Origin: Candidatus Bathyarchaeum tardum
GTDB taxonomy: Archaea; Thermoproteota; Bathyarchaeia; Bathyarchaeales; Bathyarchaeaceae
Reading direction: 5' to 3'
Assembly (NCBI GenBank): GCA_024650005.2
Contig: CP122380.1
Coordinates: 480,001 to 544,000, forward strand
DNA length: 64,000 nucleotides
Shown here: positions 1 through 64,000 of the stretch, piece by piece
Position numbering within the stretch: the stretch's first letter is position 1
Layout of the letters: every line of letters starts with the position of its first letter
Program-made: the position numbers and the translations under genes
The notes under the pieces: generated by a model
Databases searched by the model: none
What the model saw: only the letters and a program-made list of their open reading frames with translations
Told to the model about the DNA's origin: nothing

Positions 1-1118
1 CCAAATTCGTTGATTATTATCCTGAGGCTGCACAGTTTACTGCACCCTATACCCTTAAAGTTGGCGAAGAAACAATAACCGCAAAAATGATAATTCTAGG
101 TGCAGGTTCAAAACCGTTAATACCTCCAATTAAAGGTCTTGAAAAAACTGCTTATCTTACCAGTGACACTGTTCTGAACATCAACGATTTGCCAAAAACT
201 GTTGTAATCGTTGGGGCAGGCTACATAGCTGCAGAATACGGGCATTTCCTTTCTGCTATGGGGGCACAGGTGACAATAATTGGAGATATGCCCCAGTTTA
301 TTCCTTCTGAAGAACCAGAAATTTCAGCTGTTGCTCAAAAAAAGCTCGGGGAACATGTAACAATCTATACTAATTATAGGGTTCAAGAAACAAGTTTGAT
401 TTCTGATGGCAAAAAACGTGTCATCGCAATTAATTTGGAAAATAAAAAGAAACTAGAAGTCACTGCAGACGAGATTTTAATTGCTACAGGAAGAAAATCA
501 TTATCGGATGTTCTTCATCCCGAAAAGGGTGGAATAAAAACTGATGACCATGGATGGATAACTGTTAACGAGTATTTAGAAACTTCTCAACCTAATGTTT
601 GGGCTCTTGGAGATGCAAATGGGCAATATCCTTTCAAACATGTTGCAAACCATGAAGCATCAGTTGTTTATTACAATGCCCTGTTAAAACAAAAAACTAA
701 AGTAGACTATCATGCGGTTCCTCACGCAGTTTTCACTGACCCTGAGATTGCTTCAGTTGGTTTAGGAGAAAAAGCGGCTATAGAACAGTATGGCATGACC
801 AATGTGCTAATTGGCTTTTACCGATACGAAGATACCGCCAAAGGAGAAGCAATGAACGCCAAAGACTACTTTGTTAAAGTTATCGTGGAACAAGGCACCA
901 TGAAAGTACTTGGAGCACATATAGTAGGACCTCAGGCTTCTGTGTTAATTCATGAAATCATTCCTGTGATGTACACCAAAACTCAAAGTGCAAAACCCAT
1001 AGTGAACAGCATGCACATTCATCCTGCGTTAAGTGAAGTTGTTGAACGAGCTTTTCGTTCCCTTATGCCCCCTGAACATTATCATCATATTCTTGAGCAC
1101 TATGCTCAAAATGCTTGA
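1..1118 (+). CDS. lpdA: Pyridine nucleotide-disulfide oxidoreductase (dihydrolipoamide dehydrogenase-like), 5'-truncated by the window
   Basis: GAGYIAAE NAD-binding motif, ATGR, WALGD and C-terminal HPALSE; the frame is open back to the window start (KFVDYYPEAAQF...). Confidence 0.75.
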   Translation, partial: KFVDYYPEAAQFTAPYTLKVGEETITAKMIILGAGSKPLIPPIKGLEKTAYLTSDTVLNINDLPKTVVIVGAGYIAAEYGHFLSAMGAQVTIIGDMPQFIPSEEPEISAVAQKKLGEHVTIYTNYRVQETSLISDGKKRVIAINLENKKKLEVTADEILIATGRKSLSDVLHPEKGGIKTDDHGWITVNEYLETSQPNVWALGDANGQYPFKHVANHEASVVYYNALLKQKTKVDYHAVPHAVFTDPEIASVGLGEKAAIEQYGMTNVLIGFYRYEDTAKGEAMNAKDYFVKVIVEQGTMKVLGAHIVGPQASVLIHEIIPVMYTKTQSAKPIVNSMHIHPALSEVVERAFRSLMPPEHYHHILEHYAQNA

Positions 1119-1190
1119 AACTAGATACGTCGCGTAACCAGCGTTCACAATTTTCTGAAAAACAATCCAAGAAAAAGAGAAAAACAAGGA

Positions 1191-2687
1191 TTATTTTTGT
1201 TTAACTGGGATTCGTGGTATGGAAAACTGTTTTTCGACGTGTTGACGGTAGAACATGTTGTACACACAGAAAGGAATAATCCGGTTGTCAGGAGTCGCAT
1301 AATGAATAACACAATGATGGGCACGTTCTACATCAAACGTGTAGGGGTCCATGAAAGCCATGCTTCCGATTAGTAGGAGTCTTCTCCGGATGGGACCAAG
1401 GGAATCGTAAGAGGGGTTAGTGTGTATTTGAACCAGCGTCTTTATCGCATTTAACAAACCTGCTTCTCGTTGCACTTTTCTCCAGTCTAGCGACTTGAAG
1501 GAAGCAAGGAACAGTCTCAAATAAATTCCCAGTTTACTGATTTTCTGTTCTTTAACTAATAAATTCAAGTTTTTTAGATCAGACATGAACACGTCAAAAT
1601 TCAGGAACCGATTAATTGGCGTAAACATGTGGTTTCCGCGCCTGGAAACTAAAATCCAGTTCCAAAGCCCACAATATGGTGTAGGCGTAAAAGGTGGCCA
1701 AATTTTTGAAAGGAAAGTATTCATGATTTTTAGGGGAGGATCCATAACTGAAACAGGGAACATATCATCTTCTTGGATTAATCCATTTGTTTGTTCGGCA
1801 ATTTTTTGAGCAAGTAATGAGTTATCTATCCGTTGCTGTCTAGAAACAAATTCATGTGTCCGTCCCGTGAAAGACATGGGCTGAAAAACAATACCCCGTA
1901 CGATGTCTACGTTTTTGGCAGCGAACTTGACTATATCTCCGACTTCGTTGTCATTTATGCTCCCTTGAACTGTAGGAACCAGAATGATTTCGATGTCATG
2001 TTTTCTACAGAGTTCAACAAGACGTAACTTGTTTGGCAACAATTTGGCATTTCTTAGTTTCTTATAAGGAGCATCTGTAAGTCCATCAAATTGCATGTAA
2101 ACTATGTTTAGTCCTGCTTTCTTGAGTTTTCTGACCAATTCCGGGTCGTTGGACATTCTAACACCGTTTGTGGCGAGAAGAATCATGTATTTTAGGTCAT
2201 GAGCCATTTGCACAATTTCCACGATATCATCGCGGACCGTTGGTTCTCCACCCGCAAACATTACTGCTAAAGGTGCGGGATCTTGTTTTTTCAAAAACTT
2301 GAGCATGTCATGAATTTTTTCTTTACTTGGCTTATAAAGGTCAGGAGGTTGGGAAGCATTTGCAAAACATATGGGGCATCTTAAATCACATTCATTAGTT
2401 ACGTCGATTACTGCCATGACTGTTGCAGAAACATGATTAGGGCATTTGTTTACTGCACAGCCTTCGGGACAGTTGTCCTTAAAGGGTGTTGATGACGGTC
2501 TTTTGTATTCTTCAGCTTTGTGATAAATGTCTGCCCGTGACCAGTAGGTATCACTGAAGTTACCGTGTTCTTTGCAAGTTTTTTCTATTAGAATTTTGCC
2601 ATCTTTTTCTACAACTTGAGCTTTTATTTTTTCATAACAAACTGGACAAACGCTGAAAGTTTCCCTGAGAATTTTTTGCTCAGTCAC
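1191..2687 (-). CDS. tes: Tetraether lipid synthase (Tes/GDGT-MAS, MJ0619 family) radical SAM enzyme
   Basis: N-terminal CPVC...KTCKEHG rubredoxin-like site, CPEGC..CPNH, radical SAM CDLRCPICF, C-terminal MAFMDPYTFDVER..CVIHYATPDNRIIPFC typical of the family. Confidence 0.85.
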   Translation of the reverse strand: MTEQKILRETFSVCPVCYEKIKAQVVEKDGKILIEKTCKEHGNFSDTYWSRADIYHKAEEYKRPSSTPFKDNCPEGCAVNKCPNHVSATVMAVIDVTNECDLRCPICFANASQPPDLYKPSKEKIHDMLKFLKKQDPAPLAVMFAGGEPTVRDDIVEIVQMAHDLKYMILLATNGVRMSNDPELVRKLKKAGLNIVYMQFDGLTDAPYKKLRNAKLLPNKLRLVELCRKHDIEIILVPTVQGSINDNEVGDIVKFAAKNVDIVRGIVFQPMSFTGRTHEFVSRQQRIDNSLLAQKIAEQTNGLIQEDDMFPVSVMDPPLKIMNTFLSKIWPPFTPTPYCGLWNWILVSRRGNHMFTPINRFLNFDVFMSDLKNLNLLVKEQKISKLGIYLRLFLASFKSLDWRKVQREAGLLNAIKTLVQIHTNPSYDSLGPIRRRLLLIGSMAFMDPYTFDVERAHHCVIHYATPDNRIIPFCVYNMFYRQHVEKQFSIPRIPVKQK

Positions 2688-3547
2688 GTTAAAGCCCCTA
2701 AAACCAATGCTAAAGGTATGAGTATCATTGTTCTTGTTGCAAATCTTTCATGTTTCTTTACATTGTTTATAGCTTGGTTTTTGAGCAAAGAAACTCCCGA
2801 AACAACAAGAATTGCATCCCAAATAATGATTGGAATTAAATACGCGTAACCAACTGCACCTACCAGATACGGAATGGGTGAACCCGCTACGTTGAGCAAG
2901 AAGAAAGTTGCTCCCACTTTGGTTGCAAAACTTGTACCCCGTTTAGCTGCTAAGGTTGCATATCCTGCTTTTTTGTCTCCTTCTAGGCTTAGTACGTCTC
3001 TTAGTACGTTTCCACCTATGCTTCCCATGCTCATGAACGTCAACGATAAAGATGTTATAGTGATTGTTCCGAATAAAGCAGCTTCACCGTAAACAAAGGA
3101 TGTTCCTATGAGAAAGCCCATAAGAAAACTTCCTAAGAATCCGATGTGTTTTTTGATGTATTTGGAATAAGCAATTAAAAGAACAGTATCGGTTATGGCG
3201 ATGGCAACACATAGCCAATTTATTGTTGCTGATGCAGCAATTCCGATAACAAACAAGATTATTGCTGTTAAAAGTGCTTCCCACGGCTTCAAGTTTTTGG
3301 ATGGTATTGGTCGGTTCTTTTTTACTATAGCGTCTGACTCTTGGTCTACATAATCGTTGAAGGCAAAACCGCCTGAACTAATGCATATTGCTGACAGGAC
3401 GACTAACGGTATTATTAACTCGTTTTCCGGTAAGATCCCTCGTTGCAAAGTAAAGATTGTTAAAACTGAAAGACCACCCGTCATTAACCAGTATGGCGGA
3501 CGAAGAAGCATAATAATGGCCTTAAGCCGATTTTTAAACGAAGCCAT
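2684..3547 (-). CDS. UbiA-family prenyltransferase, digeranylgeranylglyceryl phosphate synthase-like
   Basis: LLRP N-terminus, NDYVDQESD..NRPIPS motif, RDVLSLEGD second motif, multiple TM helices; overlaps the tes start by 4 nt. Confidence 0.85.
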   Translation of the reverse strand: MASFKNRLKAIIMLLRPPYWLMTGGLSVLTIFTLQRGILPENELIIPLVVLSAICISSGGFAFNDYVDQESDAIVKKNRPIPSKNLKPWEALLTAIILFVIGIAASATINWLCVAIAITDTVLLIAYSKYIKKHIGFLGSFLMGFLIGTSFVYGEAALFGTITITSLSLTFMSMGSIGGNVLRDVLSLEGDKKAGYATLAAKRGTSFATKVGATFFLLNVAGSPIPYLVGAVGYAYLIPIIIWDAILVVSGVSLLKNQAINNVKKHERFATRTMILIPLALVLGALT

Positions 3548-3558
3548 TTAAATCGACC

Positions 3559-4503
3559 CTAATATCTTTTTGAGCTTATTATTTTTTTCAGTCCCTCTTC
3601 AATGCTCACTTGAGGGGTCCATTTCAGGATTTTTTTGGCTTTAGAATTGTCAGCCAATGTTATATCCATGTCTCCTTCCCATGCTTTGCCGCCTTTGAAG
3701 TAAATATCAACGTCTTCAAATCCAAGAATCTTTACAATCAGATTAGCTAGGTCTGTTACCGAAGTTGTGGAACCTGTTCCAACGTTAAAGGCATGTCCTG
3801 AAGCTTCAGGAGTAATCGCAGCCCTTAGTAAAGCGTTCACCAAGTCGTCAACATACACAAAGTCTCTGGATTGTCTACCGGTTCCCAGAACTTCCAGCTT
3901 GTGGGGATCCTTTTTTAGTTTATTAAGAAAGTCATAAATTACGCCTTGGCAGTTGGGTCCATAAACGTTGAAGATACGGAACATAACAGTTTCCAGTCCG
4001 TACGTTTTATGATAGAAGCTACAATAATGTTCACCTAGAAGTTTTGTTAACCCATAAAAGGCGATAGGGTTTGGTTCTGCTGTTTCGGGAGTTGGTTTTT
4101 CTTGGGGGTTACCGTAAACTGCAGAAGAAGAAGCAAAAACCACTCGGGCACCTGCTTTTCTGGCAGCTTCAAGGACACTCAAAGTTCCGATTACGTTAAT
4201 CTCGCTGTCTTCTTGGGGGTTGACCATGGAAAAAGGAACGCTTGTTTGTGCTGCTAAATGAAAAATTGTTTTACATTTTTTTGTCGCTTCTTGTATTGCC
4301 TCTTTCTCGCGGATGTCTTTTTGCACAAATTTTAGACCGTTTTCCATGAGGTCTTGTATGCGTTCTGTGCTTCCAGAATAAAGGTTATCAATTACGGTTA
4401 CTTTGGAGCCCAGTTCTACCAATTTTTTGCACAAGTTAGAACCGATGAAACCAGCACCACCAGTAACAACTACTTCTCGTCCATTGAATTCTTTCAATGC
4501 CAT
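3559..4503 (-). CDS. NAD-dependent nucleotide-sugar epimerase/dehydratase (GalE-like)
   Basis: TGGAGFIG, HLAA, ASSSAVYG, YGLTK, RIFNVYGP; start placed at MALKEF. Confidence 0.9.
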   Translation of the reverse strand: MALKEFNGREVVVTGGAGFIGSNLCKKLVELGSKVTVIDNLYSGSTERIQDLMENGLKFVQKDIREKEAIQEATKKCKTIFHLAAQTSVPFSMVNPQEDSEINVIGTLSVLEAARKAGARVVFASSSAVYGNPQEKPTPETAEPNPIAFYGLTKLLGEHYCSFYHKTYGLETVMFRIFNVYGPNCQGVIYDFLNKLKKDPHKLEVLGTGRQSRDFVYVDDLVNALLRAAITPEASGHAFNVGTGSTTSVTDLANLIVKILGFEDVDIYFKGGKAWEGDMDITLADNSKAKKILKWTPQVSIEEGLKKIISSKRY

Positions 4504-4616
4504 ACCCCAATAATATGACTGCAAACTAATGAGGCACTCATTAGTTAACCTTTTCCAAAAAAACATTACCCCAAATAAATCTTCATGCTGGGTCACAAAC
4601 TGAACAAGTGTTCAAA

Positions 4617-5177
4617 CTAGGCTGATGCTTCGATTGCTTCAACAGACAGGTTGACCCAGATTCCGCTATATTGATACTCTGTTGCAGTTGCATTCCAGAT
4701 GAACAATTCAAAGATGATCCTGTTTGTTCCCAACTTTTCTATGGTTATTTCTACTGGAAATTCCCAAATGTCGTTATCTTCTAAAGTTTGATCAAAATAT
4801 TCTATGACTTCGGCTGAACTTTGATTTAATACACCCTTTCCATCATCAATTTTCATTAATACTTGATAATCAAGGGGTTCATTGTTCTGGTTTTCTACAC
4901 CAACCCATAACGAGAACGTGCTGTTTTCTCCCAAAATTATCGTTGAGGGCAAGTTTTCTGTTTGTTTATTAGAATCCAAGTAGTATAGCGCTGAACATTT
5001 TTCTGCATTTATAGGTGTTAAAAGTGTTAACTGCACTAAGAGAGCACCTATAATCACCACAGCAATTGCAATTGTAAGGATTACGGTTTTTTCTTCATTA
5101 CTGTAAGCAGAGGATTCTGTTTTTGAAGTTTTTTTGATTTTTTTTTCCATAAATTCGTCATTATTGTTATTCGTCAA
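4617..5177 (-). CDS. Membrane-anchored DUF1616-like protein
   Basis: Single N-terminal TM, E..SALYYL...ENLP, VGVENQ, IIFEL, VNLSVE pattern seen in archaeal glycosylation-associated proteins. Confidence 0.6.
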   Translation of the reverse strand: MTNNNNDEFMEKKIKKTSKTESSAYSNEEKTVILTIAIAVVIIGALLVQLTLLTPINAEKCSALYYLDSNKQTENLPSTIILGENSTFSLWVGVENQNNEPLDYQVLMKIDDGKGVLNQSSAEVIEYFDQTLEDNDIWEFPVEITIEKLGTNRIIFELFIWNATATEYQYSGIWVNLSVEAIEASA

Positions 5178-5361
5178 TTATTTGTCATCCCCTGAAAAAA
5201 TTGAAATCAATTGTTTTCATCTCATATGCATTGTTTCTTTCGGATTAAACTAACATTTAGCTTTGTCCTAATAAAAGAATTCTTACAAACATCGAACAGC
5301 TCAACCGATTTAGACAACTTGCAAATTCAGGTCAGGTCAGGTATATTGCCAAAAAATAAGC

Positions 5362-6525
5362 TCATTTTTTATTGTAGACTTCTTGATAAACTTCCAGTAG
5401 TTGGCGAACGTTTTGTTTCCAGCTGAGCTTACTATGAATATACTGTTTAGCTTGTTTACCAATTTCAGATATAATCTCTTTTTCTGCTAGCAATTTAGAT
5501 AATGTATTAGCCATTACTTGGGGTTTTTGAGGTGGCACCAGAATGCCGTTTTTCATGTGCTCAATTATTTCTGGTGTGCCACCTACTATTGTCGCAACTA
5601 CGGGCAATCCACAGGACATAGCTTCAATAAGAACTAAAGGCAATCCTTCACCAGATGAAGAGGGTAACAAAAAGAAATCAGCTGCTGCATAATAGACAGG
5701 TAAGAGTTCATCAGGAACAAACCCAACTAGTTTGATGTTTTTTTCTATTCCAAGTTCTTTGATTCGTTCTTCAATTAAGCTTCTGCTGGGTCCTTTTCCT
5801 GCGACTACAAACAATACTTCTGGATGATTTTTTGCTAGCAAATAAGCGGAGTCTATAAGCGTGTCAAGCCCATTTTTATAGACTAATCTTCGAGCGCTGA
5901 AGATTATCTTTCGGTTTTGGGGTAAACCTAGTTTGTCGCGGCTTTGGTCTTTGTTTGCGGACTGAAAACAGTTTGTGTCTACGCCGTTATAAATTACTGA
6001 AGTCTTTGATTTGTCTGCCCCTAGACTAAGAACATACTTCATTGTTTGTTTACTTACCGTGAGTATTCTATCTGCGCGTTTCAAAACTGATTTACCAATT
6101 ATTACGTCATTGAGGTTTTCTACAGTGTTGAGCCATGACTTGTAATCAATGAAAGTGTTGTGCTGGGTTACAATAAAGGGTTTGTTGTATTTTTTTGCAA
6201 GCACGCCTGCAAGGCACGAAGACATGTAAACGTGACCGTGAGCATGAACCAAATCACAGTTTCTTATCTTCTTAGCAAATAGTTTGTAAGCGTTTACAAA
6301 AAGAATTGGATATGGCACGCCAAACCGGTCAGTAAATTTCAAGCTGGGATATGCAAAAACGTTGATTCCTTTGATGGGGTGCCTTGTTTGATCTTTTGTT
6401 TTACTGGTTAAAACATCAAATTCATAACCTGATTCTATTAATCGTTTGCTTTGTTCATATGCTACCTTTTCGATACCTCCCACGTGAGGTGAAAAAAAGT
6501 GCGTGACGAGGCATACTTTAGGCAT
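5362..6525 (-). CDS. Glycosyltransferase family 4
   Basis: PHVGGIE, VHAHG, IYNGVD, RLVYKNG, EGLPLVLIEAMSCGLPVV. Confidence 0.92.
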   Translation of the reverse strand: MPKVCLVTHFFSPHVGGIEKVAYEQSKRLIESGYEFDVLTSKTKDQTRHPIKGINVFAYPSLKFTDRFGVPYPILFVNAYKLFAKKIRNCDLVHAHGHVYMSSCLAGVLAKKYNKPFIVTQHNTFIDYKSWLNTVENLNDVIIGKSVLKRADRILTVSKQTMKYVLSLGADKSKTSVIYNGVDTNCFQSANKDQSRDKLGLPQNRKIIFSARRLVYKNGLDTLIDSAYLLAKNHPEVLFVVAGKGPSRSLIEERIKELGIEKNIKLVGFVPDELLPVYYAAADFFLLPSSSGEGLPLVLIEAMSCGLPVVATIVGGTPEIIEHMKNGILVPPQKPQVMANTLSKLLAEKEIISEIGKQAKQYIHSKLSWKQNVRQLLEVYQEVYNKK

Positions 6526-6628
6526 AGGTGGAGGGTGGATGCCTGTAAATTTAACTATTTCGCACCCTGCCCAAACAATCTACAATGCAAAACATCTAAA
6601 TTACACAGACAAAATTAACGTAACAGAG

Positions 6629-8086
6629 ATGTCCACCGAAAAACAACCTGAAGTACGCATTGGCTTAGAAGTTCATGTGCAATTAACCAGCCTTAATACT
6701 AAACTGTTCTGTGGCTGTGCCTCCGACTATAAAGGAAAAGACCCAAACTCCCTAGTTTGTCCAGTTTGCCTTGGAATGCCTGGGTCTCTTCCAGTTCTTA
6801 ATGAAAACGCAGTAGAATACGCGGTAATGGCTGCATTGGCTCTGAAATGCAAAATTTCTGAACAGATGTTCTTTTTCAGAAAAAACTACTACTACCCTGA
6901 CATGCCCAAAAACTTCCAGATTTCACAATACGACCAAGCAGGTGGAGTTCCCCTTGCTGTAGATGGACATCTTGAAGTAGAAGTTAATCAGAAACGAAAA
7001 AAAATTCGGATTGGAAGGGTTCATTTAGAAGAAGATCCCGGCAGGCTTGTTCATCAAGGTGCAATCGATACGTCGCCGTATACTTTGGTTGATTATAACC
7101 GTGCAGGAATTGCCCTTCTGGAGATTGTTACTGAACCTGATCTTGGTTCTCCAAAAGAAGCACGATTGTTCCTTCAAAAACTTCGTTCAATTCTTGAACA
7201 CCTAGGTATATTTTCAGGAAAACTGGAAGGTTCATTACGTTGTGATGCTAACATTTCGTTGATTGGTGGAACCCGAGTTGAAGTAAAAAACATCTCTTCT
7301 TTCAAAGAAGTTGAACGAGCGTTACGTTTCGAGATTATGCGCCAAAAGAACTTGGTTAAACGGGGGCAATCTATACAGCTTGAAACAAGGCACTGGGATG
7401 AAACACGCAGAGTGACCATTTCGTTGCGTATGAAAGAAAAAGAACATGATTACAGATATTTTCCTGAGCCTGACCTTGTTCCAATTGTTATCTCTAAAGA
7501 TTTGGTTGAAAATGTTAAACAAAAAATGCCTGAACTTCCTGAGGCTAGGATTCAACGGTTTGTTAACAATTATGGGTTGCCTTTGTATGATGCGGAAGTT
7601 TTGGTTAGTGATAAAACGTTAGCAGACTTTTTTGAAGAAACTGTGAAACTTTGTGATAAACCCAAAGACATAAGCAATTGGATGATGGGTGACCTTTTGC
7701 GTAATCTCAACGAGAACAACATTGAGATTACTGATTCCAAGATTACTCCTGAACATTTAGTTGAAATGATTCAATTGATAGATGAAGATGTAGTAAGCGG
7801 CAAAATCTGCAAACGCGTTTTACCTGAAATGGTTATAACTGGCAAAATGCCGTCCGAAATTATCAAAGAAAAGGGTTTAGTGAAAATTTCATCAACAAGT
7901 ATTCTTCAAGAAATTGTGGAAAAAGTGTTTACTGAAAATCCAAAATGTGTTCAAGATGCTCTTGTGGAGCAGAGTGCAGTTAACTTTCTTGTTGGACAAT
8001 TGATGCGGGCAACTAAAGGAAAAGCAGACCCAGGGTTAGCTAACCAACTGATTCAAGAAAAACTTTCAACCCTGAAAAATGAATAA
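6629..8086 (+). CDS. gatB: Asp/Glu-tRNA amidotransferase subunit B
   Basis: IGLEVHVQL, TKLFC, RKNYYYPD, HLEEDPG, DYRYFPEPDL, C-terminal YqeY-like domain; start at MSTEK. Confidence 0.97.
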   Translation: MSTEKQPEVRIGLEVHVQLTSLNTKLFCGCASDYKGKDPNSLVCPVCLGMPGSLPVLNENAVEYAVMAALALKCKISEQMFFFRKNYYYPDMPKNFQISQYDQAGGVPLAVDGHLEVEVNQKRKKIRIGRVHLEEDPGRLVHQGAIDTSPYTLVDYNRAGIALLEIVTEPDLGSPKEARLFLQKLRSILEHLGIFSGKLEGSLRCDANISLIGGTRVEVKNISSFKEVERALRFEIMRQKNLVKRGQSIQLETRHWDETRRVTISLRMKEKEHDYRYFPEPDLVPIVISKDLVENVKQKMPELPEARIQRFVNNYGLPLYDAEVLVSDKTLADFFEETVKLCDKPKDISNWMMGDLLRNLNENNIEITDSKITPEHLVEMIQLIDEDVVSGKICKRVLPEMVITGKMPSEIIKEKGLVKISSTSILQEIVEKVFTENPKCVQDALVEQSAVNFLVGQLMRATKGKADPGLANQLIQEKLSTLKNE

Positions 8087-8099
8087 TGTTTAAACTGAT

Positions 8100-8771
8100 T
8101 TAACCTTCTGATTTTTGTTCAGGTTTTGTTTCAAGGGTTTTTGTGTCTGATTCAAGTATGTTTTGTAACACTTTGTAGATTGAAAGGGCAGCGGCTCGTT
8201 CTGTTCCAAAACCTGAAGTTGCTCCTAGTAAGCAGATGCCTTTCCATCCCCGTTTTTTTGCAAGCCCAATTAATAGTCCAGTTGCACCTGCGATTTTTCC
8301 CTCGCTGTATATTGTGGTTCCTTTATCAAGGTGTTTTTGAGCCAGAGAATCAGATGTAGCAGCAATATAAACTTGGTCTGCTGCATTTGACGTTGCCACT
8401 CCCCCTAAGGTGACTATGCGTTTTGTTCCATATTTTGCGGCAAAATTCAGTATTTCATCACTGATGTCGTAGTGAGCTAGTCCATCCTCCATTGAAGGTT
8501 GGGCGTCTCCAGTTAAGATTATGAAATGGCTTTTTTCTGTTTTTGCAACGTAAAACCTGTAACGGGGTGGACGACAGATTCCTTCCTTGTTTACTGTCAC
8601 GTAATCTGGAAAATATGGTGCATAAACTTCAGCGAAAGGTTTAGCATCTGTGCATTCTATAAGGTGACATGCGGCAATCATTCCAATATTGCCTAGACCT
8701 GCGAGTCCCTCTACTAAAATTGGATTTTCAAGTTGGGGTTCAAAGAGTTCACGGAAATATGGTTTATCCAT
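8100..8771 (-). CDS. PAC2-family proteasome assembly chaperone
   Basis: NPILVEGLAGLGNIG, ILTGDAQP, TLGG, GKIAGATGLL, GICLLGAT. Confidence 0.85.
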   Translation of the reverse strand: MDKPYFRELFEPQLENPILVEGLAGLGNIGMIAACHLIECTDAKPFAEVYAPYFPDYVTVNKEGICRPPRYRFYVAKTEKSHFIILTGDAQPSMEDGLAHYDISDEILNFAAKYGTKRIVTLGGVATSNAADQVYIAATSDSLAQKHLDKGTTIYSEGKIAGATGLLIGLAKKRGWKGICLLGATSGFGTERAAALSIYKVLQNILESDTKTLETKPEQKSEG

Positions 8772-8829
8772 TAGGGGTCACTTACCAGTTAATGAAAAAT
8801 GCAGACTATAGTTCTTTCGTAACTTTTCA

Positions 8830-10293
8830 TTAAAGCTTGGGTTTTTGCTTGCTGAATTCTGTGTTTTGTTCAAAGGTGTAAGCAACCTGTAGAGTGAGGT
8901 CTTCTCGAAGGTGGGGCGCCAAAATCTGTAATCCCACTGGAAGCCCTTTAGTAAATCCACAAGGGACAGAAATTGCAGGTAATCCTGCTAGGTTTGCTGA
9001 AACCGTGTCTACGTCGCTCATGTAAAGTTGGAGGGGGTCTTCAATTTTTTCGCCAATTTTAAAGGGAGGAAACGGCATAGTTGGACCCATTAAAACATCA
9101 AATTTTTTGTAAGCTTCTTCAAAGTTTTTACGAATTAATGTTCGAACTTTAAGGGCTTTCAAGTAATACTTGTTGTAGTAACCCGCTGAAAGCGCATAAG
9201 TGCCCAAGATTATTCGTCGCCTTACTTCAGCTCCAAATCCGGTTCGCCTGTTTTTGGAATAAACTGTTGCCCAGTCTGCTTCATCTTTGTCTATGCGATA
9301 ACCGTAACGTAACCCATCAAACCGAGCCAAATTCGAGCTGGCTTCAGACATTGCGACAATATAGTAAGCTGCAAGGGACTGCTCCAAGCTGGGCAGTGAA
9401 GTTTCTTCGTATGATGCACCTAATTCTTCCAGTTTGTGAATTGCATTCCAAACCTGTTTTTTAACATCAGGTTTTGTTCCTTCACCAAAAAATTCTTTGG
9501 GTACTCCGATTTTAAGTCCTTTAACGCCGTTTTTTAAGAATTGGGTGTAATCTTTTATGGGTTGATTAACTGATGTGCCATCTTTCGTGTCATGACCCGC
9601 AATTACGCTTAAAAATAGTGCACAATCGTAAACGTCCTTTGCCATGGGTCCTATTTGTTCTAGGCTGTTGGCATATGCGATTAATCCGTAACGGCTAACT
9701 AGTCCATATGTTGGTTTTAATCCAACAACCGAACAATAACTTGCAGGGCAACGAATCGAACCTCCTGTATCTGTTCCTAATGACAGGACTGCTTCGTCAG
9801 TGGCGATGCATGCTGCACTTCCTCCGGATGATCCTCCGGGAACTCGTGAGTTATCCCACGGGTTAAAGGTTGGTCCAAAATAGCTGGTTTCTGTGGATGA
9901 GCCCATTGCGAATTCATCCATGTTTGTTTTTCCAATTATTATCCCGTCTTGTTGTTTGATTCTATTAATAACTTCGGCATTGTAGGGGGGAACAAAATTT
10001 TCAAGCATCTTAGACGAGCAGGTTGTCAAAATCCCTTGTGTGCATATTGCATCTTTTATTGCGATTGATACCCCTGCTAGTTTTCCGACTTTTTTTCCTT
10101 CAGAAATTTTTTTGTCAATTTCTTTGGCTCTGTTTAAGGCTTGGTCTTCAACAAGTGTTACAAACGCGTTAATTTTATCTTCAACTTTGTGGATTTGTTC
10201 AAAGACTGCTTCCAAACATTCTTGTGCGGATGCTTCTTTGCTTTTTATTTTTTGTATGGTCTGTTGGGCTGTTAATTTGTGCAAGTCTGACAT
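8830..10293 (-). CDS. gatA: Asp/Glu-tRNA amidotransferase subunit A
   Basis: Amidase signature GGSSGGSAA, GTDTGGSIRCP, SNLARFDG, EVRRRIILGT. Confidence 0.97.
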   Translation of the reverse strand: MSDLHKLTAQQTIQKIKSKEASAQECLEAVFEQIHKVEDKINAFVTLVEDQALNRAKEIDKKISEGKKVGKLAGVSIAIKDAICTQGILTTCSSKMLENFVPPYNAEVINRIKQQDGIIIGKTNMDEFAMGSSTETSYFGPTFNPWDNSRVPGGSSGGSAACIATDEAVLSLGTDTGGSIRCPASYCSVVGLKPTYGLVSRYGLIAYANSLEQIGPMAKDVYDCALFLSVIAGHDTKDGTSVNQPIKDYTQFLKNGVKGLKIGVPKEFFGEGTKPDVKKQVWNAIHKLEELGASYEETSLPSLEQSLAAYYIVAMSEASSNLARFDGLRYGYRIDKDEADWATVYSKNRRTGFGAEVRRRIILGTYALSAGYYNKYYLKALKVRTLIRKNFEEAYKKFDVLMGPTMPFPPFKIGEKIEDPLQLYMSDVDTVSANLAGLPAISVPCGFTKGLPVGLQILAPHLREDLTLQVAYTFEQNTEFSKQKPKL

Positions 10294-10304
10294 GTATTTG
10301 GCTC

Positions 10305-10598
10305 CTATACTATTCTGGGGGCTTTGAAGAATTTTTTCTCTTTTTTGGGGGCCGTTTTTAATGCTTCTTCTGTGGACAATGAAGGAACTATTTCGTCTTT
10401 TCGAGTGATGTTCTTGAGGTCTAAAACATGATAGGTTGGTTCTACATTTTCGGTGTCTACTTCGTCAATTTTTTTAAAATATTCAAGAATGTCATTGAAC
10501 TGTTCCGTAAACAACTCTTTTTCTTCTTCCGAGAGCTCTATATGGGACAGCCATGCTACATGTTCAACGTCTTTTTTTGACAGGTGCTGTTCTTTCAT
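10305..10598 (-). CDS. gatC: Asp/Glu-tRNA amidotransferase subunit C
   Basis: VEHVAWLSHIEL, DTENVEPT, FFKAPRIV; directly upstream of gatA; GGAGG SD before MKEQH. Confidence 0.95.
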   Translation of the reverse strand: MKEQHLSKKDVEHVAWLSHIELSEEEKELFTEQFNDILEYFKKIDEVDTENVEPTYHVLDLKNITRKDEIVPSLSTEEALKTAPKKEKKFFKAPRIV

Positions 10599-10791
10599 GT
10601 TTTCTCCTCCACAGTAGACCTTCAAGGCTCCATTATTAATAAAAGCCTATCAATCTCTTGTCAAACTCTGTTCGAGACTACTTTTAACTCTTCTGTGATT
10701 TGTCCGTTTAGGTTTTGTTTGTTCAAAGTTTAGTTGAAATCAATATTCTTGTACCAAAATTGTTTTATTGCTTAGAGTCAGAACCTGAATA

Positions 10792-10867
10792 GAACACACG
10801 CAACATATTTCAAGGTTGAATCTGCGTTCCCACCCACACGACAATTCACCTTTTTTTGCGTGTGTTC
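10792..10867. repeat. Long intergenic hairpin (12-bp perfect inverted repeat plus inner stem)
   Basis: GAACACACGCAA (10792-10803) / TTGCGTGTGTTC (10856-10867); inner AAGG-TGAAT / ATTCA-CCTT. Confidence 0.7.
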
Positions 10868-10893
10868 CCCCTTTTCCTTTTCTAACAATAATT

Positions 10894-12861
10894 TTAGTCG
10901 TCGTAGTCTTCACGGCGTTTTCTAATGAAAACTATTGCAGAAACTGCTGCAGCACCACCCCCACCACCAATTATGTAAATGAAGTACTGGTTTAGGAATG
11001 TGTCTGTTACCGTGAAAGTGGTTACGTTGCTGTATGCCTGGCTTAATGTATCGTTTTCTGCTAAGTTTGCGTGAACTTGCCAAATTCCCATGGCTGTGGG
11101 TTCCCATTTTGCTGTATATGTTCCGTTTTCATCGGTGATTACACGTTTTGTGGTGGTTGTGTTCTGGTCGATAAACACCAAGTTAACCGATAAATTGGCT
11201 GCTCTTGGGATTGTCACTCCCGTTATTGTTATGTTCTCTCCAATCTCAACAGTTTTTGAAGTTACGTTACATGATACCGCTATGTAATTTTTCAGTATTG
11301 TAAAACTTTCTTGTTCACTGGTTGTTCCAAAGTATGTTTCGCTTCCATTCCAAGTTGCCCAAACTAGCCAATCTCCACCTTTTTTTAACGGTGGCACGTC
11401 AGAAAAACTGCCTGAAGCGTCTGTAGTTGCTATTCTGGATATTACTGTATCAGTTGAAGTTTCATTTTGTGTTGTATCTTCTGTTGTCTTGTTGGATATT
11501 GTGGTTGCTAAAAAGTCACTTTCCAGTTGATAGTATAATGTAACGTTTCCTTTTCCAGCTCGGGTTGAACCTATTACTGTGATTGAGTTTCCATATTCCA
11601 CAACTTTGCTTGAAACATCCAAAGTTATGTTTTCAGAATTTTTCACCCAGTAACTGCCACTGATTTGTCCAATGTTCCCGCCTACGTCTTTTGCCTCAAC
11701 CGTGTATTCGATTAAGGTTCCCGCAGGTTGTCCTGGAATTGTTGCAGTGAATATTTGGTTTTGTTCTGTTTCCATCTCGATGCTCGAGTATTTTTCCCCG
11801 TTATCTTTTGTGTAATTCATTGTTACAGATTCTAAGTTGAATTGTTCTTCTATGAGCACGTTTATGTCTGTTCCTATGTTGGGTTCTGCTTTTTCCACAT
11901 TGTCAATTATTGTTAGTTCTGGTTGGTCAAAATCTGTTTTAACCATGAATTTGATTTTGCCGTTTCCATGTTCAGCTATTAGTGCAAGGTGATATAATAT
12001 GTCTCCTTGACTTGGGGCTGTGAAGTTGATTAGCATGTCTTGTCCTGGATATTCGCAGCTTGCCATAGCGTCTTTGATTCTTACTCCTTTGCTGTTAACG
12101 TTGTATCCGCCATAAATTCCTGAAAGTTTTCCATATAGTCCCTGTTCTATTGGTAATGGTAAACCGTTTAGAACTGTGCCTGCTCCTGCAGATGGGTTTG
12201 CCATAATATACAATCGGGCTTCGTACATGTCCAGACTGTCGGGAACTTGAACAATAACCTCTATTTGGCTAGCGTTTGTGGTGAATTCGTATCCCCACGA
12301 AGTTTTTAGAACGGGATTGTCGTTTACTTTTCCTTCCATGTCCAGCTCGTACCATTGGTCTGTTTTAATGTGTTCAATTATCATCAAAGTGGCTGCTTGG
12401 GCACCGTTGCTTTCTCTGGCGTCGTTTTTAATTTGGAAACTGTAATCTCCCGTTTTTTCTGGAATAAAAAATGGGTGATCAACTGTCGTTCCCAAGTGTT
12501 CAGGCAATCCCGCAGCTTCAGTGTGGTAAGACTCTAATTTTCCTGAAGGATTATAAACGAAAAGGTCGTAGTCTGTTTTGTTGGTTTCTGGGGCGTAGTC
12601 TATCCACTCACCATAGCAGTAAACTCGGTACATTTTTCCCTCTTCTAGGGGATACACAAAAGTTTTGTATTCTCCAATTTCAATCTCGGATGCATTGATA
12701 TAAACAGGAAGAACAGGTTTACTAATGTAATCCCATTTACCCAATGGATAAGGAACATTGGGTGCTGCACACACAGTGCAAGGTATTGTAATGATACTTG
12801 TCACTGTCCAAACTAGTATGATTGTGAATAAAAACAATCCTTTAGTCGACCACCCACCCAC
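10894..12861 (-). CDS. Secreted, C-terminally membrane-anchored surface protein with beta-sandwich/Ig-like domains
   Basis: N-terminal signal peptide, Thr-rich linker, many N-x-S/T sequons, C-terminal TM followed by RKRR. Confidence 0.75.
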   Translation of the reverse strand: MGGWSTKGLFLFTIILVWTVTSIITIPCTVCAAPNVPYPLGKWDYISKPVLPVYINASEIEIGEYKTFVYPLEEGKMYRVYCYGEWIDYAPETNKTDYDLFVYNPSGKLESYHTEAAGLPEHLGTTVDHPFFIPEKTGDYSFQIKNDARESNGAQAATLMIIEHIKTDQWYELDMEGKVNDNPVLKTSWGYEFTTNASQIEVIVQVPDSLDMYEARLYIMANPSAGAGTVLNGLPLPIEQGLYGKLSGIYGGYNVNSKGVRIKDAMASCEYPGQDMLINFTAPSQGDILYHLALIAEHGNGKIKFMVKTDFDQPELTIIDNVEKAEPNIGTDINVLIEEQFNLESVTMNYTKDNGEKYSSIEMETEQNQIFTATIPGQPAGTLIEYTVEAKDVGGNIGQISGSYWVKNSENITLDVSSKVVEYGNSITVIGSTRAGKGNVTLYYQLESDFLATTISNKTTEDTTQNETSTDTVISRIATTDASGSFSDVPPLKKGGDWLVWATWNGSETYFGTTSEQESFTILKNYIAVSCNVTSKTVEIGENITITGVTIPRAANLSVNLVFIDQNTTTTKRVITDENGTYTAKWEPTAMGIWQVHANLAENDTLSQAYSNVTTFTVTDTFLNQYFIYIIGGGGGAAAVSAIVFIRKRREDYDD

Positions 12862-13104
12862 GACTATTCCTCACTGTTTTTTGTTGAGTTACCTCAATTT
12901 CTGATAGCAAGTTAGTAATTGAGAGTAAAAATGGTTATGAATATGGGCTAACTACCTAAAATATTGATTTATTCAATTACTGGATTTAACTGATAATATG
13001 CCTTTTAACATATACTTTTGCATTTTTTATGTCAGTTCAATATGTTACACACGCTTTTTTTTATGTCTTTTTTATCGAATATTTGATTGGAGCATAGGAG
13101 CATT

Positions 13105-13506
13105 ATGTCTGCACCAGAAGAAACTTACGACGAGGCAGAAGCCGAAGAGGAAGAAGAGGAAACTAAACTTCTTAACGCTGAACAAGTAACCACAATTGCT
13201 ACTGATTTTTTGAAACGATTAGGAAACAAGCAGATGCTCAAGCCAGTTAAAGCCTCCCTGGAAGAGGAAGAGGAAATCTATGTTGTAGAAGTAGCATTAA
13301 GCAAAAAAATTGCAACTGTTCAAGTAAACGCTACTACTGAACAAATCATAGAATACGAAATCATAGCCAAAGAACAAGAAACACCATCTAACTCATTTCT
13401 ACCCCTCACTCCACAAAACATAATGGTTCTTGCCGGAACAGCAATCGGATCCGTAATCATTTCAGCGCTATTAGGACTACAATCCCTAATACCTAGCATA
13501 CTATAG
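13105..13506 (+). CDS. Hypothetical protein: acidic N-terminus, PepSY-like core, C-terminal TM
   Basis: AEQVTTIA...YVVEV...VQVNATTEQII resembles PepSY; GGAG SD before ATG 13105. Confidence 0.55.
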   Translation: MSAPEETYDEAEAEEEEEETKLLNAEQVTTIATDFLKRLGNKQMLKPVKASLEEEEEIYVVEVALSKKIATVQVNATTEQIIEYEIIAKEQETPSNSFLPLTPQNIMVLAGTAIGSVIISALLGLQSLIPSIL

Positions 13507-13706
13507 CAGTAAACTTCAACCTCCAAAACATAGGTCAACCAAAAAATCCCTTTTTTGGTCACATAATTCGGAACAATTTTTATTATTCCTTAGTTTTTTA
13601 GAAAAAAACTTTTCAATATAGAACTAATGTTAAAACACTAATATGCTAAATCATCTAACTATTTTGGTTTAATCGTGCTTGGGTTGCTGGTTTTTTAAAG
13701 GGAACT

Positions 13707-14708
13707 TTAGCACCATTTTATAATTTGTTGTGGGATTTTAGTTATTGGAAGGATTTTGTCAACATTTCCTTCTTCTATGGCTATTTTGGGCATGCCATAT
13801 ACAGTGCATGTCTTTTTGTTTTGGGCTATTGTTTTTCCGCCCTTTTCTTTGATGGCTTTCATGCCCCAAGAGCCGTCCCGTCCCATTCCGGTTAGGATTA
13901 CTCCGATCACTTGGTCTTGAAAAACTCGGGCTGCTGTTTTCATCATGGGGTCAACTGCTGGCCGGACTCCATGGATGTTGGGTCCTTTGTCTAGTTTTAT
14001 CCTTCCGTTGCCTGAAACTGTCATGTGTTGACCTGCAGGGGCAATAAGGGTTAGTCCGTGTTCAATTTTATCTCCTTTTTCTGCCTCTTTTACTTGGAAA
14101 CTGCAAAGCTTGTCTAACCTTTCTGCAAACAACTTAGTGAAACCCTTTGGCATGTGCTGAACAATCAGTATAGGGGGACTGTTTTCTGGTAGATGAACCA
14201 AAACTTCTTCTACTGCGGGAGGTCCTCCAGTTGAAGCCCCAATAGTAATGATTTTTTCTGCGATTTCTTGTTTAATTTTAATTGGTGAATAAGTTTCGTG
14301 TTCATGAGTAACAAGGTTTGCTTCTGCAGCAGTTTTGATTTTTTCTACAAGTTCATTTCTTACTTTTTCTATATCCAACGAGATTTGTCCTGAAGGTTTT
14401 TGGATATAATCTACAGCTCCTAGCCTAAGTGCTTTGAAAGTTGTTTCTGCCCCTTCTTTGGTGGTTGCACTAACCATTACCACTGGCTTGGGATTTGTTT
14501 TCATTATCTCTTTTAATGTAGTTAAACCGTCCATCCGCGGCATGTTAACGTCTAACGTGATTACGTCGGGGTCCAATTCTTTGATTTTTTTTAAGGCATT
14601 AAGTCCATCAAAAGCAGATCCAACAACAGTTAAATCAGGGTCTGAGTCAACAATTTTAGTGATAACCTTTCGCATAAACGCAGAGTCATCAACGACTAAA
14701 ACTTTCAA
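13707..14708 (-). CDS. cheB: Chemotaxis methylesterase CheB
   Basis: Receiver domain (VVDDS, DVNMP) plus GASTGG, VQHMP, LTGMGRDG. Confidence 0.97.
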   Translation of the reverse strand: MKVLVVDDSAFMRKVITKIVDSDPDLTVVGSAFDGLNALKKIKELDPDVITLDVNMPRMDGLTTLKEIMKTNPKPVVMVSATTKEGAETTFKALRLGAVDYIQKPSGQISLDIEKVRNELVEKIKTAAEANLVTHEHETYSPIKIKQEIAEKIITIGASTGGPPAVEEVLVHLPENSPPILIVQHMPKGFTKLFAERLDKLCSFQVKEAEKGDKIEHGLTLIAPAGQHMTVSGNGRIKLDKGPNIHGVRPAVDPMMKTAARVFQDQVIGVILTGMGRDGSWGMKAIKEKGGKTIAQNKKTCTVYGMPKIAIEEGNVDKILPITKIPQQIIKWC

Positions 14709-14812
14709 AATGTATTCCCCACAAAATCACCATCAAATTTGAGTTATGCCTAAAAAGGGGAAAGGAACAAAAATTTTTGTTCAATTATTGGCTAATCACG
14801 TTTGTTATTTAG

Positions 14813-15313
14813 TTAAGCAATTGGAACGATTTTTGCTGCAGGTTCCTTATTGCGCGCGGAAGTTTCTTGCTCATCCGCTTCTTCTTTGCTGTCACTGATT
14901 ATTTTGGCCAAATCCAGAATGACTACCAGTTTTTCTTTTTGTTTTCCAACGCCAACCACATATTCTTCCAGTTTTTTTGTTACCTGAATGCCCCTTTCAA
15001 TGTCTGCTTCAGCGATTGTTGAAACCTCTGTTACAGAATCAACTACAATGCCCACTGCAGTTTTTCCCATCTCGATGACAATAATTTTTTCACCGCTACT
15101 TTCTTTGCCTTCTAGGTTCAAGCGTTTGCGAAGGTCCATTACTGTTATGATTTGTCCTCGAAGGTTAGTTACGCCTTCAACGTAGCTGGGGGCTCCGGGA
15201 ACCGGAGTTACAGCTTGCACATCTCGAACTTCCCTGACTTGCTCCACGGGTGCGCCGTAGTTTACGTCTCCAACCGTAAAGTTGACGATTTGTATTCCAT
15301 TAGTTACTGCCAT
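14813..15313 (-). CDS. cheW: Chemotaxis coupling protein CheW
   Basis: VREV, VTPVPGAPSYVEGVTNLRGQI, GIVVDSVTEV. Confidence 0.95.
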   Translation of the reverse strand: MAVTNGIQIVNFTVGDVNYGAPVEQVREVRDVQAVTPVPGAPSYVEGVTNLRGQIITVMDLRKRLNLEGKESSGEKIIVIEMGKTAVGIVVDSVTEVSTIAEADIERGIQVTKKLEEYVVGVGKQKEKLVVILDLAKIISDSKEEADEQETSARNKEPAAKIVPIA

Positions 15314-15324
15314 GCTTGATGCCC

Positions 15325-17091
15325 CTACTGCCACATGTCTTTGAACATCTTGACTTCAGATTCAATCTTTTTAGCAAGTTCCATGATTCTGGTTACTTCT
15401 TCCTGAACTTTGGTTGCTGCTACTGCTACTTCTTCGGTTGCTGCGGTTTGTTCTTCAATGCTGGCTGCAGTTTGTTCAGATGCAGATGCAGATTCTTCAG
15501 AGAAACTTGCTACCTGCTCAACAACTCCACCTACGTCTTCAAGGTATCTCACAGATTCTTGGACTGCTGCTTGTAGGTTCTTGGTTACTCCCAGAATTTG
15601 TTGCATGGATTCCGCTACTTTTTGGGAACCAGTAACTGCATCGTTAACATTCATGTCACCTTCTACGGCTGCTTGATCTGCGCTTTTTGACATAGTTCCT
15701 GCACGTTCTCCGGCTTTGGTAATTGTATCAATAGATTCAACAGATGTTTTTGCTGCAGTTCCTGCTTGTCCGGCGAGTTGTTTTACTGCATCGGCTACGA
15801 CTGCGAATCCTCGTCCTGCCTCGCCTGCTCGAGCTGCTTCGATTGCAGCATTCAAGGCTAACATGTTAATTTGTCCTGCAATTTGGGATATATCGTCTGC
15901 TAATCCAGCAACGTTTTTGACTGAAGCGTTTACTTCACTGATAGTTATTCCAACATCGCTTGATGCTGCTTTGATTGCGTTTAATGATTTTAGGGCTTCT
16001 TTTCCGTTTTCACTGGCTTCTTGTGCTACTTTGTTAGATGTGTCTACAATTTTGTTTACTTCTTCAGTATTTGTGCTAACGTTGGTCATTTTTTGCATCA
16101 AAACTTGGACGTTCTTTTGTGTTTCTTGAGCAAGTTTAGAAAGGCTTTGGGCACCATCCGAAACATTTTGCGAGGCAGCCATTACCTGTTCCATTGTGTT
16201 GCTTAATCTTTCAGATGCTTGTGCTGATTGTGCACCCATTGCACCGATGTTTTCTGCTGTTGAGAGTATCTCTGTTGAAAGACCAGCAATGTTATCAGAC
16301 ACAGAAGTGCTAACTTGAACCAAACTTTGAGTGTTTTCTAGCATCTGTTTAATTTCAGTAATATCAACGACTGACTCAATTGCACCAATCACTTTTCCTG
16401 TATTATCAAAAAGTGGTGAACCCGTGTAACGAATGTGCCATTTACCATCTGAAATAGTCTCAGATGTTTCTGGCTTTTTGTTTTTCATTGCAATAGCACA
16501 TGCACATTTCGGTGTTTTGCAATCTTCTGTTTTGTAAAGATTGTAACATTTCTTTCCAATGAACTTGTCAGGAGTTGATCCCAACAAGCTTGCTGCATAT
16601 TCATTGAGGAATGTAACTTCAAAATCTTTGTTTATTGCGACAATGGATGCTTGAGCTCCTTGTAGATATTGTGCTTGTTTTTCAGCTAATTCGACTTCCT
16701 TTTTGAGGGAAGTTATATCGACCAAGTATTCTACTGCACCAATAACTTTACCTTTGTCATCACAAAGTGGTGAGCCTGTGTTCCAAATCCGCATTTCGCT
16801 GTTTCTTGTTTGAGCAGTTGCTTGTTTCTTTTTCTTCATTGCAATCGCACAAACACATTTGGGTGTTTTGCAGTCTTTAGTTTTGAAAAGGTCATAACAT
16901 TTTTTTCCAACAAGTTTGTCCGGGTTTGACTTCAGCATTTTCGCGCCGAACTCGTTGATGTATGTAACATCAAAATCTTTGTTTATTGCTACAACTGCCC
17001 CCTGAACGCCTTCAAGATACTGAGTATAAGTGTTAGATGTTTCATCTAATTGTGTTGTTTTCGCCAATTTGTTTTCCTCCGAATTCCCCAA
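15325..17091 (-). CDS. Soluble methyl-accepting chemotaxis protein with two Cys-rich PAS domains
   Basis: No TM segment; two repeats with GKKCY..CKTPKC.C and GSPL.D..GKVIGA; signalling tip IAGQINMLALNAAIEAARAGEAGRGFAVVADAV. Confidence 0.93.
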   Translation of the reverse strand: MGNSEENKLAKTTQLDETSNTYTQYLEGVQGAVVAINKDFDVTYINEFGAKMLKSNPDKLVGKKCYDLFKTKDCKTPKCVCAIAMKKKKQATAQTRNSEMRIWNTGSPLCDDKGKVIGAVEYLVDITSLKKEVELAEKQAQYLQGAQASIVAINKDFEVTFLNEYAASLLGSTPDKFIGKKCYNLYKTEDCKTPKCACAIAMKNKKPETSETISDGKWHIRYTGSPLFDNTGKVIGAIESVVDITEIKQMLENTQSLVQVSTSVSDNIAGLSTEILSTAENIGAMGAQSAQASERLSNTMEQVMAASQNVSDGAQSLSKLAQETQKNVQVLMQKMTNVSTNTEEVNKIVDTSNKVAQEASENGKEALKSLNAIKAASSDVGITISEVNASVKNVAGLADDISQIAGQINMLALNAAIEAARAGEAGRGFAVVADAVKQLAGQAGTAAKTSVESIDTITKAGERAGTMSKSADQAAVEGDMNVNDAVTGSQKVAESMQQILGVTKNLQAAVQESVRYLEDVGGVVEQVASFSEESASASEQTAASIEEQTAATEEVAVAATKVQEEVTRIMELAKKIESEVKMFKDMWQ

Positions 17092-17468
17092 TAAAAAAAA
17101 TGTAGATTCAAAAAACTATTACATTGTGTGCATACACAAGTCAGACACACAATAATGAATCACGTTTTCAAAAAACTAAACTCACATTTTTAATGTTGAA
17201 CCCGTTTCCATTATTTCCTATTGTTCTCCATATGATGCCGTAATAGTAATTCACCATATCAAAAATTTATAAGTCAAAAATTATACGGAAAGCACAACTC
17301 CGTTAAGGGCTGAAATGTTCACGCATTAGTAACCTGTTCAGCTGCTATTTGTTTGTGGATTGCAGTTTCACCATGGTTTGGGATTATTTTCTTGAGTTCA
17401 AAATTAATTTTTTTGCCAAGGATAACTATGAGCTTATCCCCATTTTTCTAACACCTACCACGCAGTTA

Positions 17469-18296
17469 TCAACCTTTTTGGTAAATTCGGCATTTTGAGT
17501 TAACGTCAACAAATTTTTGGCTGGCTTCTCCAGCGATAAATTCTGTCTTGCCTGATATCAAGTAGCCCTCTGGTCGCAGGGAGTTATAGAAATGTCCGTA
17601 AATTATTTGTTGAATTTCTCTGGAAAAGTAGATCATGACATTTCGGCATAAAATTAAATCCAGGTTCCGGCGCACCGGTGGAGCCATTAAATCTTGTTTT
17701 TCGAAATGAATAATCTCTTTTATAAAGGGTTTAACCTTGTATATGTTGTCTTCAAAGTCAAAATATTTTTCAAGCAACTTTTTGTTGATGCTTTCTGTTG
17801 CTCGTTTATCGTATTCTCCACGAGCTGACTTGTCCAGAACTGTTTCATCGATGTCTGAAGCGTATATTGTAACTCGTCGTTCTTTTGGTGGAATTTTTGA
17901 AACTTCATGAATTAGCATGGCCAGAGAATATGGCTCTTCACCTGTTGCGCATCCTGCGCTCCAAATTCTAATCCATGGTTTGGATGAGAATATGAGTTTA
18001 GGAAGAAGTGTGTCTTTCAAAAAATCGTAGACGTCTGTGTCCCTGAAGAATTTGGTGTAGTTTACTGTGACATCGTCGATTAATCGCTTAAATTCTGCTG
18101 GATTTGTTTTAAGAAATTGCATGTACTTGGAGTAAGTGTGAGTTTTTGTTAGGGTTAATCTTACTTTTAATCGCCTTTTCAAGTAAGACTCACGGTAGTA
18201 ATCAAAATTAATTCCCGTACCTTGATTCATTACCTCTTTGAGCATTTGAAAATCAATTTCAGTGCCTACGTCTACAGTTGAACATGTTTGATTCAC
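17469..18296 (-). CDS. cheR: Chemotaxis methyltransferase CheR
   Basis: TVNYTKFFRD, IWSAGCATGEEPYSLAM, ASDID, CRNVMIYF. Confidence 0.97.
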   Translation of the reverse strand: MNQTCSTVDVGTEIDFQMLKEVMNQGTGINFDYYRESYLKRRLKVRLTLTKTHTYSKYMQFLKTNPAEFKRLIDDVTVNYTKFFRDTDVYDFLKDTLLPKLIFSSKPWIRIWSAGCATGEEPYSLAMLIHEVSKIPPKERRVTIYASDIDETVLDKSARGEYDKRATESINKKLLEKYFDFEDNIYKVKPFIKEIIHFEKQDLMAPPVRRNLDLILCRNVMIYFSREIQQIIYGHFYNSLRPEGYLISGKTEFIAGEASQKFVDVNSKCRIYQKG

Positions 18297-18492
18297 TTAG
18301 TTTCCACCCACACACCTTATCAAACAACTTCAGCTTCTAGATAGGAGTTATGAACTCTTAGTTAATATTTTCAATAACCCCAACAATTATTCAAACAACA
18401 ATTTTCTGCAATCAAAGGTGAACGCCAATAACTCATTTGTGTAAACAAAAAACCGCAATGTGTCAATCTTGGATAGAATATAGTTGGTTTTA

Positions 18493-19149
18493 CTATAGCC
18501 ATTCTTGGCTCTGTGTTACAAGTAATTCTTGGAGTTCTACACTTGGGAAAACTACTAAGCTTCCTCCGACTTCGCTGGTGCTTCGTCTGAAACAAGCGTC
18601 AAACACTAATGCGGCCTCTGTAAGTAAGGCCTGTTTTACAAGAAAGCTATCTAGAACACACTCAAAAGGTCCTCTGACCAGGCTGGGTGGTCTTGGAACC
18701 ATTTCCACTCCAGTAAAGTCTGCAATTGCACTGAGAAATCCGCCAATCATGATGTTTCCCAATTCTGCTACTGCAGAGTTTTCTGTGTCTTCGTCAAGTT
18801 CTTCTGGTGTGGTCATTGCCATCATGGCTGCGATTCTTTTTGCCTCTTCCATTTCTAATACCAATAAAATGTCGCAGTCTGCTTCTCCTCGTAGTTGCAT
18901 GTAAATGACCGTCATCATGTTATCACGGCTTCCAAACAGCCTTGGAACCAAATGTGGAGGTGAAACATGCAATCGGGGGACTTCTACTACTATTCTTTCG
19001 TTGAGGATGTCTGCAAGGGCTGTGGTTGCGTTTCCTGAACCTATGTTTCCTAATTCTAAAAGTATGTCACAGTTAAGTTGATTTTCTGGGTCAAAAGATT
19101 CCAGATTTTGACTGTTATTTTGTTTAAATGTTTGCAATTTTAAACCCAA
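18493..19149 (-). CDS. cheC: CheC-family phosphatase
   Basis: ELGNIGSGNA and AELGNI (ExxN) motifs. Confidence 0.9.
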   Translation of the reverse strand: MGLKLQTFKQNNSQNLESFDPENQLNCDILLELGNIGSGNATTALADILNERIVVEVPRLHVSPPHLVPRLFGSRDNMMTVIYMQLRGEADCDILLVLEMEEAKRIAAMMAMTTPEELDEDTENSAVAELGNIMIGGFLSAIADFTGVEMVPRPPSLVRGPFECVLDSFLVKQALLTEAALVFDACFRRSTSEVGGSLVVFPSVELQELLVTQSQEWL

Positions 19150-19757
19150 TCCTTTGCTTTATCTGTTAACGCTTTGTGCATTTCTTCACTTGGGAACATC
19201 ATTAGGACGCCACTTATGTTTCCGTCAGAACGTTTGAAATGTGTGTCAAAGATTATTGCCACATCAGAGTTGACTAACTGTTTTCCTGTGAACTTTTCAA
19301 ATATTCTTTCAAAGGAATCTGTTGTTCGTTCAGGTGGGTAAGGTACCAAATTTACACTTGTAAAATCAGACAATGCCGCTAAGAACGAACCGATTACAAT
19401 GTTTCCGAGCTCTTCTATTGCAGAAGTTTCCATTTCTGGGTCTAACTCTTCAATGGGCATCATTGTCATCATTGATGCTATTTTTTTTGCTTCTTTGTTT
19501 TCGAAAATCAGCAAGACATCGCAGTCGGCGTCTCCTCGTAGTTGCATGTAAATTCCAGTTGATTCAACACCCTGTTGTTCGTAAAAGTCTTGAACCCGTT
19601 CATTTGGCACAGCGTGAATTTTTGGAACTTCTATGGATATTTGTTCCTGAAAAATTTCAGATAACGATGTAGCTGCGTTACCTGCACCTATGCTTCCTAA
19701 TTCTAGAAAGATTTCAAGATCTAGGTCATTGCTTTTTTGCATTGCTTTTTCTATCAT
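19140..19757 (-). CDS. cheC: CheC-family phosphatase (second copy)
   Basis: ELGSIGAGNAATSLS and SAIEELGNI motifs. Confidence 0.9.
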   Translation of the reverse strand: MIEKAMQKSNDLDLEIFLELGSIGAGNAATSLSEIFQEQISIEVPKIHAVPNERVQDFYEQQGVESTGIYMQLRGDADCDVLLIFENKEAKKIASMMTMMPIEELDPEMETSAIEELGNIVIGSFLAALSDFTSVNLVPYPPERTTDSFERIFEKFTGKQLVNSDVAIIFDTHFKRSDGNISGVLMMFPSEEMHKALTDKAKDWV

Positions 19758-20272
19758 ATTTTTGTAGCATCTCCATTTCCGTTTCGCACGTAAACTTCTC
19801 CGGTAACAACATTGAATGTAACTTTTCGGCCAACTATTCCTGTAACGTCTTCTGCCAACAGTTTAATCCCATGTTCTGCTAGCGCCTGTTTCACTGCTTC
19901 CACATTTTTTGTTCCAATATTCATTGTATTAGAATTCAAGTTAGGAAACATGTTAGCGCCGCCTGCAATTTTGGCCGATAAGGCGAAGCTGCATTTTCCT
20001 GATTGCTTTAGTGCTTTTGTTAATGCTGGAACTGCTGTGTCAGCGTATTTTGAATGCAAAACGTCTTTACGGCATATGCTAGAACTTGGTAGCATTATAT
20101 GAGCCATTCCGCCGCACTTGTTTATTGGGTCATGGATGCATATCGCGACGCATGAGCCAACATTTGTTACCAGAGAAACTGGTCTTCGTTCAATTTTCAT
20201 TTCTGCCATGTCTACCCTGACTTCTTCTAGATGTCCCATTTTTGGACTTTGAGTGGTTGTAGTTGATGACAT
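19754..20272 (-). CDS. cheD: Chemoreceptor glutamine deamidase CheD
   Basis: GSCVAI, GGMAHIMLP, KYAD, AKIAGGANMF, IGTKNVE; start placed at MSSTT. Confidence 0.95.
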   Translation of the reverse strand: MSSTTTTQSPKMGHLEEVRVDMAEMKIERRPVSLVTNVGSCVAICIHDPINKCGGMAHIMLPSSSICRKDVLHSKYADTAVPALTKALKQSGKCSFALSAKIAGGANMFPNLNSNTMNIGTKNVEAVKQALAEHGIKLLAEDVTGIVGRKVTFNVVTGEVYVRNGNGDATKI

Positions 20273-20399
20273 TAAAGATGAAAAAATTGGTTTAGTTGTG
20301 CATGTTGAATCAAACCTGTTTGGTATTTTGGTTAGGTGTGTGTTTAATGGATTATTTGTTAATAGCAGTTGGAGAAGTCGGGTCCACACGGGGATGTCC

Positions 20400-20768
20400 T
20401 CAGCAGTATTTGGACAAAACTTCTAGAACTTTCTGGGGTTTGAAAGGTTTGGTTACGAAGTCCTTGGCTCCAGACTTCAAAGCTTCAACGATGAGGCTTT
20501 GTTGACCCATGCTGCTGCACATTACACATTTTGCTGCGGGGTCTTCTTCCATTATTTTTTTTAGGGCTTCAATTCCATCTTTGGTCATTTCCCCTGCTGG
20601 CATTACTATGTCCATTAGAACTAGGTCTGGTTTGTGTTGTCTGTATAGTAGTATTGCTTCGTCTCCTGAACCTGCTTCTGCGATTACGTCGTGTCCTGAT
20701 TGCATGACAATTCGTTTAAGCACGTTTCTCATGAATGAAGCATCGTCTGCTATTAGAACTCCTGCCAT
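20400..20768 (-). CDS. cheY: Chemotaxis response regulator CheY
   Basis: IADDA, MDIVMP, SSMGQ, GAKDFVTKPF; single receiver domain. Confidence 0.95.
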   Translation of the reverse strand: MAGVLIADDASFMRNVLKRIVMQSGHDVIAEAGSGDEAILLYRQHKPDLVLMDIVMPAGEMTKDGIEALKKIMEEDPAAKCVMCSSMGQQSLIVEALKSGAKDFVTKPFKPQKVLEVLSKYC

Positions 20769-20965
20769 GGTTAAAATCCTCCATAACCTCTTGGTTTGGT
20801 TGTGGTTTTTAGTGTTAAGATTCTCATTACGTTCCCACCCGAGAACGAGTAATAGTGAAAAACCAATAAAAATATTATGTCTTAATATATTCGATTACTA
20901 TGACCTATTACTGAACAATACCAAAAAACCCTAACAACAATCAAGTTTAACAAAAAAGGCAAAAA

Positions 20966-21310
20966 CTACACAATATATCTGAGCTTTTTTGTTTCACTTT
21001 GTTGCTTGAGCCAACTCTCGCTCACAAAGGACCACGTAAACTCATTATTTTCAATCTGTAACACAAGCAAAAGATCAGAATTATCCAATCTGGTGTATTC
21101 TAATAATACTTCGTACATTTTTTGTGAAATGTCAAAATCCAAATCAACCATCTGACCGCCATCAACTTGTTTTGCCCGAAAAATCGCATTATACTTCTGG
21201 TTTGATTCAGAAAATTCAACATTCACTTGGTCAACATAATACAACGAATTTTCATACTTCAAAATAACATGACGAGCGTTATCAGACCGAGTTTCCACCC
21301 TCTTAACCAT
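20966..21310 (-). CDS. Hypothetical protein upstream of cheY
   Basis: Clean 114-aa ORF co-oriented with the che genes; no family recognised. Confidence 0.65.
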   Translation of the reverse strand: MVKRVETRSDNARHVILKYENSLYYVDQVNVEFSESNQKYNAIFRAKQVDGGQMVDLDFDISQKMYEVLLEYTRLDNSDLLLVLQIENNEFTWSFVSESWLKQQSETKKLRYIV

Positions 21311-21635
21311 AACAAATCAACTGCTAGTGTGTTTTCAAGAAACACTATTAACTAACAATAAAATGTTAACACTTAAAGGGTGTTTCCATCATCGATGCAT
21401 TACAAAAAATAAAAATCTGAATGAACTGCTTATTTTTTACCTTTTTTCCTCTGTTCCCAAAACTTGTTCTTTTGTCTACTATGTGTTGATGTAATCCATT
21501 TTTATATATGAATTCAACAATTTCTGCTCTACTGTCAATTTCAGGGGAATGTTAAGAACTACGGTGATGTGCACATGTTACTACATTATTTAATATTTTT
21601 TCTTTTTTAGTTTTTTTCTAGGCTTATTTTCATGA

Positions 21636-21653
21636 CAAATATTATATACATTT
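21636..21653 (+). promoter_or_regulatory. Putative BRE/TATA promoter of beta-propeller gene 1
   Basis: CAAATATTATATACATTT; TTATATACATTT starts 48 nt before the ATG, the same spacing as the copy at 53277. Confidence 0.7.
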
Positions 21654-21689
21654 CGATTGAATACCAATATTTATTATGAAGGGAAAAAA

Positions 21690-24263
21690 ATGAAAAAACT
21701 AGATTATAATAGAAAAATTTTTGCAATCGTTTTGGCTCTGATGTTGACAATTTCAACTATAATTGTTATTTTGCCAACAGTCAGCGGACAAGAATACGAT
21801 TACAGTAAAACAGCATATGCATACATTGGTGCTACACCAAACCCCGTAGGTGTAAATCAAGAAGTATTGCTGCACGTAGGAATCACGGACTATCTAAATG
21901 TAGTAAGTGATGGATGGGAAGGTCTAACAGTTACCGTTACTGACCCTAACGGAAACGAAGAAACTCTTGGTCCATTCAGAACAGACTCTACAGGTGGAAC
22001 CGGAACAATATTCGTACCCACAATGATTGGAACATATACCCTCCAAACACATTTCCCTGCACAAACTTACACGTGGACTTCACCCCCAGTGTTTGACCCC
22101 GAATTCGTTGGTACTATACTGTATGAAGCTGATGACAGTGAAGAACTAGAACTTGTTGTAAATCAAGATCCAAAAGAATACTACACTCCTTCACCATTTC
22201 CAAATGAATACTGGAGCCGACCAATAGATGGACAAAATCGAGAATGGTACAGTATTGCTGGCAACTGGGTTGATCGTCCAGCAAACAGTTATGCACCTTA
22301 CAACGATTATGCTCCTGAAACAGCCCACATATTATGGACTGATTGGTTAGAACTTGGTGGTGTCGCCGGTGGAGCAACTGGATTTCACGCTTTCGATTGT
22401 GGTGACGCGTACGAAGGAAAATTCGTTGGCTCTGTAGTTATTGGTGGTATACTGTTCTATAACAAATATCACTCTGGATTAGCCGGAGGTCCTGAATCTC
22501 AGATAGTTGTTGCGACTAATCTACACACAGGTGAAGTATTATGGGAAAAACCATTAACTGCTCCTGATGGATCGGTTCATAGACTTGCTTTTGGTCAAAC
22601 ATTTTATTTTGACTCCTTTAACTATCACGCAGTTTTTGATTTTCTATGGGCAACAGAATCAATTTTTGATTTTGCCACATTTACCTCTAAAAATATTTGG
22701 CATGCTTTTGATCCTCTAACAGGAATCTGGCAATACTCAATGGAAAACGTCCCAGCTGGAAGTATAATGTTTGGAGCTAGTACAACTATCCGAGGGGACA
22801 ACGGTGAAATCATAATTTATAACATCAATACTGCAGCCGGTTGGTTGGCAAAATGGAACTCAACCCGCGTAATCTTCGGTGATGGCGTAGGTTTTGATAC
22901 CGGAAGTTTCAGACCATATGGTCAAACATGGGATGGGAACAGAGGCTATGAATACAATGTTACAATTCCAACTGGTTTGCCTGGAGCAATACGATTCATA
23001 ACTCAAGATAAAGCTGTTGGAAACGATGTTTCTGGATGGGGTGGTATTGGAGACGATCCTGTTAATCAATGGTGTCTTAGTTTAGAAGATGGAGATTTGG
23101 TGTGGCAAAACACATGGGTTCCCCCACAAGGTGACTTGGGCATATCGTATGGTGCTTCTAGTAGCGAAGAAGGAATTTTCACATTACAGGCAAAAGAAAC
23201 AAGGCAAGTTTGGGCATTCGATATAAATACTGGTGAAGAACTTTGGGGACCTACTGAATCGATGCCATATTTGGGTATATATGGAATGATAAGTAACATA
23301 GCAGAAGGCAAAGTTATTGTAGCAGCTCGAATGGCTGGAGTCGTGAATGCATACGATTCTAACACCGGTAATTTAATCTGGTCTTATGATGCATCCGATC
23401 CATTCAATGAAATTCTGTGGGGCAATTCTTGGCCAGTACAGCCTGTGTTCATAACTGATGGAAAAATTTACCTTGGTCACAGTGAGCACTCTCCAGTTGA
23501 TCCTAAACCGCGGGGTGCTCCATTCATATGCCTTGATCTTGATGATGGTTCAGTAATCTGGAGAGCAGATGGGTTATTCCGTCAAACAGATTGGGGTGGT
23601 AAAGCCGTAATAGGCGACAGCATAATTGCAACAATGGATTCATATGACCAACGTATCTATGCCATCGGCAAGGGTGCAAGTAAAACTACACTTACTGCTT
23701 CACCCAAAGGTGCAACAGTAGGAAGCAGCGTAATACTAGAAGGCATGATCACCGACATATCACCAGGAACTAATGACATTGAGTTAACAACAAGGTTCCC
23801 CAATGGAGTTCCAGCAGTAGCAGATGAATCCATGAGCGAATGGATGCTATACGTCTACAAACACATGGCTCGCCCCTCAAACACAAATGGAGTTACAGTA
23901 ATCTTCTGGGCAGTTACTCCTGAAGGAAATACAATGGACATTGGTCGAACCACAACAGACAGCAACGGATACTACAGCTTCTCGTTCAGACCAGAACTTG
24001 AAGGCATATACACCATATTTGCAACCTTTGAAGGAACTGCAGGATACTACGGTTCAAACACACAAACTGCTATTGTAGTAGACCCCGCACCTACACCTGC
24101 AGCACCTATTGAACCTGAAGAACCAGAAACCCCCGAAGTGCCTATTGAACCAACCCAACCAGAAGCACCGTTGATCACCACTGAAATGGCAATCGTCATA
24201 GCAGTTGCAGTTATTGCACTCATCAGCGTAGCAGTGTTCTTTGTGCTAAGAAGGCGAAAATAA
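21690..24263 (+). CDS. PQQ-like beta-propeller repeat surface protein (Bathyarchaeia paralog family), membrane anchored
   Basis: Signal peptide, PNPVGVNQ, TDSTGG, TGEVLW/TGEELW repeats, EHSP, GVPAVADE, Pro/Glu linker, C-terminal TM plus RRRK; start at MKKL after GAAGGG. Confidence 0.85.
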   Translation: MKKLDYNRKIFAIVLALMLTISTIIVILPTVSGQEYDYSKTAYAYIGATPNPVGVNQEVLLHVGITDYLNVVSDGWEGLTVTVTDPNGNEETLGPFRTDSTGGTGTIFVPTMIGTYTLQTHFPAQTYTWTSPPVFDPEFVGTILYEADDSEELELVVNQDPKEYYTPSPFPNEYWSRPIDGQNREWYSIAGNWVDRPANSYAPYNDYAPETAHILWTDWLELGGVAGGATGFHAFDCGDAYEGKFVGSVVIGGILFYNKYHSGLAGGPESQIVVATNLHTGEVLWEKPLTAPDGSVHRLAFGQTFYFDSFNYHAVFDFLWATESIFDFATFTSKNIWHAFDPLTGIWQYSMENVPAGSIMFGASTTIRGDNGEIIIYNINTAAGWLAKWNSTRVIFGDGVGFDTGSFRPYGQTWDGNRGYEYNVTIPTGLPGAIRFITQDKAVGNDVSGWGGIGDDPVNQWCLSLEDGDLVWQNTWVPPQGDLGISYGASSSEEGIFTLQAKETRQVWAFDINTGEELWGPTESMPYLGIYGMISNIAEGKVIVAARMAGVVNAYDSNTGNLIWSYDASDPFNEILWGNSWPVQPVFITDGKIYLGHSEHSPVDPKPRGAPFICLDLDDGSVIWRADGLFRQTDWGGKAVIGDSIIATMDSYDQRIYAIGKGASKTTLTASPKGATVGSSVILEGMITDISPGTNDIELTTRFPNGVPAVADESMSEWMLYVYKHMARPSNTNGVTVIFWAVTPEGNTMDIGRTTTDSNGYYSFSFRPELEGIYTIFATFEGTAGYYGSNTQTAIVVDPAPTPAAPIEPEEPETPEVPIEPTQPEAPLITTEMAIVIAVAVIALISVAVFFVLRRRK

Positions 24264-24305
24264 CCAATTTTCCCTCCCTTTTTCTTTTTTGGGAGTAAAA
24301 GTATG

Positions 24306-24431
24306 GGAGAAATGGGGCTGAAAAGGCTCAAACACAAAAAATGAAAAAATAACCAAAGTGATAGTAGCAAATTTTTTTCATTTTTTATCCTCAATAGCCT
24401 GTGCTAGAGTCTCAGTAAACCCATTTCTTTC
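24306..24431 (+). ncRNA. Conserved structured RNA element with canonical bulge-helix-bulge (copy 1)
   Basis: GAAAUGGG-GCUG-AAA-AGGCUC...GAGUCU-CAGU-AAA-CCCAUUUC; homologous to 55904-56029 with compensatory changes. Confidence 0.7.
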
Positions 24432-24480
24432 TTGACAAACCTAGTTTTGAGTTAATAAAGAAAAAAGGGAATATGCCCAT

Positions 24481-24951
24481 TTATTGGGCAAAAAAATAGT
24501 TTGTTTCTGTTATTGTGCCGTTTTCCCATGTGCCTTCCCAGTTCAATGAATAAGGAATCGAGATCATTCCAGAGGGTACAGAATATTCAACTTTAACATC
24601 AAATGTTGGGTTAGCAACTATTGGGTACGAGATTTCAACAGTCCAGCCTTCACTTTGATAGTTATAGAGTCCAGCACCTAGAAGACCTGTTTCTACAAGT
24701 CCACCAGTCCATTCAAAATTGTTTATCAAAACTGTTACATCTGGGTGGTTATCTTGGATGTATTGTATAATCTCATCCCTAATTTGTTCAGGCGAAGAAA
24801 TTTCTGAATTTAGAGAATCGTTTGTTTCATTTGGTACAATATTTTCATTTTGATTTGAGCCTGCCAAGACCCAAGCAATGCTACTGCAGCAAACTAAAAC
24901 GGCTGCAAAAACAGCAATCCACAGATATTTTTTATTTCGTTTTTGGTTCAT
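24481..24951 (-). CDS. Hypothetical membrane-anchored/secreted protein
   Basis: N-terminal TM then a globular domain (PEQIRD...GWTVEISYP...WEGTW). Confidence 0.7.
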   Translation of the reverse strand: MNQKRNKKYLWIAVFAAVLVCCSSIAWVLAGSNQNENIVPNETNDSLNSEISSPEQIRDEIIQYIQDNHPDVTVLINNFEWTGGLVETGLLGAGLYNYQSEGWTVEISYPIVANPTFDVKVEYSVPSGMISIPYSLNWEGTWENGTITETNYFFAQ

Positions 24952-25002
24952 TGTTTTTCACCACATAACAAATGCTAAAATAACAAACTTAATGCCATGC
25001 TT

Positions 25003-25030
25003 TAGAACATAGTGTTCTATTTGCTAGAAC
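25003..25030. promoter_or_regulatory. Three alternating half-sites TAGAAC-N5-GTTCTA-N5-TAGAAC, putative operator
   Basis: Half-sites at 25003, 25014 and 25025, 11-bp period, 50-80 nt upstream of the 24951 start. Confidence 0.45.
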
Positions 25031-25064
25031 AGAATAACTTTTCAAAAAACGGTATAATTTGAGA

Positions 25065-25255
25065 TGTTTTTCCAGATTTACTTCTTAACCCGATGATAAC
25101 TAAAGCTGAACTAAAAAATTGTGGTAAAATATCATGAAGAAACTTCTGGAATACTGTTTGTTGGATTAGTGACTAATTGTTGTGGTTGTTTTCATCTAAT
25201 GTGTAAGGCTTCTCTGCAATTTCATCTCCATTTATATCTACCCAGTAATGGTCAC
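25065..25255 (-). pseudogene. Degraded 3' remnant of a NosD/beta-helix surface protein with PEF-CTERM-like tail
   Basis: Minus strand reads DHYWVDINGDEIAEKPYTLDENNHNN* then, with shifts, IPEVSS*-ILPQFFSSALVIIGLRSK, echoing GNYW..D..GDGI...PY.ID.N / IPEF..W tails. Confidence 0.5.
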
Positions 25256-25388
25256 TTCTGAGCTTCCTTTTGTAGATGAATCCAGCCTTTTGTTGTCTTT
25301 TACCGCTGAATCAGGACATAACCCAGCAGTTTATTGTTCTAATTGTGAAATAAGCCTGAAAACCAAATAAAAGAGGAAATTTTACTCC

Positions 25389-25607
25389 TTATAATTTTTT
25401 ATTGGTTTCTTCGATAATTTTTACAAAAGTGTGTTTTTTTTGTGCCCACGGAGCTGTGGTTTTTTTATGAGTCCTGACTAGTCCTGCATTCCTAAGGTTC
25501 GGAATTGCACCCCACATCATTTTAGGAATATTGGAAATATGTACGTCTTTTTGTTCTTTAATATAGTTGTATGTTTTCTTTTCAAATTCTGTAATTGTTC
25601 TTGCCAT
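25389..25607 (-). CDS. Small basic putative winged-helix protein
   Basis: 72 aa, TEFEKKTYNYIK...GAIPNLRNAGLV; strong GGAGG SD. Confidence 0.6.
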   Translation of the reverse strand: MARTITEFEKKTYNYIKEQKDVHISNIPKMMWGAIPNLRNAGLVRTHKKTTAPWAQKKHTFVKIIEETNKKL

Positions 25608-26321
25608 TTATCTCCCTCCTATGCATTAAAACTAGGATACTATCTTGGTGCGTGATACTATCTAAATTAGTACATTTTTATCTCACTTTTTGAGATCGCA
25701 CCTATCTTCTTTTGCGTGACCTTTTTCGCGGAAAAAAATTAATTTCCCGCAGTACCGACATTTTTGTAACAAATATTTCAGGACCATATTATTATAGGTA
25801 ATTGTGGCATATTAACAGTTTGTTAATTGATAATTATCGTTATACATGAAGTAAAAAATAATGCAAATACAAAATTAATATAGTGAAAATTGACAAAAAT
25901 ATTTTTCCCATTTTTCAAAAATAGACTTAGAATTTGAATACACCTGAAAAAGAAAGCTAATACTAATGCGGGAGTTTGCGATTATTTTTTGTTCTTTTAT
26001 AAAAGATGGTGTTTCAGTTGGTTTCGTTGCAAAGGAATGGGCTGAAAATTAAATCAGGTTTACTGTTATTTTTTCTTTATCCTCTTATGGGGGGATGCAA
26101 AAATTGAAATTTGCTGTTGTTTGCTGGACAACAACCTGGTAATTTCGTGGTTTTGTGGAAATTTATGGTTGTCACATGTTTAACTTTTTACATGGGCTAA
26201 TTTTCAGGTATATTCGTTTTATATGAAGGATCAATTTTTTTCGTGTGCTTCTCGTGTTTGAAATAATTATCATTTATTTCACAGCTTTTCATTGTTAAAC
26301 CGAGTTAGATTTGCAAAATTC

Positions 26322-27959
26322 TTAATATTCAGGAGGCATTCCACCTGGACCGCCAGAAGCCCCAATGTTTTTGCCCGATATTACGTCGTCAATCCTCAAA
26401 ATCATGGTTGATGCTTCTGAAGCTGATTTAATTGCCTGTTCCTTAACACTTACCGGTTCGATAACTCCCTTTTTGCACATGTCAACAATCTCGCCGCTGA
26501 AAACGTCCACACCCATAAAATATCCTTTGGATTTCTCATGAACGGATCTCAGATTAACCAAGATGTCGATTTGTTCCAAGCCTGCGTTTTCGGCCAATGT
26601 TCTAGGAATTATTTCCAAAGATTTTGCAAAAGCTTCAACTGCTAACTGGGCTCTACCACCTATTTGAACTGCATACTCACGTAGTTGCTTTGCAATTTCA
26701 GTCTCTGTGGCTCCACCCCCAGCTACAACCTTATTTTTCTTGTATAAATCAGCAATAACTGACAAAACATCATGAATAATACGGTCAGCCTCATCTACCA
26801 ATCGTTCTAAACCTGCACGTATCAAAATTGAAACAGATTTAGGATTCCTGCAGCCTTCAACGAACACCATGTCATCATCGCCAATCTTTCGTTCTTCCAC
26901 AAGCTCAGCGTAACCTAAATCGTCTGGTCTAATATCATCTAAATTGGTAATAACTTTCGCTTCGGTTGATCTTGCAAGCATTTTCATATCAGATTCTTTT
27001 ACGCGCCTAACAGCCATTATACCCTCCTTTGCAAGGAAATATTGAGCTGTATCATCTATTCCTTTTTGACAAATCAAAACATTAGCTTTTGACTTCTTGA
27101 TTTTCCTAACCATTTCCCTGAGCATACTAGCTTCCTTATCTAAGAAGCCCGCAATTTGAGACGGATCGTCAATTCTAATTTGAGCGCTAACTTCAGTTTT
27201 TTTAACTTCCAACGCTGTATCAACAAGAGCAATTCGAGCCTGTTTCACACTTCTTGGCATGCCCGAATGAACAATTTCTTTGTCCACTATTAGACCTTTT
27301 ATGAGTTCGGTGTCTTGAAGACTTTTTCCCGCTTTCTTTACGATCTGGATGTTGTCTATGTCAACAATCCATTTGTCTCCTTGTTTTTCAGCTATGTGAT
27401 TAATTGCGGCAACAGCAATGTCAGCAAAATGTTCTTTTGCTGTTCCAACAGCTTTACTTCCCATTGCTGTTTTGGCAACCTTTTTGAGCATTTCTTTATC
27501 ATTCAAGTCCACCGTTTGGCTGATTTTATCCAAGACTTCTAAAGCTTTTTGAGTTGCTATCCGGTAACCTTTCACAATTAATGTTGGGTGGACACCTTCT
27601 TCTAGAAGCTCTTCTGCCTCTTTTAGTAATTCTCCTGCTAGAACTACTGCTGTTGTTGTTCCATCGCCAACCATATCGTCTTGGGTTTTGGCTACTTCAA
27701 CAATCATCTTTGCTGCTGGATGTTGAACATCAATCTCATCAAGTATTGTTGCCCCGTCGTTAGTTATGGTTATGTCACCTAGGCTGTCGACAATCATTTT
27801 ATCCATGCCTCGGGGTCCAAGTGTAGACCTTATGGCTTCAGCAATAACTTTGGCTGCCATAATATTGTTTTTCTGAGCCTCTTGTCCCCTGCTCCGTGAA
27901 GTTCCTTCTTTTAAAATAAGAACTGGTTGTCCACTTTTAGTTTGAGTTAAATATGCCAT
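26322..27959 (-). CDS. ths: Thermosome (group II chaperonin) subunit
   Basis: [46 protein letters not shown]. Confidence 0.96.
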
Positions 27960-28204
27960 TAAATTCCCCTATTTTACTTAGTTTAAAAATGATTACGTCA
28001 ACATATCCAAAGGTTCTGAGAATATAAACATTCTTAGATTTAAGTATGATTTACACTTGAAAGTTATCTAAAAACAATATGAAAAAAAGGTTAATAATAA
28101 TGGCTTCATATTTCCTAAAATTGAATGCTTTTTTTCACAGATGTTTCTATCTAAAATTTTTGTCTGTTTATTTTTGTAAAATTTTCAAATACATAATGAA
28201 CTTA

Positions 28205-28609
28205 TTATTTAGAACCAACAGTGTACAAAAATTCCACAAGTTTTAAGATTTCATCTCGTAGCTTTATTTGAGACTCTGTCCATTGGTTTAGCGTATTCCA
28301 ACTCTCCTCTGAAGCTCTGATGTATTTTTCTGTGAACGTTCGATTTTGTCCATTTTGTTTCGAATTCCATCCACTGGCATAACTTTTAGTTTGGTTAAAT
28401 AATTTGATAATTCGTGTACAGTAACCAGTGATGGCATTAGTTTCTGATAGATATTGTTGTTTTGCATGATTAGCGACAAGAAAAAGACGATTTAAATTAG
28501 TCATGTATTTTTCTGCGTTTCCCAACCAACTGTCTAGAGATGCAAAACAGTCTTTGTCATCATAAAGCATATCCAACTCTTCGAGAATTTTTGCGTCTAT
28601 TGCTCTCAT
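28205..28609 (-). CDS. Hypothetical helical protein
   Basis: 134-aa ORF with GGAG SD; no family recognised. Confidence 0.55.
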   Translation of the reverse strand: MRAIDAKILEELDMLYDDKDCFASLDSWLGNAEKYMTNLNRLFLVANHAKQQYLSETNAITGYCTRIIKLFNQTKSYASGWNSKQNGQNRTFTEKYIRASEESWNTLNQWTESQIKLRDEILKLVEFLYTVGSK

Positions 28610-28654
28610 TTGCTGTCTCCTTTGATATTTTCGAGTAAAAACATTTTGAATAAA

Positions 28655-29062
28655 CTAGATTGGGGTATACGTTCTCGGGTCTATGTGCAAAATTTCATTG
28701 TCTATCTTTTTCAAGAGTTTGTCAAGAATTTTCTCTTTTGTTCTCAATTCTTTTTTTGAAACACTTTTTCCCCTTGGGCATGATTCGTCAATCATTGCTA
28801 CTCCTTCATTTGTTACATGCATAACTGGATATATGTAGCAGCCTAGGGGCCTGTTTTCATATATTTTACATCTCTTTTTGGTTCGACTGTAAAAATAACA
28901 ATATCCGTCAACATTTCTGAGCCGGATACCATATTTGTCTATAACTGCAAATTCTTCTAAGTGATAACCTTTCACATTTAACTGGTGCACATCATTGCTT
29001 GAAAGTTCCATCATTGTTTGTTCACAACAAATTCCACAATTTGAGCAACGCATGTTAAACAT
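28655..29062 (-). CDS. YkgJ/CxxCxxCC putative zinc/iron-chelating protein
   Basis: CSNCGICC, CYF, CKIYENRPLGCYIYP, CP. Confidence 0.88.
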   Translation of the reverse strand: MFNMRCSNCGICCEQTMMELSSNDVHQLNVKGYHLEEFAVIDKYGIRLRNVDGYCYFYSRTKKRCKIYENRPLGCYIYPVMHVTNEGVAMIDESCPRGKSVSKKELRTKEKILDKLLKKIDNEILHIDPRTYTPI

Positions 29063-29326
29063 CTCTCCCCTACATATACAAACAACAGAGATGTAATGAA
29101 CCTTTGGGTGTATAACTAAATTTTAATTGGCAACCAAAAAATGGCTTTTTTCCTGTCGGTGCTGCATATTAATGGTCTCAAACCGCCTTTCAAAGACTAA
29201 TTTGTATTTTTACTGTTTTTTAGTGACAATACGAAATGTAACCTGAACCTATTTATTGTTATATATTGTAAAATAAGCCACATTTTTCGGAAAAATTATT
29301 TTTTTGTCACCTAATTTTTTTGTTAT

Positions 29327-31321
29327 TTAATTGTTTTCTTTATTGATAAAATGGGATAAGTCGAGTACTGGAATCACTCGACCGTTTCCGAGAATGGTGA
29401 ATCCACTGTATCCTTTGCTGTTTATCATGGTTTCTGCTAGGGGTTTGATCATTATTTCTTGTTGACCAATAACTGAATCGATTACTATCCCAACTTTTTG
29501 ATCCTCATTGCTGCAATGAGTTACCAAAACTTCTAGGTTGTCTGGTTCTTCACAGCTTTCAATTTTTAGTAATTCATGTAAATGAAGCAAAGGCAAAACT
29601 CGACCCCGAACAACTATTGCCCGGAACCCGCTGAGCATTTTTACTTCTTGTTTTGGTATCCTAACAATTTCTGTAACCAAACTGGTTGGAATGGCAAAAG
29701 TCTGGTTAGTGTCCTTAACCAAAAGGGAAGTAACAATAGCCAAAGTAGGCGGTAACCGAAGACTAATTCGGGTTCCAGTGCCTTTTTTTGATTCCATGTT
29801 CACTGATCCTCCTAGCGCGTTAGTTTTGGTTTTCACAACATCCATTCCAACTCCACGTCCGCTGGTTTCAGTGATTGTTTTGGAGGTAGACATTCCTGGC
29901 AGAAAAATTAAGTTTATAAGTTGATCATCCGTCATTTTTTCTGCTTCTGCCTCAGACAAAAAGCCTTTTTTTATTGCAGAATTTTTAACTTTCTGGGGGT
30001 CAATTCCTGAACCGTCATCCGAAACTTCAATTATTACATGTTCCCCTTTGCGTTTAGCAAACAAATTTATTGTTCCCGTTGGATGCTTTCCTGATGATTT
30101 TCTTTCTTCGGGGGTTTCTATTCCATGGTCAACACTATTTCTAATAATATGAATAAGAGGCTGACCAATCTCATCCAAGACTGTCCTGTCAACTTCTATT
30201 TCTCGACCTTCAACAATCAAGTTAGTTTTTTTGCCTTTCTTGCGGGACAAATCCCTTACTAATCTTGGGAATCGATCAAAAATCTGGCTAACTGGAACCA
30301 TCCGAATCTGCATCGCCAAATCCTGTAAATCCGCAGTTAAACGGTCAATATTGCCCGCAAGGCGTCGCAACGAATCATCTTTGGTTTCTGTGGTCATCTG
30401 AAGCAACGCAATCTTGTTAATCACAAGCTCCCCTGTAAGATTCATCAACTCGTCAAGCTGTTCAAAATGAACTCGAACAGTTTGAGGAGTTTTCACATCA
30501 ACAGCAACCTTAGACTTAGTTTCTGTCATCTGTTTTTTGTTTTTAGTTTCCGCTGACTTTACACCAAACAATTCAACATTAGCCTTTTCTACCTCACAAA
30601 CAGACTCAACACACTTTATAACTTCTGTTTTTGTTTCTTCAGTAACAAAAACAACTTTGAATTTTTCTTCAATTTTTTCCGCTTTAATGGCTTTTTTATC
30701 TGGAAACGTAGAAATTACCTTGCCCTTTTTTGCAAGATTTTCCAAAACCATGTTTGCTCGTAAGGACTTGAATCCACAGTCAGCTGTAAACTTAACGTCA
30801 ACCACAAAACAATTCTTGCCCTCTTTCATGGCTTTTTCAATTATCTCATTTTCTTTTTCACAAAGTTCAACCGCCGCTGATATTTTTTGACTCTGCTTTT
30901 TCGCTTTTTTTTCTTTGGTTTTTTTGGTTGAATTTTGATTGTTTTTAGAAAATTCTTGGAGTCTTTCCACAAATTTGGCTGTATCAATTTTTTCATCAGA
31001 CCCTTCTTGTATGCTTTCAAGGCGTATTGTTAACGCGTCAATGCATTCCAGCAGGACGTCTATCATGTCACTTGAGACTTCTCCGCCTTTTCGTAACCCG
31101 TCAAAAATGTCTTCCATGGCGTGGGCTAAATCTTGAAGGTCTTTAAAGCCCATCATGCCTGAAGAGCCCTTCAAGGTGTGGGCTGAACGGAAAATGTTAT
31201 TCAGTGAATCAGAATTTTTTGGGTCTTTTTCTAGAATCAATAACGCTTGCGTTACAGTGTCAATGTGTTCTAGTGCCTCTTCTACGAAAGCTTCCCTGTA
31301 TTCTTCCATGTCTAAAGACAA
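29327..31321 (-). CDS. cheA: Chemotaxis histidine kinase CheA
   Basis: HPT AHTLKG, P2, LMNLTGELV, HIIRNSVDHGIE, DDGSGID, SGRGVGMDVV, C-terminal CheW-like P5. Confidence 0.97.
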   Translation of the reverse strand: MSLDMEEYREAFVEEALEHIDTVTQALLILEKDPKNSDSLNNIFRSAHTLKGSSGMMGFKDLQDLAHAMEDIFDGLRKGGEVSSDMIDVLLECIDALTIRLESIQEGSDEKIDTAKFVERLQEFSKNNQNSTKKTKEKKAKKQSQKISAAVELCEKENEIIEKAMKEGKNCFVVDVKFTADCGFKSLRANMVLENLAKKGKVISTFPDKKAIKAEKIEEKFKVVFVTEETKTEVIKCVESVCEVEKANVELFGVKSAETKNKKQMTETKSKVAVDVKTPQTVRVHFEQLDELMNLTGELVINKIALLQMTTETKDDSLRRLAGNIDRLTADLQDLAMQIRMVPVSQIFDRFPRLVRDLSRKKGKKTNLIVEGREIEVDRTVLDEIGQPLIHIIRNSVDHGIETPEERKSSGKHPTGTINLFAKRKGEHVIIEVSDDGSGIDPQKVKNSAIKKGFLSEAEAEKMTDDQLINLIFLPGMSTSKTITETSGRGVGMDVVKTKTNALGGSVNMESKKGTGTRISLRLPPTLAIVTSLLVKDTNQTFAIPTSLVTEIVRIPKQEVKMLSGFRAIVVRGRVLPLLHLHELLKIESCEEPDNLEVLVTHCSNEDQKVGIVIDSVIGQQEIMIKPLAETMINSKGYSGFTILGNGRVIPVLDLSHFINKENN

Positions 31322-31826
31322 TTTTGATATCTCTCCTTGATGAATCTCTGTGTTGGTGGCTAACCTAAGGTAATGTATGGCTTAGTTTTGCAAACTAAAA
31401 TTATTTACCCATGTGTGTGAATGAATGCGACATCTATGCTGTAATTACGGTCTTGATTCATTATTTGAGAAGTTAGCATATCTGGTGTATTTTACTTGAT
31501 GCTAAATGTGGTTTTATCTTTTGGATTTTTTTTTTGGAATTTTCCGTTTGATTTATCATACTGATATAAAAATTATAGTTTTCTTTTGGGATGCAAAACC
31601 ACAAGAATAATCTTGAATCAAACGACATAATGCTCTTATTTGAGAGAATATATGTAATGGTTATTCGAAGTGGGTGGATAGAAAATGTCTCAAAATAAAT
31701 ACAAAGTTGACATTAAACAAAACAGAAGCGCCAACCTTCTGCATGTTAATCAACTCTGTAATTATCTGTCTCTCGTTTTATCTCCCATTCTGCCCACTTC
31801 CCAGAAAAATCCAAAAAAAATAGGAG

Positions 31827-32423
31827 GTGGGAAATATAATGAGAAGAACTCTTAAAAATCGCTTAGCTTTGAGCACAGTAGTAACAACACTGATCATACT
31901 GGTAATTTCAGTTCTGCTCGCCGGAGTAGTTTCTTACTTCGCAATCAACGTCACCAGTACCCGTGTTCAAGAAGAATCATTGCACATCACAAAACATAAC
32001 GTCTGGCACAACGGAGTCAACAGGGGTTTGGCCAGCTTGATGATTATCAACACTGGTGGTCGAGACGTAGTCATCGACAAAATTAGCGTCCGAGGACAAG
32101 AATGTGACTGGAACTCGTCAACCACCGACAAATTCGTCAATTCAGTTGTAACAACAAACACCATATCCGATGACTTAAACTACGTTCCTTTTTTCAATAG
32201 GAATGGTTCAACCACTCCAGTCCTTATTGATGGTGGAACTTACAACTTTACCGTAGTACAACACGACCTGATCCTCAAATCCGGTTGGACTATGCTAGTC
32301 TACATCGAAAACCCTGACAGCATTTCCATTAACGACATCGGTCTGACGGTATCTATCGAAATCTTCACTGCTCAAGCAATGTATTACAGGGAATCAAACG
32401 TCAAAGCAGTTACGCCAACATAA
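31827..32423 (+). CDS. Archaeal type IV pilin (class III signal peptide), variant paralog
   Basis: Basic leader ..KNRLA|LSTVVTTLIILVISVLLAGVV; INTGGRD core shared with the downstream pilins. Confidence 0.85.
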   Translation: MGNIMRRTLKNRLALSTVVTTLIILVISVLLAGVVSYFAINVTSTRVQEESLHITKHNVWHNGVNRGLASLMIINTGGRDVVIDKISVRGQECDWNSSTTDKFVNSVVTTNTISDDLNYVPFFNRNGSTTPVLIDGGTYNFTVVQHDLILKSGWTMLVYIENPDSISINDIGLTVSIEIFTAQAMYYRESNVKAVTPT

Positions 32424-32779
32424 TAGCTTCCCCTACTTTTTTTTGGGGAACCCCTTTTTATCCAAACCAATAACAGCTTTTAAAACCATTTAAATGGAAA
32501 TGTGCTGTGAATAATTTCATGTTTATGTATTATGCCTTTTTTAATCTTTAATAATTATGAATGCTAATTGATTGAAAAATGAATAAGATAAAAATGAACA
32601 CAATTAAATGTAAATATAATATACGTTTAATCTTATTATTATTGATTCGTTAATTAAACCTACTCCCATTATGGCATTAAACTAGTTAAAAAATGAATGG
32701 ATTATACAAAATGCGTCTTTTTTATGACGCACAAATTGTCTTATCGTTTTTTGATGTAGCTGGTTTTTGGAGATAAAAA

Positions 32780-33331
32780 ATGAGGGACTTACGAAGAAAT
32801 CGTTTGGCTTTGAGTACTGTTGTTACAACGCTGATCATACTGGTAGTTTCAGTTTTGCTCGCTGGTGTCGTTTCGTACTTTGCTATCAACGTTACTAGCA
32901 CTCGTGTCCAAGAAGAGTCTGTTCACATTACAAAACAGCATGTCTGGCACAACGGAGGTAATTCGTCACAGGCTGCTTTTATGTTGATTAACACTGGTGG
33001 TCGAGACCTAGTTATCGACAAAATTAGTGTCCGTGGACAAGCATCTGAATGGGACACTGTGTTCTATGTAGTAACCACTGATTCTATATCTGCTGACCTA
33101 CCCTACAACGCAACATTGAGTGACGGCGGGAACATAACAATCGGTAGCACTGAATACACTTTCAATGTTGCTGCTAGCGACATTACTCTTCGTTCTGGTT
33201 ACACTATCGTTGTCTACATTACTAGCCCTGACAGCATTTCTGTGAACGACATCGGCTTAACTGTTGGTATGACTGTTCACACATCGCAGGCAATGTATTA
33301 CAAAGAGTGCAACGTTCAAGCCACAGGATAA
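32780..33331 (+). CDS. Archaeal type IV pilin, putative major pilin (copy 1)
   Basis: MRDLRRNRLA|LSTVVTTLIILVVSVLLAGVV class III signal; N-glycosylation sequons. Confidence 0.88.
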   Translation: MRDLRRNRLALSTVVTTLIILVVSVLLAGVVSYFAINVTSTRVQEESVHITKQHVWHNGGNSSQAAFMLINTGGRDLVIDKISVRGQASEWDTVFYVVTTDSISADLPYNATLSDGGNITIGSTEYTFNVAASDITLRSGYTIVVYITSPDSISVNDIGLTVGMTVHTSQAMYYKECNVQATG

Positions 33332-33340
33332 ACGTCCTAA

Positions 33341-33377
33341 TTGGATGGAAACATCCAACCCTTTTTCTCTTTTTTTT
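33341..33377 (+). terminator. GAAA-tetraloop hairpin plus oligo-T after pilin copy 1
   Basis: TTGGATG-GAAA-CATCCAA followed by T tracts. Confidence 0.7.
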
Positions 33378-33455
33378 GACCGTTTAATGTGTAATTTATT
33401 GTACGCACAAATTGTCTTATCGTTTTTTGATGTAGCTGGTTTTTGGAGATAAAAA

Positions 33456-34007
33456 ATGAGGGACTTACGAAGAAATCGTTTGGCTTTGAGTACTGTTGTT
33501 ACAACGCTGATCATACTGGTAGTTTCAGTTTTGCTCGCTGGTGTCGTTTCGTACTTTGCTATCAACGTTACTAGCACTCGTGTCCAAGAAGAGTCTGTTC
33601 ACATTACAAAACAGCATGTCTGGCACAACGGAGGTAATTCGTCACAGGCTGCTTTTATGTTGATTAACACTGGTGGTCGAGACCTAGTTATCGACAAAAT
33701 TAGTGTCCGTGGACAAGCATCTGAATGGGACACTGTGTTCTATGTAGTAACCACTGATTCTATATCTGCTGACCTACCCTACAACGCAACATTGAGTGAC
33801 GGCGGGAACATAACAATCGGTAGCACTGAATACACTTTCAATGTTGCTGCTAGCGACATTACTCTTCGTTCTGGTTACACTATCGTTGTCTACATTACTA
33901 GCCCTGACAGCATTTCTGTGAACGACATCGGCTTAACTGTTGGTATGACTGTTCACACATCGCAGGCAATGTATTACAAAGAGTGCAACGTTCAAGCCAC
34001 AGGATAA
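33456..34007 (+). CDS. Archaeal type IV pilin, putative major pilin (copy 2, identical)
   Basis: Protein identical to 32780..33331. Confidence 0.88.
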   Translation: MRDLRRNRLALSTVVTTLIILVVSVLLAGVVSYFAINVTSTRVQEESVHITKQHVWHNGGNSSQAAFMLINTGGRDLVIDKISVRGQASEWDTVFYVVTTDSISADLPYNATLSDGGNITIGSTEYTFNVAASDITLRSGYTIVVYITSPDSISVNDIGLTVGMTVHTSQAMYYKECNVQATG

Positions 34008-34016
34008 ACGTCCTAA

Positions 34017-34051
34017 TTGGATGGAAACATCCAACCCTTTTTCTCTTTTTT
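34017..34051 (+). terminator. GAAA-tetraloop hairpin plus oligo-T after pilin copy 2
   Basis: Same hairpin as 33341. Confidence 0.7.
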
Positions 34052-34205
34052 GATACTGACAATATGTAGTTGGACTATACGTACAAACCGTCTTTTAGTT
34101 CTCAAGCAAACATTGCTTTTTCTAGTAACATGTCACACAAGGAGAAAAACCAACAAAATGACCACCCACAAAAAACAACTTTCACCGATAGGAGTATTGC
34201 TGTAA

Positions 34206-35042
34206 ATGAATGCCAAGTGTGTTAAACAAAAGTTAACCCAATTTCGAATTTCCAAACGCGCTCTTGCTATTCCGATGACATTTCTTATGTTGTTCTTTTC
34301 ATTGTTTGCAATAATTTCAGTTACTTACTACTTTGCAGTTTCCAAAGTTAACGCTAACAGCCAAGTCCTTAACGTTTCAACTGCAAAACAAAACATGAAC
34401 GTTCTAGAACAAACCTTAGACTATGTAATCTGGCACGCTGGATCTTCAAAAAGCTGTGAAGTTAACGACTGCGGAGGAACGCTGAAAACTGTGCCTTCTT
34501 CAAACCTGCTGACAATAAACGTTACTAACGGTGTTTTCTCTGAGGTAATTTTCAATTCTTCAATTGGAGGAGTCATCTATGAACTGCCTTTTTCTCAAAC
34601 AAGTGATACTGGACTGTATCTGAAAGGCACAAGCCAGGTAGTAGAAAATAAAAGCGGAGCAGTAGTAGCCCAACTTTATATAGAACAAGGAGACGAACGC
34701 CCTGAAATCTTGCTTCGGTATCGTCCCATTGTTTCTTCAGTTACTGGTGGAACAGAAAACAACAAACCAGTAACTAACGTGCGCATCTATGTTGTGAACC
34801 TTAACTCGTCACAAAACATCCAGTTAATGGGAAAAATTCCAATAATAGCTTCATGCGAAAGCACTGAAATCCTTGTCAACAATTATGACTTGGCGTATTC
34901 ATCCAACTCCTTGACTGTTCACGTTAGTTTAGACGAACGTAACGGTGAAGTTTCTGTTCCCATTTCAAGCAATGCCAATGGTGCAATAATCAATCTCGAG
35001 TTGGTTATATCCAACACCAAACTCGAACGGGGGTTACGTTAA
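34206..35042 (+). CDS. Minor pilin-like protein
   Basis: KRA|LAIPMTFLMLFF class III-like signal; beta-rich body; in the pilus operon. Confidence 0.7.
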   Translation: MNAKCVKQKLTQFRISKRALAIPMTFLMLFFSLFAIISVTYYFAVSKVNANSQVLNVSTAKQNMNVLEQTLDYVIWHAGSSKSCEVNDCGGTLKTVPSSNLLTINVTNGVFSEVIFNSSIGGVIYELPFSQTSDTGLYLKGTSQVVENKSGAVVAQLYIEQGDERPEILLRYRPIVSSVTGGTENNKPVTNVRIYVVNLNSSQNIQLMGKIPIIASCESTEILVNNYDLAYSSNSLTVHVSLDERNGEVSVPISSNANGAIINLELVISNTKLERGLR

Positions 35043-35043
35043 C

Positions 35044-35490
35044 ATGCCATCAATCATTCCCAGTTATGTGTACACATTTTTTGCATTGACTATCATGGGT
35101 ACACTGTTAATTTGTGCATTTGCCAGTTTTTCTGTCTCAGTTAAACAGGATGTAGAAATTGAACAACTAAAAAATTTGCTGCAACATGTAGCAGCAGAAA
35201 GCTGTGAGCTTATTTCAACAACAACCTCCAACAATTCTACAGCTACTTTACGTTTGTCCATGCCATCAAATCTATGTGAAAAAAGTTACTGGTTACAATT
35301 CAGAAATGATTCCTCTCACGCTTGGGTTGAAGGAGGACTCGCAAGCACGCCAGTAGAAACCAGTCTGAAAATCTATGTTCCTGGAACAGTAACAGCTTCT
35401 GGATTATACAAAAGCGGTTACGGTTTCGCCGAACTAAGATGCGAACTTCAAGAAGGCACTGTTTTTTTGAATCTGTCGGAGGCGTCATAA
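35044..35490 (+). CDS. Pilus accessory protein with N-terminal TM
   Basis: N-terminal hydrophobic helix; abuts the ATPase gene. Confidence 0.65.
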   Translation: MPSIIPSYVYTFFALTIMGTLLICAFASFSVSVKQDVEIEQLKNLLQHVAAESCELISTTTSNNSTATLRLSMPSNLCEKSYWLQFRNDSSHAWVEGGLASTPVETSLKIYVPGTVTASGLYKSGYGFAELRCELQEGTVFLNLSEAS

Positions 35491-37086
35491 TTGAAACGTG
35501 GAAAAAAGAAGAATAAAATAGAAGTAAAAGAGACAGTATCGACAGAAGACTTGATCAGCGACCTTAGACTTCTTCGAGGAGGAACACCCGAAGGTTACAT
35601 TGAACTAGAAAGTTATCCTTTGAATCCTCCTTTTGCTTATGCTTATATTGCTCAAAACAAAGAAACCGCTGAGTACCTTTTTATTGCTGATGAGCTTCCC
35701 TTGTCCTCTGACGAACGGAAAGCTTTCAAACAGTTGAAAAACATTTTAGGTTACGAATTAAAAGCTCCTGAACCCGAAGAAACTTTGGTGGATTCTTTCC
35801 ATAAACAGCTTCCAGAAATATTGGATAAACACCAGAAACTTCTTGGTGGTGTAACAGAAATTGGATTTCGCAAAATAGGATACTATCTTGAACGTGACAT
35901 GGTCGGATACGGGAAAATCGATCCCTTCATGCATGACCCCTATGTTGAAGACATCAGCTGCACTGGAATTAACAAACCAATTTACTTATGGCACCGAAAA
36001 TATGAAAACATAAAAACTAGTGTCATCTTCCTCGAACATGATGAACTTGACGATTTTGTCATGAAAATCGTTCACCGCGCAGGAAAACACGTCAGTATCG
36101 CTTTTCCAATTGTAGACCTTACCCTTCCAAACAAACACCGTTTGGCAGTAACTTTTGGCAAAGAAACAACTCCCGCTGGAACAAGTTTCACTATCCGGAA
36201 ATTCCGAGAAGACCCTCTTACAATAATTGACCTAATAGAAAACGAAACCATCGACGAAAACATTGCTGCTTATCTTTGGTTGTTAATGGACAACAAAATG
36301 TCGGTAATGATTGCCGGAGCAACAGGAGCTGGAAAAACTACTGCTTTGAATGCTATTGCTTGTTTGACTAATCCTGAATACAAGATGATTTCAGTTGAAG
36401 AAGTTGCAGAAATTAATTTAACCCATGAAAACTGGACTTCAACAATTGGCAGACCCGGATTTGGAAGCGAACGCCAAGGAGAAATCACCCTATATGATTT
36501 GATTAAATCTGCTGTGAGACACCGACCTGACATGATTCTGGTAGGCGAAATTAGAGGTGAAGAAGCATACGTTCTGTTTCAAGCTTTGGCAACTGGTCAC
36601 GGTGGCTTGTGTACTACCCATGCCGACGAGATTGAAACAACTCTTAAGCGTTTAACTCAGCCACCAATGAACATTCCTCCTGCAATTCTGCCTTTGATGA
36701 ACTGCATGATTATTGCGAAACGCGTTAAGGCTCCAGCGTTTTTGGATGAACCAACCCGCAGATTTGCTTCTAGAAAATTTGTTCACATTGCTGAAATCAA
36801 AGATGCTGACACCATTCAAACGGCTTTTCGTTGGAACCCTTCTATGGATACTTTTCAGGATGAACTTGAAGGAAGTTACCTATTATCTAGAATCGCTAAG
36901 GACTTAGATGTCCCCTTAGAAAAAGTGTACAAAGAACTCGAAAATCGAAAACAATTATTGCTGGCAATGGCTGAACGTGGAATTCGTGATTTCCGAAGTG
37001 TAAGCGTAGTCTTGAGCAGATACACCAAGGACCCCAGTTCAGTATTAGAAGAATTTGTTGAAAAAGATTCAGGATGGGTTCTTTAA
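35491..37086 (+). CDS. Type II/IV secretion (VirB11/TadA/PilB-like) assembly ATPase
   Basis: GYGKIDP, EDISC, FTIRKF, Walker A GATGAGKTT, RHRPD..VGEIRG.EA, ATGHGG..TTHA. Confidence 0.95.
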   Translation: MKRGKKKNKIEVKETVSTEDLISDLRLLRGGTPEGYIELESYPLNPPFAYAYIAQNKETAEYLFIADELPLSSDERKAFKQLKNILGYELKAPEPEETLVDSFHKQLPEILDKHQKLLGGVTEIGFRKIGYYLERDMVGYGKIDPFMHDPYVEDISCTGINKPIYLWHRKYENIKTSVIFLEHDELDDFVMKIVHRAGKHVSIAFPIVDLTLPNKHRLAVTFGKETTPAGTSFTIRKFREDPLTIIDLIENETIDENIAAYLWLLMDNKMSVMIAGATGAGKTTALNAIACLTNPEYKMISVEEVAEINLTHENWTSTIGRPGFGSERQGEITLYDLIKSAVRHRPDMILVGEIRGEEAYVLFQALATGHGGLCTTHADEIETTLKRLTQPPMNIPPAILPLMNCMIIAKRVKAPAFLDEPTRRFASRKFVHIAEIKDADTIQTAFRWNPSMDTFQDELEGSYLLSRIAKDLDVPLEKVYKELENRKQLLLAMAERGIRDFRSVSVVLSRYTKDPSSVLEEFVEKDSGWVL

Positions 37087-37087
37087 A

Positions 37088-38590
37088 ATGTCTGAAACCC
37101 AAACTTTTTTCCAAAAATTAAAGGCGCGAATTGCTGAAGAAACTAGCGAAAAGAAAGAAGAAATCGATCGAGAATTGCCTTTTGTTGTTATGCTTTTTGC
37201 TTTGCTATCTACTAGCGGAGTTTCGTTATATGACAGCTGGAAACGGTTACGTAAAATGAATCTGTTGCCTAGGTTTCAAGAAGAAGCAGAAGAACTTGTG
37301 CGGCAAGTTGAGGTTCTGGGAAAAGACCCTTTAACTGCAATGTATGAACTCGGAGAAAAAACTGGTTCCAAAGCGTATCGAGATTTTCTTGGCGGATTTG
37401 TTTCAACCATAAAAAGTGGAGGAAAAATCAGTGATTACATGCAAAGCAAACTAAGAGTAATCTTTGAGTTACGAAACAAAGAAATGACCCGTTCCACCGA
37501 AAAAATTGCTACCTTAGTCGAAAGTTACTCGGTCATGTTGATACTAATTCTTTGTATTTACATCCTTTACTCCTTGTTGACTTCTTCAACTTCAATGGAG
37601 CAAATAACTGGAATGAATATTTCTTCGTCACCTCTGATGACGTTTATAATCGCATTTGTTGCGGTTCCCACAATCTCTTTGCTATTTCTGCTTGTAGCAA
37701 ACAACATGCACAAAAGCACAATGCTTAACCTAACATCAGTATACAAAAAAACAATCATTTCCATGGCAGCAGCAACTGGTGTAATGGTTGCTTTCGTTTT
37801 TGTTCCAGGGCTATCTGAAATAGGTACTTCTATAGGGCTTTCGCTTTTATTGACGGTATTCCTTGTAATTGGGGTATTACCTGGAATTGTTGAATACTAC
37901 AAGCTTGCACGAATAAACTACAATGCTGAAGCGTCTTTGCCAAGTTTTCTTAGAGATATAACAGAATCCCAGAAAACTGGAATTTCCCCTGAAAAAAGCA
38001 TAATTCATGCCACCAAGCGTCGAGATTATGGGCTGTTTTCTCAGTTTTTACATTTGATTCGTAGCCAGATTGAATGGGGCGTCTCCCTGAAAGAAATTTT
38101 TAGAAACATTAAACAAAAAATCAGTAGTTGGCCTGTTTTGGTAAACTTCATGATGATGGTTGAAACCATCGAAGTAGGTGGCGGCTCAGTAAGGTCCTTG
38201 GAGATTCTTTCCGAATACAGTGAAAAAGAACTGGAGTCTCAAATAAACAAGCGTGCTTTGCTTAAACCATATGTCATTTTGGCGTTTGTTTGGAGTGTAC
38301 TCATTGCCTTAACTACCAACATTATAACCGTGACAATGTTTGTTTTGAACCAGTTTGCAAGTGCAAGCGGTACCCAAATATTATCTGCGGCAATGGCTGA
38401 AGACAGTGGAATTTTGTCTTTAGGAATCATTTTCCAGTGCTGGCTTTCAGGGTTGTTCATGGGAAAAATCAGTGAAGGAAACATAGCTGCAGGTCTTAAA
38501 TATTCAGCAATTCTCACAATAACTGCTTACATATCATTGATTGTTTCACAGGACCTTTTGGCAGATCTTTTCGGAGTTGTAACATTCTAG
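37088..38590 (+). CDS. T2SSF/TadBC-like pilus membrane platform protein (fused double domain)
   Basis: IDRELPF, GKDPLTAM, LPSFLRDITE..KTG, GKISEGNIAAGLK; multiple TMs; follows the ATPase. Confidence 0.92.
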   Translation: MSETQTFFQKLKARIAEETSEKKEEIDRELPFVVMLFALLSTSGVSLYDSWKRLRKMNLLPRFQEEAEELVRQVEVLGKDPLTAMYELGEKTGSKAYRDFLGGFVSTIKSGGKISDYMQSKLRVIFELRNKEMTRSTEKIATLVESYSVMLILILCIYILYSLLTSSTSMEQITGMNISSSPLMTFIIAFVAVPTISLLFLLVANNMHKSTMLNLTSVYKKTIISMAAATGVMVAFVFVPGLSEIGTSIGLSLLLTVFLVIGVLPGIVEYYKLARINYNAEASLPSFLRDITESQKTGISPEKSIIHATKRRDYGLFSQFLHLIRSQIEWGVSLKEIFRNIKQKISSWPVLVNFMMMVETIEVGGGSVRSLEILSEYSEKELESQINKRALLKPYVILAFVWSVLIALTTNIITVTMFVLNQFASASGTQILSAAMAEDSGILSLGIIFQCWLSGLFMGKISEGNIAAGLKYSAILTITAYISLIVSQDLLADLFGVVTF

Positions 38591-38599
38591 ATCAGTGAG

Positions 38600-39655
38600 G
38601 TGACCAGTGATATGCCTGCAAACTCCATTGACACATTCTTTGCTTGCATTCTCATCATAATGGTGGTGATAATGTCCATGGTCTTCACCACAAACTTAGT
38701 ATCACCACACTTGAATGCTCTCGAGGGTGTAAATGAAGAAGAATATCTGCGAAAAATTGTTGATCATGCGATAGTTAACTGTGGCAGTCCTGCTAATTGG
38801 GGTGAAAACCCAAGCATAATTCCAGAATCTTTTGGTTTAGGCAAAGACGGCTCATTCAGTTACGAGCTTGATTTAGATAAAGTTTCTCGACTTAACACCC
38901 AAAACGTGTACTCTTTGAGTTATTTGGAAATGCTTCGATCCTTGAGGCTACAAAATGTTGCTCTCAATTTTGTTTTTTCACAAATACTTGATGTTTCAAT
39001 AGTTTTGGATTCAAGCGTAACCGTCGGTGCTTCAACTACATATGCTTTTAATATATCGGTAAGCCAAAACCAAGCCCCAAATGCTGCAAATTTGAAATGT
39101 TACTTGATTGCCAATAATTTTCTTGACGAAACAACGTCTAGCATTTCAATCAACGATCAAGGAACCGTCGAATTTGAAGTTCCGAACGATTCCAACGGAC
39201 CAGCAATGCTTGTTGTTTTTGCGCGGTCAACTGATGACAACAGGTTGACTTCTCAGGGTGTCTATTGTTTTGGTCATTTATCGCCGGAGCCTGCAGTGAA
39301 TAATTCTTTTCTGGGGTTAAGTCCCCTTAATCAAACTCTGTATGTACACCTTAATGTTTCTGAAGTTTCGTTGGAGTCAGTTTATTCGTTTTCTTATGGT
39401 TACAAGACTGAGTTATCTGCATTTTCCAACGAGACTTATTCTGTTCCTCGTTTTTTGGGTTCTAGCCCGCAAGTGTTGGTTGTAACTGGATGGAATGGTT
39501 CAGATTTCTTTATTGAATATACGACTTATCCACAGGTTCCCTTAGAGATTGGTTCCAGATTTGAAGGTGCAGAGTGTTTCTCGTTTAGTTATGTTGTAAC
39601 GATAAACCACGTTTTGTATAAGCTTACAGTAAAGTCCGGAGGTCCAAGCTTTTGA
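38600..39655 (+). CDS. Pilus accessory/minor pilin-like protein
   Basis: SIDTFFAC hydrophobic N-terminus, GSPANWG...FGL motif typical of archaeal T4P accessory proteins. Confidence 0.65.
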   Translation: MTSDMPANSIDTFFACILIIMVVIMSMVFTTNLVSPHLNALEGVNEEEYLRKIVDHAIVNCGSPANWGENPSIIPESFGLGKDGSFSYELDLDKVSRLNTQNVYSLSYLEMLRSLRLQNVALNFVFSQILDVSIVLDSSVTVGASTTYAFNISVSQNQAPNAANLKCYLIANNFLDETTSSISINDQGTVEFEVPNDSNGPAMLVVFARSTDDNRLTSQGVYCFGHLSPEPAVNNSFLGLSPLNQTLYVHLNVSEVSLESVYSFSYGYKTELSAFSNETYSVPRFLGSSPQVLVVTGWNGSDFFIEYTTYPQVPLEIGSRFEGAECFSFSYVVTINHVLYKLTVKSGGPSF

Positions 39656-40077
39656 ATTTCAAAGACGACAAACGTGGAATGGTACGGGTAATTGAATCCT
39701 TTTTAGCATCTCTTTTGATACTTTCCACTTTGGCTTTGGTTCCTTCTCAGTTGGGGGTTGGGTCTACTCATTATAGTACTTTGAGTTCTGAGGGGACTCA
39801 AGTTTTAGTTTCTTTAGACAGTAACGGGTTTTTGTCTAAACTAATTGAAGATGGCAACTGGACGTCTTTGACTAATTGCCTAAAATCTATGCTTCCTGTG
39901 AGTTTGTGGTTTAATGTTACAGTGTTTGACGAGAACATGGATGTTTTGAACGATGTTTTTGTTTCTAATGGAAGCCCAGTAAGCGATGACATGGTTGCTG
40001 TTAACTATGTGTGTGCAGCCTCGGCTGGAACCTTTGCTGTTTATTTGGTTCGGTTGCAATTGGCGGAGGTTAGCTGA
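39652..40077 (+). CDS. Minor pilin-like protein
   Basis: KRG|MVRVIESFLA class III-like signal. Confidence 0.7.
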   Translation: MNFKDDKRGMVRVIESFLASLLILSTLALVPSQLGVGSTHYSTLSSEGTQVLVSLDSNGFLSKLIEDGNWTSLTNCLKSMLPVSLWFNVTVFDENMDVLNDVFVSNGSPVSDDMVAVNYVCAASAGTFAVYLVRLQLAEVS

Positions 40078-40081
40078 CAGG

Positions 40082-40861
40082 ATGACCAAGGATCGTTCTA
40101 GTCGCAATAATTCTGGGCAGTCTTTAATAATTGCTGCCCTGGTTGTGTCGTTGTTGATAATTTCCATATTTTATAGCGTTTTTGAAGCAAACCGAACAAA
40201 TGAATCCCGTGCTTCGAAAACCTTGAACAGTCATGTTTCAGCTGTAAAATTAGGGCTACAAAACACTGTTACCAGTGCCTTAGTGAATGCTTCAAATGGG
40301 GGTTCAACACAGGCTCTTATAACAAACTTAGAAAGATACGCCTCTTTTGTGGGAACTCAGTTGCACTTTGGGAAATGTGTTACATTGTTTACTGTTTTAG
40401 ATTCTTTAACCTATCAATCTGGCATCCAATTATCTTGGGGATCGGATGGAACAGGAGTTTCTAGTGCATATGCAAACTCAACTTTGTATTTTGTTGACGC
40501 TGAATCAGAACTTCAACTAGAAACTGTAACCAACATAACAACAAGTGTCACCCTTGAAGGAACTTACATTACTTTGGGGGAGACCGAAAAACAAGTAAAC
40601 GTAACTTGTAGACTTTTTAATGAAAACGAATCTGTTTTGGCAAAAAGCATTGCTATCTATTATGAATACGATGGTGAACCGTCAGACCAAAATTGGATTG
40701 CTGCTAATTCGCCAACTGTATTTGATTATGGAAATGGAACTTATGTGATATCTTTTATTGCTGTTACTCAAACAAGAAATGACCCAGTTTTAGTTTCAGC
40801 CCAGATTTTCGACCATCGAGACGTTTTTGTCTTGGCCAATGTTACCTGCACTGAAACTTAA
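40082..40861 (+). CDS. Minor pilin-like protein
   Basis: RNNSG|QSLIIAALVV (G|Q type) signal; start at MTKDR. Confidence 0.7.
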   Translation: MTKDRSSRNNSGQSLIIAALVVSLLIISIFYSVFEANRTNESRASKTLNSHVSAVKLGLQNTVTSALVNASNGGSTQALITNLERYASFVGTQLHFGKCVTLFTVLDSLTYQSGIQLSWGSDGTGVSSAYANSTLYFVDAESELQLETVTNITTSVTLEGTYITLGETEKQVNVTCRLFNENESVLAKSIAIYYEYDGEPSDQNWIAANSPTVFDYGNGTYVISFIAVTQTRNDPVLVSAQIFDHRDVFVLANVTCTET

Positions 40862-40887
40862 ACTTGCTGGACGAATTTGGTTGTATG

Positions 40888-41838
40888 TTATGCTTTTTTC
40901 TTGATTATCATTACTTCTTTGAGTAGGTTAGCATCTAGGGTTGTTTTTGTATTCCAAAGGTTCACGAACAGCAGGTTCAGGGCTTTGATGAAAGTGTTAT
41001 AATTTGTCCAAAGGAAAGAAGTTTTTTCTTTCTTTTTTCGCATTGTGGTGTCTTGTTTTTCATTTTCGTCCTTTATGGAAAATAAAGTTTCTTGTTGGTC
41101 AGATACAATGAAGCTTGGCAAATCTTCAGGTTTTACGTGGACATATTTTACGTTGTTTAGTTTCATTTTTTCTGTGATGAATCGGCTTTTTGAAGAGCTG
41201 TTAGTCATAAGCATGACTTTGATTTTCTTTTTTGCAATTTTTTCTAATTCATCAGTAAAACCAGAATGGTAAAGTCTTCCGAGTTCTTGGTCTGAAGCTA
41301 CTACACAGATTTCTTTTTTTGTTCTGTCGGCGATTTCGTTTGCTTTTAGTATTAATTGTTCTTCTCCTTCTAATATTTGGAAAACTTCTTTGGTTTCTTT
41401 TTTTTCTTTGTGCTGTGGAACAGATGCCCAAAGGTCAACTAGATTTTGTTTTTTTCGTTCAAGCATTTCAACGCTTAGTTTTTTGGTGTTTACTAGGATG
41501 TCGTATGCTTCTTCGAAGGGGGTTGCGGTGAATTTGATTGGTTTTTCTAGTAAACATGAGATGAGTCCCCGTTTTTCTAGATCTCGAAGTATTCTGTAGG
41601 TTTCTGTTCTGTGCAAGCTAAGTGCATCAGATATTTTTCGAGCTTTTTGCACTCCTGACCTTGCCAGATGTAGATAAACTCTGATTTCGTTTCGTGAAAG
41701 ATCAAATTGGAGAAATATTTTTTCGATGTCTGCGATGACATCAAAGGGTTGTTTTTCTTTTGTGAGAAGCTGCCAAACTGGGGCATTTTCACCGTATAGT
41801 TTGCCAGAGTTTTTGGTTTTTTGTTTCAATGATTCCAT
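40888..41838 (-). CDS. TrmB-family transcriptional regulator
   Basis: LSRNEIRVY, HRTETYRILRDLEKRGL, KPIKFTATP, C-terminal effector domain. Confidence 0.88.
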   Translation of the reverse strand: MESLKQKTKNSGKLYGENAPVWQLLTKEKQPFDVIADIEKIFLQFDLSRNEIRVYLHLARSGVQKARKISDALSLHRTETYRILRDLEKRGLISCLLEKPIKFTATPFEEAYDILVNTKKLSVEMLERKKQNLVDLWASVPQHKEKKETKEVFQILEGEEQLILKANEIADRTKKEICVVASDQELGRLYHSGFTDELEKIAKKKIKVMLMTNSSSKSRFITEKMKLNNVKYVHVKPEDLPSFIVSDQQETLFSIKDENEKQDTTMRKKKEKTSFLWTNYNTFIKALNLLFVNLWNTKTTLDANLLKEVMIIKKKA

Positions 41839-42159
41839 TGTTTTCCGACCTGATTTTAGTTCAAATCTAAAATCGATGTTTGCTGGAAATCCATTTAAGC
41901 CCTATGAATATGAACTCTGAATCAGTACTCAATATTCATATTCGGAATTCGAATCTAAAGTAAATATTTGTGCTTTTTCTTTTACTTATTTATTCAAACA
42001 GTAATGTCAAGACCCTATTTTGCATGCGTACATAAAATCGGCGACAGACATCAATAATGAAAATATAAGGAACCTTTTGAGCTTGTTTACGGTCTTGGAA
42101 AATATTATTTCGGATTATTTTTCCGCGAAATAGTTATCTGGAAGATTAAGATATAGTAT

Positions 42160-42696
42160 ATGTATAGGAAATTCATAAAAATGGGCGACCGATACGTCAA
42201 AATCCTGCAAAAAGGAAAATATTTAATTCCAAAAAATAATATTTGGCTAACCCGAGCAGGTCTTTTATTTGGGTTCATTTTGTTAGATTACTTATTTACA
42301 TTAATTTTTATTAATGCCCCGTACGAAGAAGGCAACCTTCTAGTTAGGTATTTCATGGAAACATATGGAATTTTCTGGGGACTTACCATTTTTGATATTC
42401 TAATCAACATTCCAGTATATTTGATAATCTGTATGAATTCCCATCTTGCTCCTTTGCCTTCTAAACTTTCTAAAATAGTGGATCCAATAATTGACGCCTT
42501 TCTTGCATGGTTTGTAGCTGGATACCACTACAATGGAGCAACAAGTTGGTTCTGGGCAGCTTCAGGATTTACCCGCCAAATTACTGGATTTTTAATTTAT
42601 TTTGCAATAATTATGGTTGTTTATCAGGCTTCAACTATACAGCGAGTATTCAGTATCAAAACAAAGAACACTTCATTATTGGATAATGACCACTAG
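42160..42696 (+). CDS. Hypothetical membrane protein (DUF5658-like)
   Basis: LDYLFT...EEGNLL motif, about 4 TMs. Confidence 0.6.
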   Translation: MYRKFIKMGDRYVKILQKGKYLIPKNNIWLTRAGLLFGFILLDYLFTLIFINAPYEEGNLLVRYFMETYGIFWGLTIFDILINIPVYLIICMNSHLAPLPSKLSKIVDPIIDAFLAWFVAGYHYNGATSWFWAASGFTRQITGFLIYFAIIMVVYQASTIQRVFSIKTKNTSLLDNDH

Positions 42697-42800
42697 GTTT
42701 TTTTGTGTGTAGTTTGGTGTGACATGCAAATTTTTAGTATTATACTGTTTGCAAGTGGTTACTACGTAAGAATCTGGCTGCCTCGCCGGTTCAAGTTGAT

Positions 42801-43352
42801 GTGAAGTATATGGTTACTGAGATTCGAAATTTTCATTCCTTACGCGAGCTCAGTGAAAACATAGAAGAAGAAATCAGCTTCTGTAAATCCAACAGTGAAG
42901 AGTACGGGGAACGGTTAGGAGCCATCTTACGGGATAACAAAGAACGCCATGGGGATGAAGAATGGTTCAAGGCTTTAACCGGTCTTCAAGGCTCGGGCAA
43001 AGATGCAAAAAGTAATGGCAAAAGTAAAGGTAAAGGGAAAGGCAAAAAAGGCAAAAAACGAAAGTCAGGTTGGATTCCTTTCAAAGATATTATGTTATCT
43101 AAAGAAAGCTTTGGGGAAGCGCAGATTCTTTTTGATGCAGTAGAAGATATAAAAACCAAAATTGCACAACTAGAAAAAATCCGAGATAATATTGACGACC
43201 TTAAACGTCTTGGTTTGGGGGAAGACATAATTTACATTACTTACATGCGAGAAGGAATCCCCGAAAAAATTGTGCTTTACAAAAAAAACGGGGAAGACAA
43301 ACACAGCAAATTTGAATTCAATGGAAACATAACTCTTGTATGCCCAGCATAA
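42801..43352 (+). CDS. Hypothetical coiled-coil protein with Lys/Gly-rich loop
   Basis: Two amphipathic helices flanking KSKGKGKGKKGKK. Confidence 0.7.
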   Translation: MKYMVTEIRNFHSLRELSENIEEEISFCKSNSEEYGERLGAILRDNKERHGDEEWFKALTGLQGSGKDAKSNGKSKGKGKGKKGKKRKSGWIPFKDIMLSKESFGEAQILFDAVEDIKTKIAQLEKIRDNIDDLKRLGLGEDIIYITYMREGIPEKIVLYKKNGEDKHSKFEFNGNITLVCPA

Positions 43353-43443
43353 GCAGTTTAACTAATGCAACTCTGTATTCGGTCAAAAATCAGTCAAAAC
43401 TGGAACCGTTTTTAGTTTCTTATTATTTGGGATATTAAAGGTT

Positions 43444-44028
43444 CTAGTATGATACTAGAAATGTTCCTATTTCTGCAAAAAAGTTTGGAAATATAGTTAC
43501 TTTTTTGTTTTTTGTCACGTATGTACTGTTTTGTATTTTGAAGTTTCTTTTTTTGCAGTATTCTTTGAAGTCGTTTATGCTTAGAAAATGCAAGTTTGGC
43601 GTTTGGTACCATTCATGGGGCAGCGATGGTGTTACTGGAACTTTTCCTTTAAAAAACATTTGGAACCTAGCAGGATAATATACAAAGTTTGGGAAACTAA
43701 CAATTACTTGTTTTCCAACTCGCAGTGATTCTTTTATAACGAAATCTGGTTTTTTTACCTGTTGAAGAGTTTGACTCAATATCACATAATCAAAGGCATC
43801 ATCAGAATATTCGCTTAATCCTGTGTCAATGTCTTGCTGAAAAACGCTTAAGCCTTGAGCTACACACTCTCCGATTGACTGCTCGTTTATCTCTATGCCT
43901 TGGGCTTGCACTTGCTTTTCGTTTATGAGTAATTTCATTAATTCACCTGTTCCACAGCCAAGATCTAACACGGTGGAATTTTTTTTGACCCAATCTTTGA
44001 TAACCCTGTGCTCTAGTCTAGGTGCCAT
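43444..44028 (-). CDS. metW: Methionine biosynthesis protein MetW
   Basis: VLDLGCG, FDYVILSQTLQ, IVSFPNF, WYQTPNLHF. Confidence 0.93.
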   Translation of the reverse strand: MAPRLEHRVIKDWVKKNSTVLDLGCGTGELMKLLINEKQVQAQGIEINEQSIGECVAQGLSVFQQDIDTGLSEYSDDAFDYVILSQTLQQVKKPDFVIKESLRVGKQVIVSFPNFVYYPARFQMFFKGKVPVTPSLPHEWYQTPNLHFLSINDFKEYCKKRNFKIQNSTYVTKNKKVTIFPNFFAEIGTFLVSY

Positions 44029-44032
44029 TTGT

Positions 44033-45178
44033 TTAGTTCAACTCCTTTGTATGCCCATTACTGACTGTTCTTAGGAAATGTTTAATCAGATGAGTCTCTT
44101 CTTTTACTTCTAGCAAAAATGCATCGTGCCCGTAGGTTGAGTTGATTTCACAATATGTTGTGTCAACGCCCGCTAGCTTGCATGCTTTCACGATTTCTCT
44201 GGACTGATGTGCTGGATACAACCAATCAGATTTGAATGACAACACCAGAACTTTAGCTTTCAATCCCCTGAAAATTTCTGACAGTTTTTTACCATTTACT
44301 AAATTGAAGTAATCCATTGCCTTAGTTATGTACAGATAGGAATTGGCATCAAACCTTTTCACAAAGTTATCGCCTCTATGCTGGAGGTAACATTCTACTT
44401 CAAAATCTGTTCCGAACTTGAATTGTTTTTTAGAATCTTTAAGGCGCCTACCAAACTTGTTGGCCATCGAAGCATCGCTCATGTATGTGATGTGCCCTAC
44501 CATTCTGGCCACGGCTAAACCCCTGCTTGGCAGTGAAGAACCGTAATAGTTTCCATCATTCCAGTTAGGGTCGGCCATGACTGCTTGGCGACCCACTTCA
44601 TTGAATGCAATTTGTTGGGGAGAGTGTTTCAGAGTTGTAGCGATTGGAATTGCAGACAATACTTTTTCTGGGTATGAAACCATCCACTGTAATACTTGCA
44701 TGCCTCCCATGGAACCCCCAACAACAGCATGAAGTTTTTTTATTCTCAAATGGTTAACCAAACGGTGCTGAGCTTTTACCATGTCATTTATTGTAACAAC
44801 TGGGAAATCTGTGCCGTAAGCTTTGCCCGTTTTTGGGTTAACTGATGATGGACCAGTTGAACCATTACATCCAGCAATTACGTTAGAGCAAATAACAAAA
44901 TATTTTTCAGTGTCAAAGGCTTTTCCCGGACCAATCATGGTGTCCCACCAGCCGGGATGCTTGTCGTTTTTATGGAATCCTGCAGCGTGGGCACTTCCCG
45001 AGAATGCATGAAGAACCAAAATTGCGTTGGATTGTTGTGGGTTAAGTTTGCCGTATGTTTCGTATGCTATTGTAACCTGTTCGAGTTTTTCTCCAGATTC
45101 AAGAATTTGCCCTTCAGAATTCTCAAAAGAGTAATGCTGTGTTTGTGTATTGCCAACACTTCCAACGTCTTCGTTCAA
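44033..45178 (-). CDS. metX: Homoserine O-acetyltransferase
   Basis: [33 protein letters not shown]. Confidence 0.95.
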
Positions 45179-45218
45179 TGGATTTCACCTCGTTTTTCTG
45201 AAAGATTGAATGATGTTT

Positions 45219-46505
<1,287 letters not shown>

Positions 46506-46536
46506 TTATCGCCTTCTTGTATTACCTCAACGAGCT

Positions 46537-46551
46537 TATAACACTGTTATA
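46537..46551. promoter_or_regulatory. Perfect 7-1-7 palindrome upstream of metY, putative operator
   Basis: TATAACA-C-TGTTATA, 35-50 nt upstream of the metY start and overlapping a TATA-like sequence. Confidence 0.45.
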
Positions 46552-46922
46552 TACATTCTTGAAAAAAATATTCCAAAAAGAATAATTTTATATGGGTAAA
46601 AATATCAAAAAGCATAAAATGCATAATCACTTAGGTTAATTTTTCTTAAACTCTATCTACTCTGGTAATTTTCCGGTAGATTTACTGTTTTCAAACAAAT
46701 AACAAAAAAGACTGTTAAGTGATACCTTTTTTTCAAAAGAGTAATAAACAGCCAACGTTTTTATCAAGTTGCTAGAATAAAGAACGATGTTAAACTTGAC
46801 TATCTCAAAATATTCTCCTAACATATCAACAACTCGCTTTTTTCTTAATGAAGTATGTTTTCCAAAAAAATGTGCACGTAATTTTCTCGATCATTTTTCG
46901 AACACATAAAGAAGGATAAAAA

Positions 46923-47297
46923 ATGAGTGAAACAAAAAAATGCAGTATCTGTGGATGTGAACTTTCTGAAAATGAAATTTACATCTTGCACGGAAAAAAT
47001 TTATGTGAAGATTGTCACATGGAAGAAACTCATCCTGTAAAGGTCTGTAATCCTTTGCCAGTAATATCGGCTAAAAAAATGGGACAGACTAAACAGGAGC
47101 CGGCAGACACGTTAAATGAACTGCAAAAAGCGATATACACGTATATAATGGACAACAAAAAAGCAACAGTTCAACAACTTTGTACAAAATTCGAATTAAC
47201 CGAAGCACAATTAACAAACCAAATAGCTGTTCTTCGACATCTGCAACTAATTAAAGGACAAAAACAAGGTCATACAATCTACTTTGTCCCGTTTTGA
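46923..47297 (+). CDS. Zn-finger plus winged-helix protein
   Basis: CSICG...CEDCH..H..C, then a C-terminal HTH (ELQKAIY...QIAVLRHLQLIK). Confidence 0.7.
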   Translation: MSETKKCSICGCELSENEIYILHGKNLCEDCHMEETHPVKVCNPLPVISAKKMGQTKQEPADTLNELQKAIYTYIMDNKKATVQQLCTKFELTEAQLTNQIAVLRHLQLIKGQKQGHTIYFVPF

Positions 47298-47674
47298 CTA
47301 ACCGACCATTTCAGTGATAGTTTAACCCTGCATATTTGGTATGTATTGAATTGAAAATAAGCCACTTGTAAACCAAACATGTGCTTTTTTTGTATTCCCT
47401 GTTAGATGGGGTTGCAAAGACGTTTAGGTACTTTGAAGAAGATTAACCCCGTGGAAATGTGTAATAACCTCGGTAAATAATGACAAGAGTAAAATTTGTT
47501 GACCCTTAATCCTTCTAAAAAATGGGAGAGTAACCCCCATTAAAGCTATTAACAAAAAACATTTCTGCACTTCAGAGGTCAATAATTAAGTTTCTCACGT
47601 TCATGTTACAAAGTGTTATTGCAGCTGATTAATTTTAAATACATAAAACAACATTAATTACTTGTTGGTCTTTT

Positions 47675-48178
47675 ATGAACTCGATTTTTCGTAATGTGTA
47701 CTTTTGGTTATCTGTAATTTTGTTATTTTTGGCTGCTGTTCTTTTTCTAGGAATTATTTTAGACTTCTTTGATTTCGGATTCATTATAGGTCCATATCGG
47801 TTTAACCATTGGTTAGGTTGGATTGGCACTATTTTTATTGCAACATATGTACCCCTTTTTGTTCTTTTAAAACCAAAATACATTCGAAGAATTCGGCTTC
47901 TTCTTGGAATTCATGTTATTGGTAACTTGATAGCATATCTATTGATAACTATCCATTTTGCAAGTCAAATCAGTCGTCCAGCAGCCTTTTACCCCACTTT
48001 AGGAACAGGAGTTGTGCAATTTATTTTCTTAATTATTCTGGTCACAACAGGTATTTTGCAAAGATTTAACTTGCTAAGTAATTATCGCAAAAAATGGTTA
48101 TTTCTTCACAGAAGTTCGGTTTTAGCACTGTTAATGATTCTATTATTCCATATACTTCATGGACTAGGTTTACTGTAA
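47675..48178 (+). CDS. Four-TM membrane protein, cytochrome b/ferric reductase TM-like
   Basis: His residues in TMs (NHWLGW, IHV.G, IHF, LHR, FHILHG). Confidence 0.6.
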   Translation: MNSIFRNVYFWLSVILLFLAAVLFLGIILDFFDFGFIIGPYRFNHWLGWIGTIFIATYVPLFVLLKPKYIRRIRLLLGIHVIGNLIAYLLITIHFASQISRPAAFYPTLGTGVVQFIFLIILVTTGILQRFNLLSNYRKKWLFLHRSSVLALLMILLFHILHGLGLL

Positions 48179-48345
48179 ATCTTTTTACTCAAAGAACTGT
48201 TGAAAAAAACGCACATGCCTCGTATGAAACCTTGTCGTAAAGGCTCAGTTAATGATGCCTTATTTTGCAAAATAAGCTCAAAAATTAAATCCCCAAGAAA
48301 CATTTTTTCTGTGCAGCTGCTCACAATTGACGAATAATTGTTGTT

Positions 48346-50088
48346 TTATCCTTCTAGGGCAGTTTCTGACATCTTGATGTATAGGTTTGCAAATTTTTTA
48401 ACAAGGTCGCGTTCTTCATAGATTGCTGCGCTCCGGCGAAAGAAATTTTCCATTCTGCCCGTTTCTATTCCTATGCCGATAACCAGTACACCTTTTCGTT
48501 CCAAGTTTGTGATAGTTTCTGACAGTGCTATTGGAATTCCTTTATACCCGTAGGGCCATCCGTCGGATATAACTATCAAAAACTTTTGTTCTTCAAACCT
48601 TTTCGAAAGGGAATCTCCCGCAACCTGAATCGCATCCGGCATGTAAGTTAAACCCCCAAACTTGAGCCCACCAATTCTTGCCCTCACTCGACGGGAATAC
48701 GCCTCCTTACTATCCTTCAACACATACAGCTGATCACTGAAGGCAAAAAACGACCACGACGTCGGATCCTTTAACAATTCTTTTGCTGCTTCAGCAATAC
48801 AAATCGCTAATGCCCTGCCGTATTCCCCTTTAACTTTCATACTTGCACTGGCATCAAAAAGTAAACTCCACGCATAACTGCTTTTCAGGTATTCGTTACG
48901 CTTGAACACATCCTGACGAGGAGTACCGCTTGTCATCATCTGAACAACTGCCGGCAAATCCATTTCACCATACAACTTGCCTGCATCCTCATCAAGTTCG
49001 TCTTGCGCCAAAGATAACTTGTTCAGCAGCCTACGGATTGTTCCACGAACCATCTCTTTGGCTCGTAGATACGTGGTGAAATCTTCGCGGGGAAAACTGG
49101 TTGATTTGAATCTGGTCCATGCAACAGCATCTTCAAGCTTTTGTAGCATCCTTTGTTCACGCTCTTCTTGAGTAAACCACGTGTTAAACGCTTGAGTTGC
49201 CTCGGCGCGGCTTTCTTTTCTCCAACACGATTCGATATCATCCTTAGACGGAATAGTCCCACCCAAAGTTTCCAAAGTTTTTCGAAAAATTGGCTCTAAC
49301 TCGATTTGGGATGGCATCCTCTTACGAACAAAAACAGTACACGGTCCATTATCCTCCATGTACTGCAATGACGGTGCCTCTAAAATCGGACCAAAATCCT
49401 CCACAACCTGAACAATTTCCGTTGTAGTATTCACCATTGCCTCGCCATATTCGGTAGATTCCATTGCTAGAGCCATCATCATCTCTTCCTTTAGGGCGCC
49501 GACTTTTTCTACCAACAAATTCACTGCGTTTTCTTCATCTGATTCCAAGGTTCCCTTAACTGCACCCATGTTAAGCCTTGACAAAACCGCCGACATGACC
49601 CGTGTCGCAGGATTAAAAATTGCATTCACTGGTCTAAGCCTATTAAAAGCCAACGAATTCGCATAGGCAATATCTGCAAGCTTGTCAGGGTACCACGCAG
49701 TCAAATACGCATTAACAAAAACATCGTTAACCAACGAATTCACAAAATTACCCAACATCGACCTACTGTTCGATGGTGCAACCGCTTCAGAATTAACTTT
49801 AATCAACGTATGGGTAGTCAAATGGTAAACACAAGCCCGAAATAGGCGACCAACTTTGTCTTTTCCGTTGTCGTCTGCGGGATAAGTATAACCCAAAAAC
49901 GACACAGTTTTTTCTTGTGTTTCTGGGTTCTCAGTCACAACGGGCAACGGCAAAGTAACATTAAAACCCTCTTTGCTTTGGGTCAGGGTGGGTTGTTTTA
50001 GGTTTAGGTCTACACAGATTCCTGTTTTCATGTTGTCTTTTTGCAGGGAAAGCAACACCGCATAATCTAAAAATCCCATAACCCTCAA
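48346..50088 (-). CDS. vWA domain protein (NorD/CbbO-like)
   Basis: C-terminal DASASM MIDAS, GGLTY, ISDGWP, GIGI; directly downstream of MoxR. Confidence 0.88.
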   Translation of the reverse strand: MRVMGFLDYAVLLSLQKDNMKTGICVDLNLKQPTLTQSKEGFNVTLPLPVVTENPETQEKTVSFLGYTYPADDNGKDKVGRLFRACVYHLTTHTLIKVNSEAVAPSNSRSMLGNFVNSLVNDVFVNAYLTAWYPDKLADIAYANSLAFNRLRPVNAIFNPATRVMSAVLSRLNMGAVKGTLESDEENAVNLLVEKVGALKEEMMMALAMESTEYGEAMVNTTTEIVQVVEDFGPILEAPSLQYMEDNGPCTVFVRKRMPSQIELEPIFRKTLETLGGTIPSKDDIESCWRKESRAEATQAFNTWFTQEEREQRMLQKLEDAVAWTRFKSTSFPREDFTTYLRAKEMVRGTIRRLLNKLSLAQDELDEDAGKLYGEMDLPAVVQMMTSGTPRQDVFKRNEYLKSSYAWSLLFDASASMKVKGEYGRALAICIAEAAKELLKDPTSWSFFAFSDQLYVLKDSKEAYSRRVRARIGGLKFGGLTYMPDAIQVAGDSLSKRFEEQKFLIVISDGWPYGYKGIPIALSETITNLERKGVLVIGIGIETGRMENFFRRSAAIYEERDLVKKFANLYIKMSETALEG

Positions 50089-50103
50089 CCCTAGGGTGTA
50101 ACA

Positions 50104-51129
50104 TTACTGAGGAGGAGGAAACACAGACTCCACAATTCTTCTAACATCGTCTTGAACTTCGATGTTGTCACTTGTTAGTGCAATAATGGTTTCTTCAGCT
50201 GCAACGTTAGGGGTATTGCCATCATAAACCAAAGTTGCCCAGTTGATCAAGTCACCAAGAGATGGACCATAAGGCAAATCACCTGCCTTGTATTGCCGGC
50301 GTAACTCGGCACCAACCTGAATAATCTTGTAACCCACATCCTCACTGAGTTTTGTACGTTTTATTAGCATATCTACTTCGTTAGGGGAAATTTGCTCCCC
50401 AACACTAGTATAATCAAAGTTAATCCACACTGCCATGCGGCGCCTCATGGCCGCGTTCAACGGCTTAGTGCCAGAGAACTCTGACGAGTGGGGGTTCATG
50501 CTCAAAATCAAATAACCATAGGGATGCCGATGCACACACTCGTTGTCTTTCTCGTTCAAAACCAAGTGGCCACGTGTGTCCAAAACAGGATTCAACCTAG
50601 TAGCGACGTCTTGTTTCATCATGTTTGCTTCGTCAAGATACATAATTCCACCACTGCGCAACCAACGGGTAACCAAACCATCAATCCAGTTTTCTTTACC
50701 TAAACCAATAAAACGCCCAATCAAGTCATACGAAGATGTGTTTAGACCACAGTTGACTTCATAAACTGGCAAACCACACAACTCCGCAACTAGGTATACA
50801 ATGTGGGTTTTTCCTGTTCCTGAAGGACCAATCAATGAACATTGCTTGAAATAATATAAAGCGCGGACGATGCGTTCCACGAACTTGTTTCCGCTGTCAA
50901 TGTAATATGGTGTGCCTTTTGGAATCATTTCATCCATGTGTGCAAAACTGTACCCCGGGTGAAGGTCATATCTCTGGATTTCATACTTGTCGTAAAGAGG
51001 GCATTTGGACATTGGGCGTTCTTTGTCAAGGGTTACTTTGATTTTACCTTTTTCGTTACGGGCAGAAGAAACTAATTTCATTCTGCTTTTTTCTTGTTCT
51101 TCTCGTAAGCCTTGATGACCGTAGCTCAA
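50104..51129 (-). CDS. MoxR-family AAA+ ATPase (CbbQ/NirQ/NorQ subfamily)
   Basis: GPSGTGKT, DLIG, WIDG, YLDEAN, SMNP, LNAAMRRR; start uncertain (TTG 51129 or ATG 51081). Confidence 0.92.
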   Translation of the reverse strand: MSYGHQGLREEQEKSRMKLVSSARNEKGKIKVTLDKERPMSKCPLYDKYEIQRYDLHPGYSFAHMDEMIPKGTPYYIDSGNKFVERIVRALYYFKQCSLIGPSGTGKTHIVYLVAELCGLPVYEVNCGLNTSSYDLIGRFIGLGKENWIDGLVTRWLRSGGIMYLDEANMMKQDVATRLNPVLDTRGHLVLNEKDNECVHRHPYGYLILSMNPHSSEFSGTKPLNAAMRRRMAVWINFDYTSVGEQISPNEVDMLIKRTKLSEDVGYKIIQVGAELRRQYKAGDLPYGPSLGDLINWATLVYDGNTPNVAAEETIIALTSDNIEVQDDVRRIVESVFPPPQ

Positions 51130-51322
51130 AAGTCTTCCACCCGTTAAGAAAACTGCTCGGGGAAAGAGATATAAATATTCCGTCTTACGACTTAATATGA
51201 TTACTAGGCATGAACAATACATAACGTTTCATTTTTACATAACTTTGTACGTGTGTCACAAAAACAACACACAAGGGCTTTAGAAAATAAACAAAGACAA
51301 TCAACAAAAAGGATTGATTCCG

Positions 51323-51820
51323 ATGGGCCAAAGTACAGCACAGGAGACTGTTAGTAATGCCAAAACTGCAAAAGCACCACAAATGAGTTTGGACGATCTT
51401 ATAGCATCTATGAAGAGTTTGCATGATGATGTTGGTCAGATTTCGGAGTTGTCTTCTGAGGAGAAGCGTGTTGTTGATGTGTTTTTTGACTCTTTTTTGA
51501 AGTTAATGAAACCCTTGGCCAAGACGATTTCTGTTTCTCCTGAGGCATTGCCTGCTGCTGTTGGCCGTGTGGTGCAGGCAAATGTTGATCCGAAGGGGAA
51601 TTTGATGTTATTGTATGAAGATGGCCAAGTGGATATTCGGAATCTTGCTGAGATAAATGAGCGTGAGTTAATGATTTGTGTTCTTGCGGATGCCATGCCC
51701 AAATTTAAGCAGTTAACTAGTGCTCAGCGTCGAAAGATTGAGGACCGGATGAAGTTTTTGTCTTCGGTTACTCAGGAGATGCAAAAAATTTCAAAGGCTT
51801 TTGCGGAGTCTAATCAGTGA
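51323..51820 (+). CDS. Hypothetical protein, divergent from MoxR
   Basis: Clean ORF with helical N- and C-termini. Confidence 0.7.
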   Translation: MGQSTAQETVSNAKTAKAPQMSLDDLIASMKSLHDDVGQISELSSEEKRVVDVFFDSFLKLMKPLAKTISVSPEALPAAVGRVVQANVDPKGNLMLLYEDGQVDIRNLAEINERELMICVLADAMPKFKQLTSAQRRKIEDRMKFLSSVTQEMQKISKAFAESNQ

Positions 51821-51954
51821 ATTTGTTTTTTGTTTCATGTTGTGTGTAGCGAGGTGTTACACACTAAATGGGAAAAATTGAGTTCAGAAAACTATACGCG
51901 ATGGAGAGGCGATTGCGCACATAGTTTGCATGTTGGTAATGCGAGGAATTAAAT

Positions 51955-52449
51955 ATTTCAACCAAAACTGGAGAGTCCGACGTTCAAGTCAAGGTAGATA
52001 TTCTAGGTTTGCGAGCCGTTAGGCTAAAGGACCGTGTGGACGATTCCCAGTTGCATTTTGATGTTAACGCAAAAATGGAAGAAAAAGACAGGCGAAGCGG
52101 CAAACGAGTTGTTGGGTTCGTTTTGACTGTTGGCACAAAACCCAGTATCGCAAAGTTTGAGGTTGAAGGACTTGCTACTCTTGAGGGAAAAAACCCCGAT
52201 ATCGACAAATTACTGGAAGTAAATCCGAAAACCCGTATTCCATTATTGCTTAATCGGGTGTATCAGCAGGTTTTCACTTCAACTTATTTGATGGCAAATA
52301 TTTTGGATACTTCATATCCTCCTCCAGATATGCTTGCCGCTGGTGAGCTCAACAGCTCAGGTGTAAATGGAAACGTAGAATTAGGTAACAACGAAGAAGC
52401 ACCTGCAGAAAAACCTAAAGAAAAGAAGAAAAAAAGCAAAAAACGTTAA
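51955..52449 (+). CDS. Hypothetical protein, SecB-like alpha/beta pattern; start uncertain
   Basis: Alternating beta strands (FDVNAKM, VGFVLTV, FEVEGLATL) then helix and YPPP; frame open from 51940. Confidence 0.6.
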   Translation: MSTKTGESDVQVKVDILGLRAVRLKDRVDDSQLHFDVNAKMEEKDRRSGKRVVGFVLTVGTKPSIAKFEVEGLATLEGKNPDIDKLLEVNPKTRIPLLLNRVYQQVFTSTYLMANILDTSYPPPDMLAAGELNSSGVNGNVELGNNEEAPAEKPKEKKKKSKKR

Positions 52450-52529
52450 ACAAAATGTGGGTAAGACAAGGACTAGCATAGTTGATTGTTGTTCAGAAAA
52501 AAGAAAAAAACATTTTTGAAGGCTAGATT

Positions 52530-53080
52530 TTTTACCATATTTTTTTCTGATTTTTGATTCAATGAAGTATGCAGTGGGTACCATGTAAATTACAACGATT
52601 ATGTCATAAGGAATCATTAACGGGAAAAATGCAATGATTTCATTTGTTGGGAAATTAAACACCAGTTTGAATCAAACATAAACTACCTGAAGCATTATGG
52701 TAGTTCTGGTTACTATTGCAATAATTGTGGAAATAATCACTTCTTTAGTTTTTGAGGTTTTTGTGAGCTGAAATGAAGATTACCACTTAATTTTTGACCA
52801 AAAACACCCGTCAAAGTAGATAAAGATGAAATAAAATGTGCAGCAGGGTTATTGAATCCACGGTTAGGTATAAGATGCGAAGAGAAAAACTCCTGTTATT
52901 CTGGCAATAAAAGGTGAGTATTATAATCTCATTAGGAGAAAAACGACTAATATGGGTATTTTACAGCATAGGAGCATAATCTTGGAAAAGATGGAAGACC
53001 TAGTCTTGGAACGCTGGGATTAAGAACTATTGTCAATGCAGCAAAAACAATTACCAAAGTAATCTTTTTGGATTCTAACT
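52530..53080 (-). pseudogene. Degraded ECF S-component-like membrane protein gene
   Basis: Minus-strand fragments ESKKITLVIVFAALTIVLNP..., KEVIISTIIAIVTRTTIM...*, IIAFFPLMIPYDIIVVIYMVPTAY broken by stops and frameshifts. Confidence 0.6.
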
Positions 53081-53270
53081 TATCGTTTTAACTTTTAAAT
53101 TGATGTTGTATAAATTATTAATTGATATTCTTGCCTTTTTTCATCGTTTAGGATAAAGTTATGTTTTTATTTTACATTATTTTTTATAAATATTATATGT
53201 TTAAGAAATAAATTGAAGTAAAACTTGTCTTTTACTATATTTTATGGCGTTTTTAGGGTAAATCTGGTGC

Positions 53271-53288
53271 CAAATTTTATATACATTT
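53271..53288 (+). promoter_or_regulatory. Putative BRE/TATA promoter of beta-propeller gene 2
   Basis: CAAATTTTATATACATTT; TTATATACATTT 48 nt before the ATG, as for paralog 1. Confidence 0.7.
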
Positions 53289-53324
53289 TGTAACAATTAG
53301 GATTCCATAATTGAAGGGAAAAAA

Positions 53325-55865
53325 ATGGAAAAACAAACAAGAAAAATTAAAATAGATTCTGTCTTGTTGCTTGCAATACTGACGATATCATCTCTTGCTG
53401 TATTTTTATCCAGTGCGATTGCCCAAGAAACACCAACAATGCAGTCTTATCCATTTATTGGAGCTGTTCCAAATCCTGTACAAGTAAATCAAATGTTACT
53501 ATTTCACGTGGGAATTTCACAACAACTTAGTTCCACAGCAATGGGTTGGACTGACTTAAGCATAACCATAGAAAGACCCGATGGTGAAACTGACATAATA
53601 ACTGACATCCGAACTGACTCGACCGGAGGAACTGGTGTAGTATATGTGCCTCCAGTTGTTGGAACTTACACTGCACAACTTCATTTTCCAGATCAAGAAA
53701 TTACATCAGACAGAACCACTCCAGGACTGCCTGTTGGAGGAATTATGCTAGGCAGTGACAGCGAAGTAATAGAATTTGTTGTTCAAGATGACCCCATTAG
53801 CTATTATCCTGGTCAACCGCTTCCAGATGAATACTGGACACGACCAGTAAACGGTCAACTTTACGAATGGTCAAATATTCTGGGAGATTGGGTAAAACCA
53901 GCTGGAAGTTACTACATGCCCCCCATTGCAAAATACCATGCTGGAAACGCAGACTTTCCTGAAACTGCCCACATCCTTTGGACGAAAGTATACACTCAAG
54001 GCGGTCTGGGCAACGCTGAACTCGGAAATGTGCAATATGAAATGGGCGATGCTTACGAATACAAATTCATTGGATCAGTAATCCTTGGTGGAGTATTATA
54101 CTATAACGCATATGAAGCTCGAGGAACAAACCCTGAACTAGAGCAACAAGTTGTTGCTGTTGACATTAAAACTGGTGAAGAACTCTGGAGAAAAACCTTG
54201 GGTAACAATGAAAGATTAGCCTATGGGCAATCTTTCCACTGGGACTCATACAACTATCACGGAATTTTCGGATACCTTTGGACTGCAACTCCAGATAACA
54301 GTGCTGGTTTTGCACCGCTAAACGTTCCTCAAACATTGAAAGCTTATGATCCACAATCAGGACGCTGGGAATACACCATAGAAAATGTGCCCCCAGGTGA
54401 GACAATTTACGGTCCAAAAGGCGAAATGTACAGATACACTGTAAACTTGAGGAATGGTTGGATGACTCTTTGGAACTCAAGTCGAACAGTTTCCGTGTCT
54501 GGAAGCTGGAGACCCCAAGGAAACACCTATGACGCAGCTAGGGGAATTGAATGGAACGTAACAATACCCACAGACTTGCCTGGATCTGTTGCAATGACAT
54601 TCTTCAATGACCGAATACACGGAAGCCAAGCTAACAGCCTCTTTGGATGGTCACAACAAGATGTAACTTCATGGGCTATTGATGTTTCACCCGGCAATGA
54701 AGGTGAATTAATATTCAAAAAAACTGTTACGATGCCTGAACCTGATATGACCCTAGTTTGGTGTGACGCAATGCTTGATGATAACCGATTCATCATATCT
54801 GCAAAAGAAAACCGAAGATATTATGCATTCGATTTAACTACAGGTGATTTGGTTTGGACTAGTGAACCAGAACAATACTTGGCTTTCTACGACAAGTGGT
54901 ATGGTCCTGCATATGGTTATGGCAAATTCTTCACTGGTCGTGTAAGCGGAATTGTAACATGTTATGATCTTGAAACTGGCAATGTTGACTGGACATACAA
55001 TGTTGCAGATAACTTGGCAGAAGTAACATGGAGTAACAACTTCCCAATCGAGTATCACTTCATTGCGGACGGAAAAATCTGTTTATCTTACGGTGAGCAT
55101 TCGCCAATTAATCCTCTTCCACGAGGTGGACCTATGGTTGTCCTAGATATTGAAACAGGAGAAAAAATCTGGGAAATCAGTTGGGTAAACAACTGGTGGG
55201 GCGGACACACTTTGATTGGTGACAGTACCATCGTAGGGTTAAACGGTTATGACAACAGAATATATAGTATCGGCAAAGGACCGTCTGAAATTACAATTGA
55301 ATCGCCTCTGATGGGTTTAGCTCTTGGTTCAAGTGTTACCTTACGCGGTAGAGTTACTGACATTTCACCCGGCACGCAAGATTATGCAATTTCCGCGCGC
55401 TTCCCCAATGGCGTTCCAGTAGTAGCTGACGAAGACATGACTGCTTGGATGGAATATGTTTACATGCAATTTGGTCGACCAGCTGACGTAAATGGTGTTC
55501 CAGTGAAAATTGAAATCGTTGACCCTAATGGTCATTACGAATGGATTGGAACTGCAACAACTGATGTTTACGGCAACTACGGTTATTCATTTAGGCCCCA
55601 AGTTGAAGGTCAATACATGATTATAGCCACTTTCGAAGGCTCCGCTTCATACTTCGGCTCAACGTCAACAACATACTTCACTGTAGATCCAGCTCCTACA
55701 CCTGCTGCACCTATTGAACCTGAAGAACCTGAAACCCCTGTAGCACCTATTGAACCAACCCAACCAGAAGCACCATTGATCACCACTGAAATTGCAATCA
55801 TCATAGCAGTTGCCGTTGTCGCAGTAATCGGCGTAGCCGCATACTGGATGCTAAAACGCAAATAA
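53325..55865 (+). CDS. PQQ-like beta-propeller repeat surface protein (second paralog)
   Basis: Same architecture and motifs as 21690..24263 (PNPV, TDSTGG, TGEELW, EHSP, GVPVVADE, Pro linker, TM, KRK). Confidence 0.85.
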   Translation: MEKQTRKIKIDSVLLLAILTISSLAVFLSSAIAQETPTMQSYPFIGAVPNPVQVNQMLLFHVGISQQLSSTAMGWTDLSITIERPDGETDIITDIRTDSTGGTGVVYVPPVVGTYTAQLHFPDQEITSDRTTPGLPVGGIMLGSDSEVIEFVVQDDPISYYPGQPLPDEYWTRPVNGQLYEWSNILGDWVKPAGSYYMPPIAKYHAGNADFPETAHILWTKVYTQGGLGNAELGNVQYEMGDAYEYKFIGSVILGGVLYYNAYEARGTNPELEQQVVAVDIKTGEELWRKTLGNNERLAYGQSFHWDSYNYHGIFGYLWTATPDNSAGFAPLNVPQTLKAYDPQSGRWEYTIENVPPGETIYGPKGEMYRYTVNLRNGWMTLWNSSRTVSVSGSWRPQGNTYDAARGIEWNVTIPTDLPGSVAMTFFNDRIHGSQANSLFGWSQQDVTSWAIDVSPGNEGELIFKKTVTMPEPDMTLVWCDAMLDDNRFIISAKENRRYYAFDLTTGDLVWTSEPEQYLAFYDKWYGPAYGYGKFFTGRVSGIVTCYDLETGNVDWTYNVADNLAEVTWSNNFPIEYHFIADGKICLSYGEHSPINPLPRGGPMVVLDIETGEKIWEISWVNNWWGGHTLIGDSTIVGLNGYDNRIYSIGKGPSEITIESPLMGLALGSSVTLRGRVTDISPGTQDYAISARFPNGVPVVADEDMTAWMEYVYMQFGRPADVNGVPVKIEIVDPNGHYEWIGTATTDVYGNYGYSFRPQVEGQYMIIATFEGSASYFGSTSTTYFTVDPAPTPAAPIEPEEPETPVAPIEPTQPEAPLITTEIAIIIAVAVVAVIGVAAYWMLKRK

Positions 55866-55903
55866 ACCAAACATCCCCTCCCTCTTTTTTGGGAAAATCC
55901 ATT

Positions 55904-56029
55904 GGAAGAAACGGGGCTGAAAAGGCTCAAGCACAAAATTGAAAAACTAACCTTAAGCGATAGTAGTAGGTTTTTTTCATTTTTCTTCCTCTATTGCCTG
56001 TGCAAGGGTCTCAGCAAGCCCGTTTTTTC
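55904..56029 (+). ncRNA. Conserved structured RNA element with canonical bulge-helix-bulge (copy 2)
   Basis: AAACGGG-GCUG-AAA-AGGCUC...GGGUCU-CAGC-AAG-CCCGUUU. Confidence 0.7.
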
Positions 56030-56112
56030 ATTTTATTTTTTTGTATATGATTACAAAAGTAAAGAATCCTAATGCAAAAACGCCTATTTAGTTAATCCAT
56101 TACGTGAATGTG

Positions 56113-56877
56113 TTACTGCTTCTTTTTTGCGTACCATTGAACTTGAATTTGATAGTTTGCACTTCTTGTAGGTTTACAGTTTCCTTTTCCACTGAATTTA
56201 GCATAAATTTCTACTGTGTCATCCCACCAATCTAGTTGGGTTGCTTTCCATTGAATACTGAAATATCCATCTGTATCTGTTACTCCCGAAGTTAAGACAC
56301 TGTCCCCGAAAAATGATCTGTCGTGTTCCAAAATTTTTATAGTGCTGTTTTGTATTCCTTTGCCTGTTTGACTGTTAATTAGCCAACCTTCAAAAGTAAC
56401 AGTAGAACCTGATTCAACAACATTGGGCGGAGACATCATTGCAATGCCTGTTTGTTCGATTGCTTCGCATTGTTTTTCAGGTTTTTCTATACTTTCCTCA
56501 GTTTTGGTGGTTGTTAAATCTTCTATGTCAGCATCGCAACTTTTCTTTACAGCTTCAATTCCTTTTTTGCAGCCTTGTTTGCTGTTGTATCCTTCGCTTG
56601 AGCCAATAATTTCTCCATTTGCTGCAATCAAATTAAATCGGAACTTAAAGTTGGTGTCAACAATAATTTCGTATTTCGGGTTTGGAATATTTTTTGTTTC
56701 AACGGTTTTGTCTTGTATTTCAGACTGACAATTCTTTTGTATGGATTTAATTCCAGTTATAACTCCTGATTTGTTTTCGTATGCTTCACTGACAACGATA
56801 ATCTTGTTGTTAATGCCACGAAGTCTGAATCGATATTTTCCTGAAACATCTTTGTAGACTTGGTATCTCGCTTTCAA
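56113..56877 (-). CDS. Tandem DUF1508 (YegP/UPF0339) protein fused to an Ig-like domain
   Basis: Two repeats GKYRFRL..N..I..SEAY..K..GIKSI / FRFNLIAANGEIIGSSEGY..K..C.KGIEAV, then a beta-sandwich with TDTDGYF. Confidence 0.85.
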   Translation of the reverse strand: MKARYQVYKDVSGKYRFRLRGINNKIIVVSEAYENKSGVITGIKSIQKNCQSEIQDKTVETKNIPNPKYEIIVDTNFKFRFNLIAANGEIIGSSEGYNSKQGCKKGIEAVKKSCDADIEDLTTTKTEESIEKPEKQCEAIEQTGIAMMSPPNVVESGSTVTFEGWLINSQTGKGIQNSTIKILEHDRSFFGDSVLTSGVTDTDGYFSIQWKATQLDWWDDTVEIYAKFSGKGNCKPTRSANYQIQVQWYAKKKQ

Positions 56878-57018
56878 TTTTCTCTCCCTTCTTCAAAATT
56901 GCCGATTTGACCGTATAAGGTTTGGGATGAACGTATCAATTAAGCTAAAAAAAATGTGTTGGTTTAGCTTTTTTACTAACTTAGAATTTAGGAAAAAAAG
57001 CTTAGATTATTTTGGTTT

Positions 57019-57477
57019 TTATTTTTTCAATGTAAGAAGGCTTGAGTACATATTTAGGGGCCAGCTGTTGTATGCTTTTTTGATTTGTATATGAAATTCT
57101 TTGATTCCTTCTATTTTGCTGAGTTCATCATGTGTTTGGGATAGATGGTCCAAGTCTTTGAAAGGAACTATTGCTGTAAGTTCAAAGGGTCCGTAATGTT
57201 TCAAGGCTACGATAACGTTTTGGGTGTTGCATATTTTTTTAAAAATTTCATCTAGATTATGTTTATATGAAATTTTGATTCTAAATATTGCTTGACCAAT
57301 ATATCCCAGTTTTTCCAAGTTCAAACTTATGGTTGAATGGGGTAGCATATCTTTCATTTTTTTGTATCTGTTAATCACTTTTTTAGTGGAAATCCCGAGT
57401 TCCTCAGCAATTTGTGAAAATGGCATTCGAGCATTGTTTGTTAGTATTTGTGCAATTTTTAGGTCGGTTTCGTCCAA
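57019..57477 (-). CDS. Lrp/AsnC-family regulator
   Basis: DETDLKI..L..NARMPFSQIAEELGIS. Confidence 0.9.
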   Translation of the reverse strand: MDETDLKIAQILTNNARMPFSQIAEELGISTKKVINRYKKMKDMLPHSTISLNLEKLGYIGQAIFRIKISYKHNLDEIFKKICNTQNVIVALKHYGPFELTAIVPFKDLDHLSQTHDELSKIEGIKEFHIQIKKAYNSWPLNMYSSLLTLKK

Positions 57478-57957
57478 TTATGTTTCCTCATATTCTTCGA
57501 TTACAAGGTTTTTTGGGTGGTCTACTCTTCCCATGTCCCAGGCAATAAGGGCGTTTGCGTTTACAACATTTGGGTTAGTTCGAATGTATGCTATTGTTTT
57601 GTTTATTTGTTCAACGTGTTCAAGAGCTATAACAACCGTTAGATTATAGGTACCAATTTCTGGAAGTATATTAACAAGGTTGGGAGTGTTTTTCAGAAAA
57701 TCATAAACACTTTGAATTTTATTTGCACAAGCTTGTATGGGTATAAACGCGATGTAGTTGTATCCTAAATATTTTGGGTTAATTTGGGTAATTTCTCCTG
57801 TTATGACTCCTTCTTCTTTAAGGCGGTCAATTCTGAATTTGATGCTGTTGCTGGATATGCCGCATTCTTTTGCAATATCAACATAAGGTGTACGTGCATC
57901 GTTTAACAACGCTTTCATAATGACTATGTCTATTCTGTCAATCTTTGGTCGTTTCAC
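57478..57957 (-). CDS. Lrp/AsnC-family regulator
   Basis: DRIDIVIMKALLNDARTPYVDIAKECGIS...RIDRLKEEGVI. Confidence 0.9.
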   Translation of the reverse strand: MKRPKIDRIDIVIMKALLNDARTPYVDIAKECGISSNSIKFRIDRLKEEGVITGEITQINPKYLGYNYIAFIPIQACANKIQSVYDFLKNTPNLVNILPEIGTYNLTVVIALEHVEQINKTIAYIRTNPNVVNANALIAWDMGRVDHPKNLVIEEYEET

Positions 57958-58057
57958 AATGTTATGCCCATTTTACAGAACTATGCTCAACAGTAATATC
58001 TTTTGCTGCATTCCATCTTTTATTTATTTACTGTAATAGTTTGAAGGAGCTTTTGAC

Positions 58058-58503
58058 ATGAAACTCTTTCATGAATGTATGCAAGAATATCGAAAACAAG
58101 TGCAGAAAGGCGCCATTACCGAAGCATATCGGGGATTAATGGATTACTTTAACAGTTTACGTCTTTATTTTAAGAAAATATATCCTGACTATTCTGTATC
58201 TGGAACTGTTTAATATGGGTACATGGATATGACCTATTTTTCCGTCATTCCTGAGAGTTTGAAGCATGCCTAGCAGGGTTAAACAAGGGGATTCAAACAA
58301 AATATTGGACAATAGTCAAAGAGAGTAACTGGAAAAAATATAACATTCCATCAACAACCAAAGGTGTTGACTCAATCATCGAATACGTTCTAGTTGACAA
58401 TCCAGATTTCAGTAACTTGGAAAAGTTAACAAAGCAAATAGAACACAAAACATTAGATTTTATCAAGGATATTGAAAATTTTCTATCAAAGCATTCGGGC
58501 TGA
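58058..58503 (+). pseudogene. Pseudogene of a conserved hypothetical protein (DUF7000-like)
   Basis: MKLFHECMQEYRKQVQKGAITEAYRGLM..SGTV, in-frame TAA at 58211, YGYMDMTYF.., then a frameshift/deletion to LAGLNKGIQTKYW...GVDSIIEYVLVDNPDF. Confidence 0.7.
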
Positions 58504-58666
58504 TTTTTAGTCTGGGTTCAAAAATTTCTGAAAATAAACTGGTAATTTGGAAAATGTGTCAGAACTTGTCCGTATCCTTCATGTGATTTAGTAAACTGTT
58601 ATTTTTTTGATTTACAAAAAGCCCTAGAAATAAAGAATGAATAAACTTGCTCAGATTTTGCTTCTT

Positions 58667-58966
58667 TTATTTTTCTTCTGCGAATTCTTCTAGTTGTTGT
58701 TTGTTCAGGCCAATTCCTGGTTTAGAGTCTAATCTTTTGTAGATTTTTCTGTCCCTAAACCAAATTACTGTTGGATAGTATTCTATGGCATATTCTTTGC
58801 AAAGTTCAGGGCATTCAACTTTATCCACTTTTATGCAGTCTTTTGAGCAATTCTGGGAATACTCTTCAAAATGAGGCAAAAATCGCCTAGAAAAACCACA
58901 CCATGACGCATAAAACAAAACTAGTGCATCTTTCGAGTTTATTGTTTCTTGAAAATCTTTTTCCAT
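58667..58966 (-). CDS. Thioredoxin-fold protein (WCGFS, CxxS)
   Basis: VLFYASWCGFS, IEYYPTV cis-Pro motif. Confidence 0.85.
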   Translation of the reverse strand: MEKDFQETINSKDALVLFYASWCGFSRRFLPHFEEYSQNCSKDCIKVDKVECPELCKEYAIEYYPTVIWFRDRKIYKRLDSKPGIGLNKQQLEEFAEEK

Positions 58967-59083
58967 GATTGTTCATAAACCCCTAAAAATACTGCTGCAG
59001 TTTTTCAGATAAGTTTTCCGAAAAAACGGCATAGTGGATAACAAGAACTGTTCTTTAGAATGTAATAATAAAGAGAATGTTGT

Positions 59084-59401
59084 TTATTCTCTTTTTTCCA
59101 CGACTATTTTGCATTTTGTTGCAATGGCTGCGATTGTTCCTAGGGCTGCTAGCCATGGGGCGATTACGATTCCGATGACTCCGATGGTTGCTGGAATTTC
59201 TAGGAGTATTTCGCCTTTTTCGTTTTTTATGATTATTCGGGTGACGTTTCCCTCGTGAAGTAGTTCTTTCACGCGTTCAATAAGATTGTCTGAGTCTACT
59301 GAATATTCTTCACTGGTGATTTTTTCTACTTTGCTTCCACAAGAAGAGCAGAATACGTCATCTTCGTTTAGTTTTGTTCCACATTTTATACAATAAGACA
59401 T
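59084..59401 (-). CDS. Zinc-ribbon plus DUF4342 protein
   Basis: CIKCG..FCSSCG; VKELLHEGNVTRIIIK...LEIP. Confidence 0.85.
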   Translation of the reverse strand: MSYCIKCGTKLNEDDVFCSSCGSKVEKITSEEYSVDSDNLIERVKELLHEGNVTRIIIKNEKGEILLEIPATIGVIGIVIAPWLAALGTIAAIATKCKIVVEKRE

Positions 59402-59528
59402 AACCCTTTTACCCCCCATTTGCTCATCAAAATAATTAACGTGCAATTTCTTTTATCCCTTACGGTAACTACACGAAATTGTTCGCAAAGAATATCACTG
59501 CCCGTTTTGCTATGATACGAGAGAAAAA

Positions 59529-61607
59529 TTGCCCAGAATTTACGTTTGCAGAAAATGCCACAATAAATACTCAAGTGAAGAATTTGACCAAAACCGCTTC
59601 TGTCTAGATTGCGGAACCTTTCTGAGTCCTAGGGTTGTTTCTTCTCAAGATGTTCCTAAACGAACTTGTATAACTCCAGCCGTGGCAGTGCAAACCAAAG
59701 ATTCTGGTGACCCTTGGCTTCCAATAGGGTATGAAGTCCGCAAAGGACAAGTCGAATTTGTAAAAGAAGCAACCAAAGCCTTGGAGAATAACGAAGTTTT
59801 CATTGGCAGTGCACCCTGTGGAATTGGAAAATCTTTGGCTTCCCTTCTTAGCATTTTGCCTATGCTTGGGGATAACAAGTTGCTGATTAGTTTTAGAACG
59901 CGAAGTCAACTGCACATTTTTCTTAAAGAACTTCGGGGGCTAAAAAAAGCTCCCTTAACTGTATCTTTTTTCAGCAAACAAGATATGTGTCCCTTAACTC
60001 AAAAACGGGCTGGAACTTATTTTGATTTTTTGGAAGAGTGCAAACGCCTTAAAGAAAACTGTGAAACGTCAACTAAACCTTTCTGTAAATATTACTGGAA
60101 AACCCTGATGAGACGGCACGAAGCAGAGCGCCTAGCCATGGATTGTGCACGGAAAATTGTTGACCCTCAAACTGCTAGTTTCAAACTGGCCAAAGAAGGG
60201 TTTTGCGCTTACGAAGCTCTGAAAATGATTTTGAGCAAAGTCCAGATTTTTCTTGGAACTTATCATTATACTTTCAATTCTCCTGTTCGTAAATCGTTGC
60301 TGCAAAGTTGGGGGGTAGATCTTTCTGACGTTTATTTGATTGTGGATGAAGCCCACAATATTCCTGATTTTTCTCGAGATTTATTGTCTGACCGAATTAC
60401 CCAGTTTACGATAGAAAATGCCCTTAAAGAAACAGAAAATTTTGAACATGACGCCTCAGGTGACGTTCAAGACTTTCTTAACGTACTGGATGATGACGTC
60501 TTTAGGTACATCCAAAAAGATTTGGGAACTTCGAACCTCAAGCTCCTTGATCACCAAGATCTTGCGAAAAAATTCCAAGAATGGAGCGGAACCTCTAGCG
60601 AAAAAGCTGCAGAAATTTTTCATGAATACGGAGAATATGTAAAACAGGTACGACAAGAACAAGGATATGACCGAGTTTTCAGTTATACTCATCGTGTGGG
60701 AGATTTTGTAGAGAATTTCTTCCAGAAAACTGGAGAAAAATATGTTCATATGATCCAAAAAGAATGGGGTGACAGGATCTACCTTGGAGTAAAAAGTTTA
60801 GATGGCAGAGAAGTCACTGATCCCGTTTTGCGGGAAGCAAAAGGTAGCATTGTAATGAGTGGGTTTTTGTCTCCGCCAAAAGTTTACCGGGACTTGATTC
60901 TTTACAGTAAAAAAGGTGTGCACCTGAAAGAGTTTGATTCCCCTTTTCCTGCCGAGAATCGGCTTATTCTAGCAGCAAGTGATGTTTCCTCACGGTATGA
61001 ACAAAGAACTGATAGTATGCTCAAAAAATGTGCAGATTATATTGAAACGATTTCTTTGGCTAATCAGGGAAACATGGCAGTATTTTTTACCAGTTACTAT
61101 TTGATGAATTCGATTCTTTCCCAAACAGATTTGGGCCGAACAGTAATTGTGGAAGAGCGTAAAACTCGGCAAAAAGAAGTAATGGACAAACTTAACAGTT
61201 CACGAAACAACGTTTTGTTCGGAGTTATGGGGGGAAAATTCAGTGAAGGAATGGATTACCCAAACAACCTGTTAACCTGTGTGGTAACCGTGGGATTGCC
61301 TTATGCAACATGGAGTGTTTATCAAAAGGCTTTGATAGATTACTTTGATTACCAGTTCCCTGGAAATGGACGTGCTTACGCATATTTGACTCCTGCAATT
61401 TTTCGTTTAGTTCAAGCCTGTGGACGGGCTCACCGTTCAGCAGAAGACAAAGGATGCATCATAATGTTGGATGAACGGGTGAACCACTATAACATTAAGC
61501 AGTTGCTTCCTAGTTATTATCAAAAAGAAATGAAAACAGTAGCTAATCCGATGGAATGTGCAGAAAACGTAACTAGGTTTTGGAACAAACATAATAACTA
61601 TTGCTAG
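59529..61607 (+). CDS. XPD/Rad3/DinG-family Fe-S helicase with N-terminal zinc ribbon
   Basis: Q motif RKGQ, APCGIGKS, Fe-S Cys, DEAHN, GKFSEGMD, QACGRAHR. Confidence 0.92.
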   Translation: MPRIYVCRKCHNKYSSEEFDQNRFCLDCGTFLSPRVVSSQDVPKRTCITPAVAVQTKDSGDPWLPIGYEVRKGQVEFVKEATKALENNEVFIGSAPCGIGKSLASLLSILPMLGDNKLLISFRTRSQLHIFLKELRGLKKAPLTVSFFSKQDMCPLTQKRAGTYFDFLEECKRLKENCETSTKPFCKYYWKTLMRRHEAERLAMDCARKIVDPQTASFKLAKEGFCAYEALKMILSKVQIFLGTYHYTFNSPVRKSLLQSWGVDLSDVYLIVDEAHNIPDFSRDLLSDRITQFTIENALKETENFEHDASGDVQDFLNVLDDDVFRYIQKDLGTSNLKLLDHQDLAKKFQEWSGTSSEKAAEIFHEYGEYVKQVRQEQGYDRVFSYTHRVGDFVENFFQKTGEKYVHMIQKEWGDRIYLGVKSLDGREVTDPVLREAKGSIVMSGFLSPPKVYRDLILYSKKGVHLKEFDSPFPAENRLILAASDVSSRYEQRTDSMLKKCADYIETISLANQGNMAVFFTSYYLMNSILSQTDLGRTVIVEERKTRQKEVMDKLNSSRNNVLFGVMGGKFSEGMDYPNNLLTCVVTVGLPYATWSVYQKALIDYFDYQFPGNGRAYAYLTPAIFRLVQACGRAHRSAEDKGCIIMLDERVNHYNIKQLLPSYYQKEMKTVANPMECAENVTRFWNKHNNYC

Positions 61608-61814
61608 TTTGCCTAGGCTAAACCGTTACAAATGTGTAAGTGTGCGATTTTGCCATTTGGGTAACGGGGCATTCCAATTTTTTCCGCATTTTGCTGCTTT
61701 ACTGTGGTCATCGGAAGTGAGTTAATTTTATTATCTGGCTTTAGTTATGATATACCGTTGATTCCTTTAACAAACATTATTGGCGCCTGTCAAACTGTTG
61801 GGATTGATTAGAAC

Positions 61815-62405
61815 TTGTCAAAAAAGAAAAAAATCAAACGGAAAAGCTTTGCAGCCCGAGAAGATTTGCTCGAACATATGAACTTAATTGCTAAAGATAA
61901 CGACTTGAGCCTTTACAAGTACGTAAATGACGTGTTTGAATTAACTATACGGGCAAACGAGATGGGGGTCACCTTTGACAGGTTGCTTAACTCCCGTGAG
62001 TTATTAAATGACGCAAAAGAAAACGGTTACACCCTTGGTTTGGAAAGCATATGGTACGCAATGGCTGATCTTGCATATAGTAATGCAAAAAGAAAATCTT
62101 TAGATAGCTGGTTTGACGCTGGTGTTTGGTTAGCAAAACGATACCTTACAGGAAAAAGCCCTGACCCTTTTGAAACTTTTACAAAAGATTTAAGCGATTT
62201 TACTTGGAACATTCCTGAGCTTGACTTCAAGAAAACAGCAGATGCTCTTTCAGTTCGGGTTGTAAGTCCCCGTTTGCCTGAATCCTACACCATGCTCTTT
62301 ATGTCTTTTCTTGAAGGATCCATACAAACTTTTGGTTACCAAATTGAAACTAAAGATACTTCGCGGGGAATCATCTGTTTACATGCAACTAAAAAATCGC
62401 AGTAG
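61815..62405 (+). CDS. Putative RHH plus V4R-like regulator
   Basis: N-terminal RKSFAAREDLL..IAK..LSLY..V (RHH pattern); C-terminal GVWLAK...FLEG. Confidence 0.55.
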   Translation: MSKKKKIKRKSFAAREDLLEHMNLIAKDNDLSLYKYVNDVFELTIRANEMGVTFDRLLNSRELLNDAKENGYTLGLESIWYAMADLAYSNAKRKSLDSWFDAGVWLAKRYLTGKSPDPFETFTKDLSDFTWNIPELDFKKTADALSVRVVSPRLPESYTMLFMSFLEGSIQTFGYQIETKDTSRGIICLHATKKSQ

Positions 62406-62470
62406 TTGGCTGTACTAATAAATAGAATTATAAACCGTTTCACACACGGTTGACATGTAGGAAATGAGGA

Positions 62471-63043
62471 ATGTCTAAAGCTAAGGATAAACGGCTAGTT
62501 TACATACCGGGCGACCTAGTGGAAGAAATCAAAGAGATTTCCAGGCGCCGCGGAGAATCCTTAAGCCTATTTGTAAGTGACATTTTGAAGCTCGCATTAA
62601 AAGCACACAACCTAGGATACGGTCCTAAACAAGCTGCCGAATTTTTAGACGTCATGCGCTCCCAACGGAACTTAGGCGGAGTTTTTGTACCTGCTGACGT
62701 TTTAGAATACTTGAATGAAGCAGCTTGTGAATCAGAAACTGAACAACTGAAAATGAAATGGTACGAAAGCGGAAAATGGCACGGTAAGTACATTAAAGAA
62801 AAATTCAATGATCCTGTTCAGACTCTTCGAAACTTTCTTGAAGCCACGCGATGGGACTTAAGCGAAGTTGAAGTAACAAACAACCAAAACATCGTTAAAT
62901 TTCGTTGCATATCAACCCTGCTAACTGGAGAAGCAACTGAATTGCTCGCCCGCTTCATAGAAGGGGCAATGCATAATATGGGTTACACTACACAAAAAAG
63001 TGACGCAATGAAAGGAATGATACTTTTAGATTTTGTAAAATGA
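62471..63043 (+). CDS. Putative RHH plus V4R-like regulator (paralog)
   Basis: RLVYIPGDLVEEIKEISRRRGESLSLFVSDIL; GKWHGK...FIEGAM. Confidence 0.6.
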   Translation: MSKAKDKRLVYIPGDLVEEIKEISRRRGESLSLFVSDILKLALKAHNLGYGPKQAAEFLDVMRSQRNLGGVFVPADVLEYLNEAACESETEQLKMKWYESGKWHGKYIKEKFNDPVQTLRNFLEATRWDLSEVEVTNNQNIVKFRCISTLLTGEATELLARFIEGAMHNMGYTTQKSDAMKGMILLDFVK

Positions 63044-63350
63044 ATTTTAAATACTTCAATAAAAATGTCTATTATGGCATGATTGAACATTCAATATTTA
63101 CTGATTTATTCAAGCATTTTTGTGTCGTTTTTTTCATTCCTGAATTGTTTTGTCGTAAGATTTGCGACAAATTTGGAATATAATAATATAGTGATAAAAA
63201 ATCTTTATTTATTACAAATTAGGTATGTTTTTTATATGTTTTATTCATTACGGTGTTTTCATTCTAAAGTATGTATACATTTTAATGTACGATCCAGAAA
63301 GTGTGCACATTAAATATAAATAGTGGTTTCAAGAACCCGAATAGACAGGT

Positions 63351-63382
63351 GAAGCAAAAGCTGATATTATCAGCGACGCTTC
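63351..63382 (+). other. 5' UTR hairpin of the putative S-layer mRNA
   Basis: GAAGC-aaaa-GCTGAT-att-ATCAGC-gac-GCTTC between TATA-like TTAAATATAAATA (~63310) and ATG 63404. Confidence 0.55.
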
Positions 63383-63403
63383 CATTTAATAAACGGAGAA
63401 AAA

Positions 63404-64000
63404 ATGAAAATGCAAATAAATAAAAAAATATACTCAGGTCTTTTAGTAACGCTACTAGCCCTATCCGCAATCGCAATCGCAATTCCTTCTGCATACGCAG
63501 CTGTCACTGATATTACAGTAAAAAATTCAATTACCGGTGTTACAATTACTAGCGCAACTGTCGGAACAATGGTCAACATTGAAGGTGTAGGTGCTACTAA
63601 CTTCGGTCTGGTCCAGATTTTCTGGGATAGTCTAGGTACGAAATTAGGAGAAGCCTATGCTGATGGCAGTGGCAACTTCATATTGAGAAACGTCTTAATT
63701 CCTGAAGACGTTGCTGGGACTCACAATATTATTGCCCAGGATCAATTATCAAGCACTATCTACGCCGAAGTCTTCACTATTAACCCTAAGGTAACTGTTT
63801 CTTCAAACAAAGCCTTACCTGGTGACTCACTTACAGTTGCAGGAACTGGTTTGGGCGACGAAACTGCCGTAAAACTTTACCTGGGAGCACTAACTCCTGT
63901 AACATCCGAAGCACTAGACATGACAACAATGATGTTGGAACACACACCAGTGGTAATCAAAACAGTTGATATGGATGTCGACGTACTAATTAACGGAACC
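63404..64000 (+). CDS. Probable S-layer/major surface protein with Ig-like repeats (3'-truncated; absent from the ORF track)
   Basis: Open to the window end: MKMQINKKIYSGLLVTLLALSAIAIAIPSAYA signal, then VGTMVNIEG..ADGSGNF..IPEDVAGTHNIIA..FTINPKVTVS..PGDSLTVAGTG; GGAG SD. Confidence 0.75.
   Translation, partial: MKMQINKKIYSGLLVTLLALSAIAIAIPSAYAAVTDITVKNSITGVTITSATVGTMVNIEGVGATNFGLVQIFWDSLGTKLGEAYADGSGNFILRNVLIPEDVAGTHNIIAQDQLSSTIYAEVFTINPKVTVSSNKALPGDSLTVAGTGLGDETAVKLYLGALTPVTSEALDMTTMMLEHTPVVIKTVDMDVDVLINGT

Follow-up and report, generated by a model that had tools for sequence, protein, structure and literature searches.

The window, a 64-kb stretch covering positions 480001-544000 of the single-contig 2.15-Mb genome of Ca. 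Bathyarchaeum tardum, carries two + strand genes for surface proteins with a PQQ_2 beta-propeller (PF13360); the protein of the first gene also has weak Ig-like matches and a C-terminal membrane anchor. Behind the stop codon of each gene lies a C-rich stretch with a T-run and then a long hairpin (Table 1), and both the sequence and the ViennaRNA folds agree with the two homologous + strand hairpins drawn behind these paralogs in the initial annotation. Read from the foot upward, the lower part of the hairpin consists of a 10-11-bp outer helix, a 4-bp central helix, two 3-nt bulges and a 6-bp inner helix; above these follow a 2-by-2 loop, a 4-bp stem and an A-rich/T-rich stem, and the top is made of a pyrimidine-rich stretch of ~14 nt, unpaired on the 3' side, and a terminal loop of 23 nt. 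On the far side of the elements, the convergent gene opposite copy 2 (56113-56877, - strand) encodes two DUF1508 repeats together with transthyretin/Ig-like matches, and the convergent ORF opposite copy 1 (24481-24951) is without a Pfam match.

Table 1. Positions, in the window, of the two surface-protein genes, the elements behind them and the parts of the predicted fold.
Feature	Position	Strand	Basis or remark
Paralog 1 gene, ~840-aa surface protein family	21657..24263	+	ORF; 868 aa; PF13360, E 4.6e-16
Hairpin of C-rich stretch, T-run and GGGAG, just 3' of the paralog 1 stop	24272..24295	+	sequence; fold
Element copy 1, long hairpin	24307..24429	+	sequence, fold; covariance model 125.7 bits
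Copy 1, outer helix	24307-24316 with 24420-24429	+	
Copy 1, central helix	GCTG 24317-24320 with CAGT 24413-24416	+	
Copy 1, bulges	AAA 24321-24323, AAA 24417-24419	+	
Copy 1, 5' core half (GCTG + AAA)	24317..24323	+	almost invariant in the element family
Copy 1, 3' core half (CAGT + AAA)	24413..24419	+	
Copy 1, inner helix	AGGCTC 24324-24329 with GAGTCT 24407-24412	+	
Copy 1, unpaired pyrimidine-rich stretch with CCT-type motif	24387..24400	+	unpaired in the fold
Copy 1, predicted EndA-released segment, 96 nt	24323..24418	+	geometry: cut after the 2nd base of each bulge
Paralog 2 gene, surface protein	53325..55865	+	846 aa
C-rich/T-run stretch 3' of the paralog 2 stop	55875..55893	+	
Element copy 2	55905..56029	+	covariance model 118.2 bits
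Copy 2, central helix	GCTG 55916-55919 with CAGC 56012-56015	+	
Copy 2, bulges	AAA 55920-55922, AAG 56016-56018	+	
Copy 2, inner helix	55923-55928 with 56006-56011	+	
Copy 2, predicted released segment, 96 nt	55922..56017	+	geometry as in copy 1

Minimum-energy folding of the + strand recovers the doubly bulged base in copies 1 and 2 (z of -3.7 and -4.0, respectively), also when the flanks are included. These folds draw the central helix of both copies with five base pairs instead of four, because the run of four As lets one A pair on either side. Between the copies the outer helix differs by a T-to-C and an A-to-G change, and the alignment confirms that the two are compensatory, as had been claimed. 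Cutting after the second base of each bulge would release a segment from either copy, and recalculation gave the same two 96-nt segments as those predicted earlier. The statement that neither tRNA nor rRNA surrounds the elements likewise held: the tRNA scan of the 64-kb window was empty, the Rfam search of the window returned no family at its gathering score, C/D box and H/ACA small RNAs included, and among the five element loci searched in Rfam at E<=1 the sole match was a chance microRNA at 24.6 bits against a cut-off of 130. A K-turn and a C/D box were discarded as candidates, inspection having revealed neither tandem G-A pairs nor a C box and Rfam having been empty.

The initial annotation had spoken of just two copies, which proved far too few: 19 full copies and 2 partial ones emerged from iterated nhmmer searches of the genome. 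R1, a covariance model derived from 46 copies, recovers the same 19 full ones. When Bathyarchaeia genomes were searched with this model, as had been proposed, at E<=1e-5 the element was found in 23 of the 25 genus genomes and in 13 of the 13 high-quality ones, with about 250 copies in the genus. When R1 was run on 141 genomes drawn from the order, it matched 18 of 18 from the genus and 15 of 31 from a second family (f9), and it matched 0 of 14 genomes from other genera of its own family and 0 of 77 from ten further families. The piece predicted to be released measures 88-99 nt in the Ca. Bathyarchaeum tardum genome and 69-116 nt across all copies. No tRNA or rRNA context was found for the core motifs elsewhere in the genome.

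Most copies stand in a fixed relation to one gene family. The Ca. Bathyarchaeum tardum genome encodes 15 beta-propeller paralogs of 831-924 aa, and in 14 of them the element follows on the same strand 34-51 nt 3' of the stop; among the loci fetched from 23 genomes, a homolog of the surface protein precedes 92 of 126 copies, at 33-63 nt except for two at 71 and 102 nt. The linkage to PQQ-like paralogs suspected from the window therefore stood both in this genome and in the genus loci. The remaining copies of the 126 comprise 13 preceded by some other ORF of 50 aa or more, 19 without one and 2 with too little upstream DNA. The f9 copies behave alike, at least 18 of 30 lying 40-71 nt behind surface-protein homologs. 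The protein itself is present in 17 of the 18 genomes of the genus and in 22 of the 31 of f9, among them 15 of the 15 element-bearing f9 genomes, and in 0 of 14 from other genera and 0 of 77 elsewhere. By inspection, the interval between stop and element in gene-linked copies always contains C-rich sequence and 6-8 consecutive Ts, and in the genus this stretch pairs with GGGAG into a hairpin, folded as a 5-bp stem with a T-rich loop, which in the case of paralog 1 is likely the oligo-T terminator of the gene. The fifteenth paralog (genome 467998-470559), which is without the element, has kept the C-rich stretch and the T-run and has neither GGGAG nor the hairpin.

The 3' ends of the two window genes are themselves alike, with a mean column identity of 81% over 330 aligned columns, and the element could be imagined as a functionless leftover from a segmental duplication of the gene tail. 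We find this hardly credible, since the surface proteins are 36-60% identical to one another and yet the core of the element is nearly invariant, with stems that covary across two families; moreover, the homology between copies 1 and 2 in the alignment ends at the foot of the hairpin.

A second alternative places the function in DNA, where the hairpin or a cruciform would serve recombination or mobility, as MITEs, REP elements and integron attC sites do, and would move or convert the gene-plus-element cassette. In favour of such a role, each gene is followed by an inverted repeat that is imperfect and has offset bulges, relatives contain tandem arrays of gene plus element, tandem elements occur, and element and gene share a patchy occurrence in one genus and one other family. 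Nevertheless, in both families the element keeps its distance and strand relative to the homologous genes upstream, which points to co-inheritance rather than insertion, the Y1 (IS200/RAYT) transposase PF01797 has 0 matches in this 97.9%-complete genome, and attC core sites are not apparent by inspection at the element ends. Compensatory changes within one genome would also be unexpected for terminal repeats bound by a transposase. We regard a DNA-level function as unlikely. The more specific REP/RAYT assignment was rejected: besides the absence of a Y1 transposase, the two ORFs flanked by the inverted copies at genome 794293 and 797256 encode a GNAT acetyltransferase and SfsA.

Several arrangements seen along the way concern the genomic setting of the copies. 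Relatives contain four or five gene-plus-element units in series on one strand with a spacing of ~3 kb (G013:C11:31754-58803 and G003:C2:3473-15005), and tandem element pairs occur at further loci (L138, L042, L101, L126 and L127). Upstream of one stand-alone copy (L007, genome 794230-794411) the sequence resembles the last codons, the stop and the C-rich/T-run tail of a lost paralog, and some solo copies are therefore relics of gene loss. A tRNA-Pro(TGG) gene (genome 1293545-1293622) is located on the opposite strand ~80 nt past the element at 1293340-1293466.

Selection on the structure was evaluated in three alignments fitted to R1, namely A3 (94 distinct copies), A4 (51 divergent copies of the genus) and A5 (30 copies of family f9). 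Paired cells made up 84.5% in A3, compared with 76.5% after shuffling and 46-51% with the pairing partner slid; the corresponding values were 81.8, 65.4 and 38-50% in A4, and 78.3, 65.9 and 32-50% in A5. Cells changed on both sides numbered 369 in A3, 341 in A4 and 172 in A5, against 151, 126 and 72 after shuffling. Although the observed values were reached by 0 of 500 shuffles, the alignments lean towards the structure of the model and the shuffle test is inflated by related copies, so that the slid-partner controls are the fairer comparison. The outer helix is 79-83% paired in A3 and A4, with 9-10 of its 10 pairs covarying, and the inner helix is 90-92% paired in the same alignments. Whole helices have been swapped, as where GG:CC of the inner helix gives way to AA:TT, and the outer helices of G009 are quite different. 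Judged from these alignments, the copies form a real family on which selection is strong. It is conservation and covariation across ~175 distinct copies that go beyond chance, and not the single fold.

Loss of the 4-bp helix and the 3-nt bulges in further copies had been named in the initial annotation as grounds for abandoning the motif, and the motif survived. Each bulge measures 3 nt in 93 of 94 distinct copies of the model-fitted A3, with the same seen by eye in divergent and f9 copies, and reads AAA in 74 of 94 on the 5' side and in 82 of 94 on the 3' side. The three inner pairs of the central helix (CTG/CAG) never or almost never vary in A3, A4 and A5; the helix as a whole is GCTG/CAGC in 65 of 94 copies and is retained in that form in 29-30 of 30 copies of f9. 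In f9 there is covariation between the fourth base 3' of GCTG and the base that precedes CAGC (AU in 19 copies, GC in 6 and GU in 5), which argues for a 4-bp helix with a 3-nt bulge and against the 5-bp register. On the gene-sense strand both bulges sit 3' to the central helix, each within its own strand; this polarity is that of the tRNA-Arg(TCT) intron of the same genome, whose bulges are TAA and AAA, and matches the hBHBh' motif as described in passages of PMC4090602.

The resemblance to a substrate of the tRNA splicing endonuclease EndA, as first proposed, is upheld by the bulges, the polarity and the flanking helices, but the central helix gives a mixed picture at its first pair. This pair is G:C in 68 of 94 copies and mismatched in 19 of 94 in A3 and in 22 of 51 in A4; in some species it fails in between one and two fifths of the copies, and where it is mismatched a 1-by-4 loop replaces the clean 3-nt bulge. 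In a strict test that called for four of four central pairs and two pairs on each side, 60 of 94 copies passed. Having the right polarity on the gene strand is a one-in-two feature. Furthermore, a scan of the genome gave 607 bulge-helix-bulge places as against 620 of the mirror geometry with at least 15 pairs, and 30 as against 29 with at least 20 pairs; in this AT-rich genome the geometry is no rarer than its mirror, and the shape of a single copy was therefore not counted as evidence.

EndA recognises shape rather than sequence, and with a core as nearly invariant as this one, one has to assume either another reader or some post-cleavage function of the core bases. One alternative is a sense-strand RNA module that EndA leaves uncut and whose bulged core is bound by a sequence-specific factor, the element backing up termination, blocking 3'-to-5' decay or tagging the messengers of this exported protein family. 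A near-invariant core sequence amid helices that all covary would fit sequence-specific reading, and the frequently unpaired first central pair, the position directly behind the T-run of the gene and, in the Ca. Bathyarchaeum tardum genome, the T-runs on both strands of the upper stem would all be in keeping with such a module. However, a terminator or stabiliser needs no pair of 3-nt bulges at 4-bp spacing, and yet these have been kept over two families; the internal T-runs are only 3-5 bases long in divergent copies, stand-alone copies led by a promoter-like motif are ill-suited to a terminator, and no candidate binding protein was found. Overall, we consider an uncut, factor-bound module somewhat unlikely. 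The fallback offered in the initial annotation, a terminator or MITE relic, is a poor fit to an element whose bulged core is its most constrained part and of which 92 of 126 copies keep a set distance behind homologs.

The earlier claim that the structure works only on the + strand stood in part. Bulge polarity agrees with it, as do the base pairs themselves: on the gene strand there are 315 G-U pairs against 168 A-C, and in one helix 107 against 6. The - strand, on the other hand, folds well too (z of -4.6 and -2.8), with a geometry that is the mirror image. Good folding on that strand, together with a GGTGA- or GAGGA-like stretch 5-10 nt before an ATG AAA in most copies of the genus, is what an opposite-strand product would have in its favour, be it an antisense RNA or a micro-protein started at this Shine-Dalgarno-like-preceded ATG. 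We nonetheless judge it very unlikely, given the excess of G-U over A-C pairs and the locking of orientation to the upstream gene; the ORF ranges from 8 to >26 residues with neither frame nor stop conserved, and by inspection the ATG is missing in many f9 copies. The - strand micro-ORF was accordingly dropped as a candidate on its variable length. The same pair counts bear less on a function in DNA, as single-stranded DNA likewise tolerates G-T pairs.

With respect to transcription, the orientation of the element follows that of the upstream gene, and 669 runs of T6-T8 occur on the sense strand of ORFs of at least 300 aa, so that read-through past T-runs is possible. Given the T-run before the element (24279-24290 for copy 1) and the T7 and T6 runs inside it in the Ca. 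Bathyarchaeum tardum genome (24372-24386 in copy 1; only 3-5 T in divergent copies), full-length transcripts may be rare. One sequencing run, which is only guessed to be of RNA, gave a single 153-nt contig at 23299-23451, inside paralog 1, with nothing from the element, and counts neither way. A promoter of the element's own within the T-run was rejected: with the usual archaeal TATA-to-start distance, transcription would start in the 5' arm of the outer helix, in conflict with the covariation of that helix.

Ahead of six stand-alone copies, at a distance of 62-131 nt, stands a palindromic motif with the same orientation as the element, GTCAA-NN-TTTCTTGAC-AAAA. Two of these copies belong to the Ca. 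Bathyarchaeum tardum genome (1887516 and 1970376), and there ORFs begin 61-63 nt after the copies, which places the element in the position of a 5' leader. Of the 26 strict matches to the motif, 22 have a same-strand ORF of 80 aa or more within the next 20-150 nt, compared with 40% of random places and with 3 of 26 on the other strand; on this sequence pattern the motif behaves like a promoter or operator. The genome holds ~100 loose matches to GTCAA-NN-TTTCTTGAC, often as a tandem pair of which the second runs into AAAA-CCC-TTTT; examples are those at genome 1336693 and 1336737 (behind the 16S gene), 323096/323130 and 1922034/1922069, and the matches at 1887385 and 1970537, which lie before stand-alone elements. 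The motif looks like the operator and promoter of a large regulon. Altogether, the G-U excess, the gene-locked orientation, the promoter-like motifs and the T-run counts favour a sense-strand RNA.

As to the enzymes that processing would involve, the genome encodes one RtcB and two ORFs with the EndA domain PF01974, ~200 aa each. The pair of PF01974 ORFs suggests a two-subunit EndA, a type that tolerates relaxed motifs according to the abstract of PMC5829648. The 16S gene (genome 1336854-1338347, - strand) was analysed with 220 nt on each side; its flanks pair into a long processing stem, in which no canonical motif was found but two small bulges 5' of a 4-bp helix, with a polarity opposite to that of the tRNA intron. 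With a 16S stem that is non-canonical, the EndA substrates in this genome may be narrow. In line with this, some Bathyarchaeia are described, in passages of PMC12918454, as being without a bulge-helix-bulge at 16S and as not circularising their 16S rRNA.

Our preferred reading, which we hold tentatively and at a little under an even chance, is that the element is a sense-strand RNA module processed by EndA. RNA polymerase would read through the T-run behind the surface-protein gene, and the read-through transcript would carry a hairpin of 125-135 nt with a bulge-helix-bulge at its base. The EndA subunits of the splicing endonuclease would cut both bulges, after which RtcB would join the ends into a ring of ~96 nt (88-99 nt in this genome) that retains the inner hairpin and an exposed pyrimidine-rich loop, and a short hairpin would close off the messenger tail that is left. 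The sequences themselves establish the family, its covarying structure, its strand and position relative to genes and the encoded enzymes, whereas passage of the polymerase across the T-runs, cleavage, ligation and any role of the ring are inferred. Since its junction coordinates are exact, the prediction lends itself readily to testing.

A further proposal concerns what the ring might do. A CCT-type motif is present in the unpaired 3' internal loop in 85 of 94, 39 of 51 and 29 of 30 copies (A3, A4 and A5, respectively), and in several copies the loop reads TCACCTTC, close to the 3' end of the 16S, TCACCTCC. Messenger tails, and some leaders, could then be factories of stable ~96-nt rings whose CCT loop, resembling the 16S 3' end, binds Shine-Dalgarno regions and so couples or limits translation among the 15 paralogs. 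We think this improbable; if true, it would be a trans-acting circular regulatory RNA derived from archaeal 3' untranslated regions.

Splicing-endonuclease introns in messengers have precedents in the cbf5 intron of Crenarchaeota and the HVO_1309 5' UTR intron of Haloferax volcanii; for the latter the excised piece was sequenced as a ring and the site was cut in vitro (passages of PMC7714728). EndA substrates other than tRNA and rRNA are very few according to the same passages, amounting to one coding-region and one 5' UTR intron. Like these, the present element has a bulge-helix-bulge outside tRNA and rRNA and is tied to protein genes, with two stand-alone copies in 5' leaders. Unlike the single-locus cbf5 and HVO_1309 introns, it is multi-copy (19 per genome, ~250 in the genus) and its processing is here a prediction; it also lies mostly behind the stop and T-run of one paralogous gene family and has a near-invariant core. 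It shares the two 3-nt bulges, the polarity and the flanking helices, and in the copies whose first central pair forms also the 4-bp helix, with canonical tRNA introns and rRNA processing stems, as far as these are described in passages of PMC4090602, but differs from them in having no tRNA or rRNA nearby, far longer outer and inner helices and a conserved core sequence.

Comparison with repeats acting at the DNA level gives a similarly mixed picture. As with bacterial REP/BIME and archaeal MITEs, the element is a dispersed imperfect palindrome between genes, often at their 3' ends; unlike them, its place and strand are fixed to one gene family, its stems covary and no Y1 transposase accompanies it. 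Like an integron attC site, it forms an imperfect, bulged hairpin of comparable length where a gene ends, and relatives have some tandem arrays, whereas its genes are mostly dispersed and no attC core sites were seen at its ends by inspection. Among the papers listed by full-text literature searches there was none on such a multi-copy gene-tail element, and in the species paper (PMC10477458) no passage deals with PQQ, propeller, repeats or introns.

If the EndA reading is true, the element would be a new, multi-copy EndA-motif module inherited with a surface-protein family across two families of Bathyarchaeia, and EndA would shape messenger ends or make circular RNAs genome-wide. Even without EndA, the element would represent an RNA family not described before, with strong covariation and an invariant bulged core, from an abundant class of archaea that has been little studied.
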